Shown here: positions 1-64,000 of the stretch, piece after piece
Position numbering within the stretch: position 1 is the stretch's first letter
Layout: each line of letters starts with the position of its first letter
NCBI GenBank assembly: GCA_000388065.2
Contig: KB932204.1
Strand: one strand, 5' to 3'
Origin: Fonticula alba ATCC 38817
Lineage: Eukaryota > Protista > Nucleariida
Length of the DNA stretch: 64,000 nt
Position numbers and translations under genes: made by a program
Notes under the pieces: generated by a model
What the model was told of the DNA's origin: nothing
What the model saw: only the letters and a program-made list of their open reading frames with translations
The model's database searches: none

Positions 1-2
1 CC

Positions 3-1338
3 AGTCGGCCACAAACTCGCCATCTGCTGGACTTGCCAACTGGCGATGCCGGCCTTCCGGGCATGGTGTCCCCCTGCCCCGGGGGCACTGCCGATATGTG
101 CCTCGGTGCCGGGCCCTCTGAGGAGGGCCCCGATGCCGAGCGCATGGCCGGGCACTTCCTCGACCAATTGCAGTCCTTCCGTGACACGGCCGAACGCCTG
201 TCCAATGAGGTGGATCGTCCGACCCCTCGGTCGTCCGGGCGCCCGGCGGTCATGCAGGGCTCCTCGGCGGCCACTGGCGACTCGACGGCAAGGGTGTCCC
301 CTCGACCGGGAGATGCTGCTGCCCAAGAGGCGGCGGAGGAGGAGGACGACGACGATGTCGATGTTCAGATGGACATTGATGGCCATGTGTCGCATCCTGA
401 GACGGCCGAGCTTGAGGCCTCCCTTTCCCTGCTGGAGCTGCTGGAGTCCTTCCGGGAGCTGCGCGAGGAGGCGGCTCGGCTAAGCCACACTCGACTATAT
501 GGCGGTGCTCCGGCCTCCGGGGCTCGGGCGGCGGCGGCGGCGGCGGCAGCCGCGGCGGCGGCTACTGCAACAGCAGCGACATCGGCGACGGGTGCCACGA
601 CGGCCACAAACTCCTCGACAAGCCCATTGCCCGGGGCTGGAGGCTCCTCGAGCTCGGGCCCCCGGCCAGCTGCCTCGCATGGGACAACGCCTCTTCGTCG
701 CGCAGCCGACATTGTTGTGGATATCAGCTCGGCGCGGTCGTTCGTCTACTCGCTGAGGGCATGGGCTGCCGCGGCTCCGGTTGCCTCGCTGCAAATGGTG
801 GCCGTGCAGGTTGATGAGTGCTTCCCGGCGGACTCGCCGCTCTTCGCGGCGGCTGGACTGGCAGCAGCGGCCCAAGCCTCCGTGGCCGCCGAGGCGACCG
901 CCAATGGCACCCATCCCTCCTCTCCCCTCGAGCGAGGTAGTGACCCGGCCACGATGGCGGAATTTTCGCGCCTGGCCGCCGAACACGCGGCGGCCATTGC
1001 TCTGGCTGACAATCGGCCCTACTGCCGGGCACTATCCCTGACGCCGACGCACTGCAGCTTGACCCAGCTGCCGGAGGTTCCGGTGCTGGTGCTGCTGGTG
1101 CAGCTGTTCTACCTGATTTTGGTGCTCTTCTCGATTGGAGCTGTGGTGATGGCCGTGCTGCTGGCGTCCATGGGTGTGGCATACATCGGTCATCTGCTTA
1201 CATCGCTCATGGCACCGGCCTACACGGGGCTCTTCCCGGTGGGCTACCCCACGGTGCCGGGCTGGCCGCGGTGGCTTGTCGTTCGACGGGTGTTTGTTGG
1301 CATTCCCCTGGCTTTCGTCAGCTTTTCACGTTCCGGGA

Positions 1339-1371
<33 letters not shown>

Positions 1372-1466
1372 ACCGCGGGCAGGCTGGCGAATCACCGGCT
1401 GCCGCGGCTCCGGTTGCCGCCGATGCCGGTCCGGACGAAGTGACTACTGCTGCGGCAGCCGAGTAG
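3..1466 (+). CDS. Hypothetical protein, 5'-truncated by the window edge, with C-terminal hydrophobic (putative transmembrane) segments
   Basis: The frame is open from position 3 to TAG at 1464-1466. It is Ala/Ser/acidic-rich, then has hydrophobic stretches (VPVLVLLVQLFYLILVLFSIGAVVMAVLLA; VFVGIPLAFVSF). It is followed by CT/CA tracts typical of non-coding DNA here. No family recognised. Confidence 0.5.
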
Positions 1467-1492
1467 ATGGGCCACTTTTCTTCTGCCTTTCC

Positions 1493-1523
<31 letters not shown>

Positions 1524-1596
1524 CCTCCCCCTGCCTCTCTCCTTCCAATACATCATACATTTTACACCAGTCTCTCCCGTTCGCTTGAGGGGGTCA

Positions 1597-1598
<2 letters not shown>

Positions 1599-1652
<54 letters not shown>
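1599..1652. repeat. (CA)n microsatellite
   Basis: Uninterrupted CA dinucleotide run. Confidence 0.95.
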
Positions 1653-1661
<9 letters not shown>

Positions 1662-2025
1662 ATCCCTTTTCTCTTTCCTGGCGGCCGCGATCGTTCTACC
1701 TGGCTGGGGCGGACAACACCATCCAGGTAAGTCTACCATCGGACGGACAATGCTGCCAGGTGCCAACGAATGCCCCCTTGCCCGCGAGGGACAGCCTGCT
1801 CGATCCGCCAGGATGATCGCACCGCCCGGGGGGGGGGGGCAAACTTTCCGCGGGCCAAAAGCTGGGTGACACATCCCACATACCATTGGCGTGTTTAGTT
1901 CACGCCTCCCCTCCCTTTTGCCCTACCACCCGCCCTCTGCCCCCTCCATCTGTGTCCCCTCCAGCCCTTGGTCGTCGGATCTCCCCCTTGCGCCTGAGCC
2001 ATCCACCGAAAGCACGCGTGATCCC

Positions 2026-5000
2026 ATGTCCGGCGACGGCAAGCAGTTCGACGCCGGCGATGTGCGGGCCATCCATGCGACCAAGTTCATTCAGGCCCGC
2101 GCGACCGAGTCCGCCTGGTTCATCAATCGCCTGAATGCCCGGTGTGTTGCCTCAACATCCTGCTCCGCGCCCCGCATGCACACATACAGGGAATTTCCGC
2201 CCACACATATCCATGCATCTCTCCCTCCCTGCTCGTGCTCTTTTTTCTTCTCCCTCTCACCCTCTCCCTTGGCCATGTTGAATGTTGGCCACCCTCCCCC
2301 GGGCGGCCCAGTGCCAACACCATGCGCACCTTTCAATCGGTCCCTCGGCATATGCGCCGGCGGATGGCTTCCTACAATCCAAACCGACTGCCGCGGCGTC
2401 TGCGCATGGCGGCCGCGCTGGAGAATGAGCGCCATTTGAAATCCGGCAGCGCGCCGCCCCAGCACGGAGTCGGCATGGCCAGCCGGCGCAAGCGCCGGCG
2501 TCCCACGCGTCTCGTATCCACGGAGTTTGCCCGACGCCAAGCGCGCACTGGACGCCAATGGCTTGAGACACATGTGTGGCATGCCAAACGCTTCCACCTG
2601 CATGATGCTTGGGGATGGCGCCTGCCGTTGCGGGCCACCGACAAGGGCCTGCGCTTTGTGTGGCGGTCCTTCCGCTCGGCGGCCCTGATTCACGATGCCT
2701 CGTATCAGGCCCAGGTGGAGGTGCTGGCGCGACCGGGCAGGACCGGTGCCGATGTTGCACACGTGGAGGCCCTTTTGCGTCGTGCCTTCACACTGGTACA
2801 GCACCCCGCGGTGAAGGGCAACTTGGCGTCGGGTCGGGCCCTGACGAGTGGCCGCGTCACCGAGGGCCTGCTCTTTGCCCCTGGCACCGCTCCGTTTGTG
2901 CTGCTCGGCCCTGTGCGGATCCTTTGGCGCCCAGCAGACGATGCGGAGCCCGGTCGGCGTGCATGGCTCTGGTGCCACCCCTCCATCGGGACTGCCGTGG
3001 CTCAGGCTCTCACTCGGGCCGGGCAGCAGGCGCTGGCTGAAGCCGAGTTTTCCGGCCTGGCTTTCAGTGCTCGGTTGCTGGCCGATCCGACTGTGATTGA
3101 CTTGGCCCCCGATGCGTCTGCTGACAACTCGGAGAGTTTGTCACCCAATCACGAACGGACTGGTCTCCTGCGGGTGTATGGCCCACGCGGGCATGCTGCC
3201 CTGGCCCAGGTGTTGCGCGTGTGCGAGGAAGCCACGTCGGCCCCGGCGGCCGCGCTCTGGCGGCAGCTTGCCCAGTTGCCTTCGGTCAGGGGCCTGGTTC
3301 CGCCGGGGCTGGTCATTGCTTTGGGTATTCGTGATCCGCGATTGGAGGCAACTGCCAGCCTGCGTCAGGGACGGCGCTCGGACCCAATCGCCGATTCGGT
3401 TGTCTCCTTGCAGAATGCCACGGCATTGCAGGCTGCTCTGGTGCGCATTGGGGCACCTTCTGTCCTTCCTCCCCACCCATCTTCCCGGATTGCTCCCCTT
3501 GCCTTTCCCCCTGCTCGAACTAACTCAAAAGCCCAGTCCACCCCTTCGGCCGAATTGGCCCGATCAAATCTGTGGGATGAGGGCACGCGGGTTCGCCTCT
3601 CGAGTGGCCGGCTGCCGGAGCGCACGGTGCAGCAGATGCGCGGCGGGTGTTTCGGCTCTGCCGTGCCCGCCGGGCACCCGGACGAGCCGTCGCCAATCCC
3701 CGTGTTCCTCGTGTCTCGAGTGGTCGGAAGTGGATCAACCGGCTCTGCCCCTTGTGTTCCGGGTGCCGGGACCGGGGTGGCTGATGATGGCTGGGATGTG
3801 ATCTTCCCGTGGGGGTATGCTCGAGATCTTCTTCGGGCGCTGGTTTTCGCCGGGGCCCGAGCCATTGGTGCGTGTGCTGTGGCTGGCTGTCGGCCGGGGG
3901 TCGGGCACTTCCCCCGCGCGACAAGGATGCGCCCATGCTGCATTATTTCTGACCCTCCCTGTCCAAGCAGGTACCCTCGATCTGGAGAGCCACTTCTTTG
4001 AGGAGGGCTACGCCAGCTTCCCGCGCGACGATGTGGACGCCCTGAGTTTCGATTCCTTTGATGACTTCCATGCGGAGGTGGCGCACGATCGCTATACCCT
4101 GCGTCCTGCTGCCAAGCGCCCGGCATTCGCCAACCTGGGCCTTCGATCCCAGGAGGTGGTCTACCCGCGCGACTTGGCTGGATTGCTCACAGGCCAGCAG
4201 GCGTGTCTTGGCTCTGAGCCGGAGGATGCCGAGGGGCCCCAAGCGTGGCCTTTTGCCTTGCCGGTGTGCCGAATGGCCGGCGACCGGCTGGGGCTTTTCC
4301 TCCTGCGCTCGGCCGCCGAGCGTCAGGCCGTCAGTCGAGCGGTCAAGCGCGTCAGGTCCGAAAGTGCCATGGTCTCGAATCAGGCAACTCGCTTGGGCAC
4401 GTCACTCGCCATCCTGCCTGGGGTTCTGCAGGAGGAGGTGGCCCGGGCAGTTGGTCGACCTGGGCTCCATGGTAGTCCGATGATTTCTTGCTGGTTCACC
4501 ATGGTATGTGTACATCTTCCCCTGTGTTCCCCGCTGCCGCTTGCCCTGGCCGCGTGCGCCAGCCTCCTGACTCTGGTGCCTCTCTCTCTCTCTCGCTCTC
4601 TCTCTCGCTCTCTCTCTCTCTCGCTCTCGCTCTCGCTCTCGGTCTCTCCCCCCACCCCCTGTGCAGCACTCTCGCGGGTCGCCCGAGCGTGGGGCCGAGA
4701 TTTTGCTTTTGCCCGCCCCTCTGCGTGATGCCCTGAATGCCATGGGTGCAGTGGCTGGGGCACCCGTTGAGCGTCGCCACTTGCGTGTGGCCGTGCGCCT
4801 GCTGCCGGCTCCCTTCGCCGATGGCGGGAACAATCCGGACTTGCCATGCCGCTTGCCGGTCCTCGGCTATGCCACCACGGCCGGCTACTCCTACTCAGCC
4901 GGCCGCGGGCGAGGAGTGGCTTTGGTATCAGCCTTGGCGGCTGCATCGGCTGTCTGCCTCTCGGAGCAGTCTGGCGCCGGGCCGCTGGCTGTGGATGTGC

Positions 5001-5083
5001 TCCTGCGTCTGCCCTCTTCGCAGTACTACCACCGCGCTACGCTGCATCTGGATGCGCTTTCGGCCCCGGCCCCGGCGCATTGA
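2026..5083 (+). CDS. POP1: RNase P/MRP protein subunit POP1 (spliced)
   Basis: POP1 N-terminal motifs KFIQARATE, FQSVPRHMRRRMASYNPNRLPRRLR and WLETHVWHAKRFHL. POPLD-type GWDVIFPWGYARDLLRALVFAGARAIG..LESHFFEEGYASFPRDD. C-terminal LGYATTAGYSYSAGRGRG. First intron 2142-2311 (GT..AG) restores the frame. Boundaries of later introns are less certain. Confidence 0.93.
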
Positions 5084-5474
5084 GTTCCTTGCTCCGGATC
5101 AATGGCTACGGCCTCCTCTTTTTGTTTGATCTCTCTCTCTCTCTCTCCCCTTCGAGTCGACGGCACCCTCCGCATGATGCGCATGCCGATCAGCGGACGG
5201 GCCGGTTATGGCTCCATCCAGCACCAATAGAATCATGTCCATGAGCTCTTCCCTGTGTCTGGGACACCATGCTTGAGATGGCTTGACTGGCATGAGGATG
5301 TGCTTTCGGTCGGGTGGGGGCCCAAAGGTCAAGAGCAAGGCCCCAAAAGCCAGGGGGGCACGAAAGCCGGAAGGACTCTTGCACCGGAGCTGCGCATCCA
5401 GACAGCCGGGGTCCCTTTTGTCCGGTCGCTCGAACGGGGGTGAATTTCTAGCGAATGTGCTACCTGACTCCCAT

Positions 5475-5548
5475 GGCCGCGTAGCTCAATTGGATAGAGC
5501 ACCTGACTACGGATCAGGAGGTTGTGTGTTCGAGCCGCATCGTGGTCA
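5475..5548 (+). tRNA. tRNA-Arg(ACG)
   Basis: Cloverleaf: acceptor stem GGCCGCG/CGTGGTC, D arm GCTC..GAGC, anticodon arm CCTGA-CT-ACG-GA-TCAGG, T loop TTCGAGC. Followed by a T6 run. Confidence 0.95.
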
Positions 5549-5554
5549 AATTAC

Positions 5555-5560
5555 TTTTTT
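5555..5560 (+). terminator. RNA polymerase III oligo-T terminator of tRNA-Arg
   Basis: TTTTTT begins 7 nt after the tRNA 3' end. Confidence 0.7.
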
Positions 5561-5600
5561 CTGCCCTTTGTCCAAAAGCGAAGTGCAGGAAGCAAAATAT

Positions 5601-5673
5601 TTCCCATACCGGGACTCGAACCCGGGTCTCGTGGGTGAGAGCCACGTATCCTAACCACCTAGACTATATGGGA
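5601..5673 (-). tRNA. tRNA-Glu(CTC)
   Basis: Reverse complement reads TCCCATATAGTCTAGGTGGTTAGGATACGTGGCTCTCACCCACGAGACCCGGGTTCGAGTCCCGGTATGGGAA. Acceptor stem TCCCATA/TATGGGA, anticodon arm CGTGG-CT-CTC-AC-CCACG, T arm CCGGG-TTCGAGT-CCCGG. Confidence 0.96.
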
Positions 5674-6999
5674 CGTGTTAATCATATGCTCGGTAAATCA
5701 GCTGAAGATATTTTGCTCTGGAAGGCGACTCACCGGGGCTGAGTCAGGGCGGAGGTTTCTCGCCCCCCCCCCCCCCCGGACGCCACACACCCAGCCGCGG
5801 GCATGCAAGAAAGCACGCACGCACGCACGCACGAAACCCCCTACGCCTGGGAGCATTAGTAAGACAACAAAAATAAAAAGCCCGAGCACGTTGAAAGCAA
5901 AGGGGACCAGGAAGAATAAGGACCAAACACTCGCCCAGCAGTTGGCAGGGACCGCCCTAGCCAGGAGCTTCGCCCTCCCTCACTCATGGATGTGGAGTTA
6001 TCCCGGAAACGCCCCACACCCACCTGCGATGTCGATCAACTGATATGTCCAGCGCAGTCACCCCTGCCGAGAACATTCGTCCTTTCGGGCTGTTGCTCAC
6101 TGCCACCGAGCCACGTCTGAGCGTTGCCTGCATGCAAAGTGCGCATCCGGGCGGTGTGGCCGCGCCCGGCGCCTGTTCCCGGCCCTGCCTTGTCGTGCCC
6201 GGGTTTCCCAATCTCCAGTTGCTCCCTGGCCCCTCCCCCCGACCCCGGTTCTCTCTGTCGAGATTTCACCGGGCCGAAAAAAACACATGTCGGGCTGGCT
6301 AACGAGCGGTTCAACCCGCCGCCGGCGGGGCGCACCGTCGGGTGTTATTTTCCTCATGAAACCCCTTTCCCGCCCTCCCCCCATCTGGCAGTGCTCCTCT
6401 CGCTGGTTCCGCTTGTGGAGTTCCACGGCGGCGCCGGGGACCAGGCCGCTTCGGGCTGGGGCCGGAGGGGACCGTAAGACGCGGTGAAGGACTCAAGAGG
6501 GGATATCCCAAGCGGGCTCTTCCGCCCCCCCCCGCCCCGCCCCACGGAAGAGGAGCCGCCCACGGCTATTGCGCACCAGCCGCGGGCTGCCGCACACGAT
6601 AGCTCACATCCCCTCCGCCAGTCCTTCCAAACGAAACGAACCCTGGCCTCGGGCCTGGGCCTGGGACAGGGGCACAGGGGAGGGGGGGTGGGGGGGGGGA
6701 ACAAGCACCGCCGTCCGGACTTTCACATGCCCCGGAACAATACCCCCCCCGGAATTGGGCCGGATGACTGGACACGGAGCCGGGGGGGGGGGGGGGGGGG
6801 GGGGGGGGTGGCGACGTAGGGGCAAGGCGGCCTCCCCTCCCCCGCCCCGCTCACATCCTTGCGCCCTATTCGACGAGAATGAGCCCGCGCCTTAAAGAGA
6901 TCAGGCCTCCCCCTCGCTTCGCTCGCGCTGGCGTCCACCCAGAGACGCCTCCCTCCCCCCTCCTTCTCCCCTCCCCCTCTTTCCTCTCTCCGTCCCGCC

Positions 7000-8464
7000 A
7001 TGTCCACCCTTGGCCGCAATCTCTTCATCGTCGCCGCCAAGCGCACCCCCTTCGGCACCTTCGGTGGTGCCCTGCGTGACCTGACCGCCACCGACCTGGC
7101 AGTGCACGCCTCCAAGGCCACCCTGGCCTCGAAGAACATCGACCCGTCGATCGTGGATTCCGTGGTCTTCGGCAACGTCGCGCAGACCAGCTCCGATGCC
7201 ATCTACCTGTCGCGCCATGTCGCCCTGCGGTCGGACTGCCGCGTCGACAGCCAGGCCCTGACCGTTAACCGCCTGTGCGGCTCGGGCCTGCAGGCTGTGG
7301 CCACCGCCGCGCAGGAGATCCTCACCGGCGAGGCTGAGGTGGTACGTCCATGTCTCCGAATGAGTGGCGGCGTGTGTGGGAGGGACGAGCGGCCATGCGG
7401 GCGCCAGACAGTCGGCCACCGGCCGGCACAAACGCCTCAACCTGCCGACATATATCTAACCCTCCCTGTGTCTCTTTCGTCATAGGTTCTGGCTGGTGGC
7501 ACTGAGTCGATGTCCCAGGCCCCCTTCGTTGCCCGCGGCATCCGCTTCGGTGTCAACCTCGGCACCAACCCCGCCCTTGAGGACTACCTTTGGACTGCTC
7601 TGACTGACAACTACATCAAGGTGCGCCGGCGGTGGCATTAGCCAAACCCCCTGCCCTGTGCGCGCTCCGCCCAGAATGGCGCCCAGTACTTACGCGCCCT
7701 CTCTCTCTCTCTCTCTCGCACACACACACGCACACACAAAGACCCCGATGGCCATCACTGCTGAGAACCTCGCCGTCAAGTATGGCATCACCCGCGAGGA
7801 GGTCGACAACTACGCCCTTCAGTCGCAGCACCGCTGGGGTGCCGCCCATGAGGCTGGCATCTTCGCCGACGAGCTGACCCCCATCGAGTACAAGAGCAAG
7901 CGCGAGGTCAAGACCCTGGACTTCGATGAGCACCCCCGGCCCAGCACCACGATTGAGGGTCTGAAGAAGCTGAAGCCCGTCTTCAAGGCCGATGGCATTG
8001 TTACTGCCGGTGGTGCTTCCGGCATCAGCGACGGCGCTTCGGCCCTCATTGTGGCCAGCGAGGAGGCTGTCAAGAAGCACGGCCTCACCCCGCTGGCTCG
8101 CATCGCCGGCTGGCAGTCGGTCGGTGTCGACCCCAACATCATGGGTATCGGCCCCTGCCCCTCGATCACCCGCCTTCTGGCTCGGACTGGCGTGACCCTG
8201 GACCAGATTGGTCAGATTGAGATCAACGAGGCCTTCGCCGCTCAGGTTCTGGCCTGTGCCAAGGAGCTTGGTCTGGATGCCAACCGCCTGAACATCAACG
8301 GTGGTGCGATTGCCCTGGGACACCCTCTCGGTGCCAGTGGCGCTCGCATTCTTGGCCACCTGGCTCACCAGCTGGCCAACGGCAAGAACTCCTCCTCGTA
8401 TGCCCTTGGCTCGGCCTGCATCGGTGGTGGCCAGGGTATCGCCGTTCTGCTGGAGCGCGCCTAA
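7000..8464 (+). CDS. ACAA2: 3-ketoacyl-CoA thiolase, mitochondrial ACAA2-type; exons 7000-7341, 7486-7620, 7742-8464
   Basis: N-terminus IVAAKRTPFGTFGG, catalytic NRLCGSG, GGTESMSQAP, EINEAFA, GGAIALGHPLGASGARI and SACIGGGQG. Two phase-0 GT-AG introns give a continuous frame. Strong codon bias. Confidence 0.93.
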
Positions 8465-8918
8465 ACGCCCCACATGCTTGCCAAGCTGTCGGCTCATTTC
8501 CCTCTTCTCCCCCCTCCCCCCTTCCCTTCCCTCGCCCCACACGAAAGGAAGGTTATAATGCGAGGGGGGGGAGGGAGAGGAGCTGCCTCTCTTTTCACCC
8601 AAGAAAGAGAGGGACTTGTATTTCCGACTACACATTACACTGTTAAAAAGAGCAACAACAAAAAAAAAGAAACATTGTCCCCCTCCCCACTCACCCGAGG
8701 AAGAAGGAGATCCGGACATCAAGTTGGAAAGTACATTTGTCGGTTTATTTTTTGTTTTTGTCCTCCAAAAAGGGAGGCGGATGACTTTGCGGGAGGAAGC
8801 ATTAAAGGCCCCCATCCCCAGTGGAGGGGGAAGGGAGCTGGCGAGGAGGATGGAACAGAGGGCAAGCAAATGGGGCGGAGGAAGGAGGGAGAGGGAAGCG
8901 GGCCTGGGAGTACATCCC

Positions 8919-11094
8919 TTAGTGAACCTCCTCGAGGGACTGGAGAGCGGCCTCCCAGCGCTCAAGGTCCTTCTCGAAAGTCTGGACATAGAGCGCAGCG
9001 TAGTCAATCAGGATATCGACCATGTCCTGGGCTGTGGGGAGAATGGTGACAGTGGCGACAGGTCAGAAGGACGGGGGAAAGAGCAAGGAAAGGGGGGAGG
9101 GGTAAATTGCGCACCCTTGGTCGCGGAGTAGGACTCATACTCACGCAGGATAGCCTCCTCGGTGGCGTGCAGGGCGTTGTTGCGCTTCTCGATGGCCTCG
9201 TCGAACTACGTGGGGGGGGGGGGGGGGGCGGGGTCAGATTTGAGAAACTCGCGGAAGGGGAGGGGCAAAATCAAAGGGGAAGAGGCATGACGCACGTCCT
9301 GGATCTCCTTGGAAAGCTGCTCCTTCTGCTGGCTGCGCGCCTGATCCGAATTGGAAGACACCAGGCGGGAAATGCTCGAGAAAGCCCCGCCAATGGAGTT
9401 CCAGCTGCCCTTGTCCTGCGCGGAAGAGACAAGGCAGAGCAGAGACAAGCAGTCAAGGGGGGGGAGGAGGGGTTCGAATCAGTAGGCTGGGGAGCGAGGG
9501 AAGGCGAAAGGGGAAGGCGGGAAGAAGGAGAGACCCGGCCGAAAAAGGACGAGCGGATACGTACCGGGTCATCGAGGGCGGCCAGGTGGTTCTCGCGCGC
9601 GGTGCGGCTGGCGATGACACTCTCCAGAACCGCGGCACGCTGGGCGTGGTACTTCAGCACACGGTCCACCTGCGGGGGGAACTGCGCGCGCTCGGCGATA
9701 CCACCATCGAGAGCCCGGCGCGTCAGCTCGCGGCTCAGATAGCTGGCCGACAGGAGGGACTGGTCGGTGGCCACGCCGAGATCGTGCAGAGCCTGCGCAA
9801 GGGCGCCGGTCTCAATGGCAGCCATGCTACGCAGCACAAGAGTCAGCTCGCCATGGTCGTTGGAGATGCCTGCAGCAAAATGAGTAATGTCCAAGGGGAT
9901 ACGTAGACAAGACAGGAGGGAGGACAGGGGAGGGGATGAAAGATGAGCGGGACGGAAAGTCGGGAAAGGGAGAGGTATGTAGAGAGAGAGAGAGAGAGGA
10001 GGGGGGAGGTGAAAGAAAGGAAGAGACTATTCAGGGAGGGAAGGGCGCACTCTGCTGACGGTTGACAATCTGCTGGAGAGCGCGCTCCAGGGCGGCAATC
10101 TGCTCGCCGAACTTGTTGTTGGAGTGCGCCACCTGGGCAAAGCGACCCTCGATCTTCTTGCCGGTGATGCTCATGTTGCCGATGTTGATGCTGAAAATGC
10201 CGGTGCCGATGTCCTTCTTGTCCTCGGCCTCCTGCTGGTTGCGGGCCTCTTGCTGGTTGCGACGCTCGGCCTCAAGGATGTCGAGCTGAGACAGGAGAAG
10301 AGGGTGAGTGGTGGTCAGAGGCAAAGGGAGAGCCAAGAACAAAGAGAGAACATACCCAAGCAGGGGAAGAAAGGAAGGCATGGAAGACAGGGTTCGAGGC
10401 CAGGACGGGGTGATGTGCAATACGGTTGAGGAACGCCGAGAACTGCACGCAGCGCTTCTCCACCACCGGGGACTTGTCGTCAACCTTGGAGACTGAAATC
10501 CAAGGAAAGGAGGACAATGCAGGTGAGTGGCTGGTGACAGGGCAGGAAGGAGAGGACAGGGGGGGGGAGGGGGGGGGGGAGGGGGAGGGGAAGATGGTGG
10601 TGAAAGTCGAGGAGGATGACTGATCAGTGAACGGCAGTACCCTTGCTGAGCATCTCCTTGCCGGGGATCGGCGGGATGATGACGGTAGGGTACAGAAGGC
10701 AGAGGATGTTGTGCAGGGCCTCGAAGTCGGAATAGCGCCGACGGATGCAGTGGGACTGGATGGATGTGATGCGATGTGATCCAGGGGGGGGGGAGGGATG
10801 TGCACAGGGGGGGATTGATTGTGTGAGATGGGGGGTGGACGGCTTGAGCACGGGAGGGAGGAGCAGAGGGGGCAGGGCCAGGAGCGAACCTCAATCTTGA
10901 CAGCATACGAAATGTATGCGGACTTCCCCTGCGAGGTGCGCGGGTCGGTCACCTGGATCATATGCTTCCCATGGTAGAGGAGCTCTTCGATGTTATTGGA
11001 ATAGGTCTGAAGACGGGGGAACAGGGTCAGCAGGGGGACAATCCACAAGAGGCCAAAGGAAGCGGAGAGGGCGAGTGGCACGGACGCCTTCCAT
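8919..11094 (-). CDS. PX-BAR sorting nexin (SNX4/SNX7/Atg24-like), multi-exon
   Basis: PX motifs IQVTDP..AYISYAVK, IRRRYSDFEALHNILCLLYPTVIIPPIPGK and VEKRCVQFSAFLNRIAHHPVL..FHAFL, followed by helical BAR-like exons ending ..ERWEAALQSLEEVH*. A 9-nt first coding exon (ATGGAAGGC, 11086-11094) is inferred. Confidence 0.85.
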
Positions 11095-11631
11095 TGTTAC
11101 CAAGTGTCCGGGATGTCGGGGGAGAGAGAGAGAGGAAGAGAGAGAGAGAGGGAGAGGGAGAGGTGGCGAGGAGAGGGGGAGAGGGGGCAGGAAATGGGGA
11201 GCGCGTAAAAGGGGGGGGGGAGGGGGATGGGGAGGGCTTGGCTGGAGAGGGGTCAACAGGTTGTGCCAGTTGGATGGCCCTTGGACTTGGGGAGATCACT
11301 TTAGGGATGTGGGCACCGATGGTGGGGGATGTCAGCACACAAAGGGAGACACACGCACTCACGCGAAGGAAGGAAGACCTTCCGCGGGACTGGGGTGCAT
11401 GGGCCTCCCTCAACTGGCGAGGCCCGTTGGAAACCCACTGACGGCAAAAAGAAAACAAACAACCATCCCTCTTTGAGAGCAAGAGGCAGCCCTCTTGTCG
11501 GTGTGAGATGGAGGACCCATCGTCAGGCGCGCGCCCGTGCTGACCTCCCCACCTCGGTGGCACACTCGGCCCAATGCACCGCGGGGTCTGGGGAGCACCC
11601 CCACCGAAAGAGTCCCCCGCGCTGGGCAGCC

Positions 11632-11738
11632 NNNNNNNNNNNNNNNNNNNNNNNNNNNNNNNNNNNNNNNNNNNNNNNNNNNNNNNNNNNNNNNNNNNNN
11701 NNNNNNNNNNNNNNNNNNNNNNNNNNNNNNNNNNNNNN
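11632..11738. other. Assembly gap (N run)
   Basis: Run of N. Confidence 1.
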
Positions 11739-12876
11739 GGGCGAAACACAAGGGCGGCCGGGCTGATTGAAGCATGTGCTGAAAATCCCACCCGACGTCA
11801 GGGCTGGGGGGGGGGGAGGGGGAGCACAGGAGTCGAAGGTGAGGCCCAACAGGCGCCCGTGAAAATGGAGTTCCACCCTCCGAGACGAGGCACCCACCAC
11901 AAAGCAGGTCCTCCAGTCATCGCGGTCCGGCCTGGCCGGGGCGAGACCGCCTCCTGCGAGATGGACAAAGCCACATGGATGCAGCAGTGGAAAAGCCACA
12001 TCCGGCAGGGCACCAAGTCGGGACAGGTCGGCGGCAGGGGAGATCAACTGCCACCGGCTCCCGGGCAGCTGGGGGAATATCCTCGCTGCCGAAACCAAAG
12101 CCCAAAGGCAGGCCGAAGGGGGCCAGGTACGGGAGTGGGAGCGAGAGCGGGGAGAGGGGGGGGGGGCCGGGGGCAAACCGCCTCAGGGCCCAGCAGGCCG
12201 CGAATGTTGGATTAAGGCCCCGGGGGATTAACCCGCACAATCGCGGCTGGCGCCAGGCCAGGACGGAAATCCGGCGACGCCTTCGTGTGCTTCGAGCAAT
12301 TTTCGGCTTGCTGATAGCCCCGTTGGATTCCCCGCCCCAGGGCCACCGAGGGAACAAAGTCCTTAATTGGACCGTGCATATCCGGAATCCGTTGGCACAT
12401 GCCGGGTCGTCACCCCAGGCGACGATCCAACGACGATCACCCGCCGCCGCTGGCCCTGTTGGGTTTGTTCACCGCCCATTCGCAAGGGAGGGCGAGCGGG
12501 TCCGGGGCGCCTTGTTGCCAGTTCCTTCGGCGAAACTTAGGCAACGCATTGCTCCGTGGAAACCGTTGCCGTTGTTGAAATACACATACCAAGCCCGTTT
12601 GCGGGCCAGGCGCAACGCCGCCCGTCCTTCAACCTCCCTCCCCCCTCAGGCACAGGGGACGGGGAAGGATTGAACCGCTGGCCACAGGCAGTTGCCACCA
12701 CCCCCGGGCGCTCTCCCAGACCCCAGGAGGGGAAGATCGAACCCCACCCTCCCTCTCCTCCGTGAGCATTTTTCGGCTCGTCTTGATCCCCTCCCCCCTG
12801 CCAGCGACACGGCACAGCATCTTCCCCCCCCCCTTCTGCCCTATTCACAGCGTGTCCCCCGCGCCCCCCCCCCCTG

Positions 12877-13097
12877 NNNNNNNNNNNNNNNNNNNNNNNN
12901 NNNNNNNNNNNNNNNNNNNNNNNNNNNNNNNNNNNNNNNNNNNNNNNNNNNNNNNNNNNNNNNNNNNNNNNNNNNNNNNNNNNNNNNNNNNNNNNNNNNN
13001 NNNNNNNNNNNNNNNNNNNNNNNNNNNNNNNNNNNNNNNNNNNNNNNNNNNNNNNNNNNNNNNNNNNNNNNNNNNNNNNNNNNNNNNNNNNNNNNNN
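12877..13097. other. Assembly gap (N run)
   Basis: Run of N flanked by poly-C. Confidence 1.
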
Positions 13098-13160
13098 CCC
13101 CCCCCGCCCCCACTGTGGCCAGCCGGCATCCACCCGCCAAGGAAGAACACACACGCAGAC

Positions 13161-16100
13161 ATGTCCTCCTACTCTTCGTTCTCCCTCTCGACCTCGGCGG
13201 GGTCGGCGCCCCCCTCAACAGGCGCGTCGGCCTCGGCATCCCCCCTGCTAGCGGACACCCCCTCGCCATCATCCTCGCTGCCGCGGTACCGGAGCCTCTC
13301 GCGACAGGAGATGACCCGTCAGCATGAGGAGTTTCTTCGGAATCGAGCCGACCCACCGGCAGCCAACACCTCGGGCGACACTACAGCCCCCCGGCGATCG
13401 CTGTCTGTGGCACCCGTCGAGCCAGTGGAGCCGCAGCCATTCGCCCCGCGTCCGGCGCCGATCGCTTCACGTCCGGGGCCAGCTGCCGCCGGCCCGAGCG
13501 TGTCGGCCTCGACGGCCGCCGCCTTTGGACAGCCCTTTCACCCGCTGGCCCCGCGGCAGCCTCTGCCAGCGGCCGTTGCCTTCGGCCGGTCACACCTCCA
13601 CCCGTACCAGCATGTGGCCGATCGCACACAATCAGCTCCGGCCCCGCTGGTCCCTGACGCCGGCGGCAATCCGCTGACCAGTGCTGTGCATGGCACATAT
13701 CCCCGCCCGGCTGCCAGTGCCTTCGCCGAGGTGCCGGTCTCTGTGACGGCACCCCTGCTGGCCCCGGGTTCGCTGCGTCCCGGGGAGAACCCGCTGCTTG
13801 AGCAGATTGCCCCGGCGGCTGAGCCTCCCTCGCCGCTGGGCGACTCGGACTCCGAGTACCTTGGCTCCTCGGTGGACACGCCGTCCCGGCGATCGACAAC
13901 CGGCGGCCCGGCCACGCCACAGACCGTTCGCCGGCCGCGGGCCGCGCAATTCCCCACCGATGAGTCGCGCATCTTCTTCCCCGGATCCTACTCCACTTAC
14001 CCGGTGGGAAACCTCCTCTTTTTCGGCGACGACGAGGAGGACGCTGCGCCGGGTGCTGAGCCGGAGTCGGGTCCGGCTCCCACTCGGGTGGCCGACTCGC
14101 CGGCACTGCTGGCCCGCCGGCCCCCGGCCACCCTTGCCACCACTGCCGGTGCACCTGGCGGCAGCAAATGCGACGTCTGTGACTCGCTGGAGGACTACAT
14201 CCGGCAGATGGAGAAGGCCGCCCGATCCATGGCGCATAACAGCATCCAATATGAGGCCAAGATCATGAGCTGCCATCGGTACTACCAGGCCAAGATCGCC
14301 AGCGTTTCCCAAGTGCGCCGCCCACTTCAATCCACCCCCCCTCCCCCCCCCCTCCCTCCATCCAGCTTGCACTTTGAGTCCTGACAGTCGCTTGCGCCAT
14401 GTAGGCTCGTGGTCACATGGTTCCCGGTGATGCTAGCCAGGAAACGCTGTCTCTCCTGTCGGCCAAGGCCCTTGGGAGTCTGCATAACATCCTGAATAGC
14501 CTATCGCTCCAGATCGATGCGGCTCTGTCGACACAGGGGCTGCTGCTTCCCCGGGCTCCGGGAGGGGCTGGTACGGGCGAATTGGCGACCGCCCATGCCA
14601 AGGCCCGGGCCGTCTACCGGGAGAGCGCACTGGTGTTCAGTGACCTGCTGAAGGAGCACCCATTGACCGAGGCACACTTGACCTCGCTGACTCTGGAGCA
14701 GGGGTGTCAGATCTTGGAAAGGTATCCTCAAGTGTGCTTGTCTCTCGTCTGTCCACTGTGGGCATGTCCTTCTGACTGACGCGGTTCCACCCAGTCACAT
14801 TCACTTCGCCCACAACCTGGTGTCCATTGCCCTGGACTCGGGCCCGATTGGCTCCTTCCTCGGTCGAGGCGTGGCCCTACTCAAGCACTTGGCCCAGCAG
14901 ATGACCATGTTCCGGGTGGCCGCCCAGCGGGAATCCCTCACTGAGGAGAGTATCCGCCGGAAACTGGTAGGTGGCCATGCTTCGCTTACATTTCCCTCTA
15001 GACCGGCCTCCAACTAACCCCACTTCCCTCTCCTTCTCCCTCCCTCTCTCTCCCTCTCTCTCCCTCCCTCTCCCACACACACTTGCCCCGGCACAGGATG
15101 ACCAGTACCTTGCGGCGCTGCGGAAGTCCGATCAGGAGCGAGACATCGCGAAACGCCTGCTCGAGGAAGCGGCTCGGCGACAGACACGCTCGGATTACGA
15201 GCTGGCCGGGGCCAATTCCAAAATTGCCGCACTGGAGGAGTTGCTTGCGACAGAGCGAGCGCGTGTGGCCGACCTCGAGGCAGCCAATGCTGCTCTGAAG
15301 GACCAAGTCCAGCAACTGGAGGATCAGCGGCTGATTGATCAGGCCCGCGCGCGCGAGCAAGAGTCCAAGCAGCAAGCTCGTGCTCGGGAATTGGCCGAGC
15401 AGCTGACACTCGAGCGGGCGCGCGCCAGCGAACGGGAAACGGTCCTGAACAAGCGCATGCGCGATCTGGCCGCCGAGGTGGCTGCCTTGGAGTCCGAGAA
15501 GGCCCAGGTCGTGGCCGAGGCGGAGGCAGGGCTCCGCCAGAGCGAGGCCCAATCGGCGGCGGATCTGGCGGATCTGCGGGCATCCATTCGACAGCTTCGT
15601 GGCAAGCTGCAGGTGGCCGACGAGCGGAATGCGCAGGGCCGCGCCGATACGGAGCATCTTCGGCTGCAAAATGCCCAACTTGAGCGCCAACTGACGGAAA
15701 GCATGGCGGAACTGCGCCAGGACAACCACCAGTTGGGGGAGTCTCTGCGTGCGATGGAAGCCGAGCTGGTGGATGCGCGCGAGAGCGCCACGCGCGCTGA
15801 TGGTCAATACCGCCAGTTGCGCGATGAGCACCGGCGCCTGGCGGACTCCTATGATGAGCTGGCCCGGTCGCGGGATGCTCTCCAGGAGACCCTGTCCCGG
15901 CGGGTGAGCAGTCTCTCCGTGCGACAGGCATCGGCTCACGAATCGGAGGAAGACCCTGAGGGGGAGTCCTGGCTAGCGGGCACCGGTGGGTCCCGGCGCG
16001 CAGGAACCCCCTCAACCGGGGCTCTGAGTTTGGAGGACTTGCTGGGACATGCCCCTGCTGTGGGGTCGGCCGCGGAGGCTGGGGCGTTGGGCGAGGCGCC

Positions 16101-16670
16101 TCCTCGACGCCGCATGGGCGCCGCCCCAAGCAGCGACATGGTATGTTCACCTTTCAATGTGGCGGGATGATGAGCGTGCGTCCCCCCCCCCCCCCCCCCC
16201 CCGGGGTGCTGTGGGGTGGGGGTCGGGGCGAGGCTGAGCGCGGGACAACCCCTCGGCACACCATGCTGGACGAGGCATGTGTGCCTGTGTGCGTGCTGAT
16301 GGGTGTACTTACAAATGGCACTGGGAATGTGCTTGTTACCTGGCACAGATCGACTCCGATCGCACTCCCCCTCTGGAGGGTCGTGACAACCCCGCCGGCA
16401 CTGGCTGGGGGATCTATGCGTACTTGAGTAAAATTGGCCTGAGTGAGTCTTTCCCCCCGCCGGACAAGGCCCTCGATGTGTCGGTCTTTCAGGAGGACTC
16501 CGACGGATCGCGCTCCCCGCTGGCGTGCGATTCAGGTATGCTGCGCCACCGAAACATGCCGCCAGCTCCCCCGCCGTATATCCCGCACAACCACCGCATC
16601 CCCTTCTGCGCCATCTTTCCTCTCTCTCTCTCCGCCCATCGTTTTGCCGAAGCGTGAAGGTGGCTACTGA
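13161..16670 (+). CDS. Hypothetical coiled-coil protein with a Ser/Pro-rich disordered N-terminus (spliced; both ends uncertain)
   Basis: Long open exons (about 13161-14311, 14405-14731, about 14794-14966, 15098-16140, about 16349-16535) joined by GT-AG introns. There is a CDVC motif followed by heptad-like helices and a roughly 300-aa E/Q/R/L/A-rich coiled coil. The 5' end may extend into the gap. Confidence 0.6.
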
Positions 16671-18924
16671 CGACAAAACATACCTTCACGCGGCTCCCAG
16701 CCCCGACTAGGCCACGGATGAGCCCGCAACCACCGGGCTGGTCAACTGCGCCTGCCTCTGGAGGGCAATCCGGAAGCCACGTCTCGACGCCGGAGCTCCT
16801 CCGGTAGAGTTCAGACAGGGGGTAGGTGCTGCCAGTGGTGTCCTGTCTTTTTTCCTTTCTCCTTGAATACACCTCCACAATCATCCACACGCTGGCCTCA
16901 CCGCCTTTTCACTCCACTCGCTTGCGCGGTGGATGGGCGGCGGGGGGAGGGAGAATGATCGGGCGCGAAATCAAAACCGTGCGGTGTGGTGATCACATGT
17001 CACCATATGGATCACGAAATGCAGGACACAGCAGGGGCGTAATGTATTTCGACCGAATGACACAAATATCGGCAATAATAATCAACCTTTTTGGCGGGTT
17101 TACTCTTCGGGCGTTCTCGGTCGGCCAACTTTCCGGGATGCATGGCCTCCTGATGTCCGGGCTCCGGGGCAGAGGTCAGACCACACGCATGAAGACACTT
17201 GTCCTCGGCCCAGATATCCGGGAAATCCGGGTTTTTCCGCGCCCCATCTCTGGATCTGACACCGCTGAATGCGCGGCGGGATGAGCGGAGCACCTCTGGT
17301 GGTGTTCTGACTGCCGAAGAGCTGCGCTGCCGCCGCAAGCCAGAGAGCCAAGTGCTCACGAGGTGGGGCCAGGGGGCGTGTCAGGAGGACCGAGAAAGGT
17401 GGGTACCGTCTTGGTGGGCCCCCAGGTCGTGCTGTCCTTCCGTGGCAAGTGAAACGCCCAACATGTGGCCTGTCCCTTGTGTTGAGTCTCCAGCCGTTGT
17501 GACTGCGGAGGGAGGGATTCCATTCATTTGTGTGCTTGGGGGCGGGGGGGGGGGAGTTCCCACTGGTCTGATATCCTGCAGGGGGGGGGCGTACGTGTTC
17601 GCACCAGCACCACCCCGAGGCTCGCCCGGTTCTTCCCGCTTGAGCGAGGGTGAGGGGGGCGGGGGGCTGCTTGGGTGTGTGTGGAGACAGCCCCACGGCT
17701 GAGTGCTGGTGCAGGGGTCAACTCGCGCGTTCTTCTACGCGGGGGGCCAGACGTGCACGGGGGGAGATGAGACCGGGGAATATGGTAACCACACGGAGCG
17801 GGACGCAGACTGGCCTTTCTCCAGGCCTTTCGCTGTGTGTACGTGTTTGTGTGGGTGTGGGCGCGGGCGTGGGTGTGGGTGTGGGTGTGCGTGTGTATCG
17901 CCCTCGGTCGGGGGGCGGGCGGGGGGGGGGAGGGAGGTGGGCTTCCCCGCCGCGCAGGGGAGCGGACGTTGTCGCTACACGCCGCGTCCCGCGACCTGAG
18001 GCATTGTCGCCCGTCGGTCTGTGAGTGTGGGAATGGTCGCCCAACGGACCCCGGGCAGAACGGGCGCATTTTTGTGCGGGTCCCCTCTGGCCGTGGGCTT
18101 GCCAATTTTCTCTCTCTATCCTTCTGGCATCTTTGTTTTCAACACACATCGCATTCTAGAGGATTTTACCAAAATGGTATGTATCCTTCTGTCCCTCCCC
18201 CCTCTCCTCCCTCGGTTGCCCCACGCTCGCCCGCCTGCCGTCCCCCCCCCCCTCTCGCCCCCCCCTCCCCTTCCCTGCCCTTCGTAGTATGCTGTTGTCA
18301 TATTGCACGCCGTGTGTTGCCCACATGCTGGTCTGCTTTCCGCTCCTCGCGCGCGCCCCTGCCGAAAGCATGAACTCCCCTGGCGCCGGTGCAGTGGCGT
18401 GCGACCCTCCGTTCCCCTCAACACATGCGCCCGCGCACGGACACACACACACACGTACATGCACATGTGGCACAGGGCGGCGATCCCTTCCTTGCTGAGT
18501 CGTACGGCGTCGGCGTCCTCGGCGCCGGCCCGGCCATCGTGTGTTTGTCTTCTTCCCGCCCGGCGAGAGGGGCACCTATGTTCCCGCGCGCGGGAGGGGT
18601 TCCGGTGCTCCGAGGCGCGCCCTGCCCCCGGCCCGGGTTCCCGGCCTCGGAAACTCTCCCCATGTGTCTGTGTGTCTGTGGACGAGCGCCGGTCGAGAGG
18701 AGATGGGCAAACGCTGCGCGCGAGTCGGAGAGTCATCGCCACCTGTGTGCTCACAGTTCCCGGAGGCCTGAGGATAGCACGCATGTTGCATCGGATGCAC
18801 CTTTGAAAGCATGCATCCGAAGTGCCCGTGTGGGAGCCTTAACAGCACCCCCTCACCATCTCAGTCCCCGATTTCCCTTCCTCCCTCTCGCTCCTCTCCC
18901 TCTCTGACATATTTGCCTTTCGCC

Positions 18925-19871
18925 ATGTCCTCCACTCAGGTCGCTACCGTCCGCACCCGCAAGTTCATGACCAACCGTCTGCTCCAGCGCAAGCAGTTCG
19001 TGCGTATAGCCCTTTTCTCCCCCTTTTTTTGCCGTCTGCTGCCCTGTGCTCTCTTCCTCCGGCATCGATGCGGAGAAGTCGGGCACGCGCGCACGTCGGC
19101 TCGCTCTTTCTCCCTCAATGATGCCGTGGGTGTGGGGGGCGTCTCGCGTGTGAGCTCCCCCCTGGCTTGGCACATCTCCGCATTGTGGCTAACCTCCTCT
19201 TCTTCCGCTTGTCCGTCCTCCGTGTAGGTTGTTGATGTCATCCACCCCAACGCCTCCAGCCCCTCCAAGGATACCATCCGTGAGATGCTCTCCAAGATGT
19301 ACAAGGTTGAGAAGGAGACCGTCTTCGTCTTCGGCTTCAAGAGCGCTTTCGGTGGTGGCCAGTCTTCCGGCTTCGGCATGATCTACGACACCCTCGACGC
19401 TGCCAAGCAGTTCGAGCCCGCCTTCCGCCTGCAGCGCGTGCGTGATCCATCCCCCCCTCTCCTGTGTTCTCTCGCTCGCATCCTGGGCGTCGCGCCATTT
19501 GCGCTTGTCGCTGGGCTCTGTTTTCTATTTTGGTGTGTTCTTTCCTTTGCTGACGGTCGTGCATTCGCCTTTCCGACTCTCTCCCCCCCCTCTTCCCGCC
19601 CATCTCCCCCATTTGGCACCTGTAGCAGGGCCTCTACACCAAGCCCATTGGCTCCTCCAAGCAGCGCAAGGAGCGCAAGAACCGCCAGAAGAAGCTGCGC
19701 GGTATTGCCAAGGCCAAGGTCGGTTCTGGCAAGAAGGTATGTTTCTTCTTCTGTCCCCTTCCCCCTCGTGTCCGCTTTTTTGTGGCCTCGCTCTCGAGAG
19801 CACACCCGATTAACCCTCCTATTCTTCTCTCCTCCCTCCTCTCCTCCCCTGGCTGTGAACGCACGCAGTAA
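18925..19871 (+). CDS. RPS24: 40S ribosomal protein S24 (eS24); exons 18925-18999, 19228-19437, 19626-19736, 19869-19871
   Basis: [18 protein letters not shown] | [40 protein letters not shown] | ..[22 protein letters not shown]. Three phase-0 GT-AG introns. The stop codon TAA follows the last acceptor directly. Confidence 0.97.
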
Positions 19872-21266
19872 ATTTTCTTTCCTAGCGAACACATGTCCTT
19901 CGACAGCAAGAGAGGACCATCATTCACAGCATGACCGGGTGATGATGGTCCAGGTAGATGCGCTCGGGGGTCCCGGGCGGTTCACTCCTCCAGTCACCAC
20001 CACCGCCAGCCAAAGCATTCACCATTTCTCGGTGCCGCAGGATGGATCTTGCCAGATATTTGGAATAAACTCTATCCTTCAGAAGGCCCGCAAGAGAGAG
20101 CGAAGCGCGAGCGCAGGTCGTCGTCGTCGTCGTTCCCCCTCGCTCCCTCCCCGCCTCCGCGCTCTCTCTCTGTGCAGGGCAAATGCGCGGGGGGTCGGCA
20201 GGCAGGACGAGAGTGGCGTGGCGGGGGGCAGGGGCGAGGACGCCGCAGTGTGAGGCGAGGGGAGGAGAGAGGAGGGGGAGCTGCTCAGGTGACGCGAGTG
20301 TGTCTGTGAATGTGTTTCACTGTGGGGGGATGTCCTCGGTGGCGAGAAAAGAGCCCGATCCCAGGCGTGTGGAGTTTTTCCGCCGCCCGCGGTCTGTGAG
20401 AGACCCCGACGCCCGAGGGCACTCCGCCTCGGGATTCGGCAGGTGAGCTAAGAGGAAAAGGAGTGTCTCGGTGGCTTTCTTGTCCCTCTCCGCCGGCGTC
20501 ACTGCCCCCAGAGGAGAGGCAGTTTCCTGTGCTCGGCTCTGGTTCCCTCTCCATGACCGCTTTCTCGCCTGCGTCTGTCTGTGTGTGGGCTTAGCGATGG
20601 ACGGCCCCACGGTGTGAGGCAATAGGGGTCGTCATTCCACCGGGCTTTCGTGTGCCTCATCGCACCACTGCTCCCACCCTCGCACGACTCAGGGTGAGCA
20701 GATCTCGCTGCATCACCTCCTTGCGAACTCCTTCCCCTTGGCCGCTTTTCCGGACAAACTGGAGCCGGAAAGGACGCTGCTTTCCCGTCCTCCCCGGTAC
20801 TTAACCATCCTCGATTAACATCTCCGCTCGAGGCGGCCACTGGCGCTAGTTCAATTCTTCCCCGCGAGAACGGCCCATCCCCAACGGGAGGCAGTCCGGA
20901 AGGAGAGGCCGTGCCTGAGGCGAGCTCCCTCCAAATGCACGATTGGCGGCCAATCTGGTAGTCGGCGCGGCGGAAGTCGGTCCAGTCACAACATGTGCAC
21001 GTGCCCACACATGATCATCCAGACTCAATCCCCGCCCTCGGTTCCGAGCTGGTTCTTCCCTCATTCTCGGGGTCCCTCCCCTCCGGTACTTCTGTCTGCG
21101 GCATCTGGGCCATTCGGTGAGGTTTCCCTTTCCCTTGATCGGCCAGCAGCGCACCTCTGGCTCCTTGCACCACCAACCACCATCTCTATTATCCGCTCCT
21201 CCTCCCCTCCTCCTCACCAGTCTCTCCTCCCCCTTCCCTCTCTCTCTCCCCCCCCCCGCTCCAAAG

Positions 21267-21613
21267 ATGACTTCTGCCGATGCCAATCCCATCACTTGCC
21301 CCGTGTCCGACCTCCCGGACACCACCCCGGTCGCCGCCGCGCCGGGTCCGGAGCAGCCGGAGCAGGAGGAGGAGCCGGCTCCCCATTACGAGTTGACTCA
21401 GACTGACCATCTGAACAAGAAGCTTCTTGCTTCGGTTGCCTCTTCCAGTGCGCCATTCTCCTCGCCCTCGTATTCTTCCCCTCGCTCTCTTCCTCCGTCA
21501 ACTGACCTTCCCCCCCCCCCCCCCCCGTGCGCCTTTTTCAAGGTGTGATCGATCGCTTCCGCATTGCTCCCCTCTCGGATGACGGCGAGAGCTCCGATTC
21601 CGAGGCTGAGTAG
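21267..21613 (+). CDS. Small acidic hypothetical protein (about 83 aa); exons 21267-21447, 21543-21613
   Basis: MTSADANP..EQEEEPAPHYELTQTDHLNKKLLASVASS | SVIDRFRIAPLSDDGESSDSEAE*. A phase-1 intron GTGCGC..CTGAC..TTCAAG restores the frame. Codon usage is genome-typical. Confidence 0.6.
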
Positions 21614-22110
21614 GCACCATTCCCCGGGGCCCGCCCTGTGTGTACTCTCCTCTGCCTCCCCCCCCCCTCCCGTGCTTCTCGATCTTCCTCGTCGATCTGC
21701 TGTGCTTGAGTGTGTGCTACTCAGTATTGATTGGGAAAATGGCGAAATAAGAAAAGATACTTCCAAGTGGTCCAGACGCAGGTCCCTCCCCCTCTTGTGG
21801 GTGCACATGCACGCAGGTAGATGGACGCATGCATACGCATAAAGTGATCTAGCAGGTGTACATATGTAGCGAGGAAGGAAGGCAAGGACAGGAGGGGGAG
21901 GACAGGGGCAAGGCCTGGTGCCTGGAGAACAGCTTAGCCCTGGCGCTGCTTGTGCTTGGGAGTCTTCTTGCAGCGGATGTAGAGGACACCGCGGCGGCGA
22001 ACTGCACACGCGGCAGGGTCCGGATCAGGGGAGGGGGGTGGTGACAAGCCACCGGGGGACATACAATGCTCGTGTTAGACCCATGCAGCAGGGTGCAGGG
22101 GGGAGGAGGG

Positions 22111-22539
22111 NNNNNNNNNNNNNNNNNNNNNNNNNNNNNNNNNNNNNNNNNNNNNNNNNNNNNNNNNNNNNNNNNNNNNNNNNNNNNNNNNNNNNNNNNN
22201 NNNNNNNNNNNNNNNNNNNNNNNNNNNNNNNNNNNNNNNNNNNNNNNNNNNNNNNNNNNNNNNNNNNNNNNNNNNNNNNNNNNNNNNNNNNNNNNNNNNN
22301 NNNNNNNNNNNNNNNNNNNNNNNNNNNNNNNNNNNNNNNNNNNNNNNNNNNNNNNNNNNNNNNNNNNNNNNNNNNNNNNNNNNNNNNNNNNNNNNNNNNN
22401 NNNNNNNNNNNNNNNNNNNNNNNNNNNNNNNNNNNNNNNNNNNNNNNNNNNNNNNNNNNNNNNNNNNNNNNNNNNNNNNNNNNNNNNNNNNNNNNNNNNN
22501 NNNNNNNNNNNNNNNNNNNNNNNNNNNNNNNNNNNNNNN
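22111..22539. other. Assembly gap (N run)
   Basis: Run of N flanked by G-rich sequence. Confidence 1.
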
Positions 22540-24439
22540 GGGGGCCGAGCATGCGCGTGAGTGCCCAGCCCAGGGCTGCGGCGAAAGGAACTGCCCGTCG
22601 CAATGTGCGCGGGAGAGGAACACGGGAGCCCGGAATCACACGACACAAGAAAGACCATTTGGTCCTCTAGAAACATTCGCCCCGAAACGCCATTAAAATA
22701 TAAACCCAGCCGTGGGCTCGGTCTGCTGCCCGAAGCATGGTTGTGATGGCGGCGGCGGGTGGGCGGGCAGGATGGCCTTGAGGCTTGAACAGCAGGGCGA
22801 GGGTTTTCCCCCCCCACTTGGTCCTCCTATTTTTGTTCTTTAGGTCGCGAAAGGATCCTGGCGGGCCGGGACTTGCTGCTCTTCGTTGGCACCAAAGGTG
22901 CGGGCGTCCCAGGCCGCAGGGCCACCGAGGAGAGATGCGCCAGCGCGGCAAGGGTCCACACCAGAATGGTGCAGGGACCTACGGGAAGATGGCCCGGCGG
23001 GATGCGGAGATGCGGCGGCGGGGACGAGCCTAGAGAGAGGCACCCTGGGCTGGCTAGGGCAATGCGGCTCCGGGTACTGCACCAGGCGCGTCCTTGGTCT
23101 TTGAACCAGAACCGCCAGATCGGACGATCCCCCCTTGGGCGGAGGGCGCCTTTCTTCGTTCGGTGCGTGTATGCGCGCGCCGGCCTCTCCCGGATGACCC
23201 TCCTCCTCTCCCACATTCGTGCTGAGACGCCAGCAGTTCGCGCACGGGCGAGGGACCCGGAAGGGGACATGAGGGGGAGCCCGGGACCATGAGAGCCCAG
23301 TCGCGTCCCCAGGGTTAGCGCGAATTGCCACCAGGCTCGGCTCATTTGGCTACTTCCCCCCCCCCCCCCGCCCATGGCCTGGCTCTGGGGGAGGCGCCGC
23401 GGCCCCACATGTGCTCTCCCCCCCCCCCTCCCCCCCCTGCAACGGGAGGGCCTCCCTTGGGCTCTCTTTTTTCGTATCCGCACCCTGGGTGCCCACCTGG
23501 GAGGATGGCCGCCCGACGCCCGGTCCCCAGGTCCCCCAGGGGGCCTGGCCAGTTCCCCACGAAGATGGCTCGGTGTTGCGTGTGCACGCGCTCGCCCCCC
23601 CCCCCCCCCCCAGCAGGCTCCAGTTCATCCCCCGCACACCACCAGGTCCTTGCCCTCCCCCTTCTGGCCTCCCTCCCGCCAGTCTCGTCACACCATCGAG
23701 CCGGCTTTTTTCGGCGCCCCTGTGCATCCCGACCAATGATGGCAGTTCCACCTTTCCCGAGAGAGTGCGTCACTCGACGGAGCTCGTCTTCCCCCCCCTC
23801 CCCCTTCCCCTTCCCCTCCTTCGCTCTCGCTTTCTCTCTCTCTCTCTGTCTCTCTTCTCCCTGCCCTTGGTTTCTCCTCCTCCTCTTTGCCTCCACCACT
23901 GCCTTCCTTCCTTCATTTTGTCCCGCATGTATTGGAAGGACAAGGGCTCCCTCCTTGCTGCACCTCCCTCACTTGCCGCCCCTCCCTCTCCGAGGATCTC
24001 CCCCCCCCCCTCCTCTGACCTTCGCCTTCCACCCTGCTCCCTCTCCCCCTCCCCTGTTTTCCATCGCACAGTCCACGGTCTTGCCAACCGCCTCCACCCC
24101 TCCCCCTCCCTCCCCGCGCAGCCAGTTCCACGCTCCGTGCGCTGTGTGCCGCCCCCCCGCTCCCCGGACGTCGCTCGTTCGCGCCCGTCCGTTCGATCTT
24201 TGCGGGAAGCCAGCCCTCTTGCGAGGCTCTGCGCCCCCTGCCTCTCGGCCCCCTCCTCCTTCGTGAGCTCCAGCGGCTGACTTAGTCTCGCGAGAGTAGT
24301 GATTGCGAGAGCGCGTGTGTGTAGCGGGTGTATTCCACCCCACCCTCGGACCTCTCTCTCTCCCCTCCCCTCCTAAGCCCGTGTGTGTGTGTGTGTGTGT
24401 GTGTAGCGTCCTCTCGACCTCCCCCCTCCGATTGCAGCG

Positions 24440-27400
24440 ATGTTTCGCCTTTCGCGCCTCGCCACCTCCAGTGCGTCATTCCCCGTCTACTGCTTTGACC
24501 TTCCCCGCATTCCCCATCTAGCGACATTCTTCGGCCTTCTGACCAGCATAACCTGCGCCTCCCCCCCCCCCTGCCAAGATTTCTCCCGGGGCTCGGTTCT
24601 CCTGAACCCCCTGCGTCTGCTCGCGGTGGCCGACACCGATTCCGTGGATGATCTGCCGTCGAGCCTTCGCCGGCGCTTCGCCTCCAGGTCCCGGCACAAT
24701 GACTACTACGGTCGCGATCACGACTATGATGATCATGACGATGAGGGTGATGATGACATCATGTCTTCCTCCTTCCAGGTTGATGACACCGAGGAGGGCG
24801 TGGCCCTGTCGTCGCCGCACTACCCGAATGCCGAGCAGGCCACCTACCTGAAGGAGGCCGTTGCCTGGCGCCGTGGCTCGCGCATTCTGCCGAAGGAGTC
24901 GATGCCGCTCCCGGAGCCCGATGTCGGCACCCCGGAGTTCCACCAGTTCGTCGCGAACATTGTGCGTTTCCGTTCCCTCTCTTTCACTCTTTCGGGTTTC
25001 ATCCATGCACCGGCTTTTGAGACCCCCACATTAACATGCTTGGCTGTCTGTGCATGCCTACCTCCCTCATGTAGGCGTCCTTCGAGACCCCGCCCACCTA
25101 CAGCTATGTGCCGATTGGTCCAATCACCTTCCGCCAGGCTATCCAGTCCACTTTCGGCGACTACCCGAGCTCGATCGGCCAGATCGTACGTGTCTTCCTT
25201 CCTGACCTACCCCCATGCCATGTATCCTCTCATACTGACCCTTCTCTCTTTCTTTCTCTCTCTCTCTCACTCCCTCCCTTGTCGGCTTGGCCTTTGATGT
25301 GTCTTTGCAGGTGAGCCTCACTCGCCGCGAGGAGTACCTCTACCGCCCGTCGGCTGCCACTGTCTTCAATGCGGCCGACCAGTACCGCAGTGTTATGCTC
25401 GAGGGCCCGGTCGGTTCCGGCAAGTCCATCGTCCTCTTCCAGGCCCTTCAGCGTGCCTGGGCTCGTGGTGATGTGGTTGTTTACATCCCCGATCGTGCGT
25501 GCAATCCGAGTCCCGACCTCCTCTGCCCTCCTCCGGCCGTCCGCTGCCATCCCTCCACCACCGCCGTCTGACCACCCACCATGTCCCGATGCGCTGGTGA
25601 TGGCCTTCCCTCCCATGTTTCCAGCCCACAAGTTCGCCTTCATGAAGTACCAGTTCTACTGCTCGGACAATGTGGCGACCAGCTCGTCCACCTACCGCTT
25701 CCCGCGCATGGCCTACGAGATCATGCGGGATATGTACAAGCTGAACAGCACCGACCCGATGGGCAACGGGGAGAACCGCCTGGCCCAGATCCCGCTCGTG
25801 CGCACTCGCCAGATTGAGGGGACCACCTACGCCAACACCGAGGGCTTCGACAACCTGGCCGATTACATTGGTGACCTGCTGCATCGCGTGGACTCCGGCG
25901 ACCTGTCCTTCAACTCCATCGAGTTGGCCGACAGCTTCCATGTGGTCATGGATGCCCTTTCGCAGAAGCTCCCCGAGAGGTACGCACACATGCACCCACG
26001 GGCCCTGCCTTTTCGAGTATGGGGCGGGGAAGGGAAGGTCCTTCCCCCTCCTTGCCCTCCTTGCCCTCCTTCTCCCGATTGCCCCGCTCATATCTGACCT
26101 TCTTCCCCGCTTGCTCTTTGTTGTCATGGGCCTCCTTCGGTTCGCCGCCTTCACAGCCAGCGCATTTCCATGCTGATTGACCGCGCCAACACCTTCTTCG
26201 GCAAGCTCGAGTACCGCGATTACCAGGGCAAGCCTCTGGTCATCGGTACCGGTACTACCCCGGAGTTTGACCGCATCCACAACATCTTCAGCGGCAACGA
26301 GCAGACTGTGCGTTCTTCCCTCTCTCTCTCCCTCTCTCCCTCTCTCTCTCTCTCTCCATCCAACTTTGCGCAACCCCCTCCTCCCATTGCTCCCGGCCCT
26401 GACTCTTCTCCTCCCTTTGTCTCGATATCTGTAGCACAACATCTCCGTCATCGGTGCCATGGACACTCGCACGCGCGGCATCCCGGCCACCCTGCCGGAG
26501 AGCCTGCAGTGCATCCGTGTCAATGTGCCGAACATGGACCGCCGTGAGTTCGGCCTCATGGCCATGAAGATCTTCACCGGTGACTACAACAATGTCCGCT
26601 CGGTGGAGGACCCGACGCGCACGTATGTCCATCGTCTGCGCCTGCCGGCCAACACCTGTAGCTACTTCTACACCAAGACCTCGGGCAACCCCCGGGCCGG
26701 TACTCTTGCCCTGGCGGTGGCTCCCTCGACCCAAACTCCGGAGCAGCTCCAGCGGAACTTCAACCTGCGCAATGCCCTCTATTACACCCGGCGTAACTCC
26801 ACTCGCGAGTATCGCCGCCGTCTGATGGAGGAGTACTTCCAGGAGTACCCTCTGCCGGTGTACGCCCGTGCCGACCCGCTGACCGGGCGCATGCTCGAGC
26901 ATGAGCCCGGCTCCAGTGTCCCCAACGAGCTGGACTATGTGACCTCTTCGCATGACAACCAGTCCGTCTCCGACTCCAGCGTGCACAAGCGCCACAAGCT
27001 GAACAGCACCCAGAAGCGCCTCCTCAAGAACATGGACAAGACCAGCCTGTCCATTCGTCTGGCGCGTGGTGGTCTGTCCGAGGCCGCGGGCTCCGAGACC
27101 GAGGAGGTGGCCACTGTCGCCACCGGTCCCGGCTCCAAGAAGAAGAAGGGCAAGGCCGAGTCCAAGTCCGCCAGTGCCCGGCGCGAGGCCACCATCGCCT
27201 TCCTGAAGGACCTGGCCGCCAAGACTCCGGAGTCCCAGCGCATCCACTACCCGCCGAACTTCGATGTGGAGGATGACGACGAGTCGGCCGCGCGCGAGGA
27301 GGCCCTGGATTATGTGCTCGACGTGCTGGAGCACTACCGCGAGTTCCCGGAGGAGGCTGGCGAGGGCCCGGACTTCGCCGAGTGGCTTCGTGAGATGGGG

Positions 27401-30400
27401 CAGCTCTACGAGTACCTGGCTTCCAAGCCGGTGGCTCCTTTCAGCTCGGCTCCGCGCCCCGAGTCGAATGGTGCCTTCCAGCAGGTGAACCTTGCTTCGG
27501 CCGATATGTCGACCTACGGCCCGCTCGGTCAGCCGCATGAGTTTGTGATTCAGAGCAACCCGCTCAAGGCCAACCATGTGCTGGGCAGCTTCCACTTCCT
27601 CCAGCTTCCGGATGGCATCTGGCCCGCGCGTGACACTCCTCTTGGTGACTTGACCGCCACCTCCTTCGGGGACTACACGTATGACGGCCTGGTTTTCCGC
27701 CCGGGTCCTGGCACTGATGCCGGCGTCCCTCGTGATCTGGCGGTCGAGCGTGCCGATCTCAGCGGTTTGGCTCGCCCAAATGCGGCGGCCAACTCGGAGA
27801 TCGATGCCGAGGCCGAGGCCACTTCCGCCGCCATCGGCACCGGCCCCGGTACCAACCCCTACTGGAACTACAACTCTGCTCTGGAGGATGGCGAGGTGCC
27901 GCTGACTGCCCGGTCACACTCCTTCGGCCTGCCTGATGGTGTGTACGATCCGTTTGCGCCGTACCGTCTGCGTGATGCTCCCCGCATTCCGGATCCCCGT
28001 CTGGACCTGCCTGCCGATGGGGAGGCCACTGGTGGGGCTGAGCCGGCTGTTGATGGTGATGCTCCGGTTTCCTCCTTCGACCAGCAGGACCTCTGGTATG
28101 GGGAGGATGAGCACTTCCAGCAGGCCATGCGCCGTGCGGCCATCTTTGGCCAGGGTGGTGCGGCTCTCCTGGAGGAGCGCGACCATCTGGACGCCACCCT
28201 CAAGGAGGTGTCCAGCTCTTCGACCGAGCCCGCGTACACTCGCAAGTCGTTGGTGGAGTTCCTCCGCCGTGAGGCGCCGCGCCATGACCCGGCCACCTTC
28301 CAGCGTCTGCTGCCCTTCCTGGTGACGGTCTTCGATGACCTGCATTCCACCAGTGGCTCTGCGCATACCACCCACCTGGCCCATGTGGAGGAGGCTGCCT
28401 TCGAGGATATCCAAGTCTTCAACCGGCTTCTGGATGGCGTGACCGATGACACGCTCCTGTCCTTCATGGAGCGTCTGGTTGGTGCCCAGTCCGTCGATGA
28501 GAGTGAGGACCAGCTGCTGGCCATGTCCCCGCCGTCGTGGCTTCTGCCGACTCTGGTCACCGCGCCTCGGCCCATCCGCGAGCAGATGTCCGCCCTCGGG
28601 CAGAAGGAGCGCTTCCAGCTGAACTACCTTCTGAACCACTGGTTCATGAATGATTGCCTGACCAGTGCTCCTGGGCGTTTCGAGGGGTCCGACGCGTGGA
28701 ACCGTCGCTCTGGTGCCTCCAACCCCATGCTGGTGTCCCTGCTGGACAAGGCTCTGCCCTTCGAGGCGTACACCTCGCCGACGGACCGTGCCCGTGCTCT
28801 GCGCCACCTGCTGACCGGGGGCGAGGGTGCTCCTGTGCCGGCTGTCCTGCTGAAGGATCTGACGGGCAAGGGCGACACCACCGCCCAGTCGCAGCTGGCC
28901 TCTCTGGCCGCGGTTGCCGCCGAGTCTGACGATCTTGGCCTGTACCTGAACCTGGCTCGGGATCTGGCTCGGCGCACGGCTGCCGTGAGCGAGGCCCTTG
29001 CTCGTCGTGAGACTCTCGACGCATCGGTCCGGCAGATGGCCCTCGTGCTGGGTAACAGCGCCATCACGGGCGATACCCATGGTCTGGACCGCGGCTCGGC
29101 CGGTCGGGTGCTTCGTGGCAACCCGCTGGATGAGGCTGGCTGGGGCGTCGATGGCGCCGCTCCTGTGCCGGCGGGCGACGATCGCCCGGTGACTGCTGCC
29201 GCTCTGCTGGACACCAACCGCCAGTATGAGGCCCTGCAGGCCCTGATGGGTCTGGCCCAGTCGGAGCGTGATCGTCTGGTGGCTGAGCATGATGCTTCCA
29301 AGAAGCAGTCTGGTCGTCTGCCCGGCAATGCCCGCTCGACCCCGGCGTATCTGGACAACGCGGACTTCACCGGCCACGCGGAGGAGATCCTGTCGGCCTC
29401 GGGCGCCGGGGCTGCCGACTCGCGCAAGAATGGCCTCTGGCCGACTGACGAGTCTGGTGCCCTGCGTGCCCCGGTTCCGATGGTGCCGCCGTCGCTGACC
29501 TTCGCCGAGGCGGTCCGCCATTCGGCCAAGTTCGCCGGCCGCTTCGACCGGCTGACGGCCTCTGCCACGGACTTCCTGCTGGACAAGTACACCGGTCCGG
29601 TGGTCGATGATCCGCAGCACATGGCCATCGCGCATCCGGACTACATGGGCGGCGTGACGACGCCCTTCCGCCTGCTGACCGAGCGCTTTACCCTGGCCTC
29701 GCGCATCATCAACGCCCTGGTGGCCGTGTCCAAGAACTATGCCCCGGAGGCCCACATCCTGCCTGGGGACTATGCCGAGAGTGTCATGACCCTGCTGGAG
29801 TTCCTGTATGAGCGCCAGTCCCCGGAGCTGGTTGCTGGTCGGACGCCGGTGTTCTTGCATTCGGCCTTCGCGGCCCTGCTGGCTTCGGACATCCCGCTGC
29901 CGGTGACGGTGGCCGCGGATACTCGTCCGCTGCTGGTGCGCGATGCCTTCAACCTCCTGCAGGCCATTGGAACTGGCCAGGCCATTGAGTCGAGCGGCCT
30001 CTTCGAGCAGGGTGCCCCGCTCCCGGCCCCGGCCCCGCCGATGCCTGGTAACATGAGCCTGCTGCACTTCCTGCTGGGCGTCGAGTCGCCGGTGTCGCTG
30101 GATAAGTTCGCCCCTCGGGCTGATATTGATCCCAGCCAGCCGGCCTTCTCCGTGCGCGATATGATCCTCAACCATCGGACCATCTTCGAGGACGAGTCCT
30201 TCTCTCTGGAGCCGGTTTCCCTGGTGGATGTGCTGGCTGAGACGCTGCAGGATCAGGCGGACCCGCGTGGCTCGCGGTCGCTGCCGACTCGGCCCTCGAG
30301 CACCGCGGCCCCGGTGGGCAGCGTGGCCAATGCCCTGGCTGCCGCTGGTCACATTGATGCCGGTGCGGCGGCCGCCCCTCGCGAAAGCTTCTACATGACG

Positions 30401-33049
30401 CCGACCGAGTTCTCCATGCTCGCCGGTGCCCAGGGGGAGATCCTCTTTGAGGATATGTACCACCTGCCGAACCCCTTCTCTTATGACCACACCGTGGAGG
30501 ATCACGAGAAGTGGAGCAAGTACAATGTGTGCTGGTCCAATGCCGAGGCCGCCCGGAAGATGGGCATCGCTCGGGTGGAGGACATTCTCCAGTCGGGCCA
30601 GGCCCTGCGCAGCAGTCGCGAGCTGGCCGCGCGCAGTGATTCCATGGCCGATCGCCTTCAGCGTCGTGTGGATGACTCCGCCGCGCGCGAGGCCGCTGGT
30701 GCTGGCGCTGCCGCCCCCCCGGCCGCCGCCCCGGAGGTGGAGGCTCTGCTGGACCAGCTGTCCGGACCGGAGGTTCGCAACCTCTCGGATCTGAGCTACC
30801 TGGCTGAGGTGGATCTGGCGAAGCTTCCCTCGCGGTCGGAGCGTCTGCTTGGCCGCGCGCTGGCGCATCGCCTCGGCCAGACCGGGGCCCTGGCCTCGCG
30901 TGATGCCGACTTCGAGGCTGCCTTCTTCATGCCGACTGACCGGGAGCGTGCCCTGCCGCGCGTCAACAAGCTTGGCCTGACTTGCCTGTCGGCGCCGACC
31001 GGTCCCCGGCCGACCGGTGCTCTGACTCACGTCAACCTGCAGGAGACCCTGCTGCCTCTGCTGAACCCTCAGCCGGAGGACTTTGACCCTTGGGTCAGCC
31101 CCTTCCCGGCGGATACCGGCGTCAACTCCCTGGTGTCGGATGCCATGGTTCGCCCGGCCAGCACGGTCCTCCCGGCCACCGGGCTTCCGAAGGTCGCCAA
31201 GGGTGCCTCCATGGCGGTGCAGCTCCCCTCGCTTCCGGCTTATGATCTGCTCAGCGAGCTGGTCCTGACCCCGCCGGCCGAGGTGGCCGGTGTGCGTGAC
31301 TCGCATGCGCCGCGTCTGGTGAACAGCCCGGCTCCGGCTTCCGGTCGGCATGGGATCAACCCCCGGCCGATGGTCCATGTGCCGGTTGGCGACAAGGGCC
31401 ATGCCTTCCCCGCTCGGCTGATGGCCGCTGATGCCTTTGTCGGTGGTGCTCTGTATGATGGCCGGCCTGCTGGTCCGGCTGTTCCGCTGGAGTTTGGCCG
31501 GTATGCCAAGGATGGCTCCTTCGAGCCCGGTGTGCCGGTCTTCGACCCGGTCACCGGTGCTGAGGTCGGCTTCCAGGCCGGCCACTTCAAGCTGGTGACC
31601 CTTGACCGGCGTGTTGCGGCGGATCCGCGCGCGCATAAGCTGGATCTGTCCAACCCGGCGGCCGTGGCCCTGGCGGCTCGTACCCCGGGCGAGGCGTCCT
31701 ACCTGCTGCCCTCGGTGTCGGTGTGGAAGCACCTGCACGAGAAGCAGGTTGCCCCCAAGCAGGTGAGCAACATGAAGCAGCAGAGCGCCATCCTGACGTC
31801 GCACAACACCAAGGCCCAGGCCCAGGTGCCGGGCCGGCGTCTGCACGACGGATCGGAGATCTTCGTTCCCGGGTTTGCGCTTGCGGATCGCTTCATCCCC
31901 GGTGCCGTGACTTCCGACGGTGCGCACGTCCGGTATGGTCTGCCGGCGGTTTTGCTGGCTGCGGTGCCGTCGCTGGCGGCTGCTGCCTCCGGGCAGCCTG
32001 GTCGCATGGCCACCAGCAACCAGCTGGAGGCCGCCGTGGCCGCCGTTCAGGCGGACCTGACCGCGCAGCTGTACAGCAGCGGTACCCCCGGCGGTCCGAC
32101 GGTCAACAAGGTCCTGGCTCTGTCGGATCAGGCTTACGCCGGGCTCCCGGCGGGCGATACGGTTTCGCGTGCGGTGCTCACTGAGGCCACTCGCCTGTTG
32201 ATTGCCCAGATGCCGGCTTCGGCCGAGCGCGACGAGCAGCTCAACGCCCTGCTGACCGCCGGGTCTTCGGCGGCCACCGGTCCGGTGAGCCGGTCGCTGG
32301 CGGCCGTGCTGGCGGCCACCTCCTCGGCCACTGGTGGTGCTGGTGGCCGTGCCCTCCTGTCGACGGCCGTGCCGTTTGCCTTCACCGAGGTGGTGCCCCC
32401 GAGCGCGGGTGCCGCTGGTGCCGGCTCTTCGTCGGCGGCCCTCGTGCCGCTGGTGCCGGCTGCCAATGAGGTGGGCTTCTCCTCGCGCGAGTACCGCTCC
32501 ACCGAGGAGCTTTCTCGTGAGACCGCCGCCGCCAAGAAGAACAAGGCCAGCTCTGCGCTGCTCGACTCGAGCACCAGCCGTCCCTTCCCGGAGATTTCCA
32601 CTCCGCAGTCGGCGTCGGTCCTGGCCAAGTACAACTTCGGTGTGCCGGCCACCCCCGATGGCACCCCGCTGGCTTCTAAGGCTGCCCTGCGGCCCTTCTC
32701 CAACCTGGACCTGGTGGATGACGAGTTTGTGGAGGGCACCTTCGACATGCTGACTGGTGCCTTTGTGGCCTGTCGCCCGGTCCCGGTGGCGCATCTGGAC
32801 ATCCTGGCCCGCGCTACCCCGAGCAAGCCGGTGCACATCCTCCGCCATCCGGCGCTGGATCTCGGCCCGGATGTGGCCTTCGTCCTGTCGGACGACCCGC
32901 GCCACGTGCTGGCGGCTGATGCCTTCAACAGCTCGGTCGTGCCCTTCCTGCCGACCGTGTCTCGCCTCCAGGAGGACGCCTTCAAGGCGGCCCCGGCTTC
33001 CATCAAGACGGCCCTTGCCACCGCGCAGGCTGGCAACCTGAAGAAGTAA
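24440..33049 (+). CDS. DAP3: Mitochondrial small-subunit ribosomal protein mS29/DAP3/Rsm23 with a roughly 2,100-aa C-terminal extension (predicted 2,609 aa); exons 24440-24470, 24579-24961, 25075-25185, 25311-25494, 25625-25979, 26157-26307, 26435-33049
   Basis: Presequence-like N-terminus MFRLSRLATS. P-loop MLEGPVGSGKSIVLFQALQRAWARGDVVVYIPD has the DAP3-type context. Further DAP3-like elements are YRFPRMAYEIMRDMYKLN, Walker-B-like MLIDRANTFFG and C-terminal TSGNPR. Six GT-AG introns with matching phases give one frame of 7,830 nt. Confidence 0.82.
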
Positions 33050-33813
33050 GCATTTCGGGCATACACACACATACCCACTCCCCCTCTCCCTCTCTCTCCG
33101 CTCTCTGCCTGGCTTTCTCTTCAGTATGTTGTCGTCTTGGCTGTGTGTGTGTGCGTGCGTGTGCGTATGCGCGCACACACGCGCCTCGTCGTCATCACCA
33201 TTTCCTTCTCTTCCCTCTTCCTCCGTTCCCCTAGATACTTCCCCTTTGCATGTGTGTATGTGTGTGTATCTCGGCGTGTAATGATGATATTGCCACCAAT
33301 GTGGTAATGGGCGAAGGGGCGCGGAGGGCGCAAGGGGATCCCCTTTTTGCCGGATGCGCGTGTGCGTGCGCGCTTGTCATGCGCACTGTCGATAGTGGTC
33401 TTCTCCTGCCCCCTCCCCTCCCCCCTCTCTCCGATGTGTCTCCTCCTCCATTAGTGTGCAAGTGGCCCTACGGGCGCTATTGTCTCCCGGCCAGCCTTTC
33501 CGGCGTATGCTCACGTTCATACGTGCGCGTATGCATGCATGAGGAGCAACACAAGTGCGCGCGCGCGCGCGGGCACACACACGCACACATACACAAGCTC
33601 CTTCTTCTTTTTCCAAATACATATATAGATCTTCACACCCCTCCCCTCATTTTGTGCGCAGGGGAGGAGAGTGGGTATTTCTCTGGGGGGGGGGGGGGGC
33701 GGGACGAGCGAGAAGGGTATGCATTTGCATGTGTAGGTATATATTTTGTGGTTGCCCAAACGAAGTCGGGCTTTCGGGAGAGGCCACCTGTGGCTGCACG
33801 CATGTACAGGGGT

Positions 33814-35769
33814 TCAAGCATCCAGCGGCTCAGTCTCGTCCTCCTCCTTCTGGGAATACTCGTCATCAGACACCTCACCGGAAATGCCGAGGAGGGCACG
33901 GCGCTTCTCCACTTCAGCAAATGCAGCAGGGAAGCGCTTCTGGAGCTTGCTCTGAAGTACCCTGTCACGCGGGCGTGCCAGTTGTGTGTGCGTGAATGTG
34001 TGTGTGTGTGTGAGAGAGAGAGGGAGGGAGAGAGGGAGGGAGAGAGGGAGGGAGAGAGNNNNNNNNNNNNNNNNNNNNNNNNNNNNNNNNNNNNNNNNNN
34101 NNNNNNNNNNNNNNNNNNNNNNNNNNNNNNNNNNNNNNNNNNNNNNNNNNNNNNNNNNNNNNNNNNNNNNNNNNNNNNNNNNNNNNNNNNNNNNNNNNGA
34201 GAGAGAGGGAGAGAGAGGGAGAGAGAGGGAGAGAGATGCGGAGGGGGAAGTATGTCGGGATATCGAAGCGCACCTGATCCGGTGGAAAACGTTGTCCAGG
34301 TCGGCACGCATGGTCGTCAGCAAGCGGATGTGCTTCTCCATCGAGGGCATGAGGGTACCAATGCGCTCGGCGGCGAAGGCATTGAGGGCCCGAAGACGAG
34401 TATTGGCCTGATGGAGATTCCGGAGGCTTTGATGTACGCGCATGCGTGTATGTGGAAGGAAAGAAGAGTTAGGGAGCAGGACCGATTAGAGAAAGGGGAG
34501 AGGAAGAAGGAGAGGAGGAGGAGGAAGAGGGAGGAAACAAGTGCGTGCCGTAATGGACGGCTCGCTGAGGGAAGAGAGAGAGAGAATAGCCACTGCTGTT
34601 GATGGAGGCTCGAAAGGAGAAGCATCAACGCACGCGATGGCCTGGGTGGTGACCACCTGCGATAGCTCACCATCGGGAATCATGGACAAAATCATGGTGG
34701 CAGTGGCTGAGCCTGGGGTGATGGCATCGCCCGTCGGGAGGGTTGGCGGTGGGCGCGGCTTCATCGAAACAAGCGTCCGGCCGGGAGGAATCCCGGGCGG
34801 AAGGGGGCCGGTGGCCAGAGGGAGGGTCCCAGTGCGAGCACGGCTGTTGGGCAGCAACTCGGCCAGGTTGTTGAACAACGGCTGGCGGGTGGTCGGGCTG
34901 GTGATGTGAATGATCCCCGGGTCGTCGGCCGAAGAGGAGGAGGTGGTGGTCGAGGGCGAGGTGGCAGTCGAGGCGGAGCGAGTCATGCGCGAGGGCGGCG
35001 ACGCCGGAGACGAAGGGTCGGAGGAGAGTGCACCGACTTGGTCGACCGCGTCCTCGGAGCCCAGCGTCCCGGCATCGGAGCTGCTGGGAGTCGGCGAGGC
35101 GGTCTCTGGCGAGGGACGCTCGATGACCTCCTCGTCACCAAGGGCCAGGGGAGCATCCACGTTGATGACCTCAATGCCATCATCCAGAGGGGCGACATCC
35201 GAAGAGACGCCGTCAATGTGGTGGGCACCGTGGTCATCGGCCGCGCTGGGCTCGGAAACCTCGGTAATGCTCTCGGAAATGGCCACCTCAGCATCGACAA
35301 CCTCCAGGGCCTGCGTAGCTTCGGCAAGCTCATGAACTTGGTCTGCGCCGGTGAGTTCAGTTCCATTGGCCGGGTGGGTAGTGATGGGCTCCACTTGGGC
35401 AGTGGGCTCGGCCTCCACGGTGGGCTCGGCCTCCACGGTGGGCTCGGCCTCGACGGTGGGCTCGGCCTCCACGGTGGGCTCGGCCTCCACGGTGGGCTCG
35501 GCATCAGTCACAGGTCCATCATCAGTAGTGGCCTCCGCCTGGACGAGAGCCTCAGTCTCGACAGCGGGGTCGTCATTGGTGGTGGCAGTCGGGGCCTCGG
35601 AGGCGGCAGTAGCTGAGTTGGCGGCCGCCAGGAGATCTGTCCCAGGCGGGACCGTCGTGGCTTGGCTCGGCTCTTCGACCGAGGCAACTGGGGTAGACAC
35701 CGGGGCCGGGGCCGGGGTCGCCTGTGTGGAGCGGGCGCCAGAGCCGCGTTTTTGCTTCCGCGCGGTCAT
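33814..35769 (-). CDS. KXD1: KxDL-motif protein (KXD1/BORCS4-like) with a long acidic N-terminal extension (spliced)
   Basis: C-terminal exons encode LRNLHQANTRLRALNAFAAERIGTLMPSMEKHIRLLTTMRADLDNVFHRIR | VLQSKLQKRFPAAF, matching the KxDL domain pattern (H..LL..MK.DLD.IF.RIR.LK.KL...P.AF). The first exon is 35769-34634. The second intron spans an assembly gap. Confidence 0.8.
34059..34198. other. Assembly gap (N run) inside a GA/CT microsatellite in a KXD1 intron
   Basis: Run of N flanked by (GA/GGGA)n. Confidence 1.
35402..35502 (-). repeat. 18-bp coding tandem repeat (about 5.5 copies) encoding AEPTVE
   Basis: The unit GTGGGCTCGGCCTCCACG repeats on the + strand and translates as (AEPTVE)n in KXD1. 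Confidence 0.92.
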
Positions 35770-37863
35770 CCTATGGCCAGATGAACAGGGGGAGGGAGGA
35801 AAGAACGGGGGAGGCGGGGTGGCAGATGGGGGGGGGGGGGGGGGAGGGGGGGGAGGGATGGAGAACGAGCAAAGGAGTGGGGGAGAGGGAGGGAGGGAAA
35901 AAGACAGAGGGAGAGAAGGAGAGCAGAGGAGAAAGGGGGCTGGAGAGCGCGAGCCAGCACCCCCACCCCCCGGGTGGCTCCTTTTGCTTTTTATTCCTCC
36001 TCAGGGCGTCGCATACAATCCGCCGTAGTAACTCCGGCCAAGGTTCCTTGAGACCAGACAAGCCGCCTCGGGCTGGGGCGGTGTGCTGCCCGAGCACACA
36101 ACGAGCAAAGAAAGGTGGCCGAGGGGGGGGGGCCAGCGGGCGAGGGCCGGGACGAGGGAGAGTGGAAATGCCGAGATCAAAATAAACCCGCCGTGATCTC
36201 AAGGTCCTCACGTGCCCTCCCGGCATGCGGGCGGGCCTACTTGCGTGATGTGCATCGACGAAGGTGCTCAAACCGGTCAGCGCAGCATGACCCCGACCTG
36301 GGACGGCAGACGCACGAGGCCAGGACAGGGGGGGCGTGCCTTGCCACGGCTTCGGACCCGGGCGTGAGTTGCAGACGAGCTTTCCCGAGGGAGTCCGGTT
36401 TACTCGTCACCCAGGCCACACCGCTGGGGGGGGGGGGGGGGGACGCTCACTTGTGAAGGCTTGATGGGGGAAGAGGTCGAGGGACGCGGTGGAGTCGGGC
36501 TCTTGCTCCAGCGAACACCTGAGGGGCCTCGAAAAATGGATGCAACAGTTGTGCACGGCTCATCGAGGTGAGGGCCCGTTCAGGGGGGGCTGGCTGATCC
36601 TCCCTTTCGACCGGAGCAGGCACCCAAAGATACCGCCGAGCTGGTTCTCACGTTGGCTCGGGAGGCGGGGGAGGGGGGGGGGGGGGGGGACGGCGCAGGT
36701 GGAGTGTCGCGACGGGGCGGACGTAGTTGACTTCCTTTGCGCTTGGTGGCAAATTGGTGCTCTTGCGCTTGGCAGGGGAGGGAAGGCGGGCCAGACGGGG
36801 GCGGGCGGGGCGGCAACATCGGTGTAGTGCGACAAGCGTCCAGGTGGTGAAGAGCTGCAATTGGGACACGGGGGGGAGCCGGTCGTTCGGGGCACGCAGA
36901 CTCTCCTCCGCCGGCGTCGGAGGCCCCCTAGGCCAGGTGAGGTGATCGCGGCGAAGAGTATGCCATAGGGAGAACATTGCGCGGCTGCAGTTCGGCCGGA
37001 GTCAGGGCGTGGCCGCCAAGCGGGCGGGGGGGGGGGGCGGGGGGAGAAAAAAGGGCCGCAGGCCGGAGGCTCGGAAGAGAGCGCCCGGGTATTAAACAGT
37101 GCGCTTGCCCCCGCGGAGTCATCCCGGGGTGCCACACCGCGCCGAGGAGGGACTCTGACGAGGCGCCCCGGGGCTCCCCACACCATGGGTGTTGGTTCCC
37201 GTGTAGGCAGTTGCCAGCCGAGAGAGGGCGCGGGAGAGGGCGGGTGGCCAGAGCCAGCGCAGAGCGTAACTTACATAAACACAACTAACAGATATTGGTG
37301 GGATTTTTTTTGTCGCAACGGGCGTGAATTCTGCGTGATCTGTATGTCCGCTTGTCCGGGGCGGGACCGGTCGGAGGCCATGGAGGGATTCAGTGCATGA
37401 GCGCGAGGGCGGGCGCCGGAGCCGGCCAGGGGCGGCACCCCGGCCGGGCGGGGGGAGCCGCAGGTGCCCGCCTCGGGCCCCCAGCTTCCAGCCCCCGGTC
37501 CCCCTGTTTTTTTTTTCCACCGCAGCTCGGGGTTGAATCGTCCTCGGGAATTCCCCATGACAGGGGTACCGGCCGCGGACGAGCTCCCCCGGCCGAGGGG
37601 CGGGGATGGGGGCGGCCGGGCCCGGGGCGCGGGAATGTGTTCGCGCGCGCCTTTGCCCCCGCGAGCGCGCGCACGCCTCTCAAGCTGCCCGGCGTGGCAG
37701 GTGTGTGAACTTCGGTCAGTCGCGGCTTCTGCCTGCGACCCCGACCTCGGCACCGGGTTGCTGGTGTGGCCGAGTGGCGCGCGCAAGCCCGCTTTGCCCC
37801 CTCGGCAGACGCTGTCGCACGTTCACCCATCGCCGGCCGGGGAGCCCTTTCCCCCCCCCCCCC

Positions 37864-38039
37864 NNNNNNNNNNNNNNNNNNNNNNNNNNNNNNNNNNNNN
37901 NNNNNNNNNNNNNNNNNNNNNNNNNNNNNNNNNNNNNNNNNNNNNNNNNNNNNNNNNNNNNNNNNNNNNNNNNNNNNNNNNNNNNNNNNNNNNNNNNNNN
38001 NNNNNNNNNNNNNNNNNNNNNNNNNNNNNNNNNNNNNNN
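37864..38039. other. Assembly gap (N run)
   Basis: Run of N flanked by poly-C. Confidence 1.
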
Positions 38040-39108
38040 CCCCGGGGGGGAGGGCCGGGCCAGTGGTGTAGACGGACGAGACACTCCAGGCTGATCGCCC
38101 TTGGCCAGCTGGCGCCGGGGGCCGGACCGGGGGAGGCTCCCCTCGAGCATGGGAGCAGCAGCGTTGTCCCTGAGCCGACAGATCGAAGAGGCACCCTACC
38201 AGGTGCCCATGACCAGGGGCTCATTTCTGTACCCATCTCCTCCCCCCTGCCCCTCTTGCCCCCCCCCCCGCCCTCCTTTCGCGTCCCTGTTGCCTCCCCT
38301 GAGTTTGTCAGACCGATCGCCTGTGTCTGCCCATCCCCCTCCTTCGGACTCGTCTGTTCGTGACGACTTTCACTGGTCTTCTCTCCGCCGCCTCTCCTCT
38401 CTTGACGGCTCACTCTCCCCCATAGCCTCCCCCCCCATCCCCGCCCCGCCAGAACTCGTCTTCTGCATGGCATCTTGGCCCGATTTCCCCGTCACGCCAT
38501 AGCCCTCCCCCTCCGCCGTACCTTGCCTTGATCCGTCCCGACGCATTCTGGACCTGATCTGGCTCGCCCGTTCTCCCGGCTGCAACTGAGAGTACCCCCC
38601 CACCGGGTGCTCCTCCCCCCCCTCCCCTCGCTGCCAGCCGCCCGCTCGATCACACTCCTCGCTTGACGCCCATCTCCACGAGCGGAGCCGCTTCCGGAAG
38701 TCGTTACTGCGCCCAGCCTCCTGCCCGGTGCCCGGCCCTTCGCTTCCCCCTCCCCTCCGAAGCCCCGAGCCCCTTCCCCACCCCCCGGCCATAGCCTCCT
38801 CATCTATGCCGTCTTCGCACCTCTGTCTCAGTACCTACACCCCCATCAGCAACCCCGTCTGCAGCAGCTGCCCTCGGGACCTCCCCCCGTCACAGCAGTC
38901 CTCCATCTACTTGTGTGGATCTGGCACCTTCGACAAGAGGCATCGCCAATCAATATTTTCGCGGCCCCCTACCTGTCTGCGGTGTTAAGCTACCCTACCG
39001 CTTCTCTTCGCGACTGGGTTCCCTCTGCCCTCTCTCGCGTCTCTCCTCCTCCTCCTCCTCCTCCTCCTCCTGCTCCGGCCCTTCCCCCTCCACCACCCCC
39101 TGCACACC

Positions 39109-41681
39109 ATGAAGTATCTCGAGTTTGATTCCCTCGATCGAGTCAATGCCGACTTTGCTGGACGCCTCGACCTCGGTGGCGAAGCTCGCGTCACCTGTAA
39201 GATCGAAGCCTACAGCTGTGCGTGGCTTGCCCCTGCTCGTTTGGCCCTTTCCACTTGCTCGTTCTTCCCAGCGGATGCTGACCCCCCCCTCTGTCCCCCC
39301 CGTCTTTCCTGCTTCTCCTCCCAGGTAAAGCCGCTACGCAGGACAAAAGATTGTACAGAAGTCTAGAGTCAAGGTATAATCATGAAGCCACAGCCGTTGC
39401 TGCGGCGGCGGCGGCCGCTGCTGCCGCGTCGGCCACCCTCCCCGAGGGTGCTGAGCCGATTCCCATCGAGAACATCTCCCCGCTTGTGGGCGCTGCCTTC
39501 ATCCAGAGTGGCTCCGCCGCCGAGGGATCCCCGGTTCTCAGCTTCTCTGAGGCACCAGCCTCGGGTGCTAATCCAATTGAGGATGGCGAGCTGTCGTGGG
39601 AGATGCGCGACCGCGCGGCTTGGGCTGCGGCCACCGCGGCTTTGTCCACCTCCACCGCCTTTGGGCCCTTGAGCCACCCGGACGGCCGGAAGATGCTTCA
39701 TCGCCTGATTCTGGTTTTAAATGCTGCATACCCGGACTATGACTTCAGGTGCGTCTGCCCTTGGATTGTTTGTTTGTTTCTCTGCCCGATTCCCTTTGTT
39801 CTTGTCTTTCGCGAACCCCACCACGTGCATACATCCACGCATACATACGCCCTTCTTTGTCAAGCCGCGTCTGTGGGCACATCCACATGTTGGCTCAATG
39901 ATTAACCCTTCCGGTTCCTCTGCCCCTTCCCTCCCGTTCTCCCACACTCCCGTTCTCCACCCAATCAGTGGGGTTCGCCCTGATCAGTTCACCAAGTTGG
40001 ATGACCTGGAGCGGGTGCTCAACTCCCTGCAAATGGCCATCTCGCCGGAATCCTCCTTCTCCATTAGCTCCATCCTGCCGAATCTATCCCCCCCTGCCAG
40101 TGCAGCGGGCCAGGGAACCCTGTCTTTTGGCGGAAGCCAGGGCGCCGCCATGTCTGGAAATGGACTTTCCAGTGGGCCTCTCGTCTCACCGACCGGGGCC
40201 TCGACAGGCAGCAATGGAGCCTCGGATGGCGGTCGCTCCCTCGCCTCGTCAATCCCGATTGTCACGTCTACCAACAACCTGACCCCCTTCGGTGGCCACA
40301 GCCTGTTGGTGGTAACCCCGGGCACTCCGCCGGAGATCCCCCTCTCCGATGCGAGCCCATTCACTCGACTCTGTCTTGCATTGGATGAGGCCATCGGCCT
40401 GTCGGACTCGTGCGTTTCGGCCTCCTCGGGGCCTCCTCGGGGCCTCCTGATCCTTCCGCCTGGTTTGTTGCCCGTTTTACTGTGTTGTGCTAACCTCCTC
40501 GGACGGCATTTCCCATGCGCGTGCTTCTCCCTACTTCCTCCCACCACACTTAAAGGGAGATCTTCCTGTTCACGCCGGACCCCGATTCCGACCCATTGAG
40601 TGATCTGCAGCATGTCACCACCTGGTCTTATCACTACTTCTTCTACAGCAAGAAGAAGAAGCGTGTGGTATACTTGTCGGCCTTCTCGGAAAGGTACACA
40701 AGCCATCCCTCCCCCCCCCCTCCCCCCCGCTATCCTCCGCTATCCTCGGCCAAAATGCTTTTCCTCCTTTTGAGCGCCGCGACTAACACCATCCCCCACC
40801 CCGTCCTCCTCCCGTTACTATGTTCCTGTGTGTGTCTCTCCCTCTCTCTCTGCACCCTCTTCTTCAGCCTGTTGGTCAAGTCGGCCCCGCGTGACGTTGA
40901 TCTTGGTGATTCGGACCTGGATGTCGACTTTGACATGGATGAGGATGATTTCCCCACCTACTCCTCGGCCGATCACAGCTCCCAGGGCCTGCCCCACCAT
41001 CACCACCATCACCACCACTCGGACCGCGATCATGGGAGCGGCAATGGCGGCTCGGCCCCAGGCGGATTCCGATATGCGCCAAATGGCCGGGGAAGTGGAA
41101 GTTACGGCTCCGGCAGCGGTACTGGCCAAGCTGGCGTGTCTGCCTTTGGGTCCTACTCAGGAAATGCCAGCGGCGCCGCTGCTACTGGCGGTGGCCACAT
41201 GCACTCATTTTCCTTCTCCTCGCATTCGCTTCCGAGCGACATGCCTCCGCTGCTCCCGTCAATGCAGCCCGATCGCAATGGGGCGCTCTGGCGCGGAACC
41301 GAGGATGCCGGCATGACTGGCCATCACTCAAGTCAACAGCAGCAGCAGCAGCAGCACCACCACCACCGTCCTCGCTCGGGCACGGTGTTCGGCTTTTCCT
41401 CCACTGGGCCGCTTGTCCACAATGGTGGCAGTGGCGGGGACACACGTCTCTGCACTGGTGCCCCGCCCTCACCACCACCCGTTTCCCTGCCACCAGGCGG
41501 GAGGAAGCCACGAAGCAGTAGTTTCGGTCGACCTACTGGCCGTGCGGCCGTCGGCAAGTCCACTGCGCGCCTTAACAATGGCGCGCCGACGGCGGGCTTC
41601 AGCGCCGGTGCCGGCCGTGATCGGTCCAGTCCGGCTCCCTGCGATGACCCGATGTCTGCCGCACTTGTTCCCTCCCGCTGA
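39109..41681 (+). CDS. MAF1: Repressor of RNA polymerase III transcription MAF1 (spliced)
   Basis: Box A MKYLEFDSLDRVN..KIEAYSCK..DKRLYRSL. Box B FGPLSHPDGRKMLHRLILVLNAAYPDYDFS..VRPDQF. Box C LDEAIGLSDSEIFLFTPDPDSDP..WSYHYFFYSKKKKRVVYL. Acidic/His-rich tail. Confidence 0.93.
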
Positions 41682-41721
41682 GAGGAGTAACACCCAGGTG
41701 TTTACAGCCACCCACCAGTTT

Positions 41722-41723
<2 letters not shown>

Positions 41724-41760
<37 letters not shown>
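41724..41760. repeat. (GT)n microsatellite downstream of MAF1
   Basis: Uninterrupted GT run. Confidence 0.95.
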
Positions 41761-41763
<3 letters not shown>

Positions 41764-42441
41764 ATGGCACATGTGTCTGTCATTTTAAATGGCCAAAGAT
41801 ATACTGCCATGTGGTCTCCCTCCCCCTTTCCCTCCCCCCCCCCTCTCTTCCCCCTTCTGGCTATTCGTGTGTGCTGATGTTTAGCCGCGCGCCTGGGACC
41901 ATTTCCGAACCTGCGATACGGGCCCGCCCAGCTGGTGTGTATAGATCGCCATTTCTCTCGTCTCCTCATTGAGAGGAGGAGGGGGTTTATTTGAAAAAGT
42001 GCAAAATGGAAGCGTTTCCTCGAGAAAATGAAATACACAAAAGCCTTTCGGTCCACAGCCCTTGGGTTTTTTCCTTGCTCTCCTTCACAAGAGGAGTGCA
42101 CTCGCTTCTCTGGTGTCAGGAAATTTTTTGTATTAGTTTTTTTTCGGGGGGTGGGGTGGGCCCCAAGGGGAGTCGGCGCGGCCGAGGAATAATGTACAAC
42201 ATGGTGTGACCATCGTAGGGGTGTCCTCCTCTCTTGCTTATCCTACACATGGGCTGTGTCTCATGTTGTGCCGACACTTCATGCAGCATGATGGTTCTCC
42301 TGTCGGGGTGTCTCTGGGCGGGAGGGAAGGAGGGGCAGAGGGCGGTGCTGCATTTCGACACAGCAAGCGGCGCGGATGAAGAGGAAGGATGGAGTAAGGG
42401 GAGAGGAGGGACCGGCAGTCTGCAGTGAAGCATACCACCCC

Positions 42442-42981
42442 TCATCCGAAGGCAAGCTCGAAAGCGATCCACACAACATTCAGAATGATGAGAGGGACTG
42501 GGCCCGGAGAGTGATTGGGTGGGTCGGAGAGCCGGCCGGTGAGCGCGAAGCAGGGGGAATTGTGACAGCATGGAGAGCAAGGGCGACAGAGCAGGAGGGA
42601 AGAGGGGGGGGGGTAGGACATGACGAACACTTGAGCAGGGTCTGCACCGAGGCAATCAAACGGATGATCTGCAGTTTCAGTGGGCCCGGCGACTTGGTGT
42701 CCTGACTGTTCAGGCCAAAGGCATCGTCCCCGGCGGTGAGATTCGGACCGGCGCCAACCTGAACTGACCGTGTGCCCCACCCAACTATGGCAACCGGAGG
42801 GGAGGGGGTTGTCAATGGCCGGAGTGTGAGTCAATATGCTGGGGCTGCCATTCGATGCTACAAGTGACACCTGGCAGCCACTGAACGCACTGCGAGCAAG
42901 GAAGCGATCCTCATTTAGCACGGCCACTGCGTTGACAAACAGCAGACACGCCTTGAACAAGTGTCCCAACGAGAAGCCCAT
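42442..42981 (-). CDS. YOS1: Yos1/IER3IP1 small ER-Golgi membrane protein (3 exons)
   Basis: MGFSLGHLFKACLLFVNAVAVLNEDRFLAR | IGW..KLQIIRLIASVQTLLK | ..LIILNVVWIAFELAFG* matches the Yos1/IER3IP1 pattern (LNE.RFL..IGW; P(L)I.LN....ELL.G). Confidence 0.92.
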   Translation of the reverse strand: MGFSLGHLFKACLLFVNAVAVLNEDRFLARSAFSGCQVSLVASNGSPSILTHTPAIDNPLPSGCHSWVGHTVSSGWRRSESHRRGRCLWPEQSGHQVAGPTETADHPFDCLGADPAQVFVMSYPPPSSLLLCRPCSPCCHNSPCFALTGRLSDPPNHSPGPVPLIILNVVWIAFELAFG

Positions 42982-43353
42982 GGAGACGAGATGCGACTAC
43001 CGGTTCGCGGTGGCTCGGGAGTGCAACAGCCAGACTGTCAAGGAGGAGGAAGGGGAGGAGGAGGAGGAGGAGGAGGAAGGGGAGGAGGAGAAGGAGGGGA
43101 CAAGATGATGTTCCTGGTTAATTGCTGGAGCATCGCGGGGCAGATATGCCAGTGAACACTACGGGCTGCCAGTTGGACATCAGTCAGCTGGCGTTGATGG
43201 AGTTGAGAAGAGCCGACGCACGAAACAAAGGGCAGGAGAGAGGAAAAGAAGGAGGCCGGAGTTTCTGCTTCTGACAGACAGGAGGGAGATGTCCACAGGC
43301 GAGATGTGCAGGTGTGTGCGTGTGTGCTTTGAGGAGGGGCAGCACACAGCTGG

Positions 43354-43406
43354 NNNNNNNNNNNNNNNNNNNNNNNNNNNNNNNNNNNNNNNNNNNNNNN
43401 NNNNNG
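43354..43406. other. Assembly gap (N run)
   Basis: Run of N followed by poly-G. Confidence 1.
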
Positions 43407-44237
43407 GGGGGGGGGGAGGGGGGGTGAAAGAGGAGAAGAGGGGAGGGATGCTGGCACCGGCATCGGAGGGATGCGTCTGCCAGGCGGGGGGCCCTTGGGC
43501 TCTGCAACATTGGTGGAGAATCCACGTGAAATGCACCCGCCGTGTGGACGAGGAGGGGGGAGGGAGCAGGATGAAAACTCCCTTGCCAAAACGAGTATAA
43601 TTACCCTCCAGCGGCCCATCCCCTCCTTCCCCTGTATTCAGCCGCCAGTGCCCGATTCGTGCCCCCCCCCCCCCCCCTGCACACAAAGATCGGCTAGAGA
43701 GCGAAGCCCCCCGTATGCAGCCGCGTGCCTGTCCAGTCCCCCTCTTACTTTTCGCCTGGAGCAAGGGGTGTAGCCCCACCACTTGCTCGCCTTGAGGCCA
43801 TGGGCTCGCGGCGAAGAAGACTGTCTTACACTGACACACACACACACACACACGCACACACAGAAAAAGGCGAAGGTAGGGAGTTCGGCATCCAGGAAGA
43901 CAGGCCAAAACGAGCCGAGAGCTTCGCGTGATCGATGGCAGAGCGTGTCACATGAAATATGTCACCTTCGCAGGCAGCTGTGGAAGTGCCGGCGGATATG
44001 CGGCGATGTACATTGGCAGATCTATATTTCGGGCAGCGCAGGATGCGGAGGGACGGAGGTGGTGTGAGGAAGAAAGAGAGGCAACAAAGACCACTGCCGG
44101 TCCAGCCAGGCATCCTTGCCTTCCATGCCAAGGGGCAGTGCGCCAGGGAGGCTCTCGAGGGAGACCGGGGTCGGGGGAGCACAGCCAGGAAAGGGGAAAG
44201 GGGAGATAGCAGTGAGCGGGAGGGGAGAGGCGGTGTC

Positions 44238-45144
44238 TCACCGCTTGGCGGCAGAGCGCTTGCCCTTGCGGGCACCACCGCGGGCTGAGCCGGGACCCTT
44301 GCCACCCTTGCCGGCCCCGGCAGGGGGAGCCTTCTGGCTCATGCGGTTGCCACGCTTACCAGTGTTCTTGGGGTGAATGCCGAGGCGCTGGGCCGCATCG
44401 GCACTGACGCCACGGACACTGGCGAAAGGCATGCGCGGAGCGGCCACCGACTCAGAGTCACTGCCAGCCTCGACCGAGGTCGGGCGGCGCGCGTTGCGAG
44501 CGGCCGGCATAGCACCGCGGGCGAAGGTGGCACCACGTGTAGCCTGCGCGGCCGCGGTGCCAGCAACGGCCGCAGCCGCCATGGCACCCGTCGCACGCAT
44601 ATGCATGTGATGCTCTTCCGAATCGAAGTCGGAGTCAGTCAACCACGGATCGTCCTTGTCACGCTTGCCACTGACGCCATCCTCCACACCATCCTCCGTG
44701 AGGCCAAGGAGATGGGCAGTTTCGCGCTCGGCCCGAGTCAGGGGCATGGTGTCGAAGAAGGCCTCGATCTCGCGCTGGCGGCGCTCGGCAGGGCTTTCCT
44801 CGGTGTCCGACCCGTCCGCCACATGGTCAGAGTCGACGTCACCCTTGGCCAGGGAGGCTTCAAGCTTGCCAAGGTCGACCCCGGTATCGCGTTGGAACTG
44901 AGCGAGCATGGAATCCAGCGACTCATCCCCATCATCAGACACCTCGATGTCCGAGTCGTCGGAGAAGGTCAGCACAATTCGATTACCCCCGGACTTGGCC
45001 CGGTCCTTGGCCGCATTGCCGAGAATTTCCTGCAGATCATAGGTACCGGAGACTGGCTGCTCCGGGTCAAGTAGGTGGTCCACCTGGGCATAGCGATCAC
45101 CCAAGTTGGCAGCATTGTTTTTGGATGCGCCACCGGTTGTGGCC

Positions 45145-45177
<33 letters not shown>

Positions 45178-47666
45178 AGCGAGCCCGTTCTGGCGGCGCC
45201 AAGCTGCTGGAGAAGGCCACGGTCACTCGTTGGCTCATAGGGGACCACTGGAATGTCGGACACCTCGCGCGACTTGGCCGAGATGTTTCGAACATGGTCG
45301 CCCGGCTTCTGGCCGCTGAGCTTCTTCTTGTAGCGCTCGATGGTGTCGGCGTTCTCCTCGGGCGTCCAGCCGAGCGGCTGATTCTTGCGGATGGCGTCCT
45401 GTTTTGCCGCCCCCCCCCCCACAGTAAGAGAAGGATGGCGAGGGAATGATTAGCCACGGGACAGGGTAGGAGAGGGGAAGAGGAGGGAAAGAGAGAAGAG
45501 CCCAGGGATAGGGGCAAAGCAGGAAGGAAGCGACAAAGGAGGGCGCGAAGGGGGGGGGGGGGCGGCGGGAAGAAGAGACAATGCCTCATACCTGGATGGC
45601 CTGTGCCAGGGCTCGATCCTTGCGACCGATGAAGGAGGTCACTCGGCCGGTGCGCCCAGCGCGACCGGTACGCCCGGCCCGGTGGATGAAGTCCACCCCG
45701 CTGGCCGGGAAATCATAGAGAACCACATGGGTGGCGGCAAGGGTGTCGAGACCGCGCGAGGCGATGTCCGTGCACACCATGCCAGCCACCTCGCCGCGGG
45801 CGAAGGAGTCGACTCGCCGGGCGCGCTCCTCCAGCAGAAGGTCACCATGGACCTCGGCAAAGGGAAGCTTCCGGTCGTTGATCAGGAAGTGGGACAGGGC
45901 ATTGCACCCCTTGAGGGTGTTACAGAAGATGAGGAACCGATCGTCCGGATGCTGCTTCAGCAGGCCCAGCAGCTGGTCGTGTTTGGAGCTCCCATGTCCG
46001 GTGATCGGGACAAAGGAGTAGTGCAGCCGCGGGAGGGACTTGTGCAGGGTGTCCGTGGTGACGTGTTCCACCTCATCGCCCTTGGGTGCATTGGCGGGAC
46101 TGGCGCTCGTCGAGTTGGAGGCGGTCGCATTCTTGGTCTTGGCCGCCTTGGCAGGCTCGGGTTTGGTGTCGCCGGGCTTGGGCCCGGTGAGCGAGCGATT
46201 GGTGGTGAAGTGCTTGCGAATCAGTTCGTCAACATGCTTCGGCAGGGTGGCCGTGACGGCGATGAACTGGAACGGCCGGGGGGTGGTCTTGCGATGCTGG
46301 ATGCCGCGCATGTGAGAATGTCAATGGCCGAGCTACACCGATGGAGGAAGGGGGAGGCATCGCAGTGGGGACGCACGCGAACGGACAGGAGGATGGAATT
46401 GAGATCCTCCTCGAATCCCTGGGAAAAAAGGGAATCCGCTTCGTCGAGGATGACAAAGCGAATGTCCGCGAAGGAGAGGAGCCCTGCAGAATGGGAAAGA
46501 CGGGGGAAGCAATGTCAGCCGGCGGGTAAGTAGCACAGCAAGGAGAAGTAGCCGAGTGAAAAAGGATGAAGCCAGGAGGAGGAACGACGCACCGCGCTTC
46601 CGGTAGTCCAGCAACTTTGCCGGAGTTGACACGATGATGTCAACAGGACGCGAATTGAGTGACCGCCGGTGGTTGGCGATCGGCTGGCCGGCCAGCCCGG
46701 TGACCGTGAGTCGCGCATGGAGGGACAGTTCCTTGGCCACTTTCTGTTCGAGCCGGTGCGCGTCCATGCATCTTGCGGGGTCAGTGGGAGGATCATGCCC
46801 AGTGCGCCACGATTGCTGCCGGCACTGTGGAGCAAGGGAGAGAGGGAAGAAAGAAAAAAAAACATGTCCAAACGTACGGTGACCTGGAGGACAAGTTCGC
46901 GACTGGGAACCAAAATGACCGCGCGGGGGCGACCCTTCAGACGAAGATCAGGCAGGGTGACCAGCGGCGAGTTTAGCAGCGCCGCATGCTCCTCAGTCAG
47001 CTGCGTGGGATCCAGCTCGTCCAGATCGAGAGGCCCAGCGGCGTCACCATGGAGCTCCCGGCGCAGGGCATCAACACCACGCTGGTAAAGCTCCTCCTCA
47101 TTGCGAAGCTGCTGGAAGATGGGCAGCAGATAGGACAGGGTCTTGCCGCTGCCTGCGTTGAGCAAGGTCAGAGGGAGGGAGGGAGAGAGAGCAGGGGGAG
47201 GAGAAGGGGGGAAGCGGGGGGACGCACCGGTTTCGGCGGCGACAATCAGGTGCTTTTGCGGTTGGATCTGGAGCGTATGCTCGGGAGAGAGGTTCATGCC
47301 CTTGGCAAGTACATCGAGCAAGGAAAGCTGCGAAGCGCCGCCGGTCGATGTTTCCGCGGATTTGTCGCTGTCGACATCGTCGGAGGAGGTGGCCGCGGGA
47401 GAGGCAGCCAGCACCGGGAGGTAGGGCTCACTGGCGAGGATCGAGGGGATTGCGGAGCGCTGAACCGGCAGCGGGGGCGCTCGGTCGCTGATTCCAACGC
47501 CCTTGTACAGGCCGTCCAGGATCTCCGGACGAAGGCCCATCGAGTGGAAGTGCCGGGAAACTCCGGACATGATGGCCGCAGCGGCGGCGGGGCGGGCTGA
47601 AAGAAGAGCCGTCCGGCCGGCCGCCAGCCGCGGCGCGGTGGCCAGTGTCCGAACAAGTCGGAACAT
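44238..47666 (-). CDS. Mitochondrial DEAD-box RNA helicase, MRH4/DDX28-like, with a long C-terminal extension (spliced)
   Basis: Presequence-like [19 protein letters not shown] motif PVQRSAIP, motif I AETG|SGKT, Ia PSRELVLQ, Ib [50 protein letters not shown]. The MRH4/DDX28 subfamily is inferred from the targeting peptide and overall layout. Confidence 0.8.
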
Positions 47667-48196
47667 TCCGGGGGAGGATGGAAGAGGGAGGGGGGGGGGG
47701 CGGAGCGCACAGGAAAAGGGGGATAAGGGGGGGGGGGAAGGGCAGGGTGGAAGGGGGAGGGGGGGAGGAGAGCGGGGCGCGATGATCACTTTTTTGTCGT
47801 GGGGACTTGGCCCCGGGCCCACTAAAGCAACCTCTCCAGGGTGTAGATTCCATCCGGGAGCCGAGGCAACGCGGATCGGCGTCAGCCGGCAACACGGCAT
47901 GTGAGCCCGTGGCACGTGGCATCAGTGATCGGGTCGCGCCCCCTTTTCCCGGGCCCCAAATGCCACCGCACCCACTGATCGATTTCGGCCGTCGTTGTGC
48001 GTGCGTGGATGCGTGGATGCGTGCGTGCGTGCGTGCGTGCGTGGACGCGTGCGTGCGTGTGCGTGTCCGGTGTGTCTGGGACCACAGCCAAATCAGTGCA
48101 GTCTTATCCAGCACACTGTTCCCGGAGCTGGTGGTATTTGCTGGCGGGTCGGGACGCATGGTGGCGGTGGCGTGTCTATTTTCTTCGTCAAATGCC

Positions 48197-50413
48197 CTAG
48201 ATCTGGTCATAATCGAGCAGTTGACCAACGAGGTCTATATGGTCCAGCCTCCGGACATTGATCACCCGGAAAGGGGCATTGCTGAGGGCAAGGGCCGAGT
48301 TTGATCGGGCGAGGGTGAATACATGGGCTTTCTCAGCCAGGCAGTCAATGAGACGCGACTGGCACTCGGGTTCCGACAGCTCGGCAATGTCCGTCGCGCC
48401 AGCTAGCCACAGGAGGGGCTGGTCCGGGGCGGAGAGGGGGAGGGGGGGGGAGGGGGGTGTCAGAAAGCTGGGAAGGATTTGAACTCGCGCGTAAATGCCC
48501 CCGCCCTGAAAAAGAGGAGAGGCGACTTACCTTCGTTGTCAGGGTGACAACCTGAGTGGCAGAGCCATCAAGCAACTGCACATCGAGCTCAGCCGCGTTG
48601 GACTCATTCACCAGTCGCAAGCGACCGATGACGGTGATGACCACAGCATGAACTTCCGGTTGGGAGGAGCTGGTCACCTCGGCCGCACATTCAAGCGGAA
48701 TGGGAGCCGGGCGGCTGATCGCAAGTGAATAATCATCCCGGAGGGGCTGCATCAGGTGCATGGGCTTTTGAGAAGCCGCAAGGTGTGGCGAGTCTGTCAG
48801 CGGCGAGGAAAGCAAGTCCACCACGGTTGCTGCTGGCGGATGCATCGCCCTGCCAGGAGTGGATGGAACGACAGCTGGGCTGGATACGCCGCGGGCCGGG
48901 GTTGATGGGACATTGGTCGGATTCGGCGGGACAGCGCTCCTCGACGCGGCAGGAGCCGCCCCTCGGGCAAAGGGTGCGGTGGAGTCCAGCTCCACCATCG
49001 TATCCACCTGTGGGATGGCCGAATGAACGATGGGCACTTCTTTGACGCCAGCAGCGACTCGACGCTTGCTGGAGGGCAGGAGAGCAGCGGACACCGGCAC
49101 TTGGGGTCAGCTCGATGAGGTGCAGCGGGGGGAGAGGGGGGAGAAGAAAGGGAGGAAAGAAAGATGCTCCACCGTTTCCACCTGCATGGCCGGATGTGGA
49201 TGTGCGCACTTGAGTTCGGCCTCGGTTCTTTGGATGAAGAGCACATCCTCCGAGGGAGTTTTGGTTGTCGGCTGGAAGGGCGGGATGTAGAGAACCCGCA
49301 TGGAGGTGGGCTCCACGAGCAACAGGCAATTTGGCTCGGACAATTGGGCGTCCACAGTGAGGGGCGAGTGAAAAGTCCCAGCACTGAAGGACAGAGCGGG
49401 GGCGCGCTTGCGTGTGGCCTTGCCAGCGCCCCCCGGGGGGGCTGTCGGAGGTGGCACCCGGGGCTTCCGGTTCCGGTGGGTCCGGTGAACATACTGACCG
49501 CCATCGGGGTGGAAGGGACAAATGCAAAGGGGATTTTGGATGAGGACCTTGGATCCCGGGCGAAGGGTCACCGCTCGGACGCCAGCAACCGGGGCCAGCT
49601 CCATGGCCGCCAGGCGCAGAGTGCCAGCCGACAGGAGCAGCCGGTGCGTGGACTGGCCCACATACTCCTTGGGATTGTCATCCGGCCGGGACGATGGGCC
49701 ATCAGCAGGGGGGCCGTCGCCTTCAACAACCTCGGCGGCGGCTGCCCCGCCAGGTCGCCTGCCAAGCCGCCCTGGGGTGTCTTCATCCTCGTCGTCTGAT
49801 GAGCCCTGGCCACCGAGACCCTCGATCCAGCGAACTGCACGTCGCATGGGGAGTGTCAGTATGAGCAGGGGGAGGGTGCGGTAGAATGATCTGCTTTCAT
49901 ACCCTCCTTCGATAGCCGGGAATCGATGCGATCCACTTGCTGCACCAAGGACGAGGAGATGTCATCACAGCGGAGGACCTCCAAAAGGAAGGTCCCGGGC
50001 AGGACGGACCCCCGACCGGGATGGGGGGTTCCAGCCGGCCGTGAAGCAGCATTTATTCCATTCAATGCCTCGGTCAGGCGCCGATCTTGGGCCGAGCCGA
50101 TGGTCTTGGCCAGGGGTTCGGCGAGCAGGCTCCGAGCAAGGTGCAGGGCCCCCGATGCACCACGGGGATTGGACCTCCGGGCGCTGGCGGACCATGAATC
50201 AATCGGCCACCGGGGACCGCGAATGCTCGAATCCGGCGAATGGAAGCCAAACAGACCGAGAGACTTCTGAAAGGCGGCCCCGGTGGTGTCGACCGAGGAT
50301 CCTTGCTCGGGGGGCTGCGAGGCGACACTCGCGATCCAGGCCGGAGATGGCTGATCTGACAGACGAAGGCCCTCCGCCAGGAAGGCTGAGAACAGCTGAG
50401 TCGCGTCGCCCAT
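48197..50413 (-). CDS. RMI1: RecQ-mediated genome instability protein 1 (RMI1), spliced
   Basis: N-terminal helix ..PSPAWIASV. OB-fold 1 LPGTFLLEVLRCDDISSSLVQQ..THRLLLSAGTLRLAAMELAPV..LRPGSKVLIQN. C-terminal OB-fold VITVIGRLRLV..ELDVQLLDGSATQVVTL. Start codon and some junctions are uncertain. Confidence 0.75.
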
Positions 50414-51171
50414 CACCAGAGTGATGGCTTTCGCGAGGCCTTTGGAGGAGGTCAAAGGAGTGGGGAGGGGGGGAGAAGGGGGGAAGACGAGGGACGCGGC
50501 GGAAGGAGGTTGTGGGGAACAAGGGGCGGGGGAGGGAACGAGGGAGCACTTTCCTGCGCTTCTGAGGGGGCAAGTCTCGGGGGGGTGGGTTCCCCATTGA
50601 TGGGGGGGAAGGGGGGGGGGGGCCGGTGGCGCGATCGTCTCGGCTGGACATCCGCCGACCGGAGGCCTCGATGGCGTGGGCACCTGCAGCCGATGTCCCT
50701 CCCTCCTTGGGCCGGCGCGATCCCTCAACTGCCGATGTACCGGCGGTCTCGTTCATCGCCGAGGGGTACCCCCCGTGAAGGCTTCTGCGCTGGCTACGGC
50801 CGAGCCCCGTCCGCTCTGGGTCGGAGACAGTGGGCCGGCTCTCGGGGCCCGGCTCGGTTCGGTGGGCTAGCGAGTTGCCGGCCGGCGTGGAAACCATCAT
50901 GCTCATCCTTGAGTGACCGGCCCCGGGGCCTGGTGCTTCCTCGGCGCGCCAGCCAAACGCCCGCGCCCGCCCGCCTGTATAATCCACACGCACACCAGAC
51001 GAGCGCGAGCACGCACGCACGCCGGACACCACCCCATCCTCCACCTGTTTCTCCTTCCTTCTTTCCCTCCCTCTATCGCCTTCCCCCTCTCTCTCCCCTC
51101 CCTCTATCGCCTTCCCCCTCTCTCTTCCCGGTCTCTCGCCTCGCCAACGCCCTTGCCTACAAGCCCGGACC

Positions 51172-54100
51172 ATGTCCCTCCTGCCGGGTCCTCTTGGCCA
51201 AACATCCGGCGGCCGGCAGACTGCTCGGCTGTATAGCCCTCCGGGTCCGCGGGAGCCCGGATCCCCGGTGCCAGTGGTCCAGCTCTTTGCCAAGCCGGCC
51301 GACCTGGATGCTCTGGCCGAGCATGTTCGCCGGTGTCCAAGCGATCGCTCCGCCGCCCTGGAGCAGCTTCGGTTGCTGTTGGACTCGAGCTTTTTCGGCC
51401 GGCGAAACCCCTCCTCCTCGCAGTCCTCCGACCTGTCTTCCAGCCCTGCCGGGCAGCTGGCCATCCCGGATGTGCAACCGCGCGACATGCAGCCCACACC
51501 CTCCGGGGTGCCAACTCGCATGCAGCAGCTCCTGCTTCGTTTCGCAGCGCGAGTGCGTCCCCCCCCCCCCCCCTGAGTCTCTCTCTCTCTCTCTCTCCCT
51601 CGTTGCTTAAACAGCCCCTTCTTTCGTGAGCCCCCCTCCCCTTCGTGTCTGACATGCTGTCCCTTTCCCCTGCCGCGCATTTTCTTTCTTCCTTCCTCTC
51701 TATCTCTCTGCCTGCCTCTCCGCCGGTTCCTGCCTCTCTTCGACTCCCCATCGGAAAGCTCGTTCTCTTGACGCCGCTGTCACTGGCGGAAATCGAGGCG
51801 GCCGGCCCGGACGTCGCTCAATACCATGTGATGCGAGAGCTGCTGCGGCGCAAGAACCAGGCCGACAGCCTCCAGTCCCCATCTGGGGCGGCCTCGGCCG
51901 ATGTTCTCCCGGTGGACGGTGCCTTTTGCACGGTGATGGTACTGCGTTGGCTGCTGCGGCACTTCAGCCGGCGCACAGCCAGCCCAGCTGGCAACACGGC
52001 CGGAAGTGGAGGCAACACTGCCGCCGGCGGTGGTGGCGGTAGTGGCAGCAGCGCCAGTGTCAGTGGCCTTGCGAGTAGCGGCCCGGGCATCTGGCTCGCG
52101 CACCAGGAGGCTGCTCGTCTGGAGCCCCATCCGGCCGTCCCTCCCCCGGGGAGTCTCTTTTCCACCGGGTCGCTTACTTTCCCCGGGAAGGTGGCCATCC
52201 TGACCGATCTCGGTTTGCCCGAAAGTCCGGCGCTCTGTATGGATCTGTTGTTTGATCTGCTGACCGGGGTGCGTCCTTGGATTTGCAAGGGCTTTGGTGC
52301 TCTCTATCCCTGGTTGCTGTTGCTGTGGGGGTTTCTTTCCTTCCCCCTCGGCCTGCCTGTCCCCTCTCTCAAACCAAGCCTCCCCGCATGCGAATTGACC
52401 TCTCCTCTGCTCGCTCGGCCGTCTGCCTCACTGCCCTGTGTCCAGACTCGCCTCGATCGCCACCTCTTCAGCGAGCACTTTGGTGATGAGGTGGCCTTCG
52501 AGCGCTTCCGCCTGGCTTCATTCCTGGATCTGCTTCGTGGACTGTTCAGTGAGCTCGCCGCCACTGGTGATCGAAATTTGCTGCCACTGGCTCGTCGGGC
52601 AGCGGAGCAGGCTCTGGCCCTGGCCACGCGTCTGCCCGCTGGGCTGGAATGTCCCGACGCATTGTCGGCTCTGACGACTTCCCTGCATCGGGCAGTGGTG
52701 GCGCTGGAAAGTGCACCTCTGCCGGCCTCCACTGCTCCATGCTTGGAGGGGGATTTTGTGTCGTCCTTTCCGGAGTTCCGCTGCCCCCTTGCACATGATG
52801 GCGATGCTGCCGGCCCGGCATCGGGCTCTCTGGCGGCGGGTCCCTTCTTTGTCAATGACGAAAAGGCCATGGTCGTCGATGCCCAGGAGCCTCGGCCCGC
52901 GGAGGAACACTTTGGCCTGTGGTCTGCAGGGGCTCTGCTGCCCTTTTTGCCTCTGCCGGGAGCCGTTCGGGCGCGACTTGGCGCCCGCCGGCCGGGACTC
53001 CCACGGATCCTGCGCGACTTGGGGGACTTTTCACCGGAAGAGATGGAGTTCCCGATGCCGGCCCTTCGAGCGGGCAAGGCCACCGCCCGGCAGTCCCGAG
53101 CTCGGGGCTCGAAGGAGCCTCTGACGTCTCGGTCTCCCGGGAACAGCACCTCGGCTGACCAAGAGGCCGGCGCTGAGACCGGGCCCACCGGTGTCCCTTC
53201 GATCACCCTTCCCCCGGCCCCGGCCCCGGCCCCGGCCCCGGTCTTGCCCTCAGTGCCAGTGCTCCCTCCGGTTCCGATGTTGCCCCCGGCCCCGGTGCCC
53301 GTGCCGAGTGAGAGACCCGAGTCTGGGGGTGGCCCGGTGTCGGCCCCGGCCCCGGCCCCGGCCCCGGCCCCGGCCCCGGCCCCGGCGCCCGGCGGTTCGC
53401 TCATCGACGCGGCACGCGCCCATGAGGATGGCATTGTCGGAGTCCTACGCCAAGCCGTGCGGGACCCATCGCTGCTGGATCTGCAAACCAAACTCTGCAA
53501 GATGTGGACCCTGATCAGCGATCACAATCGCATCCGCAAGGTTCTGGACGTGGTGCAGTACATTGAATTCCTTCAAGCCCTGCTGAATGAGCCCTTCCTT
53601 TCCAGCCAAACGGTATTGCCATTCGATTTGCTGGCAGCCGGCGCCTTCCGGGCGGATGCAATTGCTGCTGGACATGCGGCTGGGCTTCCGCAGCTTCCCA
53701 GTGCCCCGGGGGCCAACCCATCAGCCGCGGCAGCCGATGGTGGTGAAGCCACCGGCGGATCGCCCCCCGGCCAGTCGGCCACCGGTTCCGGCTCGACTCC
53801 CGGGTCGCCAGCCACGACGGTCACATCGGTCGATGCTGACGCCCTCGCGCGGTATGTCCAATTTGTGGATACCTTCCGCCAGGAGTCGCCGGTGACTCGG
53901 CGCCGGAGGCGCATGCGTCTTGGCTTTGCCGTGGTCGAGCAGCTGCCTCAGCGCGTGGTCAAGCACATTTGCATGGTGCTTCCCTTCCCCCCGCCGCGGG
54001 TGTATGTGCGTCCTTCTCTCGGCATGCCCATGTGCTTGGGCTTCCCTGTTGGCGCCCCCCCCCCCCCCCCCCCTCCCCCCTGGCCCCAAGTCGACATGGG

Positions 54101-54561
54101 CCCTTTTAGATGCACATGTGGCGATGCCCCGCGCCTTGCCCTCCCCTCTCCCCCTCCGCCACATGTCACTGACACTCTTCCATCCTGAAAGGCTGATCTA
54201 CTGGCTCTCTCTTGTGGCCGCGCAGCAAGTATGATTGCTGCCTCTCTTGTGGAATTGCGGCCGCCGACGCGGCAGCTTCTGCCGGAGAGTGAACCCGGTG
54301 CCGGGGCGCTGGCCGAAATTCTTGGCGGCATGCGGGACCTCCGAAGCATCCTGGCCCGTCTAAACCAAACCCTCGCTCCTCCTGCGGGTGGTCCAGCCGA
54401 AAGCCCCGCGCGGCCCGTTTTTGCCCAGTGGTTCTTGCTGGCAACAGCCAGGTGGGTCCGCCAGCGTGACCATCAGCCGGCGTGTCGCGTGCCGCGCTTT
54501 GATGCACTGGATCGTGTGGTGACCGCGGCCGGGGCCCTTCGCAGTGGGGTGTCCCCGGCTG

Positions 54562-54593
<32 letters not shown>

Positions 54594-55442
54594 TCTCCGA
54601 CCGACCCGCAGGATCCGGAGATGTCCTTGATTTTGGCCGCCGAGGAGGCATCTGCCTCGAGTGGCGGGTTCTTCCCGGTGGTGGATGGTCTCCGGGCAAT
54701 TGCCCACAGCCTCCTTCGATGGCTGGTTTTCCAGCTGGATGACTTCCCGGCTGCCGTGCTGGAGCGCGCTCTTCCGGCGGACCGGCGTCTGGTGGCCGAG
54801 GCTTCCACCGGCCCGGTGGGCACCGACACCGGGGCGCTTCCCCTGTTGGCGGGGCTTGGCCTGCTGTCCGAGCGACTGCCCGCGCCATTGGCCCCGAGCG
54901 AGGCCACTCTGGGGCGTTTGCGCGGTCGGCGTCTCTTCCTCGTGGCACAGCCGCTGCTCGAGTCTCTGGATCCGCGCGTGGGGCTGGTTTTCTGGATGCT
55001 CCTTTGCTCGCTGTGCAGCCGGACTGCCTTTGAGACGCGGCGTCTGGCCACCGGTCGCGTGTCCGGGTCATCGCCCGGGGCCGGGGCCGCGGGCGCTGGC
55101 GGCTGTGTTTCCCCGGGTGCCGGGGGCCTTGCCGAGTTGCTCGGTGGCCGGGGCCGGCATCGGTTGGACACCTTCACCGATCCGGCTGCCTCATGTGGTT
55201 CCTTGTCGGTCCTCTGCTTGGATCTGGAGCAACTGCGTGAATCCGGTGACCCACTTGACCCGGCTGCCATGGTGCCAGATGTGCCCGGCTTGCGTGGGTG
55301 TTCGACTCTTCTTCATCGAGTTGGTCGGTTTGCCGACCGGCAGCTGGCCGCTTCGCTGGCGGTGAGACCGCTTGTCGCAGTGCGTTTGACCAACGATTGC
55401 GTGGTCTTTTGTCCCTGTCTGAGGGACGGGGCGAGGAGGATA

Positions 55443-55483
<41 letters not shown>

Positions 55484-57253
55484 AGGCTGACCATTTTCAT
55501 CTTCAAACTCCCGATCGCCTTCGAGCAGGTTGATGCACTGGCGCATTTCATCGTGGACGCGGGTCGGTATTGGCTCGTTCCGGCCCTTCAGGCACTCCAC
55601 CAGGCTCGCCCCATGCCACCCCGGCCACGCTCCCTTGGCCTGTCGTTTGACACCGAGCTGCAATTGGCCTTCTCAGCCGCTTACATGGAGCTCTATCACC
55701 AGACTGGCCAATCGGCCGAGGTGATCCGGTATGGCGAATTCCCCCTCCCCCTCCTGCCCCGTGCCCCCTCCCGCCCCCCTCCCCTCTCTTCATCGTGCAC
55801 TCACCGGTATGCTGCTTTGCGCCATGCTAACCTGTCCAATGAAGCACCTTCGCCAACTCCGGGATTGGGGACGTTCTGCTGGCCGACGCGATTGGCATCG
55901 GTCCAGGTGCCACACGAGTAGCCCTGCCGCAGATTGATGCTCTGTTGGAGGATATCTGCCCGGATGCAAGCGCCGGCTTCGCCGCACTGGCAGCCCTGCG
56001 TCGGCGCCAGGTGGCCGAAGTTGCCGGCCCCGGCGCGCCGGCCGCCCCAGTGTACGGGTCGATTCGCCAATTGCTGGATGAGGGTCTTTCGCTGTTGGCT
56101 CGGCGGGCCGTGCGTAGCCTCGTCGAAGCATCCCCCTTCGCTGGGGAATTGAACCGGCCCCAGGGGGCTTGTGCAGCTGCCTTGGCCGCAGTCACTCCCC
56201 TGCCTGGGGACCATCCCCTGGCCGCGGCATCGCTGCTGGACCTGCAGCCGGCCGCCGGTGCGGTGGTCTATGCCCCGGGGCTGCTGGGCCCGGATTTGGG
56301 CGACACGGCCTTCCGGGCTGAGCCTGGCTCCTCGTTGGCTCGGTATGGGCCAAATTCCGGTCCCCTGCCGGCGCCTGTGGCCCAATCCGAGGAGCGTCTT
56401 CTGTTGCTGGTCGCCAGCGAGGCACTGGCACCGCGCTTGGCGGCGACACACGAGTTCCATGTGCTCTTGATTCATCGTCTCGTGGTGGCTCTGGTCGCGG
56501 AACGGCGTGCGTGTGCCCTCCTGCCCATCTCTCCCTCGGTCTTTCTCTCTCTCTCTCTCTCCCTGCCTTTGTCTCTGTGTCCTGGTGACAGGCATCCGAT
56601 GCATTTACTGACTCCCTGTCGGCCTGGTGGGTGTGTTTGCAGGGCATGCGGTTGCGGCACTCGTCTGCCAGCTGATTCCGCTGGAGTTCGGCCACCTCTT
56701 CCATCCGATCCTCGAGGCGGCACCCGCAGCCGTGGCCCGGTTTTCGGATTTACTGGCTGGCCCGAACTTTCTCCGACCCAGCCTCGGTCACTCGCTCGAG
56801 GAGCTTATCCATTTCTCGTGGGAGCCACGCTTGCTGCAGTCCCTGGCAGGTGCGCTGTTGCTTCGCTGCCCCTCTCGTCTCCCTGCCGGCCCTTCCCCTG
56901 TCTTGCGATCATCTTGTGCGAGCGGCCCCTTTGCCCTTGACTGACCTTCTCTCTCTCTCTCTCTCCTCCTCCCACTCCTGATCCCGATATCGCCGTTAGG
57001 CATCATCAAGCACCAGGGCCCAGCCGGATCGACTCACCCATCCTTCACACGTGTGTCCGAGGCAATCGCTCGCCGGCCGGTGCTCATCCCCCAACACCGA
57101 AAGGCCCTGTTGGCTGGAGAGCTCCTGCGGACCATTTGCTCGTCCTCCCGCGTCCGAGATCAGCTCTCCGGGCAGCTTGTCGCTCGACAGCAGCTTGTCG
57201 ATGGATTTGAGACGGCACCCAAGCATGAGCTTGCCTTCCTTGCCTGGGATTAA
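51172..57253 (+). CDS. Large hypothetical alpha-helical protein (multi-exon)
   Basis: A chain of long open exons separated by GT-AG introns with CT tracts, ending ..KHELAFLAWD* at 57253. Leu/Ala-rich with a (PA)n linker. No family confidently recognised. Confidence 0.6.
53342..53388 (+). repeat. (GCCCCG)n coding hexamer repeat encoding (AP)n
   Basis: Tandem GGCCCC units translate as APAPAPAPAPAP in the large ORF. Confidence 0.85.
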
Positions 57254-57499
57254 CCCCCCCCCCCCCCCGCCCTGGGAAGGTCGCCTGGGGGGAGGGGTTT
57301 GGCGCCCGGGGACCCTGCCTTTGACACATGCAATAGACTTCCACATCCCTGGTTTGGCACTCAGATCGGATTTCGAGGGAGCACATTCAATGTGGGTTGT
57401 GTGAGTGTTTTTTTTTTGCACCCCAAAGAGGAGGAGGCAGAGGAGGGGGAAGGGGAGAAGAGGGGAAAAGACACGGGAAAGGAGGTGGCGCGCCGCCCC

Positions 57500-60379
57500 T
57501 TACGGGGCCAGATGGTCAACACGGCGAGCACGGAGCCGGAGCTGAGGCGTGACATCCTTGCTGTCATCATCATCGCCATCCACAGGGGCAGGGCTTAGCC
57601 AAACCTCCAGCTCAATGGCGTGCGCGTTCTCCTCCCCCGGGGGGAGAAGTAGCACACCATGCTTCAGCCAATGGGCAGCCTCGGCAAGTGGGGAATCATC
57701 AGCCCGGGGCTCCCCGGGGCCGGCATACCGAATGGAGAAAACAATGGAATCGGCCAGATGCCTGTCCGAGGGGCTTTTGCAACGAAGCAGGGCTCGAGCT
57801 ACGAGAGTGGCACCAGTCCCTGGCGCTGGCAGCGCGTCGGCGGAAAAGTCGACCCTCCAGACGGCCGGATTTGGGCAAGTGTCTCCCAAATCGGCTTGGG
57901 TATCCAGCAGCCGGTGGGGATATTGCCCAAGGGCATATGCCTCGCAGAGGGAGGACCAGCCATCACCTTGCACGACCGCAGCCGAGTCGAGCGACCCGGT
58001 GACCGAGGAAAAGTGCGCCAAATCCAAAGCAAGGGGGGCTGGCCGGGAGCTCGACCGGCCCCAAGGCGTCTCATGGAGAGACCAATCGACGAGCAGCGGC
58101 CGGGGCAGGGGTGCATGCGCCTGCCACAGCTCCGGCAGAGCGGCCAGCTGCGCATGCAGGGAAAAGCCTCCGGGCGCCAGATTGGCAATGCCGGCGTCAA
58201 GCGCCTGTCGGGCCATGCCCCAAGCGCCGAGTGCCTCGAGCCAGGGCAGCTGCCCCTGGCACGCGCCGAGGAAAGGCTCCTGCAGGAAGACATCCCAAGG
58301 GGCCGCGTGGGGGGCATTCGAGAGGGCACAGTGCGGGAGCAGACGCACAGTCAGCGCCCCCGGGGGATGCCCATCAGCCAGGACATCTCCCGGCCAGGAT
58401 CCCAGTCGCCCGGCCACAATGTGCACATCGGGGAAGGCCGCGGCGAGGGCCGTCTCGGTGGCCGCCACCGGACTGGAGCTTAGGTGACTGATGAAGATGA
58501 CCCCTGCGAAGTCCTGCTCAAGGGCCGCGGCCACAATCACCAAAGGCAGGGCATGGTCATCTGCGCGCACGAGAACACGTCGAGAGCCACCGAGCCCGGG
58601 GGATGTCGCCCGGTCAAGAGCCCATCCCGCTGCCCGGCGCTGTGGCAGCCAATACCCCGGCCCGAGATTCAGTTGGGCAATGCGCTCACGCGACAGGCGA
58701 TGGTGCAGCCGGCAGTGGCAACTCCCCGGGCCGGCGGGCGGGAAGTCCGAGGCAGGAGCCGGGTCGGCGCCGGGCCGAGCATCTGCCCACATGGCCCAGG
58801 CATTATGCCACACGCCGAGAGTCACCGAGGTGGGCGCTTCGTCCCCCGCAAGGGGAAACGGCCGGGCCAGAGGGCAAAGGATCTGTGTCCAGTGATCACG
58901 CCAGGGGTACGGCCCGGCAGCCAGGGCATCTGGACAGCCGGAGGCTGCCCATTCGGGGGCGGTGCTGATGCGCAACGGCCGGAAGGCATGCTCACACCCA
59001 CGCTGTAGCTGCTCGCTGGCAGGGCACCCACACTGCTCCGAGATGAAGGCCGCATCGTCGTCGGCCAAGTGCCCGGCCATGGATGGCTCATTGTCGGCCG
59101 GGATGGGGATGGAGTCGGGAAGGAAGAGGTCGGCCGTCCACCACACAAGCAGAGCCTCGGCCACGGGGGGACCACCGCCGGTGCCGGGGGTCCGAGGCAG
59201 GAGAGGGACGCAAGCGGATCGACTAAACTCCGGCTCATCGCCGCAGTCATCCTCGCTGTCATAGCCATCGGTCGTATCACCGGTGTCGGTTTGGCTCGCC
59301 CAGGCATCGGCCTCGCTGTCACTGCCATCGATGTCACGGTACAGGGGGGCGGGATGCTCGGCCCCCGGGCACTCGCCGAACCACGGGCGCTCGGGATGCT
59401 CGCGCAGGTCAAAGCTCAACGCTCGCCAGGGCAGGGTCAGTGGCTGGATCTTGCCCTTCATGGATGGGGAGTTGACCTGCACGGAGAGGGGCACCGGGAG
59501 GGCGTGGCAGGGAATGGCCGACCCGTGAGCCGGCAAGGTGGGCGACTGAAAGTGCAGTGTCTCGCCGGCCGGGCCGACGCCCACCTGCGCGCCGGCACAC
59601 GAGAAGGAGGCCGACACCGAGGGGGCCACGGCCACCAACTGCATGTAGAGGGTTGCCCGAGCTGGGACCACAGGCGCGCCGGGCTTGAGCAAGCCCCGCC
59701 GGCGAGCATCCCGCACAACGGCCAGCAACCCCTCGCCGACCATCTCATTGTCCAGGAGTTCGGTCACCAGAAGGTCGGCTGGGCCGCCGAGATGTCTGTC
59801 TGATGTGGCACAGCAGAGATGGAGTTAGAGGGGCGAGTTGCTTGGGCCATGTCCCGGCTTTTTGTCGGCCCACTTTGCGCATTCAAACGGGCCCACACTG
59901 GGCCACATCGTACTGGGTAGCAATGAGGTGCTCCTCTTGGCAAGCACCCGCACCGGGGCCGGGTGCCTCGAGCCGGACGTGCAGCTGGCCTCGCCCGGGG
60001 GGTTGTCACGGACCACTCTCTGGGCAGCCGCAGCCACGAGGGGCACCGCTTCGCAAGCAACTACCTCACTCACAACCCCCGGAGGAGCCACTCGGGCCGC
60101 CAGCAAGGCCAGTAGCCCGCTGCCTGTGCCGATGTCCAGCACTTTCAGACCGCCCGCTGGACGTCGGTCCGGTTGGAGGTGAAGCTGCTCAAGGGACAGC
60201 CGCAGGCCCCGGGCAAAGGCGGCATTTCGCTCAAAGTCCAGGACCATCGACGCGTGCAGGGAATCCGCGACCGCCTCCGAGGAGTCCATATGGCCGATGG
60301 TGGTGGGAGGGTCGGAGGGCGGTGCCAGCATGGGGGGGCCATGCCGCGCCACCACTGCCGCCTCAGACGGTGCCATCAT
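57500..60379 (-). CDS. PRMT7: Protein arginine N-methyltransferase 7 (type III), 2 exons
   Basis: HASMVLDFERN, motif I VLDIGTGSGLL, ACEAV, double-E loop ADLLVTELLDNEMVGEG, VVPARATLY and WRDHWTQ, followed by a degenerate second module (HCRLHHRLSRERIAQLN..EPF). One phase-1 intron near 59800-59911. Confidence 0.88.
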
Positions 60380-61247
60380 TCCGAACGTCGACAGATGCCC
60401 AAGGGAAGGGAGTGGCCAAGGTGTGAGGCAAAAGGAGGGGACTTCAAGGAATAGGGGGGGGGGGGAGGGGGCGGGGGGTATGGAGCCAAGTTGCATGCGC
60501 GGGACCCAACACCAGGGCCCATAAATAAATGCCCACCGCCGTCATCATCACGACCCTGCGCGGTTCCCTGGCCGCCCCCCGTATATTGTGCCCGAGAGAG
60601 CGTGAGAGAGCGAGAGAGCGAGGGAGGAAAATGTCCACGTCTTTTTTATCTATTTCAGCGGGTGGGAGAGGTATATACTTCGGCTGAAGGGAAATGCGTG
60701 CGGAAGGCGCGCAAAGTAGCACATGTATGCATGGTCGAGGGGGAGCACATGCCAGGGGGTTGGGGGGGACGAAGATAATGATACAAGGAGGCTGGCCCGC
60801 ACGCGGACATCATGCAAAAACAGACATGCACCTGTTTGCACCTTCGCACAAATGGCAAACGGGGGGGGGGGGGATTGAGAGCCGGCGGATCGCACCTGTT
60901 TCCTCTCAGTTCCTCTCTCTCTCTCTCTCTTTCTCCCGGCGCTCCGACGTCCAGGTCCCGCGTGCCCCGCGGCTGATGGCGGGAGCATGTACTCCGTTGG
61001 CAACTGAAATGGCTGGATGTTCCCACGCGTCGGGGATCTCCTCGGGTACCATGATGGGCTTGAGGGCGCGGGAGGGGGGGGGGGGGGGGGGGGGGGGGGA
61101 GAGGGAGAGAAAGCTGGAGGGAGAGGGCCTTCTAAGCCGTGTGTCTTCTCTCTCTCTCTCACACACACACACACAGCTGGCCTCACAAAGCACAGAGCCG
61201 CCCTCCAGAGGATACCCCGGGAGGGGAAGGCCAGGCCTGCCTATGGC

Positions 61248-62854
61248 TCAGGGAGTCCCAGAGCCAGTCCGAGGAGGAAGTCGAGTGCCTGGGGAGACCA
61301 CACGCGCGGTGTAGGTCCCCATGGAGGTGGCCTCCTTGCGGGGCTGGAGGACGGGCTCCTGGTCTGTCTCGTAGGCCCCGGCCACGGTTTCCGACATAGT
61401 AAGCGGGAAGGGGCTTGTTTTTTTTTTGATTCGACAATGCGCGCAAGTAAGGAGAATGGGATTGCAGGTCGGTCAGGGAGGGGCCGGGAAAGGGCGCGTG
61501 CATGAAGCCGGCATGGGCATAAGTGTATGTGCATGCGTGCGGCGTGCGGGTATGTGGATCGAAGAAGAGGCGCGAGGCAGGGCGCATGCAGGAGGTGGAA
61601 GACATACTTCGTCGTCGGCAGCGTTGCCATGACCTTCTCGCCCAGAACCGAGCTGTGAAGGCGGATGGGCGACGGTGGCGGGGCGGCCATGAGCAGCTCG
61701 CGCGCAATGCGGTGGAACTGCGGGAGGTATCTTTTTTTTTTTTTTTTTTTTTTTGCGCCGGCGGGAAATGGGGCCGCACGAAAGCATGGTGAGAAAGAGG
61801 CTTGACACGAGGCGAGATTAATCGGCACCGGTGAGGAGGTTCTCAAGGGCGGACGCACTCCAGAAGGTAGACCTGCTGTGGACCGACCACAGACCCTGGG
61901 CGCATGAGGCGGAGGTAGCCGATCGCCGACATGGGCCCGGGGAATCCCGCAAAGGCCAGCATCGAGGCGCAGATGAGCGTTCCCGTGCGGCCGAGACCGG
62001 CCATGCAGTGAAGGGCAATGCTGCCATCTACATGAGTGGCCGCACAAGAGGGCAAAATGGGGGATTGCCCCGGTAGCAGGGACCAAAGGGAAGGGCCAAG
62101 GAGGGCACACGGGTCAGTGAAAGGGCCAGCGGGGGCATTTCCCCATCAATGGAGGAGGGGATGGTTGCACGCACTGCGAGAGTACTCTCGAAGAACCAGG
62201 GCCAAGAACTGCTGGAGCACGACATCCGGAGGGTTGTGCCCGTCGGGGTAGATCATGTCAAAGTGATCGAAGCCCTGGTGTTGGAAGTAAGCGCGGTCAT
62301 AATTGGCGTTGTTCAAACGGACAACCGTGGAAATGCCTTGGGACTTGAAGGGGTCCACATAAATGGCTGGCCGGAGGGGGGAGGGGGCAGCGGCAGCGAC
62401 GGTCAAGTCGGGGAGGAGGATTGGTGAGAATGCGAAGGACGACGAAGGGAGGGGGGAGAGGAAAGAACCAACACCGCCCCCCGGGGGGAGGGGGGCAAGT
62501 TTGCCCTCGCCCCAGGTGCACACGCACATGGATGCTGATGAGGAACGGCCAGGTCCGGGCCAGCGAAGGCCAAGAGGCCGCAGCAGCGATCTTCAACCTG
62601 AGCCGCGGTCGACTTGACCGGGGAAAGCTTGCCCTGTTGAATGAGACGCTGCCGAGTGGCCAGCGTCTTGCGCCGGGCCTCCGGAGGCGGAACAACCCAG
62701 TTCCAGTCACCCTGATTGGGGTGGTCACGGAAGAGGTACTCCTGCACGCTGAAGGTGGAAAGATCGAACCACCTGGACAAAAGAGACGGAGCATACCGAG
62801 CCCGAGGGGAGGAAGCGGGGGGGGGGGGGAGAGAAGAGCGAGAGCGAGAGCGAG

Positions 62855-62892
<38 letters not shown>

Positions 62893-63983
62893 AGGGACGG
62901 GCCAGGAGGTAAGGGGAGGAAGGGCGAAAGAAGAGGCAGAGGCACTCAAGGGAAAGTCGGAGATCCCTCCCTCCATGCGGAGGAGGGGGAAGGGAGGGCA
63001 TGTAGGCGGGTGAGATGAGATTTGCTCGCACCCGAGGTCGCGTGCGTGAATCAACCCAGCAAGGCAGTCACGCGGGGAGAGATTGGCAAAAGTGGCCGGC
63101 GGGGTCCAGTAGGAGGGGTCGCGGAAGAGCTTCAGTTGCCCATTCGGCTGTGACCGCATGCACTCATTGACATAACGGTCGATGGCGGTCCACTGAGCAT
63201 CATGGAAGAGGGTCTGTGCCGGCACATGGCGCCGGCAGCACATTGGGTCCGTCGCACCCGCCCGGGAAGGGGGGAGATCGCCGGGGAGACGTGTCGTCAG
63301 TGGAAGAGGCGGAGAAAAGGTGAGGAGGAAAAAAAAAAGGACGATCACGCCCTTCCCTTCGGCCCCGGCAGATGTCCACATACCACGTATGCTCCCAGAA
63401 GGACGACAGCATTGGAGCAGTCCTCCTGGGACTCCTGGTCACAGATCAGCACAATGAGCTGAGCATGGAAGGCCCACCCGGGGAGTGGAGGAAGCACAGA
63501 AGAAGCCGGGAATGGAGGGAGGGATTTCTTGGTCAGCATTTGATCAGGAGGCGGAAAGGCGGGCACAGCATGGGGAGCCACACTTACATCCGGTGCCTGG
63601 GACAGGGTGGAGATATGCTGCTTGATAAAGTGGCCCAGGCGGACGCTCTGGGCAATGTTGAGGGGCCCGAAGTCCAGCAGGAAGCTGGTGTACGGCGTGA
63701 CAACATGTCCCATGGACACCAGCAGAGCCGAGGCGTTGGTGGAGGAAGAGGCATGGTCGCGTGGGCTTGATGGCCGGCGCTGGGCGGCCGCGGGCGGAAC
63801 ATCAGGGCCCGGCAGGAAAGTCGAGTCGTAGGGGAGCGACAGCTTGTGGCAGTCATCAAGCAGGTGATAGGGGGCAAACCAAAGGCCCACCTGTGGCCCA
63901 CCCTGGGGGTGTGGCAAGAGCACCACCTCGTTAAGGAGGGCTGATGCAATGATGCTCAGGTCATGGCGGGAAGTTGGGGTCAT
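61248..63983 (-). CDS. CDC14: Dual-specificity phosphatase CDC14 (multi-exon)
   Basis: A-domain DFGPLN, NAVVLLGAY, FRDPS and GDWNWVVP..LAFAGP. B-domain VVRLNNANYD..F..FDHFDMIYPDGHNP, P-loop HCMAGLGRTG and LRLMRPGSVVGPQQ. C-terminal exons are inferred from splice phases, with the stop at 61248-61250. Confidence 0.92.
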
Positions 63984-64000
63984 CGCACGGGAAGTGGGGG

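What the first reader, a model, noticed from the sequence alone, without database searches (positions are those of the whole stretch)
24440..33049. Giant mitoribosomal mS29/DAP3: GTPase domain fused in frame to about 2,100 residues of unknown sequence
Seen: a presequence-like N-terminus and a DAP3-like P-loop domain (GPVGSGKS near 25404; ends near TSGNPR at about 26690) run without a stop or intron into about 2,100 more codons. These encode complex, non-repetitive, apparently soluble protein in which I recognise no domain. The predicted length is 2,609 aa. Established: human DAP3 and yeast Rsm23 are about 400-490 aa, and mS29 sits on the small-subunit head. Inference: this is either an extreme lineage-specific mitoribosome expansion (a protein scaffold replacing or wrapping rRNA) or an imported polyprotein cut into mS29 plus novel proteins, as with the S. 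pombe Rsm22-Cox11 precursor. Either would be an undescribed mitoribosome architecture in this lineage.
Basis: partly seen in the sequence, partly recalled or inferred. Interest (0 to 1): 0.9.

Follow-up and report, generated by a model that had tools for sequence, protein, structure and literature searches.

The report
Giant 281-kDa mitoribosomal mS29 in Fonticula
The amoeba Fonticula alba makes one spliced mRNA for a 2,609-residue protein that starts as the mitochondrial ribosome protein mS29, normally 350-540 residues, and continues into about 2,050 residues that resemble nothing else in public sequence data.

Summary
The window is Fonticula alba, and the gene is H696_03142, an annotated hypothetical protein of 2,609 aa. 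RNA-derived contigs from four runs (two samples) carry all six GT..AG introns removed. They run without a gap from the P-loop exons into the long last exon, and the spliced model equals the database protein exactly.

The whole 6.6-kb last exon has uniform coding periodicity (GC1/2/3 = 0.70/0.50/0.80) and codon usage. The 1,754-codon antisense ORF is a mirror artefact of codon bias.

The N-terminal domain is a divergent mS29/DAP3. Pfam PF10236 scores above its cut-off, the five best PDB matches are all mS29, and the nearest protein-language-model clusters are mS29.

Residues about 560-2609 (217 kDa, pI 5.2, Ala/Leu-rich, no repeats, no membrane segments) have no relative in Pfam, PDB sequences, the ESM Atlas, 5.8 billion proteins (word-indexed search) or JGI metagenome contigs. 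An exhaustive HMMER search of residues 700-1899 against 1.84 billion representatives also found none. AlphaFold without an alignment failed.

Whether the extension stays on the ribosome or is cut off cannot be decided here. I favour a retained lineage-specific extension. Unchecked notes from this scan say at least seven other small-subunit mitoribosomal proteins of this genome are also oversized.

The parts
24440..24470 (+). Exon 1. It holds the start codon and the first 10 residues of a presequence-like N-terminus (MFRLSRLATS...).
   Evidence: RNA contigs join 24470 to 24579. The model equals P0001. Residues 3-27 have 4 basic and 0 acidic residues.
24579..24961 (+). Exon 2. It holds the rest of the presequence-like segment, an acidic His/Asp-rich stretch (residues about 29-110) and the start of the conserved region.
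   Evidence: Joints; sequence; residues 1-130 have pI 4.7.
25075..25185 (+). Exon 3.
   Evidence: Joints 24961/25075 and 25185/25311, both GT..AG, in all four RNA runs.
25311..25494 (+). Exon 4. It holds the Walker A P-loop GPVGSGKS (25403-25426, residues 207-214) and the mS29-type motif that follows it (..VVVYIPD).
   Evidence: On this exon alone, Pfam DAP3 scores 23.9 bits. HMMER aligns it to Chlamydomonas mS29, chain 7pkq_x.
25625..25979 (+). Exon 5. It holds the middle of the DAP3 domain.
   Evidence: The Pfam DAP3 match covers residues 201-381. Joints.
26157..26307 (+). Exon 6. It holds a Walker-B-like ISMLID (MLIDRAN starts at residue 360, 26170).
   Evidence: Sequence. Calling it Walker B is inference by inspection.
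26435..26896 (+). First part of exon 7, residues 406 to about 559. This is the presumed C-terminal half of the mS29 domain, including TSGNPR. No profile recognises it.
   Evidence: No Pfam or PDB hit for residues 375-620 or 380-580. The Atlas query 130-560 as a whole gives mS29.
26753..27208 (+). Basic linker, residues 512-663. It contains the three most basic 25-residue windows of the whole protein and lies on the disordered side of the charge-hydropathy line.
26897..33049 (+). Orphan extension, residues about 560-2609, plus the TAA stop at 33047-33049. It is 217 kDa with pI 5.2, Ala 14.8% and Leu 11%. It has no internal repeats and no membrane segments.
   Evidence: Coding signal. Transcript cover. 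No homologue. Composition.
33050..33617 (+). 3' untranslated region. By their lengths, the RNA contigs end between about 33494 and 33617.
   Evidence: Contig lengths and record coordinates; word share 1.00 up to 33400; non-coding look of the sequence.
27914..33178 (-). Antisense ORF of 1,754 codons. It is not a gene but a mirror of the sense frame.
   Evidence: The sense frame has only one TTA/CTA/TCA codon in 2,204, exactly at 27914, where the antisense ORF ends. Antisense codon-usage scores are at most 0.12 bits per codon. It has no Pfam hit.

Best explanation
H696_03142 is the mS29 (DAP3/Rsm23) protein of the Fonticula alba mitochondrial ribosome. It is encoded by one seven-exon gene and one mRNA of about 8.5 kb.

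**Layout of the 281-kDa product**
- A presequence-like N-terminus.
- An acidic spacer.
- A divergent but intact P-loop domain (Walker A GPVGSGKS, Walker-B-like MLID; residues about 130-550).
- A short, very basic, probably disordered linker (residues 512-663).
- About 2,000 residues of acidic, Ala/Leu-rich, non-repetitive, soluble sequence found in no other organism sampled.

**Shown:** the gene structure, the transcript, the coding character of the whole ORF, the family of the N-terminal domain, and the orphan status of the rest.

**Inferred:**
- The mS29 domain docks on the head of the small subunit at the interface with the central protuberance, as mS29 does in all solved mitoribosomes.
- The extension stays covalently attached as lineage-specific protein mass at the periphery of the head.
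- It was acquired by the gradual, largely neutral growth of coding sequence that appears common in this GC-rich genome, and it is not a substitute for rRNA.

The confidence given (0.5) is for the whole statement including the inferred retention. The gene model alone I rate at about 0.97 and the mS29 family assignment at about 0.85-0.9.
For: - **Gene and transcript.**. The spliced RNA contigs equal P0001 and have no gap across the junction between domain and extension.
- **Coding signal throughout.**
- **mS29 identity.**
  - Pfam PF10236 scores 31.1 and 36.4 bits against a cut-off of 23.1.
  - The five best PDB sequence matches are mS29 of Chlamydomonas, Polytomella (two entries), cauliflower and Arabidopsis.
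  - The first Atlas hit is an mS29 cluster at 0.94 with 198 shared features, and 20 of the 100 hits are DAP3-only clusters.
- **Orphan extension.**
  - Residues 700-1899 hit only themselves in an exhaustive HMMER search of 1.84 billion representatives.
  - Word-indexed searches of 5.8 billion proteins hit only the protein itself.
  - Nothing turned up in Pfam, PDB sequences, the Atlas (0.60 and 0.72) or JGI metagenomes.
- **Retention rather than cleavage.**
  - The extension has no free-standing relative that would be a second product.
  - Residues 1000-2609 have hydropathy typical of folded protein.
  - Unchecked first-reader notes describe seven further oversized small-subunit mitoribosomal proteins in the same genome: mS26, an mS45-like protein, uS2m, mS31, uS10m, uS9m and bS18m.
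  - The cytosolic eS24 next door is of normal size, 128 aa.
Against: - No protein-level evidence exists. Size, cleavage, location and ribosome association are untested.
- Only half of the DAP3 profile is matched, and the best single PDB E-value is 8.7e-4.
- I could not search the rest of the Fonticula proteome for a second, canonical mS29.
- The extension is acidic, which is unusual for ribosomal-protein extensions.
- The protein language model gives it a low 'recognition' (1215-1370, in the range of shuffled sequences). AlphaFold2 without an alignment gives pLDDT 34-35. Ordered structure is therefore not shown.
- The cluster of basic segments right after the domain could be an internal processing signal.
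- Extensions also occur in non-mitochondrial Fonticula proteins, such as Maf1 at 641 aa in this window and the unchecked notes. The size may therefore say little about the ribosome.
Confidence: 0.5

Rival explanations
1. The protein is an imported tandem precursor. The 281-kDa protein enters mitochondria and is cut by the processing peptidase in the basic linker (residues about 512-663). This would release an mS29 of normal size and one or more novel proteins.
For: - The three most basic 25-residue windows of the whole protein lie at 512-536, 590-614 and 639-663, directly after the DAP3 domain. The middle one, which continues in the sequence into ...IRLARGGLS, looks like an internal presequence.
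- This stretch is on the disordered side of the charge-hydropathy line.
- Cleavage by MPP at internal sites of tandem precursors (Arg5,6; Rsm22-Cox11) is documented (PMC8734313, found).
Against: - In the known cases both halves are conserved proteins that are free-standing in other species. Here the distal part has no relative anywhere.
- No cleavage motif was tested with a trained predictor.
- Basic tails that contact rRNA are ordinary in ribosomal proteins.
- If the other oversized mitoribosomal proteins of this genome are real, one polyprotein per ribosomal protein is less economical than retained extensions.
Confidence: 0.2
2. The extension is translated ballast. It would be a product of neutral ORF growth in a GC-rich genome with few stop codons. 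It would be mostly unstructured and dispensable, with no defined place in the ribosome.
For: - The stop-codon probability is only 0.025 per codon in this window.
- Extensions are reported for unrelated Fonticula proteins (Maf1 at 641 aa; unchecked notes on MIS12, tRNase Z and MscS).
- Atlas recognition is low and AlphaFold2 confidence is very low.
- No relative exists to show conservation.
Against: - Codon usage and three-base periodicity are as strong as in the conserved domain over all 6 kb, so this is old coding sequence and not recently captured non-coding DNA.
- The hydrophobic content of 28-35% and high sequence entropy in residues 1000-2609 are typical of folded proteins.
- Keeping a 6-kb ORF open needs selection against stops and frameshifts.
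Confidence: 0.2
3. The N-terminal domain is a DAP3-like or STAND-type P-loop NTPase paralogue with a non-ribosomal role, and the true mS29 lies elsewhere in the genome.
For: - The Pfam match covers only profile positions 24-181 of 311.
- nSTAND_NTPase5 scores 26-29 bits on the P-loop.
- Yeast, Neurospora and mammalian mS29 chains are not among the PDB hits at E of 1 or less.
- The size and the acidic tail are unlike any mS29.
Against: - nSTAND5 stays below its cut-off of 34 bits and covers about 45 residues, whereas DAP3 passes its cut-off over 181 residues.
- All five best PDB hits are mS29, and the best Atlas clusters are mS29.
- The N-terminus looks like a presequence.
- A search with residues 1-560 found no protein of 308-980 aa with E of 10 or less. 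This argues against a close paralogue only. A divergent canonical mS29 would have been missed, since mS29 of other species was not found either.
Confidence: 0.08
4. The long ORF is an assembly or annotation artefact that joins two genes.
For: None found. It was considered only because GC-rich genomes give long chance ORFs, and because a 1,754-codon ORF lies on the other strand.
Against: - Independent RNA contigs from two samples match the genome across the junction with no gaps.
- DNA runs of other samples also hold the stretch.
- An ORF this long has a chance probability of about 1e-24.
- The antisense ORF is explained by codon bias.
Confidence: 0.02

Closest known systems
mS29 / DAP3 / Rsm23 (Pfam PF10236), the GTP/GDP-binding protein of the mitoribosomal small-subunit head
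   Same: - The P-loop domain has an intact Walker A and the mS29-type motif after it.
- The Pfam score is above the family cut-off.
- The best PDB and Atlas matches are mS29.
- The N-terminus is presequence-like.
   Different: - The protein has 2,609 residues. Solved mS29 chains have 349-485, Andalucia mS29 has 353 and the Atlas clusters have 325-538.
- The C-terminal half of the profile is not recognisable.
- About 2,050 orphan, acidic residues follow.
- There is an extra acidic spacer of about 100 residues after the presequence.
Mitochondrial tandem precursors cut by MPP at internal sites (S. cerevisiae Arg5,6; S. pombe Rsm22-Cox11)
   Same: - One ORF with an N-terminal presequence.
- A mitochondrial protein followed by further polypeptide.
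- A basic, presequence-like segment at the domain boundary (PMC8734313).
   Different: - The distal part is not a known protein and has no free-standing relatives.
- No cleavage has been shown.
- The distal part is about four times the size of the proximal one.
Lineage-specific enlargement of mitoribosomal proteins in kinetoplastids, ciliates, apicomplexans and plants, as described in cryo-EM studies
   Same: A conserved ribosomal core domain carries a clade-restricted extension. Possibly many proteins of the same subunit are affected (unchecked notes).
   Different: - From my own knowledge, the extensions described there are tens to a few hundred residues, and the extra mass comes mostly from additional proteins. 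A single extension of 2,000 residues on mS29 is not described in the papers I could search.
- Nothing is known here about the Fonticula mitochondrial rRNAs.

Membership tests
mS29 / DAP3 (PF10236) | Score above Pfam's gathering cut-off for the family profile | tested here: met
   31.1 bits on the whole protein and 36.4 bits (E = 4.6e-9) on residues 130-580, against a cut-off of 23.1.
mS29 / DAP3 (PF10236) | Match over the full length of the domain profile (311 positions) | tested here: not met
   Only profile positions 24-181 align, to residues 201-381. Residues 375-620 give no Pfam hit at E of 10 or less and no PDB hit.
mS29 / DAP3 (PF10236) | Nucleotide-binding P-loop (Walker A GxxxxGK[ST]) and a Walker B aspartate after a hydrophobic strand | tested here: met
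   GPVGSGKS at residues 207-214 and ISMLID at about 358-363. The Walker B assignment is by inspection only.
mS29 / DAP3 (PF10236) | Closest solved proteins are mS29 rather than other P-loop NTPases | tested here: met
   The top five of six PDB hits are mS29: 7pkq_x at E = 8.7e-4, then 8a22, 8apo, 9evs and 6xyw. The Atlas first hit is an mS29 cluster at 0.94.
mS29 / DAP3 (PF10236) | Predicted fold superposes on mS29 structures | tested here: inconclusive
   AlphaFold2 without an alignment gave pLDDT 34 and did not form the domain. No homologues were available for an alignment, so no fold search was run.
mS29 / DAP3 (PF10236) | Mitochondrial targeting and presence in the small subunit of the mitoribosome | not testable with these tools
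   Only the composition of the N-terminus is available: 4 basic and 0 acidic residues in residues 3-27.
mS29 / DAP3 (PF10236) | Single orthologue in the genome | not tested
   The Fonticula proteome could not be searched as a set. A word-indexed search with residues 1-560 found no other protein.
Mitochondrial tandem precursor (Arg5,6 / Rsm22-Cox11 type) | Two recognisable proteins that are free-standing in other species, joined in one ORF | tested here: not met
   The distal 2,050 residues have no relative in any collection searched.
Mitochondrial tandem precursor (Arg5,6 / Rsm22-Cox11 type) | Internal presequence-like segment with an MPP site between the parts | tested here: inconclusive
   The strongest basic clusters of the protein lie at residues 512-663. 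No trained cleavage-site predictor was available.
Mitochondrial tandem precursor (Arg5,6 / Rsm22-Cox11 type) | Separate mature products observed | not testable with these tools
   This needs immunoblotting or proteomics.

The most novel reading that the evidence does not exclude
The small subunit of the Fonticula alba mitoribosome may be a protein giant. mS29 and at least seven other small-subunit proteins (mS26, an mS45/mS22-like protein, uS2m, mS31, uS10m, uS9m, bS18m) would each keep an orphan extension of 0.4 to 2 thousand residues in the mature particle. Together these would add roughly 1 MDa of lineage-specific protein, much of it on the head. That would be an architecture seen in no solved mitoribosome.
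Probability: 0.3. Interest if true: 0.8.

Novelty: new variant of a known kind. Interest (0 to 1): 0.6.

Why it matters
mS29 is one of the few mitochondrion-specific ribosomal proteins present in essentially all eukaryotes. It forms the contact between the small-subunit head and the central protuberance (bioRxiv 10.64898/2026.10.06.756942).

- **If the extension stays attached:** a version five to seven times the usual size would place more than 200 kDa of unknown protein next to the tRNA and mRNA path and the intersubunit bridge.
- **If several other small-subunit proteins of the same organism are similarly enlarged:** Fonticula would be a new extreme in mitoribosome evolution, within the sister lineage of fungi. 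It would be a clean case for asking whether such growth is adaptive or constructive-neutral.
- **If the protein is cleaved instead:** it would be by far the largest mitochondrial tandem precursor and a source of unknown mitochondrial proteins.

Either outcome can be tested directly in a culturable organism.

Tried and rejected
- **Pfam on raw ORFs and single exons.** Nothing appeared except a borderline DAP3 hit on the P-loop exon. This was resolved once the spliced protein was available.
- **My first splice model.** It had one exon end wrong by a base and missed the 108-nt intron 24471-24578. Both were corrected from the RNA joints.
- **Homologue searches for an alignment of the mS29 domain.** None was found, so AlphaFold2 had to run on single sequences. 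It gave unusable models with pLDDT 34-35, so I ran no fold searches.
- **Searches for relatives of the extension.**
  - Word-indexed searches seeded from residues 406-905 (scored over 406-2609) and from 1850-2609.
  - Exhaustive HMMER on residues 700-1899.
  - The Atlas on 570-2609 and 1000-1700.
  - PDB sequences on three pieces.
  - Pfam on ten pieces.
  - JGI metagenome contigs.
  - All came back empty.
- **A PCNA N-terminal match to residues 1052-1101.** It scored E = 4.9e-5, but only against an artificial linked PCNA trimer. Against single PCNA it scored 10-11 bits with E of about 1-2, and there was no Pfam PCNA hit. I reject it as chance.
- **Internal repeats.** None by BLASTP against itself. 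Tandem DNA repeats occur only in introns.
- **Antisense ORF as a gene.** Rejected.
- **Literature.** No paper in the library links Fonticula to mitoribosomal proteins beyond passing mentions.
- **Not covered.** Residues 560-699 were covered only by the word-indexed search, Pfam, PDB sequences and (from residue 570) the Atlas, and 1900-2609 additionally by the metagenome scan, but neither by the exhaustive search. The one read-laying run covered only up to 30399, so the rest of the ORF rests on the 31-mer word share.

Full report
**What is there.** The window is nuclear DNA of Fonticula alba. A search with the long exon returned a single protein, P0001, at 100% identity. This is H696_03142, 'hypothetical protein', 2,609 aa, on a 3.07-Mb contig of GCA_000388065.2.

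Reading the sequence, I built a splice model with canonical GT..AG introns and CTRAC-like branch sites. RNA data then corrected it to seven exons: 24440-24470, 24579-24961, 25075-25185, 25311-25494, 25625-25979, 26157-26307 and 26435-33049. The translation of this model is identical to P0001. GPVGSGKS is at 25403-25426 and TSGNPR at 26678-26695. The last exon starts at 26435 and the length is 2,609 aa.

**Is it more than chance?** The window has 62-68% G+C here, so long ORFs need scrutiny, and a 1,754-codon ORF lies antisense.

- With the window's base composition, a stop is expected every 40 codons. An open stretch of 2,204 codons has probability about 1e-24.
- G+C at codon positions 1/2/3 is 0.70/0.50/0.80 overall and similar in every 600-nt block. 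Introns and the 3' flank have 0.586.
- I built a codon table from the N-terminal 560 codons plus the POP1-like gene of the window. With it, the extension scores +0.41 to +0.57 bits per codon in the annotated frame in each 900-nt window scored. The other five frames score at most +0.12.
- The antisense ORF is a mirror effect. Its stops would come from sense codons TTA, CTA and TCA. Only one of these exists among 2,204 codons, at 27914, exactly where the antisense ORF ends.

**Transcript evidence.**

- Four RNA runs from two samples of the same organism (X6-X9) hold 90% of the sampled words of 25300-30300. The missing tenth matches the three introns in that stretch.
- Laid on 24400-30399, each run gives one contig of 8.3-8.7 kb. 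Each contig skips the six introns 24471-24578, 24962-25074, 25186-25310, 25495-25624, 25980-26156 and 26308-26434. It then continues from 26435 to the end of the stretch with no gap.
- The only difference from the genome is T>G at 26707, a third codon position (CTT to CTG).
- The removed introns show that these contigs come from spliced RNA, not from contaminating DNA.
- For 30300-33400 the same runs hold 100% of the sampled words. The contig lengths place the 3' ends at about 33494-33617, some 450-570 nt past the TAA at 33047-33049.
- So the transcript neither ends nor is spliced shortly after the DAP3 domain, and there is no frameshift between RNA and genome.
- Limits: these are assembled contigs, so rare isoforms would be invisible. 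The part beyond 30399 rests on word content only.

**The N-terminal domain.**

- Pfam finds PF10236 (DAP3) on the whole protein at 31.1 bits, and on residues 130-580 at 36.4 bits (E = 4.6e-9). The curated cut-off is 23.1. The match aligns residues 201-381 to profile positions 24-181 of 311.
- The runner-up, nSTAND_NTPase5, covers only about 45 residues around the P-loop and stays below its cut-off.
- Against all PDB sequences, the five best hits of residues 1-600 are mS29 chains: Chlamydomonas 7pkq_x at E = 8.7e-4, then Polytomella, cauliflower and Arabidopsis. The alignment shows the mS29-type P-loop context, GP.G.GKS followed by ..vvY.P.
- The ESM-Atlas feature search with residues 130-560 gives an mS29 cluster first (0.94, 198 shared features, recognition 2886). 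Twenty of the 100 hits are DAP3-only clusters.
- The C-terminal half of the domain (residues about 380-560) is not recognised by any profile. No close homologue exists to build an alignment. AlphaFold2 on the single sequence failed with pLDDT 34.
- I therefore rate 'mS29 homologue' at about 0.85 to 0.9. 'The only mS29 of this organism' is untested.
- The N-terminus (MFRLSRLATSNFSRGSVLLNPLRLLAV) has four basic and no acidic residues. It is followed by an odd Asp/His-rich acidic stretch.

**The extension.** Residues about 560-2609 weigh 217 kDa and have pI 5.2. The composition is Ala 14.8%, Leu 11%, Ser 8.4% and Pro 8%. There is no hydrophobic segment suggestive of a membrane span beyond one borderline Ala-rich window. 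There are no internal repeats and no tandem DNA repeats in the exon.

- By a crude charge-hydropathy test, residues 450-700 and 850-1000 fall on the disordered side, and 1000-2609 on the folded side.
- The three most basic 25-residue windows of the whole protein lie together at 512-536, 590-614 and 639-663, right behind the DAP3 domain.
- Nothing related was found anywhere:
  - Pfam on the whole protein and on ten pieces.
  - PDB sequences. The one apparent hit, to the PCNA N-terminus, is inflated by a linked trimer and is at chance level against single PCNA.
  - The Atlas, at 0.60 and 0.72 with recognition 1215-1370.
  - Word-indexed searches of 5.8 billion proteins.
  - An exhaustive HMMER pass of residues 700-1899 over 1.84 billion representatives.
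  - JGI metagenome contigs.
- AlphaFold2 on residues 1410-2609 gave pLDDT 35.
- The extension is therefore a true orphan at the sequence level, and its fold is unknown.

**Context.**

- The neighbouring genes are unrelated: eS24 (128 aa), an unknown 114-aa protein, an unknown 478-aa protein on the other strand, Maf1 (641 aa) and Yos1.
- Cytosolic eS24 has a normal size. Maf1 is about twice the length I remember for yeast or human.
- First-stage notes of this scan, all unchecked, flag seven further oversized small-subunit mitoribosomal proteins in the same genome: mS26 +1,830 aa, an mS45-like protein of 2,100 aa, uS2m +870, mS31 in a protein of more than 1,300 aa, uS10m +440, uS9m at 973 aa, and bS18m at about 580 aa. 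They also flag extensions on some non-mitochondrial proteins.
- I could not retrieve those proteins, so they are leads only.
- No paper in the searchable library discusses Fonticula mitoribosomal proteins. The recent pan-eukaryotic survey of mitoribosomes does not include the species.

**Interpretation.** The gene, the transcript, the coding nature of the ORF, the mS29 family of the first domain and the orphan nature of the rest are shown. What the extension does is inference.

- **Retained extension (about 0.5).** I favour a retained, lineage-specific extension sitting at the periphery of the small-subunit head.
  - The distal part has no identity as a separate protein anywhere.
  - Most of it has the hydropathy of folded protein.
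  - Several other small-subunit proteins may show the same growth.
- **Cleaved polyprotein (about 0.2).** It gains some support from the basic, presequence-like linker and from the known ability of MPP to cut internal sites (PMC8734313). It lacks the hallmark of known tandem precursors, which is two conserved partners.
- **Dispensable ballast from neutral ORF growth (about 0.2).** It fits the genome-wide tendency and the poor 'recognition' by learned models. It must still account for 6 kb of ORF kept open with mature codon usage.
- **Non-ribosomal DAP3-like paralogue (about 0.08) and artefact (about 0.02).** Both are unlikely.
- The idea that the extension replaces or wraps rRNA has no support. 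It is acidic, and nothing is known here about the mitochondrial rRNAs.

**Verdict.** The finding is real and, as far as I could search, undescribed: an mS29 five to seven times the usual size, with solid transcript support. It is a new variant of a known protein, not a new kind of system, and its mechanism is open. Interest is moderate to high (0.6). It would rise if the subunit-wide pattern is confirmed.

Noticed in passing
window 27914-33178 (- strand): A 1,754-codon antisense ORF mirrors the sense frame. It ends at the only TTA/CTA/TCA sense codon among 2,204. It is a textbook example of how GC3-rich codon bias creates long false ORFs on the opposite strand in this genome.
   Followed up: yes
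window 26753-27208 (residues 512-663): The three most basic 25-residue windows of the 2,609-aa protein cluster directly behind the DAP3 domain. One of them (KRHKLNSTQKRLLKNMDKTSLSIRL, followed by ARGGLS) looks like an internal presequence. It could be an rRNA-binding tail or an internal processing signal.
   Followed up: partly
window 26707: All four RNA-derived contigs read G where the genome has T. The change is synonymous (CTT to CTG) and is probably a strain or assembly difference rather than editing.
   Followed up: no
window 25300-30300: Near-identical DNA is held by runs labelled with another organism (X5, X10-X12; 0.76-0.92 of words), by a soil metagenome (X13; 0.74) and by a sediment metagenome (X14; 0.55). 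Fonticula-like cells carrying this gene, extension included, occur in environmental samples. These data could give a dN/dS for the extension.
   Followed up: no
window 39109-41681 (L001:24670-27242): The Maf1 homologue is annotated at 641 aa, roughly twice the size I recall for yeast or human Maf1, while cytosolic eS24 nearby is a normal 128 aa. This hints that protein lengthening in this genome is widespread but uneven.
   Followed up: no
window 29591-29740 (residues 1052-1101): There is a 50-residue resemblance to the N-terminus of PCNA, at 10-11 bits against single PCNA chains. The E-value of 4.9e-5 was obtained only against an engineered linked trimer, and there is no Pfam PCNA hit. I judge it chance.
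   Followed up: yes
window 24380-24410, 26320-26356, 33050-33260: (GT)n and (CT)n microsatellites and CT-rich tracts mark the 5' flank, the introns and the 3' UTR. The introns are 108-177 nt with GTGCGT/GTACGT donors and CTGAC/TTAAC-type branch sites.
   Followed up: no
window 2142-4001: An ORF with a clear POP1 N-terminal domain (RNase P/MRP subunit; E = 6.5e-27). I used it only as a codon-usage reference.
   Followed up: no
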